Source of the DNA: Haliotis rufescens
Lineage: Eukaryota
Assembly (NCBI RefSeq): GCF_023055435.1
Contig: NW_025963891.1
Span: 15,252,001 to 15,316,000, forward strand
DNA length: 64,000 bases
Reading direction: 5' to 3'
Made by a program: the position numbers and the translations under genes. The notes below the pieces were generated by a model. It did no database searches and was not told the DNA's origin. It saw nothing but the letters and a program-made list of their open reading frames with translations. Positions 1-64,000 of this stretch are shown in pieces. Every line of letters begins with the position of its first letter. Positions within the stretch are counted from its first letter, which is position 1.

Positions 1-3000
1 GTTTGCACCTCAGTTCCGACTCAAGGCGGTTTTCTCGGCTACTGCGCAGAGTGATTTACATGTCACGTGTCAAGTACTCGGACTGTCAACAACTCCGACC
101 GGATTTAGGTCAACTTGCCATGTATTTCTACAGATTGGTTTCCATGTCTACCTGTACGCTTGGTGATACCACTCAACCAGGCGCCTGTCGCAGTCCATCC
201 ATGCACGGATGTTGGAAACAATAGACCTCCTCTACCAACACGGCTGTCACGAGGAACCTTGTTTCATCAACCCTTCGCTATAAGAACGATAGCGCCTATA
301 GGCATTCAAGGGATGGAAAAGATCGCCTTCCTTCGTCCGGTTTGATCTTTTCGACTACGACACCTTCCTATCTTCCGCCTTGACTACCGGACACAGTGTC
401 GATTTGATACTTAAAGTCCCTCGGCCGTCCCACTGACCCCTGTTGCATACCTGCCTCGTATCGTGTTGTCGTCCTCCATCGTCACCTCGATATAAGAACA
501 GGAGTACTTATACGCCGCTTCAGGGATGAAAGCGATCTCATTACTTCGTGCAATGGCCATATTGCCTCGACTTCCTACTACCCGGTTACGTCGATGCCCC
601 GGCGGTCGATTGTGAAGCTGGTTTACTTCGTCTACTTGAGGTTGGCTCGCAGGCGATCACACCTTTTTCCGAATCGTACCGACGGTACGCAATCGCAGAC
701 CCCTGTTGCTGACTACCTCCCCTGCCACCTTGTCAGTGGCTAGTGGCCCACGCCAGCCCACATTGTGACCACCTGTGATCCAGAGATCAACACCATAGGC
801 ACAGCAACAGCCTCGAGATAAATGCTTATCCAGGACGGCACTTGCTGACAGTGCATTCTCGGTCACGCCCTGTTGATCGTGTCCACTGACTACATCACCG
901 TAGTGTGGTGTTTGCGGACCCAGAGTTCTCGCCCCTCTCCCGGCGCTACAAACTCGACCGGCGCCCCCGAGAATCACAATCTTCGGCGTTCCAGGCGCCT
1001 CAAGCTCTCCGACGCCTCACGCTCTCCGGCGCCTCGGGCCAGACTATTTGAAACGGTCGACACCCCAAGGCTAGAACTGTTTGCATCATATCTGAATGTG
1101 GCCAGCAGTCGTCTTCCATTCCACCTGTGCCGGATACGACCACTGTGGCAGTCGAAGCCTTCCATCGTTCCTGAGAAGGCTTACGCGCGTACGCTTTTCC
1201 GACTCCGGTTCTCCCTCCCACGGTTCTTCAGAGATCCAGGCCACTCGACCCCTGCCATTGACTTTGGTCTCGCCTTATTGGTCAGCCAGAAGTTGGGTTA
1301 TCGACCTCCGAAACATAGCCAGAGACAACCCCTGGAACTTCCGGTGTGGTCCAACCACACGGTCTGTTGCCACACCCTCATACCCTCATGTTATCGTCTG
1401 CACGCCTGACACACATGCAGAAAGCCAAGGGCTATTCGGCTAGAGCGACCAAGGCTATTGCTTCAGCCCACCGTCCATCTACAGGGGGACTGTATGCTGA
1501 TAAATGATGCTTGTTCCAGGCATTTTGTTCTGACAAACACCAGGATCCGATGACAGCGTCACCGCAGATTCTGGATCAGTTCCTTCTGTACTTGTGTAGC
1601 ACCCGTCGGTTGAAGGGCTTACCACCCCCACATACCTGGTCGCCATCTACTCCGTTCTGGCCATCCCGGACGATCGGAGAAAGACGAAAATTCCCGACCT
1701 ACGGGCCTGGCTGCGCTCGTTCAGTCTTGAAGACCTGAATACCAAGTTCGGACCGCCTGCGTTGGATCTGAATGTGGTCTTCAACGCCCTTCGAACCACT
1801 CCCCTCGTCTTCCTTCTACGACCTTAAGTAGAAGACGGGTGTTTCTACTGGTTTTGACTACTGCCGCTCGAGTCCATGTACAGCACGCCCTCGACGTCTC
1901 CCATGCCCGGTTCGAATGCGGTACCCAGGGCACCGTTCATCATGGACCGTACTGGGACGTCAGCGTAAAGACTCAACTCCCAGGACAGCCTGATAGATCA
2001 TTCCTTGTCCCCTCCCCCCTCGTCCAGTGTGGGTGCCGAGGATGAGGATGAGCGTCATTATGCCCAGTAAGGGCACTGAAGGTTATTCTACGATCTAAAG
2101 ACTGCCGCAAGTCTAGGAAACACCTTTTTCTGCAGGTCTCCCCTTCGTCGCTGTCGTTGGTCAGCCGGAAAACTTTTCCCTGTGGCTCCGGGCGGTCATC
2201 CTTAAAGCGTATGAGCCGCCGGATTGGACCCTCCCCCCAAAGGCTATTACCTGAAAAAAAATGAGATCAGGGCGATCGTATTTACACTGGTTCTTCACGG
2301 TATACTGTTCCATCCCGTCGTTCAGGGAAGCCTGTTCGTGGCGATCGGACACCGCCTTCACCAACCACTACTTCCGTGATGTAGCCTTGAAAGTTGTCGC
2401 CGGCGTTCACAGTTTTGGTCCCTGGTTGTAGCCCAACAGGTCATCTATCTCCGACGCCACTGATTCTCCGATACCCTGAGTGGGGCCCGTCGACCTCTCT
2501 GGTGTTTATCACCCCAGACGAGACGGCTCTCTTGCGTTCCGCATTCGCTCTTAGGTCAGTTTTAGTTTTGGGTTACCCGACTCATTCTATTGCTGTCACC
2601 TATCCGGGTTTTACTTTTTGCATCAACTCTCGTTTCCTGACGACAGGAATGGTAGTAGATGTGGACACCGGCGCCGACGCCAACGCCGCTGCTTCTCTGA
2701 TACCTGAGCGGTGCCCGTCGACCTCCCCGGTGTTCCTTGCCTCCAGCCTAGAGGGCTCTCCTGCGTTTCGCATTCGCTCTTGGGATTGGTCGTAGATTTT
2801 GCCGCCGACGCCGCTGATTCTTCGATTCCCCGAGCGGGGCCCGTCGAACTCTCTGGTGTTTATCACCTCAGATTAGAGGGTTCTACTGCGTTTCGCTTTC
2901 GCTCTTCGGTAAGTTATATATTTTGGCTACACGCCTCATTGTATTTCGGTTACCTATTCGGGCGTTTCGTTTTTGCATCGACTCTTGTTTCCTGAAGACA

Positions 3001-3478
3001 GGAATGGTCGTAGATGTTCCGGTCATCACTTGTATGCGGTGCGGATTCATCGTACCTTGACGAGGGTTTAATATGGTTCACATCTGCAGGTATGCCCACC
3101 GGCCAAGCCGTCTGATAAAGATGCAATACGGAGTAATGCAGGATAAGTTAAAAAATTTAGTAAAATCTAAATATTTTTTACATTTGTATACTTATCCTGC
3201 ATTACGAAGTCTAAGTGCCCTCCCTTTCGCTACGCTACCTCCCCACGAAGTTTCAGATGTTATGTTTAAAGCAGTTATGTCTTTTGGTGTGACGTCATGA
3301 CTTCCGGGTCACGTGCCGACTGTGAGAGGGCGCTGCCTCCTGGGCTGGTTGGGACAACTTTCTTCAGCAGCTGGATCTCACACAGTTCGTCTCTCTGTCA
3401 AACATAGCAGTAAATGCAATACGGAGTAATGCAGGATAAGTATACAAATGTAAAAAATATTTAGATTTTACTAAAATT
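1..3478 (+). mobile_element. Decayed DIRS1-type tyrosine-recombinase retrotransposon (5' part outside window), in the SEC14L1-like intron
   Basis: GC-rich block with frameshifted DIRS motifs. MT-like domain: LELFASYLN (~1071), AYAYAFP (~1179), VSPYWSARSW (~1267). Tyrosine recombinase: VFLLVLTTAARV (~1839), CPVRAL (~2061), NEIRA (~2260), ACSWRSDTAFTNHYFRD (~2330-2380). Inverted match 3153-3205 vs 3426-3478 and direct match 3121-3147 vs 3414-3440 give the ICR/terminal-repeat geometry. No intact long ORF. Confidence 0.88.
2480..3015. repeat. Imperfect internal triplication in the DIRS 3' region
   Basis: GGGCCCGTCGACCTCTCTGGTGTTTATCACC-like and GCGTTTCGCATTCGCTCT blocks recur at ~2483, ~2711 and ~2837. 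TTTGCATC..CTC..GTTTCCTGA.GACAGGAATGGT.GTAGATGT recurs at ~2617 and ~2971. Confidence 0.7.
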
Positions 3479-3484
3479 GAGTAA

Positions 3485-10595
<7,111 letters not shown>

Positions 10596-12290
10596 TGAAG
10601 CGGCTGACGACATCGTCAGTCCCAGGGTGCTGCATGGGGGAAATCTCAGCTTTGTAGTCAGCTTTCATGTACTAACCTCGTATTGAAGTAGATTCAACTA
10701 TACCCAACAAATCCATGCATACCAAAAATTGTTTAATTCCAGATAATCAACAAGTAAATGTGAAACAAGTGAACATTTTTCTTCTTTCATATTGTCATTT
10801 CAATGACAAGTTCAGCATTAAAGGGAGATAACTCATGTAATTGATTTTGATGAAGTTCTGTGTTGGGTAATTTGAATCATTTGGTTTTAGATGCCAGGGT
10901 ATGCAGCATCTCCTTCAATACATATGCATACAAATATATCTCTGTCTGGTGTATTGTAGTATAATGTAGCATGCATGACAGTCCACCAGATAACTGTAGT
11001 ATTGTAGCTTTCATGGTGGTCCACCAGACTTTTGTAGCTGTACATCTCGTGCATGTCAGTGTTTGTTAGTGAAGGGTTCAAGAAGTAGATCAGTCTTGTT
11101 AATAAGCCCTAGCAATGGTTGGTAAGTCAGGATAGCACTACAATTAGCTGCTTTCCTGTTTTTGCAACGATCAGTGGTGTTCAAACTATAGAAGAATTAA
11201 CCCCCTGAACATTTGCACATTGAATTCTATTTTGTGTAACTATTATTTATTGTTGTTAACAATAGTGGTGAGTTATGAAAGATAACTGAAAGGTCACTGA
11301 AGATCATATATTGATATCGTAAAGAAACAATGGATTTGTCAACATGGATCTATGGCTTTAGTTACGTCTTTCCTGTGTATGATTAATACATCTGTATAAA
11401 GTTGATTTGAATTACCGATATTGTGGTTAATATTGTGAATTATGATTTCAGGAGGAATCACTTGTTAACAATACCGTTTCAGTAAGTCTCCCATGCAGTG
11501 ACATTTGTTTAACACTTTAGTTTTGGGCAGTCGACGAAATAATAGAGTAGATTTGATTTCTTTAACACCTTTGTGTACAGCAGGCATCCAGAATAACATG
11601 GCTGCATGTTGAGTTTTCTCCCTGCTCCCTCCACCATCTTCTCTCCTTGCTCTTGAGAAACTGGCACCTAGTTTCAGAGTAGTAGGGATTATCATTGCCA
11701 GTGAAAACAAGAAGTTGTATCATGACACACAGATGAAATAACTTTTTATTGTAATACCTGATAAAGTTTGACATGAAAAGTAAGCTTGCAGTTGGTCATG
11801 TGACCTTTACAGAGTAAGAAAATGACTTAAATTTATGCATTAGTATCTTCTGCCTATAAAAATAGTAACATTTCAAACACTTTTCGTCCAACTGAAATGA
11901 TTAAGCAATGACTGAGTAAGCTTGCCCCTCTAACTATATATAGAAACATTAAAACCGTTGTCAGTGACTATCCAGACTTTTTGATCTGTGGATGTACTTG
12001 GGTAATATTTTACATCTTTCATCAAGCATACATCTAGAACTTTTACTGTGATATTTCTGTTTACCTCAGTACAGCATGATACTGGGTATATGTAGCGGTT
12101 TCATACTGTCATCTTTTGTGTGTGTGCTTATTAATATCTTTGTATATATGTGTACACTAAAATATTTTGTGTGTTGTGTAAATATTTTCTTGTTTTCTCT
12201 CTTTTGTACCCCTTTTGTTTCTGTCTTATCTTGATCAAGCCATGTGAAGGTATTTATATTAAATACATATTTATATTTGGATTGGTAAAC

Positions 12291-12546
12291 ACCCGTGAAG
12301 ATCCGGGATAGAATAGGTCTTCATCAACCCATGCTTGTCGTAAGAGGCGACTAACCATGCTAACGGGATCGATTGGTCAGGCTTGCTGACTTTGTTGATG
12401 CATGTCATCATATCCCAGTTGCATGGATTGATGCTCATGCAATCAATCACTGGATTGTTTGGTCTGGACTCGATTATTTACAGACTGCCGTCATATAGCT
12501 GGAATATTGCTGAGTGCGGCGTAAAACAACAAACAAACAAACAAAA
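12291..12546 (+). mobile_element. SINE family A (non-tRNA structured head, (AAAC)n tail)
   Basis: Starts ACCCGTGAAGATCCGGG.TAGAATAGGTCTTCA and ends GCTGGAATATTGCTGAGTGCGGCGTAAAACAACAAACAAAC. At least 13 copies or fragments in the window. Confidence 0.85.
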
Positions 12547-12967
12547 TGGATGGCTAAACACTGATTCTTTGTGAGACATCAGTGCTTGAATTGGCCAGCT
12601 AGGGAAACATGTCTTTTAATGGCACTGGAGTCCAAGGTGAGTCTTTGTGCTGCAATTTTCTGTGAAGAGTTATCTGCCTTTGCCACCAGGATCTGCTGGT
12701 TTGGGGTTTGGATCCCAGGTTCACCCTGATTATGAACCTTGGTTTGTCAGCACCTTACCTATGCCCATGTTTTTCACCCAATTGGTAAGTGGCACCGGCA
12801 TGTGAGTTTACTCTCACGTGGAGCCGACATGCCAAGATACGAATGAAACAGTTTTAGAATAATGTTGAAACTCATTACTAGAAAATTGACTCTCTGTCAG
12901 CTGTAGAAAATGATCCCGTGGTTTTGGTTCTTTGGTAATGTTGAACTGTGTCTTTTTATCAACCCTA

Positions 12968-13204
12968 CCCTTGAAGATAGGGATTGAATAGGTCTTCATC
13001 AACCCATGTTTGGCATAAAAGGCGACTAACGGGATTGGCTGGTCAGACTCACTGACTTGGTAGATGCTTATCATTGTATCCCAATGACGTAGATCGATGC
13101 TCATGATGTCAATCACTGGATTGTCTGACCTAGACTTGATTGTTTACAGACCACAATCATATAGCTGGAATATTGCTGAGTGCAGTGTTAAACAATAACA
13201 ACAA
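12968..13204 (+). mobile_element. SINE family A copy
   Basis: Homologous to 12291-12546. Confidence 0.8.
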
Positions 13205-13361
13205 CTCTATCAACCCAAACTTAATAGGTCAAATGTTGTACAATATTGATCTTATCGTCTACACTTTCAGTTCAAACAAGTCCATGAACTCTTTTAATTG
13301 AGTGGAATATCCTGTATATATTATACATGTATGTATATATATGTAAATAAGAAATCAGAAT

Positions 13362-13367
13362 AATAAA
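13362..13367 (+). terminator. Candidate proximal poly(A) signal of the SEC14L1-like gene
   Basis: AATAAA followed ~15 nt later by GT-rich TTGTTTTGTTTGCGT. Confidence 0.45.
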
Positions 13368-13680
13368 CAAAAAAGGTAGAAATTGTTTTGTTTGCGTCAT
13401 GATTATGATACCCAAACTGTCAACACCAGGGACAACCATGATTCAGGAAGATGTAGCACCGTCATGTGATAAGGAATCTACAATTTATTGAAATGTTGAG
13501 AGAAGATCATGCTTGGTATAAGTCATCATATGTTTGCTGACCATGGCCTAGTATGACTATACTGCCCTTGATTTGTGTCCTCTGCATGATAGCACTGCAT
13601 GACTACTATAGCAGATTGACCACCTTCTCCCCAACTGTAGCTGTCCTCATGACCTTGTGCAGGCGCTCTGTGTCCTCTAG

Positions 13681-14027
13681 AGATCTTTCGCTCTCTCTTT
13701 TCTCTCCTCACTCTACTCTACTGGTAAGTTTCTGAATGTGACATTAATTGCATCAATGTTTTATTTCAGTTATTATATTTGTCAAAGGATCCAGGATTTT
13801 TGTTTTATAATATGAAAATGTTTTCATAATCTATGACTATTGCCTTTCCCATCATACCTAGTCCACTGAGCAATGGGATTTTATGATGACATGACAAAGA
13901 ACCAGAAAGATTTCCAAGTGAATGAATCCCCAACAAATAGGATGCAAAACAGGAAGGTATGATCTGGTTGGAGCTGAGTACTGATGACCTGTGTCTGTTT
14001 CAGAATCCGGAGATGACGACAAGCTGA
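13681..14027 (+). CDS. Putative alternative terminal exons of the SEC14L1-like gene (13681-13723 and 14004-14027)
   Basis: Acceptor TGTGTCCTCTAG|A, donor CTG|GTAAGT at 13723, acceptor TCTGTTTCAG|AAT at 14004. Phases fit a phase-2 upstream donor, giving R-DLSLSLFSPHSTLL-NPEMTTS*. Confidence 0.5.
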
Positions 14028-14537
14028 CGAGCAGGAGGTGGACACAGCATAGGACGAAAGAGCATTTAGTGTCAGTCGACCAAGCAGCCAACGCACAGTC
14101 CGTGACATGACCCCTTGGGCTTGTTACAGTATTGGACAGTAGTAGCATTACAATCAGGGAACTTCCATGTCTAACTTCCTCCCCTTCTAACTCAGTCCTC
14201 CCTCCCAACCTCAGCACATATCAGTGTTTCACGTCAGCGCAGGTTTTACGGTCTGTTTCAGTTGTCTTGGGATTTGGGTTTTGTTTGTTGTTTAACACCA
14301 CATTCAGCAATATTCCAGATTTATAGAATTTGTGGCAATCATCAATGTGACTCTAATATGCAAGCATGTTAAATCTGTTAGTTAATGCTTTTGAACAATC
14401 AAACAAGTATTAAGATACATTTATGTATGTTCGAGACATACTAGGTCATGATAAGGTTCAAAGCAAAAATAAGAAAATGAACATAAGGCTTCATCATTGT
14501 CAAAGATTTGTTCCCCAAGACAACTTAATAAAAAATC

Positions 14538-14793
14538 AGATCCGAGGTAGAATAGGTCTTCAGCAACCCATGCTTGCCCTAAAAGGCCACTATGTTTGTT
14601 GTAAGAGGCGACTAACAGGATCAAATGGTCGGGATCACTGACTTGGTTGATGCATGTCATCGTATCCCAATTGCGTGGATCGATGCTTATGCCATCAATC
14701 ACTGGATTGTCTGGCCCAGATTAGATTTTTTACATACAGCCGTCATATAGCTGGAATATTGCTGAGCTCGGCGTTAAACAACAAACAAACAAA
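14538..14793 (+). mobile_element. SINE family A copy
   Basis: Homologous head (5' few bases missing), body and AAAC tail. Confidence 0.8.
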
Positions 14794-16167
14794 ATAATTC
14801 ATGCTAAGGTAGCTGTGCATAAGGCACCTATGGATTGATACAAATTGTCTGAAGCACAGGTTTCCGTCTCCTACAGACTTTGACCAGAGTTTGCTGTCAC
14901 TTAGGAGATGAACATACTGTTTTTTTGCATGTAGCGCTGGGTTACTGTGGATTTTAATTTTGAATCTCAGTGCTCATTTAAACCAGATCCTCATGCTCAC
15001 TACCGCTACACAATGTAGCAGTAGCGAGCACTAAGATCTGATTTTAAAAACATTGGAATTTTGAACCTAACATGCAGAACAGAAATGTGTGTATCATTAT
15101 GAATGTGTACGTAGAGTCATGTTCCACATCGAGACATCTTCGTTTGTGATGTCCAGATTCCATAGACATATCACCTGATATTTTACACACAGCCAGTGAT
15201 TTTTGACTTGCCATATGTATTTCTCGCCGTTTAGAACAATTATGGGGTTCAGAAGATTTTGAACTGAGTAGATTTGTGTTGACTCCTGTCTTCGTTTGAT
15301 TGGCAGCAGTATTTACTTACATTGCCGTGTCATCAGTTTGTGAAATAACTTATTTACACCTTGTGGGTTTGTCTGGAGTGTATTTTGTCAGTATGGTGTA
15401 ATGAAAGGTGATGGACGAGGATTTTTGCATGCAAATACATAAACTCAATTGCCATCTAGAGTTTGCTCAATGAACAATTTGACTCTGGAAACAGATGGTG
15501 AATCTCAACACTAACATTTTAGTGGTTTTCCTAGTTTGTTGCTGGTGCATGTCTGAAGCTTTCCTAGGTCAGTCACTATGGCTGTTCTAGCATCATGTGC
15601 CCCTGTATTTCAGAGATCTTCATGTTTGAGTATCTTGTGTATGGGCCAGATTGTACATTTACAGGATTTTCAGTTTTCATCTACGTGTATTCTTCACATT
15701 CTTATGGAACAATTTGACATTCTGAGACCTTGGCAGAAAAAGGAATAATGGCATGGAAATTTACTCAGTTTCACAATTTACCAGTATGATTTGTGGATTA
15801 GTGTCAGTTGGCTCTGTGGTCTAAGGTGCAGAATTTGTATGTGCACAGTTGCTTCCCTTAGCCTATCCAGGATGTGCTGATTGTGATAAACATCTATGAC
15901 CTGCATCACTTTTGGTTTTCCCACAATGAATGAAATGCTTTACTTTGATTGGTGAGTTCCATACTAAAACTGCTAATATGCGTAGTGAAAACAAAGAAGT
16001 AGACATGATAGAAGAGAAAAGTTGTGGGAAATTATCTTGTCGTTCATCCTACAGATCTCTATTTACATTGTGACACAATTATTTTATTGTGTTAAACTGA
16101 ACCAATTGAACCAACCATGAAATTAACCTGAAACAGTGGCAGTGCCTTCAGTTGTCATTATGGTGAG

Positions 16168-16466
16168 GGGGCACGGGTGGCCCAGTTGTCTAAGGAGCCG
16201 CGATTTGCTGTGCAGAGTTGCGTCCCTTGGACACGCCAGAAACCTATGATTGTGGGTTCGAATCACGGTTCACCCCGATTATGTTTCTAGGTTTGTCAGC
16301 ACCATACCTGTGCTCGTAGGTTTCACCGAAGTGGTAAACGTCAGAGACCTGCATCACTTCGGGCTTTCCTCCCACAATAAGCTGACATCACGTGAAGCTG
16401 GAATACTGTTAAAACCCAACTCACTCACTCACTCACTCACTCACTCACTCACTCACTCACTCACTC
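16168..16466 (+). mobile_element. SINE family C (tRNA-Leu-like head, V-domain-like core, (CACT)n tail)
   Basis: A-box GGTGGCCCAG..GTCTAAGG, B-box GTGGGTTCGAATC, core GGCTTTCCTCCCAC, ACTC tail. Other copies at 22847-23126 (-) and 41228-41450 (-), with degenerate pieces at ~12700-12770 and ~60860-60985. Confidence 0.8.
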
Positions 16467-17073
16467 ATTATGGTGTTGTCAGCAGCAGTCAAGCATTCAA
16501 CAGCGCTGATGGCTATTTCCAGGAAACACTTGTTTCTTCATTTCCTCTTTGTTTAAGGTGTTTCCTTATTTGTATCATTGAGATCTTGGTAGGAGCACTT
16601 AGACTACAGAGTCATCATCTGTTTATGCATAATTGGATTCTATAACTAAGAGTTTTTCAATGTCTTTGAATGTCTATTGGGATTTGGAAACATATCAGAA
16701 GTTATTCAAGGGGTGTTTTTTGTGATCACAGGTCCGGTATATATGTTACAAAAAGGAGTATTATTTATACTAGATATTATGTTTAAGAAATAGCCAGTGA
16801 ATAAATGAAAGCTGGTGACAAAATATTTTATCACCAATTAAGTAAGGATATTTGTTACTACTTGATAGCTAAGTGCTATCAGATATGTTTTTTTATGTTG
16901 TATTTTATCTTGTTTCTTGCTTTTGATGACATTTATCTTGTTTGTCCTGATAATGATTAGTTTTTTTCTTGTGTTTTAACTACTAAGGCAATATTTATCA
17001 TGTTTATGAAGTTCTTGTTTTCTCCAAGATGGTTTTATTTCATTATTACCCAATCTCTTTTTTCACATTTTAC

Positions 17074-17083
17074 AATAAATAAA
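17074..17083 (+). terminator. Candidate distal poly(A) signal of the SEC14L1-like gene
   Basis: Overlapping AATAAATAAA at the end of a long T-rich UTR-like tract. Another AATAAA at 17959. Confidence 0.4.
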
Positions 17084-18068
17084 AGTTTTTTGGCTTAAAT
17101 ATTGTAATTTTAAATAACACCATCATGCCTTTGTTTTGAATTTATCTTTTTTTAATTCTTTGGTATAAGTTGTTTGTCATTATTCAATTTCTATCTTTAA
17201 TATATCATTAGCATGTTGTGCAGAGATTGAATCAGTATCAGCATTATTCAAGGACAGTGATCATGACACTAATGTGAGAATTGAGTATATATGATGTACG
17301 TGTTACTTGGTAAAAAAAATACAAAAGAACATAGAAAGTAGTAGATAGTAGCAGAGTTTAATCAGCCAGTTGGAATTGTCATTTGTGCTTTTAGACATGA
17401 CAAGTGCAATATACTTCACTGCCAGTTAACTGAAGTGGTAAGGTAAAGGCATGAAATGTGTTTCCTAGAGAGCATTATCCTGATTTGTCATGTTTGATCT
17501 TAGGGATTGCAACTCCATGTCCTGCAGAATGTTATTTCCATTTCTTTGAAGGAGTTGGTGTAATGATACTAACAATTCTACATACACTGTTACCCCTCGG
17601 GTTGCTGGTTTTGTTTGTCGCGTGGATAATTCATTTTCAATTCCTTCTTACAGAACTCATCTTTTGTCCCTCTCAAATTCATCTATTATGTTGAAAAGTT
17701 GATTGTAAAAAAAAATCTTACGAAGTCGTTTCTCAGGTTTATTTTGCACAAAGTTAGCATAACAATCTTTCTAAGTTAAGAATGAAAGTGATATGGATGC
17801 TTATGAAGTACCAGCGTATTCAAATTCAACGTCAGGGGATTCTAGTCACTAGAACAGGTGAATCTCTTCAACCCTTCAACTTACTGGCCTCCACGTGTTT
17901 ATGTACAAAGTACCTCTGGAAGGTACATTGTTACGATTGTTATGGTTAAATATCCTGAAATAAACATTTTTGGAATAACTACAATTTTGTCATTTGTGAA
18001 AATGAGTGTTTTCTATGTAAAGCAATCAGCAAATTGACTTGCCGCATCTTCTCTTTACCTGTGTCTGG

Positions 18069-18372
18069 ACCTGTGAAGATCCGGGGTAGAATAGGTCTTG
18101 AGCAACCCATGCTTGCCGTAGGAGGCGACTAACGGGAACGGGTGGTCAGGCTCATTGACTTGGTCATCATATTCCAACAGGGGCGGTTGGGTAGCCTAGT
18201 GGTTAAAGCGTTCGCTCGTCACGCCGAAAACCCTGGTTCGAATCCCGACATGGGTAATGGTGAAGCCCATTTCTGGTGTCCCCCGCCGTGATATTGCTAA
18301 AAGTGGCGTAAAATCATGCTCGCTCACTCACTCACATTCCATATTGCTGAGTGCAGCGTTAAACAACAAACA
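18069..18372 (+). mobile_element. SINE family A copy interrupted by a tRNA-derived SINE family B copy (18180-18335)
   Basis: A head at 18069-18175 and A tail at 18336-18372. The insert has A-box GGTAGCCTAGTGGTTAAAGCG, B-box GGTTCGAATCCC and a CACT tail. Confidence 0.8.
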
Positions 18373-19040
18373 GGTTGATTTTGTGTTTGAAAGCTTGAGT
18401 GATTGTGTCCTTGTTAACACTACACGGTTGTTCAGGTTAAGGAGAATATTGTTTTTCCCACACTGCAAGAACCAGGTAGCACTAGCATTTACCAAGTACA
18501 AGCAAAACAGTGAATGCCTATTAACAACTAGAGCAGCTGCAATCCATTTTTCTCCATAGATAATGGAAAGTACCTGGGAAACTGCTGCATCCACAAAATT
18601 CAACAACAGCTGTATGCATTCATAAACAGGAAATTGTCCACCTTGATATTCCAATTTTCAAAATGATCATTTGATAATATTGCAGCCAGCCTTACTTGCT
18701 GTACATACATGACAGATATAGTTACTGTTTCAACCCTATTTATGCTTTAACTAAAGACATGCATTGTTTCTTAATTACAGATTTTATCAAACTCAATTCA
18801 CTATCTGCCACACATTGCATCATATATGACAAATAACAAAAAGAAATAATCATGATCAGTAAAAAAGAAAGATCACATCTATCCGCTATTTCCATACAAG
18901 CAGATAGCCTCAACTGCATACAACAACCAGCTAAACAAGGACATTAACAACTACAGGTTGCATTACAAATTGTACATTAGTTTTCAGAGGTCTGGTTGTT
19001 GTACTTTTCTATTGTGTTGAGTCATGTACATAATTCTGCA

Positions 19041-19283
19041 ACCCTGTGAAGATCCGGGGTAGAATAGGTCTTCAACAACCCATACTTGCAGTAAAAGGTG
19101 ACAATGCTTGTCGTAAGAGGCGACTAACGGGATCGGGTGATCAGGCTCGCTGACTTGGTTGATACATGTCATTGTATCCCAATTGCGTGGATTGATACTC
19201 ATGGTGTCAAACTCGATTATTTACACAGACCGCCATCATATAGCTGGAATAGCTGGAGTGCAGCATTAAACAACAAACAAACA
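19041..19283 (+). mobile_element. SINE family A copy
   Basis: Homologous head and tail, with an internal deletion. Confidence 0.8.
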
Positions 19284-19418
19284 TAATTCTGCAGGTCCTA
19301 CAAATATGCTCCATGATGACCAAACGGGAACACCTGTTGATGGACTCTATTCTTTGTACATTACCGTGATGTGCCAACTTAAAATAATCCAAAATAACAA
19401 GGAAGTATATGTAAATTA

Positions 19419-19424
19419 TTTATT
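19419..19424 (-). terminator. Candidate poly(A) signal of the dynein gene
   Basis: TTTATT on + (AATAAA on -), ~760 nt past the stop codon. Confidence 0.45.
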
Positions 19425-20186
19425 CAGTATAAATATAACAAGGCAATAATTGTTTGAATGGTTTTCATATCCAAACAATAACAGTTGGAATGAATCAAAA
19501 TAACATCACAAACTGTAGAAATAAATACAAGTACAACAGCAGATGAATGGACGGATGCTGGTCTTTCAGGAAAACATTCAATATTTTATCAACAAAAATA
19601 TATTCAGTGATACAACTACTATATCAATATTCACCAAGACTTCCATATTTAATGCTGATTTTATAAACGTGAAACTTTTAAGATAATTGCAATTTATTTT
19701 TCACATTGAATTTCTTTTTGGATAGAGTTCTTCAATTTTGTGACAAGTAAATGACGAGACTTGGAAGTTTGAGTTATTTCATTATGTAGAACATTGCTAA
19801 CAAATATACAAACTGTGTAGAGATTTTAAACAAACATTTCAAAAGCAAACACTGCTGTAATGTCATTAGCTATGGCAACAAGAAGTCGAATAATGCTTGC
19901 CAATCAGAACTCATAATAACAATGAACTATCTTGACTAGCATATTGATACTTTTAAACATTAAACATGAAGACATTTCTTAATACTTTTTGATTTGGGAA
20001 GAAAATCAGGTGTAGCATGTTGGCATTTGGATGCAATGATTTTTACACATGAAATTGGATTCGATTTTCTTGAACAAGGTTTTTGCATGTAAAAATAGTG
20101 ATTCATGACACTCACTGTAATTTTGTCATGTTATTTGCCACACATCTATGATTCGAAACTATCCAGATTCAGAATGTATTTCTTCT

Positions 20187-23100
20187 CTATGTTTGAAGCA
20201 GAAGAGCCACTCCTCCAAGGATCCACTTGCTGGCCTTCTCCTTGGTCTTCAGATTGAAGGTCCAGACAAATGTTGGACCACGTGATTTGGTCTTGTAGAC
20301 TGGACACTCATAGACGTTCCTTGTGTCTACTCTGTCTACAGGAATGGCTTTGATGAACATGACTGGCATGGCTGGAGCCAGTTCTTTGAGACGAGCCTCT
20401 GCTATCATACCAGTCTGTGTGTCCCATCGTGCCCCCTCCATGAAGAAGCCATGGACATAAGCACCTTCCCTCGGAGGCCCTGCCATGTCCTCACGTACCT
20501 TCTTTGTGACGTCACATTGCAAGAACATTCGGTCAAGAGGCCACTCATTCTTACGAGCCATCTGCTGCATGATGGCAGTCAGGAATGACTGTGGGTTGAA
20601 GAAGCCACCAAGCCAGACAGAGGCAGGCAGCTGGAAGTCTGAGCTCCAGGATTCCAGCTGCTTGACCCTCTGCAGCAGGTCAGCATACCACAAACCCAGG
20701 GTGAACAGTGATGGGTACGCACGTCTGGTCCAGGTTGCTGGCACCAGGTCCATGAACAGGGCATTACTTAAATCTTCCATGTCGGCTGTGATGGTCAGCT
20801 CACCCTGTAACACATAACCATGAAAACCTCAGTACAAGTTGCTGAATCGACGTCACTAGGATGTCAAAATGATAATTTACAAATTCCACAACCAAATGTC
20901 TGAATCTAAATTGATGTTGCACAGATAAAGCAAAAAAAGAAATTTGAACACAAGATGTCCTCTGTAAAGAAGAAGCCCTCACCTTGAGACCGAGGTCGAG
21001 TTCTTTGAGTGACCTCTTCATCTCGTTTGAAAGCATGTTCATTCTCTCACACTCTTGGAAGGCAACCACCACGTAGGGTGTTCTCTCCTCTGGAGGTACC
21101 TTGCCCATGATCTCTATCATGTTGAATTCATCGGGGAGTTTCTCAACGATCTCATCCAGAATTTGTTTCACCTAAAGCAATGAAAAGAAGGCATATAACA
21201 CATGTGGGGATTATGGGATCTCACAGGTAAAATATTAACTTAAAATTTAAGTGAAATATTCTTGAAACAAAACTTGGCAAAGAGAAAAATAGAAAAACAT
21301 TATTTGTATTTTATCGGATTTGTCTCTGCATCACAAAATCCACATTTTATTCATGAATTATTCTATCTTGTTCCCAGTTAAGATGTTCATCCCATCAGAT
21401 AATTAAATGAAGTAAGATATTAGCATATAAAAACTTTGTACCAAAATTCTATTACTTCAATTCCACATATTTTATAAGGAAAGTGCTTGGATCACTGTTG
21501 AAACATGCATGTGACAGAACATCATTCTAATGTGAGCTACATGTCCCTAACTTCTGACCAACAATCCACTCCTCTATTGTTCATTATATACTTATCTACA
21601 GCCAAACACCAATGGTTAGCCCAACTCAAACATCATATGTAACTTGTATCCAAGCTTTAATGTTACTGTAACTAATTGTTACGGAATTCAGAATGAAATA
21701 TTGACATTAACTAGTGATCTTTAGGCAGTCGATCATGCTGCCACTTAAACTGACGATACATATAACATGCAGGATAACTAAAGATCACAAGGGATCTTTC
21801 AGGAAATGCAGCTTGTAAGATATATTCTGGCCAGGAGAAAGTCCGTTTGCACAACTTCATTCTTAATGTATTTAATATCAAGTAAAGAAACCATCTTCAT
21901 TTCATCTGTTTAACCTTGCCTTCTTTTTAACATCCAAACAATTCAGTGAAGAAATATGTCTGACGTGATTGTTAATCCTTTCTGGATATCCCTATCAATT
22001 ACTGGGACAATAGTCAATTCTATTAAGTATAAATCTGCAGAATCCTTTGAGAGACAAGCTTTTTCCCTATGAGCATTTCCTAACCAATAATGATGGTCCT
22101 GAATTGCAGTTTTCCCCATCTTCACAGTGACATGCCACAACACAAGAAGCATTCTATAGACTTGAACAAGGACATAAAAAGGGAATTTCTGTGATCTACA
22201 CATATACTCATGCACTGTGATATACTGTGTCCAACACTAAAATGAATCACAGCTGGCATGAACTAGATCATATTTAACTTTTAAATGAAGAATCAATAAT
22301 GCATATGATTCGGTAGTAATGCTGTCAAATGTGAACAGGTATTTTAAGGTATGTGTGATTCTAGCCATTTAAATAAAAACATACCTCATTTCAATGCAAT
22401 GTGTCAAATATTAAAAAAATCATACTAAGACTCCGTGAAGTTTACTGACTCAACACTATTTCAAAACTTGCTTTGCAATCACACATACCTTTTATGCCTA
22501 TGGCACAACTATGAAACACATCTAAACAAGGGTTTGGTTCAGAGTGACCAGCATGGCATCTGTGTTACCTTCCATGCAATACTGTTTGATCTATGTGACA
22601 TAATCTCAGCATAAAACATTTGTCTAAAGATGTAACAAGTGGAACCTAACACTGACATGTAAAGTGTTCTTATGCAAATGATGCACAATGTGAAAACAGT
22701 CAAGTGTGTGCTAAATGCCTTTGGCATTCCCCCATACCAGTGGCGAATTAATTGCCATCTCTACACTCGGTTTTTGTCCAGACCCCTGAAAATAAGGAAG
22801 TGTCACAAAACTTGAATCAAAGTGTAAGGTTAGCTATACATCACAGGAGTGAGTGAGTGAGTTGGGTTTAACACCGCTTTTAACACTATTCCAGTTATAT
22901 CGCGGCGTGTCAGCTTAATGTGGGAGGAAAGCCCGAAGTGATGCAGGTCTCAGACGTTTACCACTTCGGTGAAACTCACGAGCACGGGTATGGTGCTGAC
23001 AAACCTAGAAACATAATCGGAGCGAACTGGGATTCGAACCCACAATCATAGGTTTCTGGCGTGCCCAAGGGACAACTCTGCACAGGGAATCGCGGCGCCT

Positions 23101-26100
23101 TAGACGACTGGGCCACCCGTGCCCCCATACATCACAGGAACTACAGTCAGTGTCAAGTATTTTATGACTGGCTGGTTGCGACAACTGGTACCTGATCATT
23201 CTAGAACATCAGTCCAACCAACTCATTGTTCACCAAAACTAGATGTACACATTACTTATAGACATCAACTGGTCAATCCTTCCGGGGCAGTGGGGTAGCC
23301 TGGTGGTTAAGGTGTTCGCTCATCATGCCGAAGGCCTGTGTTTGATTTCCCACATGGGTACAATGTGTGAAGCCAATTTCTGGTGCCCAACGCCGTGATA
23401 TTGCTGGAATATTGCTAAAAGCGGCGTAAAACCTTACCCCACTCACTCCTCCCACAGCTTCAGTGGTAGCAATGAGGGTCCAAAAGGTCTTGAGGTATTT
23501 ACCAATAACAACGTGGAAAAAAGAACCCTTTAAATTCCGCCCTAATTTCGAACACTAAAAATGGATAAAAACCGAAAACACTTCATTTAAGTATAAGTAA
23601 CCACGGTAGGATTGCATCCCCATACTGACCTTCTCCTCCCGGCTAACACCAGCCCCTGCTCCAGCACCAGCATCGCGAGGCTGCATCTCAAACACTGTAC
23701 GGAACAGATTCTCCGATGTCGTTGTCAAGAACTCAATCTCAGCATTGGGGTGGAGGCCGTACAGATAGGGGCTCTCTGGTGGCAGCACCTCATCAATGTA
23801 GGCGTGGTAACCCTTATAGTCGGAGTTGGATGGCACAGGAAAGCCTGGAGCCAGGTACAACTCTCCGTCAAGCTGGAAGAGACAAGACATGTTCACAGTC
23901 ACCATTCACACATATAACATTTACAGCTCCACCGTGGTTGTCAACCATACAAGAAAGCAATACATTTTTTTTAAGCGGCCATTTTATATGTTGTAAATTA
24001 CATCAGATACTTTCTAGGAATTGTAGTGTTAATCCCGTGAGAACACTTGAGAAAATGGTAAACCCGTGAAGATCTGGGTAAGAACAGGTCTTCAACAACC
24101 CCTGCTTGCCGTAAAAGGTTACTATGCTAGTCATAAGTGGCGACTAACGGGATCGGGTGGTCAGGCTCGCTGACTTGGTTGATGCATGTCATAGGTCCCA
24201 TTATCAGCTTCACTTCAAGTGAAACTACAGACAAAAGTGCACATTTCCAAAAGTGTCCACTATAATTGATAACAGAAGGAAATATCCCAGTATCAGATAT
24301 CAAGTAGTATATCTAAATGAATGACACTCTGCTTACCATCTCCGCATGCATGTACACCTCCAGGTACGTCTTACACAAGCGTCGGTCCCAGTCGTCTGTG
24401 ATGTGTCCTCCGTACATAATCTCTCCGAACAGGTACCTCAGATCTTCCCAAGGAACCTTGGCATTAGCCTCCAGATAGTTGTACAACACATTGACACTGA
24501 TGGTCAGATCACCAGTGTTGTAGGGGTACACCCTGTTCCATCCCTGGGGGCCGAACTTACGCCTCTCACACACTACTGCATGGAAATAGCAGAGAGAGAA
24601 GAGGATACTCTTAAACTCGGTCTCTCTGGCGCACATCTCTAGGGTATCCTGAAAATAGGTTGAAAGTTTTTCAAGACTTGCAGGTTACCTAACCTATTCC
24701 AAAGGTTAGTAAAACAAATACAAAAAGTTTTATTTATTTATGGCAGTATCAATTGATTTCTTGTTTCACTGATTTTTAATATGAGTTCGGAGGCAAAATA
24801 ATTAAAAATAAAAAAGATGTAAGGGTTGATTCAAGGTTTATTCCCCTCAAAAAGAAGAAAAAAGAAAACATTGTATGATATGCCTTTAAAAACAGAACTA
24901 AAAGACATGGAGAAGATAATAAACGTCAAGATTCAAAAAAGATTCCAGGCTCACCTGGTTAAAGTTGTCAAGAGCTTTGTGCAGATTGGCAAACATGCCA
25001 GTAGGGGGCTCATTTGTAATCTTGATAGCTGTCTCCAGGATTCCCTGAGGTATGATGTGTGACTCTGGGGTGCCGGAAGGCTCTGCACTGATGAAGACTC
25101 TGTATTCGGGACTGCTCTCCACTGAGTACTGCTCAAGCTTCTTCTCCAGACTAGGCAGCCATTTTGCCACAAGATGGACGTTCTGTAAAATGCAATCAAT
25201 CTCTGATGACACTATACAAGTAATCATTAATCTCCTTTGCTTAATAAACTTTGCTTTAATAATTATTAAAATAATTCGATTTCTTATGAGCTTTCTATAC
25301 ATTTCGAATGTAAATTACTTTACCTGCAACACGACCCAATGACCTTCTTTAGCTGCAAGATCCATAGCCTGCTCTGCAACAACCTCCTGACCTTGACCCA
25401 GGGAGATGTTATGGAAGTTATTATGATCCTCGCTCATGTTCATCTTTTTGCCGAGAGCTTCCACATCCTTCAGAGGATCCACACCAGGGGACAGGATGAA
25501 GAAGATGGGAGTACCAGGACCTGATTCCTCAAATGACTTGGCAAACTCCACACTACGACCCTCAGTGTACTTGGAGCCAAGTTTCTCCTCAATGAAGTTC
25601 CTTGATAAGATAGAAATGTTATTGCCTTAAATGCTAGTATAAGTGCTCTAGTTAATTTACATCAGGATATACAAGGGATGCAACATTTATCCTGAACCAT
25701 TAGAGGTTCCCTGCCTGAGGTTGAGGGTGGGTCTTGAAATAGCCACAAGGGGAAACAGTCAGCCAAACCAAGTCAACATAAGGATAGCCAAGCATAATGA
25801 AAAGAGTGAGTGAGAGAGTTTGGTTTTACGCCGCTTTTAGCAATATTCCAGCAATATCATGGCGGGGGACATCAGAAATTCAGCTTCACACATTGTACAC
25901 AGCGAACGCTTTAACCACTAGGCTACCCGACCGCCCTGATAATGAAAAGAAATCATATGCAAGCAAGACTACATACCTGACAGCATAGGACATTCTGTCT
26001 GGTCGCAGAGCTCTCATCATACACAGCTTCTGGAGAGATGTTTTGTTCTTCCACTCCTGGGGGAATTTCTCTTTCTCAGGACACTCACTCTCTACAAACT

Positions 26101-29100
26101 TCTTCCATCGTTTGGCCGAGCCTTCAATGTCTCTGTCCAGGTTACGGAATTCTTCCATATTGGCTAGAGCCTGAAAAAAACACAATTCAAGAAAACTGTA
26201 GCAAAAAGCAATGTCAGCCATTAAAATCAAAGTACACAAAGGACAATGTAAAATCAAACATCCCAACTGGTAACAGTAATAATTTGTTTGGGATCATAAC
26301 ATTGGTCCTCTGGCAGTTACATTTGAACAAAATGTGCAGGCTGGTCTTACAGTGTCGGTGTTCATGGACAGGTAAAACAACATACCTTGATGCCACCCCA
26401 GGAGTTGTTGTTCATGAAGTCAACCGGTGAAGTAAGATTAGGCACAGAAGGGAATCTCAAGAGGAAGTCCAGTTCCACTGGATTCAACTCTTGGTTCTTC
26501 AGCAAGATCTAAAAAACAGAGAGACACATGAGGTATAGCTTACTCCCAAATATATCAACACACAAGTTACAGCAAAAAACTGTATTATCACATAGCTTTA
26601 CTTATTTAGGTTTATGAATAACTCAGCCAACTTGATATTTACACATTCAGACATTTAAACAATGTGAAGATAGTTCTGGGTTTGTTTTTACCTGAAAAGC
26701 CATCTGTGTTGAGAAGATAAGTTTATCCTTCTCAAACAGACCCCTGGTGGTGTAGACAGAGACAGAGTAGCTGATACAGTCAATCAGGTTCAGAACTCTC
26801 TGTTTCACCTCCTCGGAGGGTTCTGCTCGGTCGATAGCCTTGTCGAACACGACACTAAATGCCTGAAAAAGAAAGTATCGTTTGCATTAACACAAATTCC
26901 TTTTTCAATCTCGACGATGAATGTTGCATGTGTAGTGGAACAGTTAGAATCACAATCTACAGGATTAATCTTCTACTCACCTTCAATGAGAACTGGTACA
27001 TGGGGTTGATCTTGTGCAGCTCATTCATGATGAAGTACAGGAGAGATGCTCTGGCAGCAGCAAGTCGGTAGTTCTCTCTGGCAGTGTTGATCTCCACTTC
27101 AGTCACTTTAGCCTGCTCGGCCTTCACTTCAATCTCAGCCGCAGTTCTCTTAGTGGTCTCCAGGTTCTCTACAAGTGCATAATCACCTAAAAAGTTCCCC
27201 TCAGCAGCAGAGAGCCTAGCCAGAAGGTTGTCTTCTAGCTCCTTCAGGGTGATCTTGAATTCGTTCTGCTGCCTTGTGAGGTCAGACTTCATTTTCTCCA
27301 GATCGGGTCGTTCCTTACTGACAACAGCCGCCAGCAACTGGTCCTCCAGACCATCAATGGTGACAGTGAAGTTGATGAGGGTGGTCTGGGCCTGCATCTC
27401 AGGCTTGTAGTGAGGATTTGCAAGCTTAGTCTGAAGAATCAGACGGAAGTCTTTGTGGTATTCCACCTCCTTGTCGCCCATTTTTATAGCACGACCCTTC
27501 TTGATAGTGTTTCTTCCAAGCAGTGCATCCAACACAGGATCCATACTCTCTCCGATGTTCTCAATGAGAACAGTATCACCAGACTGGACAGCATTCTCTA
27601 TGATATCAAGGTAGCCTTTGCCTCCAAGACGAACTGTCTTCAGGTTTGCACCATACTTGCTCTTGATCCACTTAATACCTTGCAACTGAGGATCAATCAT
27701 GAGGGGCCATCTTTCACACCTTGTGAGGATTGTGGCATTCTCTGTGGACATTCTGTCTCCAGGGAGGCCTTGGTTGTTCCAGGTAGCAACATCAGCATCA
27801 TCAATTAGCAGTGTCAGTGGGTCCAGACCCTCTGATGTAGGTACAGGATGCTTCAGGCCTTTCAAGAAGGGCAGCCAGTAGGTATCCATAAGATCTAGAC
27901 GGTAGGTCTTTGTGAAGCAACCAACGTAAGAAATGAAAGCTGTAATCAGCAGCACATCACCAGGCAAGCTCTTCTCCTGTTCCTTGAAGCTGTTGATGGA
28001 ATCTGCCCATCTCACATTCTCTGATGCAAGTCCACCCACCAATCTGTTGGCTAGTTCAATGGTCTTGGCTGTGGTTTCAGCCTCTTGCTGGCAGCGTAAT
28101 TTATCATTTGTGGCTTTTTCAAACTCAGCCTGACATTTTGCAAGTGTGGCTTCTAGATCTGATACCTTAGCCTTGATGCCTTTCAGTTTTTCACGAGCAG
28201 CAGACAGTTCGTCATTAGCTTGCTTCAATGCCATTCTCTTCGGCTCTACAGTACAGTAAACTTCATAATACCTGACAATGTTGATTGCCCATGAACAGAG
28301 ACCAGAGGCAGCGAAGGATTTGTTGCGGATGAATTCTGGGTCGAAATCCGGATCAGCAAGGTATGGTTGTACTGCCTTCAAGCATGGTTCGGGGATGTTG
28401 TCCTTGTCATAGTTGATAAGGTTCTCAAGGAACTGGTCAATCTGTAATTTGGGCATGAAAATAGGAAATTAGAAAGCCATCAACACTATCTTTAAATAAT
28501 GTTAACCATCTAGGAGTGGTTAAAAAGCTGCTGATGTTCAACATTAAAGAGATATGTATACACACATATTTTTATATATAACAGTTCAGCTATTAATAGG
28601 GCTGATCAGATATCAACAGGGCTGCTACTTATTATTGCAACATTACATTTCTCCAACTGTCAACATTTAGGAAATCACTTATGTTTTCTTAATATTTCAG
28701 AACATTGAATGCATAGTCACCTTCGCCATGATAGAACTCTTAGCTCCCTTCCAACTCTTGTCTTTGGGCACTTTACCACCTGGCGCCAGTAGACAACAAA
28801 CAGCAGCAGTAACATTCACAACAGCTGGTGGTGGCGTGCCAAAGGACTTCAATTCCGTCAAGTTGCCCTACAAAACACGGTAATAACAAATCAGGCTTCC
28901 ACCAGCTTCAAACAACAAACAAAAAACACTGGCTACAATCTACAATTAAAAAGTTGTTGTCAAAGGAAATATTCTTCAAAAACTAAATTGCAGCAGCTCA
29001 ATGTTACCTTGTTGAGTGTGTTGAGAGCCTCCTTGGCTGCCAACAGGGCAGGTTCAGCCTTGGCAAGATCGGTCTCACAATCCCTCTGTTTCTTCTCCAC

Positions 29101-32100
29101 TTCAATTGTGATCTGAGAAACCTTCTTCTCCTCTTCATCTGCAATAGTCTTCTCCTTTGTCACTTTCTCTGTCTCAGCACCAACAATCTGGATTAGTTTG
29201 TTAGCATCTTCATTCTTTTGGGCCAGCTCAACTTCTTGCGAAGCCAACTTGGACTTGAGGTCGTCCACCTTGGAAACAAACAGATTGTAAAGCAGTGCAC
29301 AGAAAATCAAATCAGTGTGATGCTTTTGTGTTCTAATAATGTTCTTTGATGTACTGATGACTTAATATTCTCAAATTTGTAAGCTAACATTCTTAACAAT
29401 TATAGACTTTGGTACAAAAATCAAACATTTCAGTATTTTAGAGAAAAAGACATAATGTATTCTGAATCACCTGTGATGCAGTGCTGCGAAGTTTTTCAAG
29501 ACCATTCTCGAGACGTATGATCTTAGCTTGAAGCTCTTGGTTCTTCATCTTCAGAAGGTTCTGGTACAGAACGATTTGCTCCAAAAAGGACTTGGGTGTA
29601 GTGTAGTTGTAACGCTTCTCATTGGTCAGATACTGAGCACTGATCTGATTTACCGACTTGTGTACATATGCCATGAATTCACTCACAGACCCTCTTGTAT
29701 CAAACTGAAAAAATGGAAAAGCAATTGTATTTAAAAGGATTTGTCTGATCGTCTATTCAGTCTTGATAAAGATGAACATGGCTCTTGAACAGTGAGCAAA
29801 TTGTCAGTTATATCACAGAGGCGATGGTGAAGAGCTTATGCAACAATCCACGTTGTTGTAATCTACAATCAGCGAAGGTCACAAATTAGAACCAATCAAT
29901 CCTCATTGGCCAGCTCTTACAGCAGGAGGTACAGGACCTATTCTGCCCTGCCCATAGGGAGTTTCAAGATGTAAATAAAAATATCACTTACATCCAAGCC
30001 CTCAGTGTCTTCTAAGAATCTGCCACTGACAGAAATAAGAGCCTCTTCAGGCCACTCATGGAACCAGTCAATGGATGTGCAGTTGACAACTGCTGGGAAT
30101 TTCCGTCCACGGACACGGAGTGTAGATCCCACTGGTGAGAAGCACAATACAACCTGGAAGCAATATCAAACAAATCTAGTAACATCATCATAATTGTGCA
30201 TCAATTGTAACTGATACCATTCTAAATGATATTTTGGATATAATTAGGATAAAAACAATGTAATTAAGACATTTAAGTTAACATATTTCAATACAATATA
30301 CCCATAGTTGTCAATATTTAGAAGGTAGCTTACCTTGAGGAGCCTGCGGACTCTGTCGATGAAAAATCTCCAGCAGTTTTCCCTGGTGTCTTCTAGACCC
30401 TGTCCTTTCACCTCATTTCTTACTCCACTGATCACTTCCTCAACTTCATCATCAGCAAACAGATCGGTAATCTCACCAGAAGCCAACAGATCGTTGATCA
30501 ACACCAAGAACCTCTCATCAGATACCTGGGCGTCAGTCATTAGGAACACCATTCCCATGCTCTTCAAGCCAGTTTTCTGGTACAGACCTGCCAAGTCCGC
30601 TTTCAGATCCAGAATACTGTAGCCTTTACGCAGTGTTATCTGGAAGACATCCAGACTGCTGATAAAAGCTGCTAGCCTAGACAATGACTGTTTGCCGCTA
30701 CCACCTACACCAATCAGCAAGGCGTTGCCACGAGGGGATTCAAGAATTCGGTTGATTCGACAGATATGACTCATGGCATCCTCAAACAAAACAAGGTTCA
30801 TGGCAGCATTGAGTTCATTGTAGTTATCCAGTGCCTCAGTCAGAAGCTTACTCAGATCAGGCCACGTGTCAATAGGCAAGTACTTGGGATCGCCAATACC
30901 TGAGGCAAAGTGGCAAAATATAAGAGGTTTTTTTAACACGACAGCCTCATCCAGGTCTTCGAAGTTCTTCTTGACCATATCCTTCAGAAGCTTGTCATAG
31001 CTTTCCATGTCGGCCTCATCCACAAGCTTGTCTCGGTACACTCTTTCCGCTTCATGTGACCAAAGACGAACCAAATCTGCTGGGGTCTTGGCACATTCTC
31101 CCATTGCAAACAGCATACCCTGTGAAAATACAATTTTGATCATAACTTTGGATGGAGCAAATATTTTAATATTATAAGCAAAAACATTTACTGGGAAAGA
31201 AACAAGCTTCTAAGGTATGGATTCAAATATTTTGCTTATAGCTCATTATAAGCACATATAATTATTCTCTGTATTAGATTCTATGTGAATCGCTTGTATA
31301 TTTTAACAACATGTATCGCTATCAAATAGATGTAAGGATCAGATTCTGCATGACTACCTGGAAGATGTTGGAGAGATCACGGAGATTGAAGATGTAGTGG
31401 AACTTGATAGCAGTGGGCAGGAAGGAGGTAGATATTTTCTGGTGGAGAGCCAGGGCTCCTGCAACCACGTTGGAGGCAAACTTCTGTACTGGGGCTAGGA
31501 AACTTCCATAAGCCAAATGCTGGGTCAAAATGCTGGTGTAGATGGTTGTGAGGGCATCATGGTTAGGGAAACTCATGGCAAACACACAGAAGTGGCGCTA
31601 AAAGAAAAAAAAGAAAGATGTTTCACAATAAATATCACCTGTGTAAAAGGAAAATCTGAAAGGTTTGGGCAAACATGATACAAATTCAAGAGGATGCCAT
31701 TCAATATCATCAAAACTAGTGCATGGGAGAAATCGGCAAGATAATAAATATTTCACCTGTAATTCTAGAGGATGCAAATTTGTATATCATCAAAACTACT
31801 GCATGGGAGAAGTTGGCAAGATAATAATATATTTCACCTGTAATTTAAGACGATGCAAATTCGTATATCATCAAAACTACTGCATGGGAGAAGTAGGCAA
31901 GATAATAATATATTTCACCTGTAATTCAAGAGGATGCAAATTTGTATATCATCAAAATTACTGCATGAGAGAAGTCGGCAAGATAATAAATATTTCACCT
32001 GTAGTCTGGAATCAATGGTAAAGCTACCAGCCGTGGGGTTCATGCAGGCCACATATTGGGTGTTGTGGATGTCCTTCAGTGATAGCTTGGTCCTGTCATA

Positions 32101-35100
32101 CCAATGACCATGATCAATGTGCTGACGGATGAGAGTGTGAGGCTGCACTGTGAAGTATTTGTCCACCTCAGGCATGTTCATGTCATCCACAAAGTAGACA
32201 AGACGTCTACTTCCTGGGGGACCGTAGTTGCGTCCAGCCTTCTTCTCTAGGGGTTTCTCCAGTACTCTCTGCAACATCTCGGAGGTGGTGTAGAAGTTGA
32301 AGGGGACATTTGCAACCATGAACTCATCTGACAATGTGTTGAGCTTGTCTCCCATCAACACAGTCTTTCCAGCACCAGCATTGCCCACCAACATGACTGG
32401 CCGACGGATGTCAACTAACATGTCCAGGAAGTACTTCACTCGGATTGTCTCTGAAGTGTACACCAAAGCAGCCTAGAAATGCAAAATAAACCAATAAGGC
32501 TAAAAAATATAATAGTCTTGGATCGCATCATCATAAAGTCCGCTTCACGTTTCATTTATATTTCCATTTTCAAAGAAAATTAAAAAATTGCATATTCCAT
32601 GTCTTGATCACACAACCACCGGCAGTGAAATACTACAATACTTAAGAACATGATCTGCCGAAATTATTGTAAACAAAATTTGGTTACATACTATCTTTAA
32701 CAACAACAACAACAAAAAAACACCACCTGTCCACACAGTATTTTCAAAAGCCATTGACTGATAACAAATTATTTTATTTTTTTAAGCCTTATACAACTGA
32801 CTTTCAGACATGAGCATGCCTATTCTGTATACTCTAATTCTTTTCAAAACCTGCTCCTAGACTGACAGAATCCTCTACAAGTTTAACTAGTTTCATATCA
32901 ATGCTGTGTAAAGATGCCGTATTCCAAAGAGTGTTACCTGCAATGGCAAATCAGGATCATATTCAAACTTGGGCACTCGCTTCGTCCATGTCTCAAACTT
33001 CTTGCTTTCGGGATCAATGTAGTAATCAAACACTGTTCCAGCTGAGGGGAATTTGATCGTTTTGAACTCTGTCACCCACCATTTTGTAAACTCCACACGA
33101 TGATCCACAAGCTGAAGAGGAAACACAAACATTAACACAGGATCCATATTGCTCAGTTGCAAGTTTTGACTGTTTACAACAAATAAATAATGCAATGACG
33201 AGAAAGTTCTGACATTACCTGATCCTGGAACATCGATCCACCGAAGGCCCAAACACAAGCAAAGACAAAGTACAGCTCATACAGTTCCTTTGGGCAGTCA
33301 GGCGGGGTGTTCTCCGGGGTCAGAAGGCACTCAAGCAGGAAGCACAACATTTGGATGTGGGAGATCTCAGCTATTGGGGTGATCTTCTTGAAGCGATGAC
33401 GCATTGTTTCTAGACAGCTAGGAACATACTTATCAAACAGTATGAGCAAGTTGGCCCTCTCCGACTGAACCTCACGGCTGTCAATCCAACTCTGGACGTA
33501 CGGGTTCCAGCCCAAGTCCTGAGGGTTGACAAACAGGATGCCAGCTCTAGACACAGTGGCAGGCGTGGCAGTCTTCAAGTGGCTGATCTCAAACAGCAGT
33601 CTCATAGAAGGGGTGAGAGGAATCCGCTCGTTACTGGCCAGTGTCAGCACCTTGTTGTCATCCATCACAGTATTGAGAGACTCGATCCACATAGGATCAA
33701 TGTCACCATCAAGAACAATCCACTTAGGGCCATCCCCACTCATGTTAGCCAGATCTCTCATGATCACAGAGAACAAGCCTAAAATGGAAAGGAAACAAAT
33801 TATAAGCGTAATCATAAGTTTTTATTAAGGCTAAAAAACAGATGTCTTGGTTCTCAGGAATTGCCTGCATCACCATAAAGTCTTCCACACATTTCGTCTT
33901 TATTTCCACATTCAAACAAATAAAAAAATCCGAACACTTAAAAACAATGCAATCCAATATAGTACACAGTTATTTCCCTTTACATGCACACTGCTTTACT
34001 GTGCATCTCGGGTTATGGAATTTGTATGCTTGTTTATATAGGGAGGCCCTTTCCAAGGTTGATGGTACACAACTGTTTATTTGGTTACATACTAGTTTGA
34101 ACAAGCAAAATAAATCAAATAAAACCACCTGTCTCACTATATTTTCAAAAGTCATTGCCTATGAACCAATTCTTTAATTTTTAAAGCCTAATGTTCCTTA
34201 ATCAATACAACAGGCACTGTCGTCACAAATTCAATAACTACTACAAACTTCAAATACCACCAAATGTTTCTGACCGAGCAAAATATATAAACAGAAGTCA
34301 AGATACAGCTTTAATCTACGTATGTCATATGAATGCAACTATTTTTATTAACCTACCATCTTTCCACTCTCTGGTCGAGGGGTTGATGACACCAAACAGT
34401 TCATCATTAGTGACAGCTTTAGGGTCCAGATCAATGGAGATAGGTTTCTTCCCAAGATTTTTGTATGTTCTCATAAGAGTGTTCCACACCTTGCTCTTGC
34501 CTGTGCCAGCATTACCCAACAGGAAGACAGAGTGACGCACCTCGAACAGCTCCTGGAGTTGTACCACCTTCAAAATGAAGTTGTCCTCTGCCTGTAGCTT
34601 CTGGTCTAGTGTTGCCTGCTTGATCTGCTTCTCAAAATCCATGTCACGTTTACGTGGCACATCCAGAGCTGGGAACAAGTCTCCGATGAGACCCATGAAT
34701 ACAGGCATGTCATCTGCAACAATCTTGGGGATGTTGAAATCACGCAATGCTCTCATCAACACCTGATCCTCAGGTCGGCCTCTGTCACTTCTCTTGAGTG
34801 AACCAGCCACGACCAACACTGACTTGATAGCACGCAGACCCCAATCGTAGTGATCCTGTTTGGACAACAGCTCCTTACACAGACTGTACAGAGTGATGAA
34901 CTTCCTGGCCAGCAAACGGGCATCCAAGAAACCCTCAGACACCAACATGATTTCACAAATCATCTCAAAGTCAGGAACCACCATAGCACAGGGTCTGTAG
35001 ACCAAATCCAAAAAAATTATAATTTCTAAAAGAATTGACCAAGTAATTATTCAAACACATTATTATCACAGATAAGAAATCAGTAAATTCTAGTAACTTG

Positions 35101-38100
35101 AAAAAATATCCATAATCATAAATCTCCTTTTGTGTTCATTCCCACAAGGGATTAAAAAATGCATCAATATAATAACCTCAAGCCATCAGCCTTATAGCCT
35201 TTGTCAAGCACAAGAGTGTGCCTTATAAAGGCCAGGAGGCCGAAGGCTTAAGATTATATGCATAATCATAAATCAATGATAAACAACAGGAAATGTTGAG
35301 AAAAAACATAAATAAAATGCTCATTGTAACAGCCATTCTAACACCAACCTGAAAAGAGCCTTGAGGTTCTCAGGCAGCTCTGTTCTTCCAGCATAACCAG
35401 GGTTCATTGTGATGAAGATTCCAACAGTGGGTTTCATCTTGATGGTCTCGCCAAGGAAGTTGAAGATCTTCTTCTTGTCACGGATAGCATCCTGAATACA
35501 TTTGACCTGCACAGCCACCACAGATAACACCTCTACGGCAATACGGTTGAATTCATCAAAACAACCCCAGGAGCCAGACTGTGCCAGACCCTTGTAGATG
35601 TTACCGATAGACTGAAATGAAAAGCAGATTTGGGTTTAACACCAGCATCATTAGCATTTTAGTTAAAGTGGTAGGAATCTTAAAGTGATGCCAGTTGTAA
35701 AGATGTACTATTAATATGAAAGCAAGAAGCAATGTCATGGTGCTGACAAAGGGGGTATAATAATCCAGATGAATCTGAAGTTTTTTTGTCATGTTTTGTT
35801 TGTTGTTTAACACCGAACTCAGCAATATTCCAGCTCTATGATGGCGGTCTGTAAATAATCAAGCCTGAACAAGACAATCCAGTGACTGACGTCATGAGCA
35901 TCGATCTCGCAATTAGGATACGATGACATGCATCTACCAAGTCAGCGAGCCTGACTACCCGATCCCGTTAGTTGCCCAGCAGTATGTCGCAGTACCTCCA
36001 TGATAAACCTTCATATCAATATCAGTAGTTATTTTGCTCTTAAATATGTTTAAACAATAGTCATCAGGAGATGACAAAAAAAACTGCCCACACAATAACA
36101 AAAGGCACCACTTCAGCCACTGGTTAATACATGTACAAAGTTTGGATGAAAAATCTTTTACGGTTTTCAAGTAATGCAGTTTACTATGCTCCAGAAATGA
36201 AATACAGACGGACAGACAGACCAAATGATGACTATATCCCTGCATTATACGCCAGGGGATAAAAAGGAAGTGTAACTTTAATGTGGCACTGACCTTGTAG
36301 TCCATCTGTTCAGAGCAGTTGAACACATACACCATGATACCGAGAGCCCGGCCCAGATCCTTAGTGGTTTCCGTCTTGCCTGTTCCAGCTGGGCCGGCCG
36401 GAGCACCGCTCATGATCAAGTGGAGAGACTGTGTCAGTGTGATGTAGCATCTGAAATGTCAAGACTCCTCAATATACTCTCTATTCCATTTGTAAACATC
36501 AGTTTTCTGATAAAGAACAAGTCTTAAGCAATCAACTCAAATGCTTGTAACAAAATAACTATCACTGAGTCTAATATGACTTTTGTATTCACAAATGAAT
36601 AATTCTGACATCAAATGTACTTTCATTATCTTAATGTTTATTGCAATCTGATATTTAGAAACTCAGCCAAATGCCAATACTTTAGGTATCCCCATGTTAT
36701 GGGTTTTTGGACGCTTAAGAAATATTCGTAGCTTTCTCGCTAATCACAAGAACAACTGTAAAACATCTCACTCAGTTGTAAAAGATGACTTTAGCTTAAA
36801 AACAGGTCATCTGAGAATTTACAATATCCGTGTGACACCACACCCCGTGTTAAGAGCGTGTAATCGCGATAAACATGGCCGTCTGAAAACGTATGCTCCA
36901 GTCCAGTCAGAATGTTATTTATGAAGATCGAGCTACTTTGAGAAATGTGCATTTACATCTTTTGGAATTATCAAACACATAGTACCCCAAAACTAAGCAT
37001 TGCCCACAAAACACTTAATTTTCAGTGAAATAACATACAATTTACCATTAGCAAAGGAACCTAAGCATGTTCCACATAGTACCAGTCTCTGCCAAAAACT
37101 TTTAAGTCCATTAGGGCAAACTTGGCTCAAAGGCTAAACAAAATAATAGTCTTGGTACTCAGGCACTGCCCACATCATCATAAAGTTCATTGCACGTTTC
37201 GGGTTTTTTACCATTTTCAGTTTTTTTTGTGCATTGTGTTTAAGTTTTAGGATTTATAAAAAAAAATTGAAAATGGAAATAGAAACAATACGTGTGGCAG
37301 ACTTTATGATGATGCGGTTGGTGCCTGAGAACCAAGACTATTACATTTTTTAGCCGTAGCATCATGTTCTTTTATGTTATGGACTATTTTAGCTTAGCTT
37401 TCCTGACCGAACTGAATGTTACAAGACCCAAGCTTCGGACTATGACATAATGATAGTCACAGTACAAATACTGCATTGTGGAGGAGAGCCAACAGGCTTA
37501 CATACACTGAGGACATCTGTAGTCACTACTAAAGTTTCCCATGCTGTTACCTGTCAGTCAGTGGTGTAATGACAAGACGAGCAGTGTTGCCGAGATACTC
37601 ATGAGAGTAACGGAACATGGCGTCACAGATATTGGCAAAGCAGTCTCTCTCGTTGTCATCCCATCTGTGTCGGAGCTGAGACAGCCAGGTGAAGGCCTGG
37701 GAACTATCCACTTTCTGTGTGATGAGTTTGGTCACAACATCTCGGGCGTGTACATCAATAGTACAGATAGTCATGATCTTCTGTCTGTCGCCCTTCGACA
37801 GATCTCCAAGCAGCATGGTGATTAAGGCATTCAGTTGGTTTACCTAAACATCAAAACATCACCTGAAACATGTCTTTCTTGAAATCTTCATTAACAGATC
37901 TCACTACCTTGATGAATATCCTTTCTTTGGAAAAAGTGAGTATGGCTTTACGCCGCTTTTAGCAATATTCCAGCAATATCATGGCGGGGTCACCAGAAAT
38001 GGGCTTCACACATTGTACCCATGTCGGGAATCGAACCCGGGTCTTCGGCGTGACAAGCGATCGCTTTAACCAATAGGCTACCCAACTGCCCTCTTTGGAA

Positions 38101-41100
38101 AGAAAGACAGTTAGCAATGACACAAAACATATGATGAAATACATCTACAGATCAACTATTGTAACTCATAGATCTACGATAATCCAAATACCCAAGACAG
38201 TTTGCATCATGGGAGTGTTTACATCATCCTGTAAAAGAGATTCTACCAAAATGAACTGTTTTATTAAAATGCTACAAACCTGTTTCTTGCTGTAGTCCTT
38301 CAATGCATTCTCAAAGCCCTCTTCCAGACGACCGAAAGCGATGTTAACTTCAGTCGTCCACCAGATCTGTGTCCCACACAGAGCAACCTGGGCAGGGTAG
38401 TCAAACAGCCACTGGTCACGAGGCTTCTCTTCATATCCACTCACGGCTTCCGTTAGCTCATGACGCACAGTGCTGCATTGGGAGTCCAATAATCTATTCA
38501 ACCAGACTTCAACCTAAAATAGGAATTATTGTGCGTTAGATATTCATGGAACTATGAACAGCTTGTCAAAACAGATACACTCCAATTGTAAAACACGCCA
38601 GTCGTTACAATTCTTTCAATGCAGAGAAAACTGGATATGGTCACTTGGAATTATTTATCCAAATAGTGAACCACGGTTAAGGAGACTCATGTTACTAGGG
38701 AACAAACTAAATATGGGCATGTCTTAAGAAAGCCTGCTGCTCTTGGTTGACTGAAAACTTGGCAGGCAATCGACTAACCTGTCCTGAAAGGTCACACTGC
38801 TTGTCAAGATCAACATATTCTCCATCTTTGCTGTACATTCCATTTGCTGTCTTGAGTTCTACTCCATTGGAGTCCATTTCAAACTTGAGTTGAGCCATAC
38901 TGTCAAACAGTTTGGTCAAGTGACGTGACACCTGCAATGAATATTATTACATTAGACACAAAACTAGACAAGTGCTTTATGTTACTGATAATGTCACAAT
39001 ACAATATTTGTTTCTTACATTGTTTAACATCACACCCAGCAAAATTCAAGTACTGTGTAAGATGACAGCCTGTAACCAATTCAGTCTGGACAATACAAAC
39101 CAGCGATTGATAGTATGAGCAACATCCCACACATGACGACACACTGTCAACCAAGTAATCAAGCCTGACCATTTAGTTGTGTCTTATGACAAGCATATGT
39201 CAGTCAAGCCAGTCTAACCCAAGTCTCCACAGGAAGCACAATGAGACACTATATCTGATTAAAATCCTCATGCAAATGACCAGTGAAGATCTGGGTTAGA
39301 ATAGGTCTTCAGCAACCCATCCTTGTCATAAAAGGCAGCTACACTTGTTGTAAGAGGCAACTAAAGGGATCGGGTGGTCAGGCTCGCTGACTTGGTTGAT
39401 GCATTTCATTGTATCCCAATTGCATGGATCAATGCTCATGTCAATCACTGGATTGTCTGGTCCAGACTCGATTATTTATAGATTTATTTATAGATTATTT
39501 ATATTATTTACAGGCTGCCATCATATAGCTGAAATATTGCGGAGCAAACAAACAAACTCATCATGCAAACACTGATTAAGTCTTTGAAAGGCATTTAGAA
39601 GTGATAAACAAAGAAAATCTATGGATGTCAACTTGTCAAACACAGCGTTTCAGAGTATATACTTACTCCTTCATCAGGTGAGCATTGGACAGCAGATCTA
39701 GTATTGATGCATGTAAAGAGCAGGCTTAATAGTGAAGGATGGTTTGATGTTCTCTAAGTAATCACTATCACTGAAGACCTACCACTGGTGGGTTATTTCC
39801 ATTGGACAAAATATCCAGCAAGTCTGCTGATGACACAAAGTAGAATCTTGGGAAGGCCAGACGCTTTGTCTCCAAGTATTCTGCGAGTGCCTTCTCACAA
39901 ATCGACAGTGAACTTTGCAGTGCTTCTAATCGTTCATACAACTTAGGCTGGTTGGTAGACTCCACAACATTCTTACTCTTCTCAAATTCACCCACTAATT
40001 CCTGAAAATAACAAACCACACATGAATCAATGTTGTAGAAGAAGTCTCGAGGACTTACAAAAGTTAAAAACACAACAACCAAATACTGTCAATATCATAT
40101 GTCAGATCTCAGTGAGGGAGTTACTGTACATCGTAGAATAAACACCTGCCTTGAATAAACACCGGGTCAAACAACCTCTGCCTTGAATAAATGTAGGGTA
40201 AAACTACCCTCTGCCTTGAATAAATGTAGGGTAAAACTTATGATTGAATCCATATCAGCGTCCACCCTCTCAGCCCCATTACCTTGAAGTCAGAGTCAAT
40301 GTTGTCAAATCTCTTGGAATCTTCTGGCAGCTGGTTCCGAATGTCCTCGGAGCCAATGAAGATACTCTCCAGATGAGACCAGGTCCTCTGTACCTCCATA
40401 TAGATGGTGATCACCTGATCAGCTGTAGACAACTTCTTCTGCCAGCCAGACACCTCAGTTAGGAAGTGAGCGATGTACTTCGACGTCATCATGTTTTGTA
40501 GTTGTACCTGGAAAATGACAATTGAAATAGGAGACATTGTGTATGAACACGTACTGTAAATCTTGAAATTAATGCATCCCCAAATTTATACGACTGCTGA
40601 CCCCTAGCCAAAAATGCGACACAATATCAATGCGACTCCCCCTTCTGTCTCTATTCAAGTAGGTATTTCCGCTGTCCTAAGTGTGCAGTGAGGCAGTCTT
40701 ATTGTTGATAGTCATTTTTGCGACATAAATGCGAAGTTTCATTAATGCGAGCGAAAACCACTCTCATTTTTGGCATTATCTACGCTCACGTTAATTTCAA
40801 GATTTACGGTAACTAAAATAGTGTTCTATAAATCCAGTGATACTGTAACAATGCTATTGCTCTTTATTTTCAAATTGCTGTTAATAGAAACTGACCTGGT
40901 TATCTTCCAGTGTCTCTATGAGTTCCTCACTGGTCTTGATCATCGTCATGGAAGTGCGGGGGTGTTTCTCATGCTCAAACTCCATGTTGGACCATGTGAC
41001 GTCCAGCTCCTTGAGCACCTTCTCCATACTCATCTCCTTCACAGCCTTGTCCACGATGTTGCGGACCTCCTCCTCATAGTTGTGCAAGTTGAGGGAGAGG

Positions 41101-44100
41101 AGATCAGCCAGGGTTGTGCTTTCATCCATCATGAAGCGCACCTTCAGGAGAGATGGATCAATTAAAATCAGGATGGATCCCAGTATGCCTGATCTCTAGC
41201 CACCCTTCCCAGCAAGTTGAAAAAAAGTGAGTGAGTGAGTTGGGTTTAACGCCGCTTTTAACAGTATTCCAGTTATATCACGGCGTGTCAGCTTAATGTG
41301 GGAGGAAAGCCCAAATTGAAGCAGGTCTCAGATGTTTACCCCTTCGGTGAAACCAACGAGCAAGGGTATGGTGCTGACAAACCTAGAAACATTTGAACCC
41401 ACAATCATAGATTTCTGACGTGCCCAAGGGATGCAACTCTGCACAGCGAATAGTTGAAAAAAGGATTGATTTTCCTTTATATATTGATTAACAATTATGC
41501 TAAAAGTATCAGTAGCATCATCCTTAAAAAATGTAAAACAATATCTTGTTTCAAAAAGCATGAACATTTGATCAAAAACACGAATTTTGTTCAATTATTA
41601 CCCCGGACAATGATTAAACAGTATGAAACTTGCCTTTGTGGCTGCCATAAGCTGTTGCCAATGTCTCTCTCTGATGGCTGGGTTCTGCAACTCACTGACA
41701 GCTCGGAGTGATGTAAGCATGTTCTTCACCTGGTCCTCCACACCAACGTAGGCGTCCCAGGCTCGCATCTCCTTGTCCAAGGTACGGATATCCTTGGCAA
41801 ACTTTTTGCAGTCCATGTCCATCTGTTCCACATTGATTTCCTTCCAGGGCGTTGTCTTCCAGTCATCTATACTGCTGCGCACAATGGTGATGTAGTCCCA
41901 TAAGACCTTGAGAAGCTTGATCTCCTTACGACACTGTTTCAGCTGCTTGAAGTCCGGAACATTCACCTCAAACAGACCAGCACTGTCCAGAAGAACTGCC
42001 ATTTCTCGCTCCATGGAAAGGATTTCTTCATTATTCTAAAAACCAAATATTCCTTTCATGAGCTTCTTCGGGAAAATAATAAAGCATACTAGGTCAACAT
42101 TCATGAATGTGTGTGTGTATGTGGCTGCTTGTACTAGAGATTATAACATGAACTCCCAGTCAAATATCGAATGCGTCATATGACATTGCAAGTATACATC
42201 ATTTTAGAGACACAAGTTGAACTCTGATTAGCAAGGAAACAAACCTTGTCAAGCAGATCATAGGGCCTTTCACAGTCGTATCTGAATGGTTTGATGTTCC
42301 TGAACCTTTCTCTGAATTTGTGTTGGTTGACATCGAAGGAGGCGCTCTTCTTTCGAATGTTGGCAACCTCATTAGCCTGCAGTGGTGCAACTGTCTGTTT
42401 GATTGTGATGCCAATCTTCTTGGTGTTGTTCCACTGCTCCGGGAGTTCCTGACAATACAAAACATGAAAAGCTTTAGCCATTTTTTCAGAACCAATACAC
42501 CAAATCTTGGAAACAAATTCTCAAATATTCTATGCGAAAACGATTTGGAAAAATGTGTCGTTCCGTTTCGTCAAGGAAAACAATTGTTGATGCAGCGTTA
42601 GAAACTGGCACTAGTCCTATAGTCCTTGCCAAACTGCCCAATAGTAAAGGTATCATAAGGACTAGTAGAAATTTTTAAGGGGTTTTGCTATATAATATCA
42701 TTACAAGGTCTCGTGGACTATAAATGTAAGTTTCTACAACTGTTGATCGCTTCAAAACATACTCCGAATGAACGGTTTATTAAAATAAATGCGTTTAGAA
42801 TAATCCTCCAACCTGAAGCTGGACATGAACTTCCTCCGGCATCTCCTGTTCGTAGGTTTTCAACAACTCAATGGTGTGTTTGAGAGGCTCAAACATCTCG
42901 TCTGTGGAACTCTGCCTCTCTCGCACAGCAAACAGATGACCCATGACATTCACCAGCCCGTTATAGTCTCCCTCTTCAACGGGTGAGTTCAGACCAGTAT
43001 CGGTCACCTTGATGAAGTCAGACAACTCGTTCAAGCTGAAGAAAAGAAATATAAAATGTAGGCAATATTTTGTTTGACATGATTTGCAAGATCCTGAATG
43101 ATTTGTATAGTTCAGATGCCCAATCAACATAATATAATTGTAAGAGTATTAATCTTTGCCAAAACCTTTGGAGTCGACCAGCCCGAGCTTGACATCCTTT
43201 TCAATACATTTCAGTGTCATAATTTGAACTAATATTAGCTGAGCATACCAGACTGAAGGGAATTGTACCAGACAAGGGCTTCATACCGTTTCTTTGTTTG
43301 TTGTTTAACACCACACTCAGCAATATTACAGCTATATGACGGCGGTCTGTAAACAATTGAGTCTGGACCAGACAATCCAGTGATTGACATCATGAGCATC
43401 GATCCACGCAGTTGGGATACAATGACATCCTCCAACCAAGTCAGCGAGCCTGACCACCCGATCCTGTCAGTCGCCCCTTACGACAAGCATAGACGCCTTT
43501 TACGGCAAGCATGGGTTGCTGAAGACCTATTCTACTCCGGATTTTCACGGGCTTCATACTAGTTGCTAAAGTCACAGGCTGGTGTTATGCATAGCAGAAC
43601 GATGGAACTCAATAAATGATTCTGGAAAATGAGAGAGTCGAGTTTCCCCACTTGGAGCAATATTCCAGCCATATTATGATGGTGTGCACTGAGAACGGGT
43701 TTCACACATTGCCCCACAAGGAGAATCAAAGTCCATGACCAAATGCTCTACACTGTTAGTTATCCCACCACCCTCTGAAACATACCTGTTGGTAACATGG
43801 TCAATGAGATGCTGTTTGAACATGAAGCTCCATCTCTTGATGATGTTGAGCAGGGCTTGTTTGAAGGGTTTGGCATCAACTCTGAACCAACTCTCAAATA
43901 TTGTCATGCCCCCAATATGCTCAGCCTCTTCATAGATCTTTTCATATGTGTCGATCTACAAACAAATTCATTCTCATCAAAATACATGAAACTCATTCAT
44001 CACAAAACTGTCACATATGCATAGTTCATCTGATGTCACTTAACAGATGTGCTTAAAACCAGACCATCAAAAATACTTTAAAGTCCATGGCAGAGATTAT

Positions 44101-47100
44101 AAAATACTTATGAGGATTATTTTTTTTTTTTAAATACAGTGCGGGGGGGAGGGGAGGTTTCTTTGTTTTCTTTTTTGTTGTTGTTGTTTTTGTTCTAACC
44201 AAATAGACAGTTGTGTAACCAAATAAACAACTGTGTACAATCAACCTTAGAAAGGGCCTCCCTACATAAATGAAACCCTTGACGAGTAAGGTACGCGAGT
44301 AAAGTACTTGAATACTGTGTTTTACCACTGTTGCACTTGGCATATTTAAGGATTTTTGTTGTTTTTTAAAATGGAAATAAAAACAAAATACGGTGAACTT
44401 TATGATGATGCGGGCAATGCTTGAGAACCAAGACTATTATTTGTTTTAGCCTAAAACATTTTATAAAGCTATACATCACGACACCGCCATACCTGTTCTT
44501 TGAACTGGTCAAGAGTAGGTGGGCATTCAGGCACGCCCTCATCAGCATGGGCTTCAATCTCCTCAGTGGTCAGCACGTGATTGTACAGCAGGAACTGACG
44601 CATGAACTCATTACGGTCATCCACCCACAAGTAGGCGTAGTTGTCAAACGAGTTGCGGTACTCGCAAGCCTTGTTCATGATGTTCTGTACTCTATCCATC
44701 AGCTCTTGACGCATCTCAGACAACTCCTCCATGTCCTCTAGGTCAGGCTGCAAAATGTGACACAAACTTCAAACTTAGCACTTGTCATTTAATATTTATT
44801 ATTATTTATCATGGACTTGACAATGTCAAACATGTTCGGTAAATTATTCAGAAGACGTTCAGTAAATGAAACATTGGCTTTCACTGAATCAGAACCATTT
44901 CCCACCAAGGATGTATCAAACATAACAAGCATGAAATACTCATATCCTCCTCATTTTCAGTCTAAGTAAAAGTCATTGCTATGCAAACTCAAAAAACAAA
45001 ATTTTCACAAATCCCAAACTATCAAAAGGCAGCAGTTTACCACTAGACCCATCTATGTGCCAAGTTTGGTGAAGAAATATAGTAAAGTTTTCAAGATCTG
45101 ATTCGGAAAAGAGCACTACCACTATTTTCAGCCTAAGTCAAAGTCATTGCCATGGAAACTCGAACAATAAAAAAAATTTAAATCACAAACTATCAAAAGG
45201 CACCAATTCATTACTAGACCTATCTAAGTGTTAAGTTTGGTTAAGATATCTGTAATGATTTTTTAGTTTTGCTCCAGAAACGAAACATGACGGAGGGACA
45301 GCCCCCATACCTATATTCCCCTTTCACTTTGTGACATGGGATAAAAAAATTACTAAAGACATTTGTACCTGATAGTGTTCCTGGCCACTGTGTGTTGCCA
45401 ATCTTAGAATGAGAGAGGATTGTTTATAAATATCCCCTACAAGCCCATCCACTAAGTCATAGTAGCCATCGGCAACACCATAGTCCAGTGATGGCAAGAA
45501 CACCATGTCCGGCACATGCAGTTCCAGATGAGCTTCAAACAGTGATGGAGGGTTATTCTTGAGATCAGTGTTATCCAAGAAGTGATGTAAACTGCAGTGG
45601 ATTGTGTTGAAGAATCCATCCACAATCATTTCATCTACATAGTCAACATAAGCTTTCCAGGTGTCAGACCCTGCCTCTCCTTTGAAAAACTCCAGATTTT
45701 CCTGAAATACAATTAATAACCATAACAGTACAGCCAGCATTTCAGTGCATTTCAAAAGAAACAAGGCAAAAGTGAGCAGAGCTTACTAATAACCCCGACT
45801 TCGACTCCAACATATTTCTAAGTTCCAAACCTGAAAAAAGCAATATTTTCTCAGAAAATCCAAATATCGAAATCAAACTTTGCACTGCACCTCTCCTATT
45901 GGTATAGAAACTGTAACTACAATTGGAAAAGAATCCACAAAGTCATTTTCAAGTTATAGGTCTGACAAATGTTGAAGTAAAAAAATATTCTGAGTTCAAA
46001 ACATGAAAAAAATCATACATTTTTAGAAAATACACATACCAAAATCAAACTTCGCACTGCACCTCTTAAATTAGTATGAAAATTATTCCTTAAGATTAAA
46101 AAGAATCCAAGCTGTACTTTTCAAGTAATAGGTCGCACAAATGTTTCAGTAAAAAAGTAAATAAATTCTAAGTAAAATTTTGTAGCGCACAAAAATGTCT
46201 TCAGAAGGATGGACAGACGGAATTCCTTGGTATAACTATATACCCTGCCCTTTTAGGTCAGGGGCATAAAAAACAAAATAATGTACAATCACAGCTCTTT
46301 TCGCCATAAAGACAGTGTTTAGCCCTTTATCAATTAACACAATTCTAAATAAAATCTCATGTGATAATGCATACCTTCAGCAAACCATGTATTTTCTCTC
46401 CCGCCGTCCTGACTTCAGTGTAGCGCTTGTTAAGCCTATCTTCCCTGTCATCAAGATTCAACAAGCTATCATGCTTATCCTCCTTTCTCACAAACAGGGG
46501 GTTCTTGCTCCATGTTGTCATAATTTTCTGGATCTTTTCAACATTGTCCTTGGCTTTCTGAACTCGTGTTTCTAAATCGTGCACCTTATCTCTTGTTTCC
46601 TGAATATATTCCCATACTCCTGGAAAAAAGGGGAAGTATTATAAAAAATGTTCAACATAATTCCAACTACAAGATCTGTAATACTGAGAGATACAGGGTT
46701 AACTCTAAGAATTTTCTGATAGGCCCTTCATGTGAAGATTTCAAATATTCCAGAGGTACACCCACACTTGCCCATACAACACAATGTCAAAATGCCCCAT
46801 TGTATTTGAAAATGTGGGCCGTTTTTCAAAAGTAGGGGCTAAAAGCACAAGGACACAATTATCCCTGAAGATAGTTTAAGTTTAGAACCTCAATGTGTCC
46901 CCATTCTACAATTCTAAGAGTGAGTATGGTTTTACGCCGCTTTTAGCAACATTCCAGCAATATCACAGCGGAGGACACCAGAAATGGGCTTCACACATTG
47001 AACCCATGTCGGGAATCGAACCCGGGTCTTCAGCATGACGAGTGAACGCTAGGCTACCCGACTGCCCCCTTCAATTCTAAGAAAATATGATCAGAAAACA

Positions 47101-50100
47101 ATTTTCTACAACACAATCACCACAAATTTCTGATGTAGTACCAAATGCACCTGATACTAATGGTGAGAACAGAGAGAAAAAGAATTACTTATGTTGAACA
47201 ATATCAGGTAAACACGTTCAGCACTGTAAGCTTGGATGAAAAGCTGACTCACCGTCTCCATTCCAGTTGAGAGACTTCTCCGCTTGTTCCAACTGGACAT
47301 CGATCTCCTGCAGTTGTCCCTCTATCAGGGGAAACTCCACCTCTAGCACTGTAGTCCTCACTTTATTATACCATTGCACAGTAAGGTCCAGATTAGCAAC
47401 ATACTTCCTGAATGTGTCATTTCTTTCAAACATAGCATTAGCACTTTGTGGAATTTCCTCTTCAGAACGAATTTCTAGATATTTCACTTCTCTCAATACT
47501 GCCACAAGCTGAAATAATGAAACAAACCAATATAATAATTAAATTTTCTCTTTGATGCTACAAAACCAGTTTCATAGAATTTTTGTCATTTTCCAATGAA
47601 GGAACTTTGTCACTAGTCAGTGAGTCACATGGATTTGAACTGTAAGCTAAATCACAGCATGTCAGCTTAATGTAAAAAAACAACCATAATTAGAGCAAAT
47701 CTGAAATTCTTATCCTTAATCAGCAGATCCTTGTATGGGTAAGGGAGTCAACTGTGAGCAAAGAATGGTGTCTGATCCCAATTAGATCACTGGGATAATC
47801 ATGTCCGTTTTTCTTCAACATTTTCTTTATGACCTTGGTTATTTATCACTATATCATACAGTTTTACGCTGCTGAGGTAGTCTGTTCTGTGTTATGTAAA
47901 TGACTTGCCTGTGGATCAAAGTTGACAGTGATGAGTTTAGATTCTTCGGTCCTATTGAGGATAGGTTGTGACAGGTTAAAGGAGCAGGCCTCATCCACAC
48001 CCTGTGTCCATTCATTGTAGATCTGCTGGTCCCACCTGAACACAAACACAACCATGAGGTTTTGCAGAGGAAAAGGATTCAATTGAAAATCAAATTTTAA
48101 GTCCACTGTTAAAAAATGATTACAAAGTTTTACAAACTTCTGTATTTAATCCCAAGATTACAGAATATCTTTAGAACAATATCAATATTAAACAATAACT
48201 CACTCTCCCAGCAGCTTCATCATTTCTTCATACTTTGTATACACCAGTTTCGCTTCCTCTGTGTCCATACATCTATAATTCAAGACAAAAATGACCAATA
48301 TTAAAACATAATGATAAACATCAGAATTCTGGATTTATGAATCCACAATTTTTAAATATTTTGAACTTTCATTCACAATATGGTCACAGTAAGATGCAAT
48401 AATGTATCAAGGTGATAAAACTTAACAGTTTTAACTCAAGGTAATGACATTTTACTGCATTACATTTCTTCAAATTAAGATAGAAAGGTATGCATGTGAA
48501 TACCGTATTCACTTATAAGCGCTCCGCTCTAATAAGCGCCCACGGCGATATTTGCTAATATATTGGCTGGTGAACAATCCCAATTAGCAACGCTTCCGAT
48601 TGTTAAATGTACACAAGATTTATTTATTCGTGTATAATACGTGTGTTATATGCATCCTTAATTGTGGGAAATTAGATTCTGGAAAAACACATCTGTCGTA
48701 TATAAATATTTCAGGCTGTCAGCATAAACCACGAAATTTACGATCTTTTAACCCTGTTGTTTTTCACCAAAATAATATTCTAATAAAAAAAAACTATTTC
48801 TAATTTTGAGAGCACCCTGGGCGCTTATTATGTCGAATACGGTAGATACATCCATTATCAATCACTTACGGGTGCTCAATATGTTTGAAGTTCCCCATGG
48901 GTATAGATATTCTATCCCGTAGCTCCTTGGCCCATCGCAGTCCACCCGACATTTCGGGCATATTCTTGTGAATAGGTGCTCTCTTTGTTTCCCTCTTGAT
49001 TGTCATTTGAGCATCATAGATATGTTTTGCATCATCAAGGCAGGTATTCATCATTGTGACAATCGTTGGGTATTTCTTATCAAAATCACTCTTGATGAGA
49101 TTTCTTTCCAGGAGTGTGCCTGTGATGTCAATTAGCTGCAAGGAAAAAGGACATGAATAGGCAACAAAATACATGGCAACATTCAAGAGATGTAGAATGA
49201 TTACACCCCTAACACAGGAAAAAGTGGATTTATCAAAATTATTGAAGATCTGCGACCCGTTCCACAAAGCGATCTTAGCGCTAGGACTATTGTAAGCCAG
49301 TGTTAAAGTATGGGAGTTACGATCACCTCAGTGCTAAGATGGCTTTGTGGAACAGGGCCCTGGCATGCAAATATATCTTGCAATAGAAAACAGCTAATAC
49401 CAACAAACAAACCCAAAATTATAAGAAACAAAGAATTCTGAGAAAGAGTTCGAAAAAATTAACAATTATGTATATAAATTGTTGCACATTCATAGAAACG
49501 AATTACCTTGAAGATGGACTCCAGTCCTGAGCAGTCATCATATGCTTGACAAATTATGGTTGCTAGTCTTCTGTCAAAGTCTCCAATTTTCTCTAAGAAA
49601 CTGTTGTAGTCGTCAAGGAATTCCTGACTGTTGGGGTCAAGACAGTCGTAGGAGCGGTCAGAGAACACCTTATACACTTCATTGAACTCTTCAAAGATCT
49701 GCACAACCTGAGCACTGAGTGACTTCCCCTTGATGCCGCCAAGCTCAATCTTCTCAAGTTTCATCATTTCCAAGGCGGTTTCCATGAGTTCCTGGAACAA
49801 TCAACACAGTAAGCATATGAGAAACAAAAGTCATGTGTATGGAAGGAGTGCCGGTGTTCTAAAAACATAACACAAACAAATGAATCAAAACATCAAGATG
49901 GTCTACAAATAAAAAACGTATATACAGTAAACAACGGTTATAACGAACTCAAAGGGACCACTAATTTTAGTGTGTTATAAAAACATATACACGTATACAA
50001 CATATATATACAGCAAAGGGCCAGGACCCCAAAAAAGTTTGTTATATCCGTCAGTTCGTTATAAGTTGTTCATTTACACAGTTTACTGTACTGTTAAAAT

Positions 50101-53100
50101 GAAATGTTAATTTTGTGTTTGTTTTGTTAGTTGTGTTATGCTGCACCAAGCAATATTCCAGCTGTATGGCGACATATAAATAACTGAGTTTGGGCCAGAC
50201 AATTATGTGATTGATATTATGTGCACCATTCCAAGATGGCCGGGTTACAGTGACACGCATATTTACCAAATCACTGAATGTACCACCTGATCCATTTAGT
50301 CACCTCTTATAACAAGCATAGCTTGCTGGGAGGTGAGGTGAAATGGGGTTTAACGTCTCGTCCAAGATTATTGCACTTATATAGCCACGTGCATGCACAT
50401 GTGTGTGTGGCTGCTTGTACTAGACCCGACTGATGCTGATTTATAGTGCTAGCCCACTGAGATACCATGCCGCAGTTTAATATGAATACCCCACTCAGAC
50501 ACAGTATACTGACTCCGAGACGACCAGTCCTTGTTTTAGCCCCTTAATGCTAGACAGGGTAACAACAAGTACCTTCTTTTAACGTCTTCTGGTATGACGT
50601 GGCCGGGGATCGAACCCCGTACCTTCCGCTCTCCAGGCGGACGCTCTACCACTAGAGGCGGTCGGTTGCTGGGGACCTACTCTAACCTTAAAAAACCCAT
50701 AGGGCTACTTTTTTTTCGTAACATCAGTGTTACCTTGATAGTTTCCACTCGGTCAGCAAATTTGTCAAATCTTGCAAAGACAAGTTGTGGAGCAAACTCC
50801 CACTCTCTTGGTTCTTCCCCCTCTGGGAAGTAGGTCTTCAGTTTGTCCTTGTGTTCTTCATATGTGCTGCGGAAACTCTGCAGAACTTTACTTGCTTTGC
50901 AGACCTTCTCAACTGTCTCCTCAACCTCCCCCTTGAACAGCTCAGAAGGTTCCAGGAAGTTTTTGGCCTGAAACACAATGTGTTGACATTTCACCTCACT
51001 GTCCAGCCTGGTATGTCTGATGGAATTCATGGAAAATTTAAGATTGCTATGCTGTAAATTGCAAAGAACAGTGAAGAACAAAGTGTGGTTTATTTCATGA
51101 TAACACATTGTTCTATCACCACGTCATTTCTGGAGAATCGAACATGCGCTTGCAACTTGATGACATATATTGGACACAGTATTTAGGAGAAGGAAGTCTC
51201 TAGTGAGTTGTTCACCATAGATGTAGCTGGGCAACGCAGATAAACACAATGGCCGAAAAATCGCATCCAAAAGTGGGAGAGATTATGACAATCGGTATTT
51301 GGAGAAAAGGTACAGGTAATTGATGTGAGGATTGTGAGAATATGCGTGAAATACCCACCAGTGCATAAAATGGACTTGTCCCACATTACCAAGGTCAGAT
51401 TCTATTAAGGGAGTCATCATTATTTAAATACTGGCAAATATTTTTAAAGCTTGTACATTTTATCATCATCCTTAAAGAGAGTGTACATAATGTTGATATC
51501 TCATATACGAACTAAACCCGATGAGTGGGAGTACAATAAAACACTGCAGGGAGAATAAACCACTCAGGGCTGCGCCCCTCATAGTTTATTCAACCTGCAG
51601 TGTTTTATTATACCATAAACAATTCCCACTTGTCGTCTATTTCTTCATTAGTCTGAATTTTTGCAACAATAGTCCTTCAACTTTAATTTTGAGAATAAAA
51701 CAAAATGCCTTAACTGACATCATATATGTAACCAAGTATTGGAAATTGACTCCCAGCATGCAGGGCCTGTAAATTGTAATCAGATGTCCCTAAATTCATT
51801 CTTCTTATTAGACAAGACTTTGGTTGGTTTACAGATTCTGCTGATTGATGTGACAAGCTTAATTAACGGCACCATCCTCAGTCTTTATTTTGTTTCTCAC
51901 CCACCAACTTGCTTGTTTCATCCCAAAACTCAAAGAAATAGAAGAAAAAAAAGACTGGCTTTACACACCAACACTATCAACAATTTGTTGCCGAAACCAA
52001 ACACAAGGTCAATTCAATGATAAGGAAGTATGTATACAATAATGCAAGTCATTGTGCTGGCAATCATTCAAACTTTTCAAATTTCAAAAGGTGCCAGCAT
52101 ATTCTGTTGGCACTGTTCCAAGTAAAGTGACATTTGTACAAAACCACTTGGCATATGGCCAAACGTTGCACAATCCAGTCTTTCAAATACCTTTTTCTAT
52201 AGCGATCATGGGGACAGATTTCTGTTCAGTCTTTCTACTGAAATTTAATCCAATGACTGAGTGGCATAACTGATTACAGGCTCAGGGGTAGAAACAAACA
52301 TTTTAGTCTACTAGTCCTTATAATGATAACATACAGCAAAACCCTTAAAAAAGGCAAATTTCTATTAGTCCTCATGATACCTTAACTATTGACCAGTTTG
52401 GCAAGGGCAACAGGATGAGTGCCAATTTCTAACGCTGCAGGCTGCAAACTTCCCATGCTCTGCACTGTCATTACCTTATTTACATATTAAGCACCCAAAA
52501 GCTGGTCAAAACAAAAACTCTCTTTAAATTATTGTGTACAATTATTTTCACTGAATCTCAAATGCTTATCTCTTTCATGAGATAATATTCACAGCAACAT
52601 TTCTCATGAACCTACCAGATCAATCTCCATGTTGCATATCTCCTGCAGGAGTACAATGATCCTGGCTGGAGTATTGTAGTACTTGGAGTTGGCCCACACG
52701 AGACATGTGGTGTGGAAGAGAGGGGCCAGCATGGGGATGCTCTCATCAAACTCAGCCTGCTCCAGGTCCTCAAAGTAATGTCTCAGAGGCTTCAGGTACA
52801 GGTTGATGTCTTGTGCCTCAGTCAGAGCTGAATACGATTAATGCCGATTAGTTTCAAGAAACTTAACATCAAACACATTAATCTAATTCCATTTCGTTTG
52901 TCTGTTTGTTGTTTAACGCCACACTCAGTAATATTCTAGCTATATGACGGTGGTCTGTAAATAATCAAGTCTGGACCAGACAATCCAGTGATTGACATCA
53001 TGAGCATCGATCCACCCAACTGGGATACAATGACATGCATCAACCAAGTCAGTGAGCCTGACCACCCGATCCCATTAGTCGCCTCTTACGACAACCATAG

Positions 53101-55406
53101 TTACTATTTTCACTTCAGTGGGAAACATATCAATAAATAATTTAACTAATTTGTTGAATGAAAATGATACATACCTGCCACAACATCCCTGAAAATGTTC
53201 TTGAAGGAAGGGAAGTAACTGCTGTTTGTTCTTTCAAGCAATTCAGCCATCTTTCTCACCTTTGGATCCCTCAGCTGCAACAATGACAAAATCATTTTAA
53301 TTTTATGTTTCAAAAGCCCATAATATATTAAAGTGAGATTTGTTCATAGACGCTGACCATTTCATTCCATTACAAGGAAATGAGTTTCAATCTAATTTTA
53401 ACATAACACCAAAAATAACACAGTCATGTGTCAACTTTTTAGGATTAAACACATTAAATTGCAAAAACGAATTATTACATTTTTATCATTTTATAAATGA
53501 ATATTGACTGTCAACTGTTGTGATTGATAGGATTACAGGTATGATGTATTTCATCAAGTAAACATGGTAAAGAACAGGTGCCCTTGGACAAAGCAATCTT
53601 AGCGCTAAGGTGATTGTAACTCCCATAGACTTACGACAGTCGTAGCGCTAAGGTTTTGTACAACAGCACTTAGAACACATAGTAATTTTCTTCATCTGCC
53701 AGTACTTAGGAACAATACAGGTGATAGGCAGATGGGGTTGAAAGTCTGATCATGTATTATTGCCTAATGTTACAGCAACATTAATTATTTCAAATGAATA
53801 AACAAATTACCTGTTCATAGATACACTCAAGGTTTGTGGCCTTGTTCTTCCAGAAGTCTAGTTCCACAAATGGTGTTGGGTCAAGTCCTTCCAAAAGAGG
53901 CTGAGCAGAATCCCTCTTGAGAACATCTCGGATTTGATGTGTCCACTCAATTATCACAGATTCAATAGCATGGACTAGGTTTCTGTCATAAGTGTCCCTG
54001 AAATAGGCCATTTGTATGCAAATAAAGAAAACGTCAAGAAGGTTCGGATATATTATTCATATAAAAATATATACATTTAATTGATGCTCTCGTCCTATGA
54101 AAACATGCATATTAATATATGAAAACAAAAATGGATGTGTCCACTAAATTAAAAAAAAAAATAGCATGGACTAGGTTTCTGTCATAAGTGTCCCTGAAAT
54201 AGGCCATTTGTATGCAAATAAAAAAAAACGTCAACAAGGTTCGGATATATTATTCATATCAAAATATATACATTTAATTGGTGCTCTCGTCCTATGAAAA
54301 TATACATATTAATATATGAAAACAAAAATAATCACTTTTCATCTTCAACTGTTGCCTCTTCCACTCTCTCAGCTCCAACCGGCAGTGGTAGCAATGTCTT
54401 GCCTTTGGCTTGTCCTGACACAACATACACATTGCTCTTGAGGCTGTGTACATGGCGGGTGACATCATGGGAAACAACCTTTGGCCAGTGGTCGTGGTTT
54501 CGTTCATTGGACAACAGTGGCACGAGAACCTGAAATATAGATTTGAATTGCGTGTTTTATTAGATTGTTTTAAATGCCAGTTCCTGTCACATTTTCTTAC
54601 AGTGGCCTACCTTTAGAATTCAGCACTACAAAAGTTCATAAACACAATACCCTATGACAATACCCTATGACATAAATTGTAAAATTTTGTTTCATAACAC
54701 ACTTGTGAATCAATGCCCTGTGACATCAGCCTAGCAACAGAGTTGCAGGGGTCATCAACTGTGCATAAGCTCCTCTCAGTGATCTATCATCTCTACATGC
54801 AACGTCACTGAATAAGCCCTGCAATGTTGAGAGTTCGAAATACAGCCTGCTGCGGCACATCTTATAACAAGTGCTACTTTATGAAAGCACTTTTATTTTC
54901 AATATATTTCATATTTTGGTTTCAATTTAATCTTGACAGGTGCCCTTTTCCCCTACTGGTGACAATGAAGGTGTCAGTCGAAAGAAAAATTGGCCAGAAT
55001 TTTTCTTTAGCAAAGAATTACATTTATGGGGTAAAACGAAATAACATACCTCGTCCACAAATGCTGACAACTGATCCAGAGGTGAAAGTGCAAGATCACC
55101 ATATAATAACGCTGTTCTCAGTGGTGTGTCCTTTTGGATTGGCTCCCTCGCTTTTTTCACAAAGTAACAGGCTTTCCCTTTGGGACTTAATGGCCATTCA
55201 AACCCAACAGAAAGTGTCCCAGAGCTGCTCAAAGATATAATAAGTGATGCAAGATCTGGTTTTTCAAAGTAGTCTAGAAACTGTTGCTTCACTTCGTCGA
55301 TGTTATACATTTTCATCCATTTATCAGGCTTCAGTTTCATAGTTTTCAAAACATAGTCCGCTATGAATTCGACACGAGTGTCGTTGAGTTCAAGCTCGCT
55401 TGCCAT
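20187..55406 (-). CDS. DNAH17: Outer-arm axonemal dynein beta heavy chain (DNAH9/DNAH11/DNAH17 group), complete, 46 exons, ~4466 aa
   Basis: Exons (5'->3'): 55406-55050, 54529-54336, 53997-53811, 53274-53175, 52827-52616, 50967-50734, 49791-49507, 49135-48870, 48272-48204, 48035-47909, 47508-47253, 46619-46375, 45701-45369, 44747-44493, 43955-43786, 43035-42813, 42448-42245, 42035-41634, 41141-40896, 40507-40283, 40001-39783, 38931-38779, 38513-38280, 37843-37551, 36450-36294, 35611-35349, 34994-34357, 33778-33219, 33111-32938, 32472-31999, 31597-31358, 31119-30334, 30153-29992, 29704-29471, 29268-29008, 28867-28721, 28441-26981, 26862-26692, 26508-26386, 26170-25977, 25600-25324, 25182-24955, 24648-24337, 23872-23630, 21171-20983, 20804-20187. 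Sum 13401 nt with consistent phases. P-loops [24 protein letters not shown] and GVGGSGKQ, a stalk/MTBD, and C-terminus [13 protein letters not shown]. The invertebrate gene is co-orthologous to DNAH9/11/17, so the symbol is approximate. Confidence 0.96.
22847..23126 (-). mobile_element. SINE family C copy (full length)
   Basis: Reverse complement of the 16168-16466 family. TSD ATACATCACAGGA on both sides (~22836-22848, ~23127-23139). Confidence 0.85.
23284..23448 (+). mobile_element. SINE family B (tRNA-derived); further copies at 25806-25936 (-), 37937-38092 (-) and 46919-47069 (-)
   Basis: GGGGCAGTGGGGTAGCCTGGTGGTTAAG head, CATGGGTACAATGTGTGAAGCC core, GCTGGAATATTGCTAAAAGCGGCGTAAAACC..ACTCACTC tail. 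Confidence 0.85.
24062..24200 (+). mobile_element. SINE family A, 5' portion
   Basis: ACCCGTGAAGATCTGGG head, 3' truncated. Confidence 0.75.
31678..32002. repeat. 80-81-bp tandem repeat, 4 copies, containing the dynein exon-30 donor
   Basis: GCATG(G/A)GAGA starts at 31721, 31801, 31882 and 31963. Each unit carries TATTTCACCTGTA (CAG|GTGAAAT on -). Confidence 0.9.
35795..36265. mobile_element. SINE family A (-, 35795-35975) abutting a Helentron/HINE-like element end (35980-36265)
   Basis: Reverse A tail and body. The downstream piece ends in CAGACGGACAGACAGAC, a short hairpin and GGGGATAAAAA. Confidence 0.6.
37129..37358. mobile_element. MITE with long TIRs (AGGCTAAA...TTTAGCC); related halves at ~32497, ~33827 and ~44370-44452
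   Basis: GGCTAAA..ATAGTCTTGGT.CTCAGGCA..GC..CATCATCATAAAGT is mirrored at the right end. Confidence 0.7.
39279..39555 (+). mobile_element. SINE family A copy; a degenerate inverted copy lies at ~39020-39232
   Basis: Homology to family A. Confidence 0.75.
40552..40851. mobile_element. Tc1/mariner-pogo-type MITE
   Basis: TA-flanked TIRs TACTGTAAATCTTGAAATTAA / TTAATTTCAAGATTTACGGTA. Confidence 0.75.
43293..43551 (-). mobile_element. SINE family A copy (full length)
   Basis: Reverse complement of family A. TSD-like GGGCTTCATAC at ~43276 and ~43549. Confidence 0.85.
44924..46272. mobile_element. Two Helentron/HINE-like non-autonomous elements (44924-45345 and 45761-46272) flanking dynein exon 13
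   Basis: Each starts AACAAG, has internal ~170-180-bp tandem core repeats, and ends with a GGAC-type microsatellite, a small hairpin and GG(G)(C)ATAAAAA. Confidence 0.55.
48501..48844. mobile_element. pogo/mariner-type MITE
   Basis: TACCGTATTC...GAATACGGTA termini with subterminal TAATAAGCGCCCA / TGGGCGCTTATTA. Confidence 0.75.
49255..49360. mobile_element. Short palindromic MITE; related copy at ~53577-53665
   Basis: GTTCCACAAAGCGATCTTAGCGCT ... AGTGCTAAGATGGCTTTGTGGAAC inverted arms. Confidence 0.65.
49923..50090. mobile_element. Tigger/pogo-like MITE
   Basis: TACAGTAAAC..TTATAACGAAC / GTTCGTTATAA..GTTTACTGTA. Confidence 0.7.
50330..50663 (-). mobile_element. SINE family D (tRNA head) inserted in an old family A copy (50118-50690, -)
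   Basis: On -: A-box CTAGTGGTAGAGCG, B-box GGTTCGATCCCC, tail GACGTTAAACCCCATTTCACCTCACCTC. TSD-like G(C/G)TTGCTGGG on both sides. The family A head resumes after the insertion. Confidence 0.75.
52897..53103 (-). mobile_element. SINE family A copy (head truncated)
   Basis: Homology to family A. Confidence 0.8.
53964..54329. repeat. ~168-bp direct duplication (53964-54132 / 54160-54329) covering dynein intron 2 and the exon-3 acceptor
   Basis: ATAGCATGGACTAGGTTTCTGTCATAAGTGTCCCTGAAATAGGCC occurs twice, 196 bp apart, nearly identical. Confidence 0.92.
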
Positions 55407-55835
55407 GATTGCAAATTGTCTGGTTAAAGCCTCGCTGATTTATATAGAGGCGACTTCAAGCTAACAAGGATCCATCGATATGCCAGTTTTAACTCCTTGC
55501 CTCGCCTCTTGTATCGCAGAGCGTTCCCAGACAGGACGTTGTTGACAGGAATGGCGGCCAAGCGGAGTTGCTATGGCAAGTTGCTATGCCACGTCCTTGG
55601 TTACTGCCTCGTTTCTGAGACACGGTTTCGTAGAAAATAAGAAACGGAAAATACAAAGGATTATTAGTATTAATAAAGATTGTTTACCGGGGGAAAAAAC
55701 CCGAAAACACTTAGTAATTCAATGTGGAAAATGTCACATAGTGCATTACATTATATATACACGTTAAATACTACATACACAAGTTAATATTCCGTTGTTG
55801 TTTCCAATTGATGTTTTACATAAACCTATATCAAC
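55407..55835. promoter_or_regulatory. Bidirectional promoter region (dynein / PGS1) with RFX X-box cluster
   Basis: Divergent ATGs are 429 bp apart. X-box GTTGCTATGGCAAG at 55567-55580 is followed by GTTGCTATGCC and GTCCTTGGTTAC. YY1-like ATGGCGG at 55552 and at the PGS1 ATG. A further X-box-like CAGCCTAGCAAC lies in dynein intron 1 (~54727-54738). Confidence 0.7.
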
Positions 55836-58800
55836 ATGGCGGAAAAGCATGCCTTTCGTCTGCTGTTGACTTGGAAAAATAGACATTATAACGCAGTTTC
55901 AAGGTTCATGGTTGCTTTTATGTTAAAGTTGAACGTAGAGTCAAGCGATGATGATTCTGATTCTAAAAACAAGTAATAAATTTTGCCACCGTTATTAGGT
56001 CGCTCATATTTCTTGCATTAACGTTTGATTTGTGGGCGAACATTTCCTAAGACTTGAAAACTGTCCAATATATTATAGGGAAATGGTACAAATGTTAATC
56101 AAACATGGGTCTATGATCTAGTCCTCCCTGGCAGTCTCAAACACTGGAAACATTTTGATGGAGATTAGTCAAAGCATTTTACATAAAGTACAATTCTAAC
56201 AGCTGCTATTTTGTTCAAGTTGTCACCTTGACCTAGATGCGAAGTGTGTAGATAAATATTTCTCTATCAATATGTGAAAAAATGTTGTAGGTCATAGTAG
56301 ACTACTTTATTCCAGATTTATGTTTTATGGTTGCTTTAGGGATGTCACGATTCACCAGTACACAGATATATTGATAATCATGATAATAGTCTCAAACAAA
56401 CAATACAAAATACAATATCGTTCCAACCGTGGACCTATTCATTCATATTTAACTTACTTGGGGTGCACATCTGAGGTATAGGGATATAGGGAATAGGGAT
56501 TTCGCTATTGTATTTAATAATAGAAACTACTTATGTTGCCACGCCAGTTTTATCTGGAGTAAAATTACTGATTGAAAGCACTTAAGCAGGAATTTTTATT
56601 TCAAAATTGAGACCAGATATTCAGAAAGTTTTGAAACTGTTTAATATTGTTTATGTCCTATGAAATATAAATATTTAGGCAAAATTACCACGAACAACAA
56701 ACAAAGTTTGCACTGCAACAGCTTTATGAAGTGGTTATCTGAATATGAACACAGTCATTTTGCTATTTTCTTTATTCTAAAGCCCCAATATTATCTACAA
56801 AATGCAGGGTTATGAATTGTTTTGGTTAGAAAATGTTGCTTGGTTTTCTATTTTTAGATATCTTAAAGGTATTCAAATGTATTTATTCAGGTTTGCAACA
56901 ACATATCAGTGCAACAATAGCCATACAGGAGTCAGTGACCCTTTACAACACACAGCACGAGCAACTCACAGACAGTGTTCTACAAGACCACATGTGTTTG
57001 ACTATTTTGGGTGGATGGGCAAGTTCACCCCTTGTTACAGGGTGAAAGGCGATCAGGTTTTGGTCATCACTGAACCAACACAGTTCTATGAAGTTCTGAA
57101 GGTGAATCTTTCACTATTTGTGTTTCTGGAGGGTATGTTGCAAATGTATTATCGCTGCATATTTCTGATGGTTATTTAGAAATATTTTCTGAAGTTTCCA
57201 TGAGAAATTATATTCCCACAAAAAGACACTATGTAAAAGCCAGAGCAATTACAAATTCATGTAATGATCATGACTCTATATGACCAACTGCTACACTATG
57301 TGTTTCTGTATGTTTTGTTTGTTTGTTGTTTAATGCTGCACTCAGGAATATACCAGCTATATGACGGCAGTCAGTAAATAATCGCGTCTGGACCAGACAA
57401 TACAGTGATTGACATCATGAGCATCGATCCATGCAATTGTGTTACGATGACATGCATCAACCAAGTCCACGAACCTGACCACCCTTTAGTCACCTTTTAC
57501 AGCAAGCATGGGTTGCTAAAGACCTATTCTACCCCAGATCTTCACTGATCTGTTCCTGTATGAGGCAGAGTAGGTACTGCAAACAGGCTGGTTACATTGT
57601 TAGTTTATTTTGTGTTAAATTAATTGTTTGATAATCATTACTTTGAAGTTGACGGATGACAAAGTAGACACAATTTATGGATGATAACTTCTTTATTTAC
57701 TGTAAAGGCGATATTTCGGTATAGATCCTTATTCCATTGTCATGCAAAGAAGACACAATTTATGGATAACAACTTCTTTCATACTGTGAAGGCAACGTTT
57801 AGGTATAGATCCTTATACCGTTGTCAAGCTTGAAGAAGTTGTTTTCCATAAATTGTGTCTACTTAGTCATCTGTCGACTTCTAACTAATGCCTATCAAAC
57901 AATCCTTGTACAGTCAAGTCTCGTTAATACAAAACTTGTTAATCCAACTGTCAGCTTTATCCGACACAAATGATGGGAACCAATCAAATCAGTGCTATTT
58001 AGACCCGTTAGTCCGACAGTCTCCCATTCCGACTCCAACACACCTAATTTGCAATGAATTGCTGAAATCACTCATTAATCAGTCTTGTTGTGACTAAGTG
58101 ATCAGCGTACTCCGTGGTCATCTGCCCGCGAGTACACAGTATCAGTATTTTGAATCAGCCATGCAGTCTGTAACAGTAATTTTGTGTTAAACTTTACAGG
58201 TTGCATGACTAGAAAACATATTCCACTAACAAACACAACAATATAAAATTATAAATATTTCCTATTTTTATTACAACATGTTTGAATCGTTCTGTATCAT
58301 ATAGTTGTCCAATCTTCGATCACAAATGTTGATACTACCTAATTTCGTTTATCCGACATACTCGTTAATCAGACATAATCATATGCAACCAACAATGTCG
58401 GATTAACGGGACTTGACTGTATAAGGATCTCTACCGAAATGTCGCCTTTACAGTACACAAAGAAGTTGTTATCCATAAATTATCTCTACTTTGTCATCCG
58501 TCGTGTCTAAGTAATGCCTCTCAAACAACTTAAATAATTCATTATCAAGCAAGGCTGAAAAATGAACATGGTACAGAATACATATAGTAGGTGGAAGATT
58601 TACAGTAACAACAATTGCCAACAAGAGAGAGATTAACATAAGTAGGTTAAATAATGACAAGAGAAGGATAATACTGTAACAACATGATGGACAGAGATCA
58701 CATAATGAGGCAGACAATTAAACAGGATTAAGGGTACATAGGTGGGGTGAATATTGCTTAATGAGTTCATAGTAGGCGGATGGGATGAAATAGCCTTGAT

Positions 58801-61392
58801 CTCTGTTGATTGATGGCTTGTGACAACAAATGTGGTCTGCTTCTGTTAGTTTCTTTTAATGAAGTCATGGAGGTTGTTGGAGAGGATTTGGATGTTTTCC
58901 GTTGATATGTGATTGGGGCAGTTGCTGATATCGTTCAATATGGCTGATTTACTGTTGATGGGGCAGTATGTTTCACTGACGTAGGATTGTCCACAGTTAC
59001 AGTCTCATGATTATTTTTCCCCAATTATTGTTCAAGACATACACATATTACACCTCAGTACATTATTTGTTCAGCCAAAACAGGTAGAAATTGTGTAGCA
59101 TACTTCATGTCCATGGCAAAACCATAATGGATATTAGATTTATTAATTCTAATTAATGTTGTGTGGAGACAAATGTTTTTGTGAGCTATTTGACAATCAT
59201 AATGTTCAGGATAAAGCTATGAATATATACATTTATTATTTCCCCTATCAAAGAAAAAAGACAATCACATTTTCCATCCTCTCTAATGAAGAAGTTCCAG
59301 TGTCCAGTTTGTTCACATGCTGCTGAAACTGCATCCACGGATAAATGGAGAATGCAAATGAGGAGAATATTTGGCTTGTGGGTTCTCTGCTAGGATTCCA
59401 GGCAAGCAGAGGTCTTTAGTGCCCCATGCTTGTCAGAAGAACCCAAAAGTACCCCAATATTGGGGACTGTTGCCCATCCTATCAACTACTGGTTGACTGG
59501 TCCAGAAACATTGTCTGCTGGCTGCCATGATGTGGCTGTACATAATGTTGCTATCTGGCATACAACAACATTCACTCCTGTACCTACTTGCCTGCCCATT
59601 TAGTTCATGCTAGATGTTGTTTTTTCCAGATCAAAGCAAGGAAAGCCAGAAAAAGGATAACAATAGCATCACTCTATCTTGGAACTGGTCAGCTAGAACA
59701 TGACCTTGTAAGTAGTTTTCATGAAAGTACAATAAGCACACAAATATCAGTAAGCTCCTCACAGCAATAGCCTGTTCACAGATCTCTCTATACTATCGCT
59801 GCCACTAAAGCTCCCCACTGTGATAGGCGGCCACAACCATGCTTGGGGTTACACTCACATCTGACAGACCATTCTGTTTATAAACAAGTAATGACTGCTG
59901 TGACGCCGAATACTCTTACCCCAGATTCTGTATTTTCTTTGTTTGTCAATTTGAATTTCTGTTTCATTACAACTATCATGTAATTGGAATAGTAAGAATG
60001 TAAAGGAGAATTTGGTTGATTTTCTGATCATCTGCAATCTCGAACCAATCTGATCAAACAAACAAATTCGTCTGGGAAATATGGTCAGTCATAAACCTTT
60101 TCAAAATTCACTATGATGGAGTTCCCAAAGACATAAACAAAAGTATAATCGTGACTACGTTTTGGGTTAGAGGGCAGATTCCAAGATTCTTGTAATGGCC
60201 GCACCCACACTGGTGGCATCAATGTTACTGAGAGTGTAACGAAGGTGTCACATGCTGAGAAGGAGCTTGAAATAACATGATTAAGGATAAATGTACTAAT
60301 ATGTGGTCAGCTAACTTGCATCTAGATTCAGATTCGTGAATATTTGTTTATTCACCTTACATGTCTTAACATCTGGGAATTGCTTACCAATCTTTGATCT
60401 ATCATCTTTAAATTGGTAAGTTTAAGTTTCACCTTGATGTCATCATGTGTTGTATGTTAGTCTGTCCATACGTAAACTTGACAATGTAACATCTTGAATG
60501 TCTTCTTCTTGTGATAAACATGAGTCATGCCTAAATCCTCGTCTCCAAAACCACTGGACATTTTGTTTTGTTTATTTGTCTTACAACCTTCTTTGACCCG
60601 TGAAGACCCGGGGTAGAATAGGTCTTCAGCAACCCATGCTTGCCGTAAAAGGCGACTATGCTTGTTGTAAAAGGTGACTAACGGGAATTGCGTGGATCGA
60701 TGCTCATGATGTCAATCACTGGATTGTCTGGTCCAGACTTGATTATTTTACAGACCGCCGTCATATAGCTGGAATATTGCTGAGTGCGGCGTCAAACAAC
60801 AAACAAACAAATACAACCTTCTTTGTTAAATATGGAATGATAAACTATGGTGCCAACTGCATAGTTGCGTCCCTTGGGCAAGTCAGAAACATTTGATCAT
60901 GGGTTCGAATCTCGGTTCACACCAATTATGTTTCTGACACGCTGTGATATACTGTTCAGAGCGGCGTTAAACCAAACTCACTAACTTAAGTAATATGAAT
61001 GAATCGGGTCATCTTTAACTTTCTTTGAGTGGTATATTGCCATGTACATGATGTATTACATTGAAAGGGAGTAATGTCAGAAGAGACTGCCAATGTTTCC
61101 AGGTTGGTTGTGTCAGAGAGGCATGTGAAAATGCCAGGAAAGATGGAAATTGTGACATGAAGGTGAACATACTGTTGGACTACACCCGAGGGTCCCGGGG
61201 GAAGACTGCCAGTTCGAGAACTATGTTACAGTCGCTTCTAAAAGACTTCCCTTCATGTATGGACGTATCGTTATACCACACTCCAGATCTGAGGGGCTTG
61301 CTGAAACGAGTAGTGCCAGAAAGATTTAACGAAACCATTGGATTGACCCACCTAAAAGTGTACCTGTTTGATGACAGTGTTATCATTAGCGG
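55836..61392 (+). CDS. PGS1: Mitochondrial CDP-diacylglycerol--glycerol-3-phosphate 3-phosphatidyltransferase (phosphatidylglycerophosphate synthase), first 4 exons
   Basis: Exons 55836-55903 (less certain), 56891-57101, 59630-59707 and 61103-61392 in consistent phase. Motifs ARKRITIASLYLGTGQLE, ILLDYTRGSRG, VSLYHTPDLRGLLK and RFNETIGLTHLKVYLFDDSVIISG (HKD motif). The gene continues beyond the window. Confidence 0.9.
57315..57548 (-). mobile_element. SINE family A copy
   Basis: Homology to family A. Confidence 0.8.
57645..58505. mobile_element. Nested DNA-transposon remnants: Tigger-like MITE (57909-58401) amid an older inverted-repeat element
   Basis: TACAGTCAAGTCTCGTTAAT / ATTAACGGGACTTGACTGTA TIRs. 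Outer arms GGATGACAAAGTAGA.A.AATTTATGGAT at ~57654 are mirrored at ~58400-58500 and ~57830-57880. Confidence 0.7.
60596..60811 (+). mobile_element. SINE family A copy with a clear 14-bp TSD
   Basis: TACAACCTTCTTTG at 60582-60595 and 60812-60825 defines the 5' end as (G)ACCCGTG. Confidence 0.9.
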
Positions 61393-61534
61393 GTATGTTA
61401 TAATTCACAGGGTATAGTTACTATTAAGACCTTTTGAGGTATGTGAAAGGCTTGTTTATTATGTATGATTAATTAACAAACCATTTGTTGTCATGTTAAC
61501 GCTGAGTGATATGGCAGTCTGTTTACATGACAAT

Positions 61535-64000
61535 GGATGATTGTGTGTCATCATGCCCTATGACTTGGATGATTGTGTGTCGTCATGCCCCTATGACTTG
61601 GATGATTGTGTGTCATCATGCCCCTATGACTTGGATGATTGTGTGTCACCATGCCCTATGACTTGGATGATTGTGTGTCACCATGCCCTATGACTTGGAT
61701 GATTGTGTGTCGTCATGCCCTATGACTTGGATGATTGTGTGTCATCATGTCCTATGACTTGGATGATTGTGTGTCACCATGCCCTATGACTTGGATGATT
61801 GTGTGTCGTCATGCCCTATGACTTGGATGATTGTGTGTCATCATGTCCTATGACTTGGATGATTGTGTGTCATCATGCCCTATGACTTGGATGATTGTGT
61901 GTCGTCATGCCCCTATGACTTTGATGACTGTGTCATCATGCCCTATGACTTGGAGGATTGTGTGTCATCATGCCCTATGACTTGGATGATTGTGTGTCAC
62001 CATGCCCTATGACTTGGGTGATTGTGTGTCGTCATGCCCCTATGACTTTGATGACTGTGTCATCATGCCCTATGACTTGGAGGATTGTGTGTCATCATGC
62101 CCCTATGACTTGGATGATTGTGTGTCATCATGCCCTATGACTTGGATGATTGTGTGTCATCATGCCCCTATGACTTGGATGATTGTGTGTCATCATGCCC
62201 CTATGACTTGGATGATTGTGTGTCACCATGCCCTATGACTTGGATGATTGTGTGTCACCATGCCCTATGACTTGGATGATTGTGTGTCATCATGCCCTAT
62301 GACTTGGATGATTGTGTGTCACCATGCCCTATGACTTGGATGGTTGTGTGTCACCATGCCCTATGACTTGGATGATTGTGTGTCACCATGCCCTATGACT
62401 TGGATGGTTGTGTGTCACCATGCCCTATGACTTGGATGATTGTGTGTCATCATGCCCTATGACATGGATGATTGTGTGTCGTCATGCCCCTATGACTTGG
62501 ATGATTGTGTGTCATCATGCCCCTATGACTTGGATGATTGTGTGTCACCATGCCCTATGACTTGGATGATTGTGTGTCACCATGCCCTATGACTTGGATG
62601 ATTGTGTGTCGTCATGCCCTATGACTTGGATGATTGTGTGTCATCATGTCCTATGACTTGGATGATTGTGTGTCACCATGCCCTATGACTTGGATGATTG
62701 TGTGTCGTCATGCCCTATGACTTGGATGATTGTGTGTCATCATGTCCTATGACTTGGATGATTGTGTGTCATCATGCCCTATGACTTGGATGATTGTGTG
62801 TCGTCATGCCCCTATGACTTTGATGACTGTGTCATCATGCCCTATGACTTGGAGGATTGTGTGTCATCATGCCCTATGACTTGGATGATTGTGTGTCACC
62901 ATGCCCTATGACTTGGGTGATTGTGTGTCGTCATGCCCCTATGACTTTGATGACTGTGTCATCATGCCCTATGACTTGGAGGATTGTGTGTCATCATGCC
63001 CCTATGACTTGGATGATTGTGTGTCATCATGCCCTATGACTTGGATGATTGTGTGTCATCATGCCCCTATGACTTGGATGATTGTGTGTCATCATGCCCC
63101 TATGACTTGGATGATTGTGTGTCACCATGCCCTATGACTTGGATGATTGTGTGTCACCATGTCCTATGACTTGGATGATTGTGTGTCATCATGCCCTATG
63201 ACTTGGATGATTGTGTGTCACCATGCCCTATGACTTGGATGGTTGTGTGTCACCATGCCCTATGACTTGGATGATTGTGTGTCACCATGCCCTATGACTT
63301 GGATGGTTGTGTGTCACCATGCCCTATGACTTGGATTATTGTGTGTCATCATGCCCCTATGACTTGGATGATTGTGTGTCACCATGCCCCTATGACTTGG
63401 ATGATTGTGTGTCATCATGCCCCTATGACTTGGATGATTGTGTGTCACCATGCCCTATGACTTGGATGATTGTGTGTCATCATGCCCTATGACTTGGATG
63501 ATTGTGTCATCATGCCCCTATGACTTGGATGATTGTGTCACCATGCCCTATGACTTGGATGATTGTGTCACCATGCCCTATGACTTGGATGATTGTGTGT
63601 CATCATAGCCCTATGACTTGGATGATTGTGTGTCACCATGCCCCTATGACTTGGATGATTGTGTGTCACCATGCCCCTATGACTTGGATGATTGTGTCAT
63701 CATGCCCCTATGACTTGGATGATTGTGTGTCACCATGCCCTATGACTTGGATGATTGTGTGTCACCATGCCCTATGACTTGGATGATTGTGTGTCATCAT
63801 GCCCTATGACTTGGATGATTGTGTGTCACCATGCCCTATGACTTGGATGGTTGTGTGTCACCATGCCCTATGACTTGGATGATTGTGTGTCACCATGCCC
63901 TATGACTTGGATGGTTGTGTGTCACCATGCCCTATGACTTGGATGATTGTGTGTCATCATGCCCCTATGACTTGGATGATTGTGTGTCACCATGCCCCTA
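61535..64000. repeat. 29-32-bp minisatellite (~79 units, runs off the window) in PGS1 intron 4, with an 899-bp higher-order duplication
   Basis: Unit CCC(C)TATGACTTGGATGATTGTGTGTCA(T/C)CATG. Identical variant series recur 899 bp apart (ORFs at 61958/62857 and 61990/62889 are identical). Confidence 0.97.

Follow-up and report, generated by a model that had tools for sequence, protein, structure and literature searches.

A pseudoknotted RNA module at the 5' ends of Haliotis SINEs and I-group LINEs, and in viral genomes, is a candidate exoribonuclease-resistant RNA

The head of an abundant SINE in Haliotis rufescens has a predicted pseudoknotted fold that recurs in I-group LINEs and in viruses, and we propose, at chances we consider evenly balanced, that it is a new fold of exoribonuclease-resistant RNA (xrRNA) defining the 5' ends of retroelements. 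In the proposed mechanism, the first ~70 nt of the SINE would fold as an H-type pseudoknot plus a hairpin and act as an xrRNA: the 5'-to-3' exonuclease XRN1 or XRN2 would halt at the base of the first helix, a SINE lying inside a longer host RNA would be trimmed to its exact 5' end without a promoter or ribozyme of its own, and a partner I-group LINE would reverse-transcribe the trimmed RNA via a shared tail. We infer the three-dimensional fold, the nuclease block and read-through transcription as the source of the RNA. The SINE family and the sequence of its head are already known; the RNA fold, its viral occurrences and the ribozyme that lies upstream of it in LINEs appear to be new, and the module is most likely an xrRNA variant. 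For these three we found no description in open-access papers.

The element came to attention in a 64,000-nt stretch of H. rufescens DNA (the window), for which a preliminary description had listed seven SINE copies with a common, sharp start. Copy alignment and target-site duplications (TSDs) confirm both the SINE and its sharp 5' boundary: all seven copies are present, with starts agreeing to within ~2 nt. On the plus strand, single-hairpin copies occupy 12290..12541 (~250 bp) and 18068..18164, the latter interrupted downstream by a tRNA-headed SINE, and two-hairpin copies occupy 19041..19283, 24062..24192 (3'-truncated) and 39278..39544. The copy listed at 43551 exists but lies on the minus strand (43289..43551, two-hairpin, with TSD). 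Two single-hairpin copies were absent from that list, one at 12967..13198 on the plus strand and one with a TSD at 57314..57549 on the minus strand. The copy that served as reference, here the 60596 copy, is an LP-type SINE of the two-hairpin subfamily at 60595..60811 (plus strand), with a body deletion of ~45 bp and a short A/C-rich tandem tail. Its 14-bp TSD proved exact, as had been claimed: the left copy at 60582..60595 ends on the element's first base, and the right copy lies at 60812..60825. In the window, a model built later from non-viral sequences detects 12 copies of the head (E<1e-4). The SINE tail (60760..60811) is common to the tRNA-headed SINE of the window and resembles the 3' ends of I-group LINEs, a likeness judged by eye and not reported by blastn.

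Across the genome the same boundary recurs. Of 77 copies that retain the head, 55 begin with G and 60 have A as their second base; the base preceding the start is random (24/23/17/13). Half of the 62 tailed copies (31) are flanked by TSDs of 8-19 bp, and for 17 of them the left duplication ends immediately 5' of the first G. Genome-wide there are 7,587 exact matches to a 28-mer from the head (against none for a control), and the 29 heads found in 264 kb of contiguous sequence extrapolate to ~100,000 copies in the 1.33-Gb genome, if density is even. Rfam and ARAGORN, the kind of check that the preliminary description had itself called for, give no tRNA or Rfam match for the head, and neither finds the small-RNA-derived head with A and B boxes typical of tRNA, 5S and 7SL Pol III SINEs. 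Another SINE of the window has a tRNA head at 38023-38081 that Rfam detects weakly (E 0.11).

At the sequence level, the family and its head have been described before: the head corresponds to the 'LP' domain of Matetovici et al. 2016, who reported LP-SINEs in Haliotis, Littorina and oysters (PMC4758252). The LP head is ~70 bp long, is common to the 5' domains of Nimb-17_LMi, I-3_DR and RTE-9_CPB, and was proposed as a putative LINE promoter, with the L1Tc promoter/ribozyme cited as an analogy only (PMC4758252). Like the SINE studied here, the Haliotis elements Hdi_LP and Hmi_LP have a non-tRNA head, TSDs, a tandem-repeat tail and a head shared with I-group LINE 5' ends; single-hairpin copies here measure ~250 bp and the Haliotis LP consensus 255 bp (PMC4758252, supplement table 2). 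Our SINE is presumably Hdi_LP itself, judging from shared head, tail, TSDs and size rather than from consensus sequence. The head also aligns by eye with the scallop 'Nimb-17 homology' segment (PMC4758252, supplement Fig. S2), whose inner stem differs in sequence yet is complementary. The available portions of that report differ from the present account in proposing a promoter, without RNA structure, viral occurrence or an upstream HDV-like ribozyme, and they leave open how LP-SINEs are transcribed.

What fold does the head adopt? From 157 parsed instances we derive a stem S1, a loop 1 that is usually a single U, a 7-bp stem S2, an A-rich loop 3 and a stem S3 that encloses an internal loop and a 4-bp hairpin, S4, with a 7-nt loop. 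In S1 the 5' end of the element pairs with the strand immediately 3' of the 5' strand of S2, the predicted geometry of a classical H-type pseudoknot, with a hairpin 3' of it. In the 60596 copy, S1 is a 5-bp helix between 60596..60600 (core pairs 60597-60600) and 60609..60613, the element starting 1 nt earlier; loop 1 is position 60601; the S2 strands are 60602..60608, which the 3' strand of S1 abuts, and 60621..60627; and loop 3 (60613..60620) carries a conserved A-rich hexamer anchored to the 3' strand of S2. S3 joins 60633..60637 to 60681..60685, the latter a strand that had earlier been paired with the 5' end. The first S4 unit (60642..60656) has a 4-bp stem with one mismatch and a conserved, purine-rich 7-nt loop, and the copy holds this hairpin twice via a 22-nt tandem duplication (60658..60679) whose second unit, 60664-60678, is CpG-decayed.

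Comparative evidence supports this topology stem by stem. The inner stem that the preliminary description had drawn (60602-608/60621-627, our S2) is real and covaries strongly: in the training alignment 5 of the 7 pairs show two-sided changes, and in a model-fitted alignment all 7 do. The latter, made mostly of sequences outside the training set, leans towards the model, as fitted alignments do; 91% of its cells are paired, and its score is equalled by none of 500 shuffles. Partner permutation was run on 26 representatives that are partly related, with kinship ignored, several mis-registered rows kept and parsing based on S2 alone; it supports both S1 (z -4.5, p<1e-4) and, with a smaller effect, S3 (z -2.0, p 0.027). 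As had been thought, the head is a conserved RNA with a predicted pseudoknot, but not with the topology first drawn. The outer stem 60597-601/60681-685 is non-specific across families in the same test (z +1.5, p 0.94); it is the nested minimum-energy fold of the 60596 copy and a real alternative in the young SINE subfamily only. The pseudoknot placed at 60611-614/60632-635 likewise lacks specificity (z -0.9, p 0.18), a three-way-junction reading is unsupported by the permutation of the same 26 representatives, and the hairpin exists but is better described as a 4-bp stem with a 7-nt loop. S3 carries one mismatch in the young subfamily to which the 60596 copy belongs, is mismatch-free in the older subfamily and in LINE copies, and is weak in two of six viral copies (L058, L055) as well as in the young subfamily. 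Nested folding z-scores are modest (-2.9 to +0.4), values expected of a pseudoknot.

The module tolerates large changes in its interior. The span from the 3' strand of S1 to the 3' strand of S2 is 12 nt in the 60596 copy and reaches 149 nt in other families; in metagenome SINE families, insertions stretch loop 3 to 73 and 149 nt and leave S2 and the start point in place. Heads of these families that had been thought decayed are intact heads with long loop-3 insertions.

The resemblance to the hepatitis delta virus (HDV) ribozyme noted in the preliminary description, with strands ordered P2-P3-L3-P3'-P1.1-P4-J4/2-P2' and P1 missing, is a different matter. Two facts speak for an HDV-like ribozyme that has degenerated or been rearranged: in the young subfamily the 5' and 3' strands can pair, and HDV-like ribozymes do head LINEs of the same genome. 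Yet an HDV descriptor matches none of 78 SINE copies taken with 100 nt of flank, nor anything in the window or at six viral loci, and the P2 and P1.1 pairings find no support in the permutation test. Among the 78 copies the descriptor finds no 7-bp P1 that starts at the cleavage site and pairs behind P3; in place of a 3-bp P3 with a pyrimidine-rich L3 of 7-8 nt there is a stem of 7 bp with a loop of 12-149 nt that is not pyrimidine-rich; no P2 closes the fold (z +1.5); and the candidate catalytic C of the CUAA motif, which should be unpaired in J4/2, forms the closing base pair of S4, paired in 19 of 19 rows. The HDV reading of the SINE head is therefore largely refuted, and we regard it as very improbable. 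The head is a module adjoining an HDV-like ribozyme, not the ribozyme itself, the real one being a separate unit upstream.

That unit became apparent in the partner LINEs, for which a protein search gave 113 scored matches; 20 loci were examined, chosen to span ORF2 lengths. The suggestion that the head derives from a LINE was borne out: 18 of these 20 I-group loci carry the module upstream of ORF1, and both ORF2s tested (n=2) contain endonuclease, reverse transcriptase and RNase H domains. Among 17 loci with a TSD, 16 start 55-58 nt upstream of the module. The 57-nt leader of one such LINE (L264:1508-1564) parses as a canonical minimal HDV-like ribozyme that begins at the first base of the element, has P1, P2, P3, L3, P1.1 and the J4/2 C in the canonical order and abuts S1 at its 3' end. 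Against Rfam RF02682 it scores E 0.0032 and 27.5 bits, below the gathering score of 44; the HDV descriptor is positive in four of four HDV-led loci, two of them picking a more distant P2 partner. On this sequence evidence the leader is a true, separate HDV-like ribozyme, predicted to be self-cleaving, and it stands at the 5' end of most intact LINEs examined. Genome-wide, 1,031 exact junctions keep the HDV-like ribozyme before the module and 3 start otherwise, a retention of over 99% in this family, module-initial copies being given as ~0.5% and the pattern for ribozyme-less junctions catching ~56% of random flanks. The seventeenth TSD locus belongs to a sister LINE family without the ribozyme (36 exact matches genome-wide), in which 22 of 25 copies, some of them duplicates, begin with a T that lies one base before S1. 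A target-site preference of the LINEs was considered and rejected, the apparent signal being their own 57-nt leader. Six LINE clades with 5' ribozymes have been catalogued, and in the available text Nimb/I is not one of them (PMC5786205). The HDV-like ribozymes at R2, RTE, Ingi and L1Tc 5' ends share the purpose proposed here, promoterless release (PMC5786205); the SINE head differs in having another fold, in being the next module downstream and in persisting without the ribozyme. Release of the SINE from host transcripts, as the preliminary description had it, is probably right, but not by the self-cutting HDV-type route.

Initiation, self-cleavage and nuclease arrest are three processes that yield sharp 5' ends. 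Elements always start one base before S1, but with a base that depends on the family (G, A, G, G and T); three metagenome families have A in 24 of 33, G in 13 of 14 and G in 10 of 11 copies. A family-specific base at a fixed position argues against an initiator, a cap-derived G or the G1 of an HDV ribozyme, and loop-3 insertions of up to 149 nt that leave the start unmoved are unlike a core promoter of fixed spacing. These data bear on one of the two main alternatives, in which an internal Pol II promoter, the published LP hypothesis, sets the 5' end while the RNA fold serves cap-independent translation or ribosome binding, acting as a viral enhancer like a 3' cap-independent translation element (3' CITE), in ORF1 translation from uncapped LINE RNA and in Alu-like ribosome targeting of the SINE. 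We consider it unlikely. A purine is the first base in four of the five tallied families, as a promoter would favour; against this stand the T of the ribozyme-less LINE, the C-rich start of scallop copies (PMC4758252, supplement), internal spacing that varies by >130 nt, and the rarity of module-initial copies in the HDV-led family, where they should abound. Junction, spacing and first-base data are thus indirect evidence against the promoter activity proposed for the LP head (PMC4758252). A translational role by itself makes no sharp 5' end.

Why would a LINE keep a ribozyme directly in front of the module? XRN1 requires a 5'-monophosphate and does not attack the 5'-OH product of a ribozyme, and for a nuclease-arresting module the HDV-like ribozyme would be retained upstream because its product escapes XRN1. 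Such retention would be unexpected for a module that cuts or initiates at its own start. It therefore also weighs on the second main alternative, which we hold to be equally unlikely: that the module is itself a self-cleaving ribozyme of a new, non-HDV class, cutting one nucleotide before S1, its active site formed as the hairpin loop docks onto the pseudoknot. Self-cleavage would account for a start sharp to the nucleotide with any first base, and for the conservation of bases left unpaired in the hairpin and in loops 1 and 3; a shared ribozyme domain at the 5' end has a precedent in L1Tc (noted in PMC4758252). But it would remove the upstream HDV-like ribozyme, unless the paired P2 blocks cleavage, and Rfam offers no ribozyme that fits the module in the window or in five viral contigs. 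Fits to twister, pistol, hatchet and hammerhead ribozymes, made by eye against their consensus, were rejected. The xrRNA reading has a difficulty of its own here: behind an HDV-like ribozyme a nuclease block seems redundant, which points to a second or different function, such as cap-independent translation.

The module extends beyond retroelements. A viral scan for the hairpin alone returned nine stretches, of which seven have the full upstream pseudoknot that the pattern did not demand; these are six distinct sequences, scoring 38.7-71.3 bits against a model built from 19 non-viral sequences. Five of the contigs that bear them are RNA-virus-like, with RdRp or capsid families, and in all five the module is in sense, close to where the contig ends and 5-100 nt past the last stop codon. 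In one contig (L053), whose long ORF has no Pfam match, a second, tandem copy is truncated by the end of the contig. The sixth viral module, from a large DNA virus contig, is intergenic and has an ORF ~150 nt downstream. Looser viral patterns gave no further true match, phage blastn gave none, and Rfam reports nothing at the module in the five contigs; L189 is a chance match, and L057/L061 have the hairpin without the full module. In metagenomes, a pattern scan returned at least 122 stretches; hairpin invariance in such database matches is forced by the search patterns, from which the other three helices are absent. Across 596 Gb of prokaryotic genomes only seven matches were found, in bins of symbionts, next to simple repeats or at the ends of contigs, one of them being the 5' part of a LINE; they are presumably eukaryotic contamination, and this near absence fits a eukaryotic partner enzyme.

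These positions discriminate further. A DNA promoter cannot be what RNA viruses conserve, and a module that cut itself past the last stop codon would presumably sever the 3' end of an RNA-virus genome; nonetheless, UTRs of linear RNA viruses hold ribozymes, mostly 5' and exceptionally 3' (PMC13725137). The translational part of the promoter alternative would account for a module behind an HDV-like ribozyme, whose product is uncapped, and for the one module ~150 nt before an ORF. 3' CITEs, too, often lie directly past the last stop codon of uncapped viruses. BTE, PTE, TED and other 3' CITEs resemble the module in their place at the start of the 3' UTR and in a conserved hairpin loop, but we know of no 3' CITE class that has such an H-type pseudoknot or defines retroelement 5' ends. 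For nuclease arrest, both the viral 3' position and the tandem copy fit: xrRNAs often occur in series in 3' UTRs (PMC8374639), and class 3 xrRNAs stop Xrn1 precisely at the base of P1 (PMC12397905).

How close is the head to known xrRNAs? As in these, at least one conserved pseudoknot, supported by permutation and covariation, lies at the 5' boundary. The three-way junction and two pseudoknots of class 1 and class 2 are not found in the head, nor is an Rfam match to them. The nearer likeness is to class 3 (ST9a, SCNMV and PLRV, in Tombusviridae and Solemoviridae), in which, going by the available portions of two reports (PMC12397905, PMC8374639), a 5' hairpin loop pairs downstream as in the head, the pseudoknot measures 3-9 bp (7 bp for S2), the location is a 3' UTR or intergenic, and the start falls at the base of the first helix. 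Class 3 differs in having P1 and P2, a J1/2 bulge that docks on a T-loop and a triple-forming linker, whereas in the head S1 closes an 8-nt loop without P2 or T-loop (PMC12397905). Further differences are the head's extra downstream hairpin with a conserved loop, its residence in cellular retroelements, the absence of an Rfam match and a resistance that is putative. Against the xrRNA reading, then, the topology matches no described class, and a simple H-type pseudoknot does not necessarily close into a ring. The S4 hairpin is about as long as S1 and S2 together, and its conserved loop could reach and brace the 5' end.

In its widest form, the proposal is that of an unrecognised class of exonuclease-blocking RNA common to RNA viruses, a large DNA virus and the LINEs and SINEs of many animals, which we advance tentatively, at a little under even chances. 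If true, retrotransposons would gain a third route to a 5' end beside promoters and ribozymes, with a host decay enzyme carving read-through transcripts; with its ~100,000 copies here, the module would be the first xrRNA to play a part in cellular genomes, and one interchangeable with an HDV-like ribozyme in sister LINE families. Vicens and Kieft note that xrRNAs have been characterised in viruses only, and ask whether eukaryotic genomes hold them (PMC8374639, section 7). That question and the transcription of LP-SINEs could both be addressed with one 70-nt RNA and one enzyme, and the sister LINE families with and without the upstream ribozyme are a natural experiment within one genome. Under either main alternative, the module remains a structured RNA without an Rfam family or a description that we could find.

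Some minor observations concern transcripts. In Logan contigs of another organism, loose ends coincide with the same SINE boundary; contig ends cannot show RNA starts. In miRNA-seq data the SINE receives only 5-48 reads, among which, few as they are, no pile-up is seen at the module start, and the LINE 5' region receives 1-129 reads, mainly of one antisense species of ~30 nt.

Intact I-group LINEs of the abalone genome, putatively of the Nimb clade, begin with a predicted canonical HDV-like ribozyme, a minimal form of 57 nt in which P4 is nearly absent (L264:1508-1564, one of the I-group loci L258-L276). Across these loci, a predicted HDV-like leader lies ahead of 21 of the 22 instances of the module, the ~70-nt predicted H-type pseudoknot and hairpin that also heads the SINE, and the number of I-group LINE copies with such a predicted leader is at least 1,031. 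Endonuclease, RT and RNase H domains are present in the two ORF2s tested from these LINEs. One miRNA-seq run contained 85 antisense small-RNA reads, piRNA-like in size and with a single start, that cover the pseudoknot in the LINE module (L264:1571-1601).

The LINE subfamilies in L258-L276 have a near-identical 5′ end despite differing in ORF2 length (1228-1257 aa) and in their 3′ UTRs, and this pattern of sequence similarity suggests 5′ UTR swapping between them; many of the copies are inserted inside other LINE copies. The 7-nt loop of the module's hairpin occurs in four variants among the main copies that follow the HDV-like ribozyme, and one variant predominates in the ribozyme-less sister LINEs (L281-L305). 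Judging from these sequences, constraint on the loop is possibly relaxed behind the ribozyme.

The module is also found in viral and metagenome contigs. A DNA virus contig of 212,482 bp (L055), which we take to be iridovirus-like, holds a full module at 6952-7026, located between two co-directional ORFs, ~120 nt past one and ~150 nt ahead of the other, the latter encoding a kinase-like protein of 1046 aa. One metagenome contig carries two full modules in direct succession (L092:1370-1516), resembling the tandem copies in another viral contig, L053. In three further sequences (L075, L109 and L116), the module lies immediately 5′ of an apparent tRNA-derived head, the same order as in scallop MESC SINEs; ARAGORN made no tRNA call at these three heads. 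SINE or LINE sequence of eukaryotic appearance, in one case the 5′ portion of an I-group LINE, occurs in GTDB genomes (L191-L197) and probably represents host contamination or chimeric contig ends. One of these sequences, L196, is a scaffold of a named bacterial symbiont.

Within the window, a dynein heavy chain gene has exons on the minus strand at 20187-51123, and its introns hold several SINE copies in either orientation. A second, tRNA-headed SINE family (~18185-18380 and 38023-38081) has the same tail type as the module-headed SINE. There are also two tandem arrays: 47 copies of a 45-bp unit with 95% matches (6001-8133), in which several frames are open and the Pfam matches look spurious, and 4.1 copies of a 51-bp unit (4188-4397), which is weakly similar to the head module.
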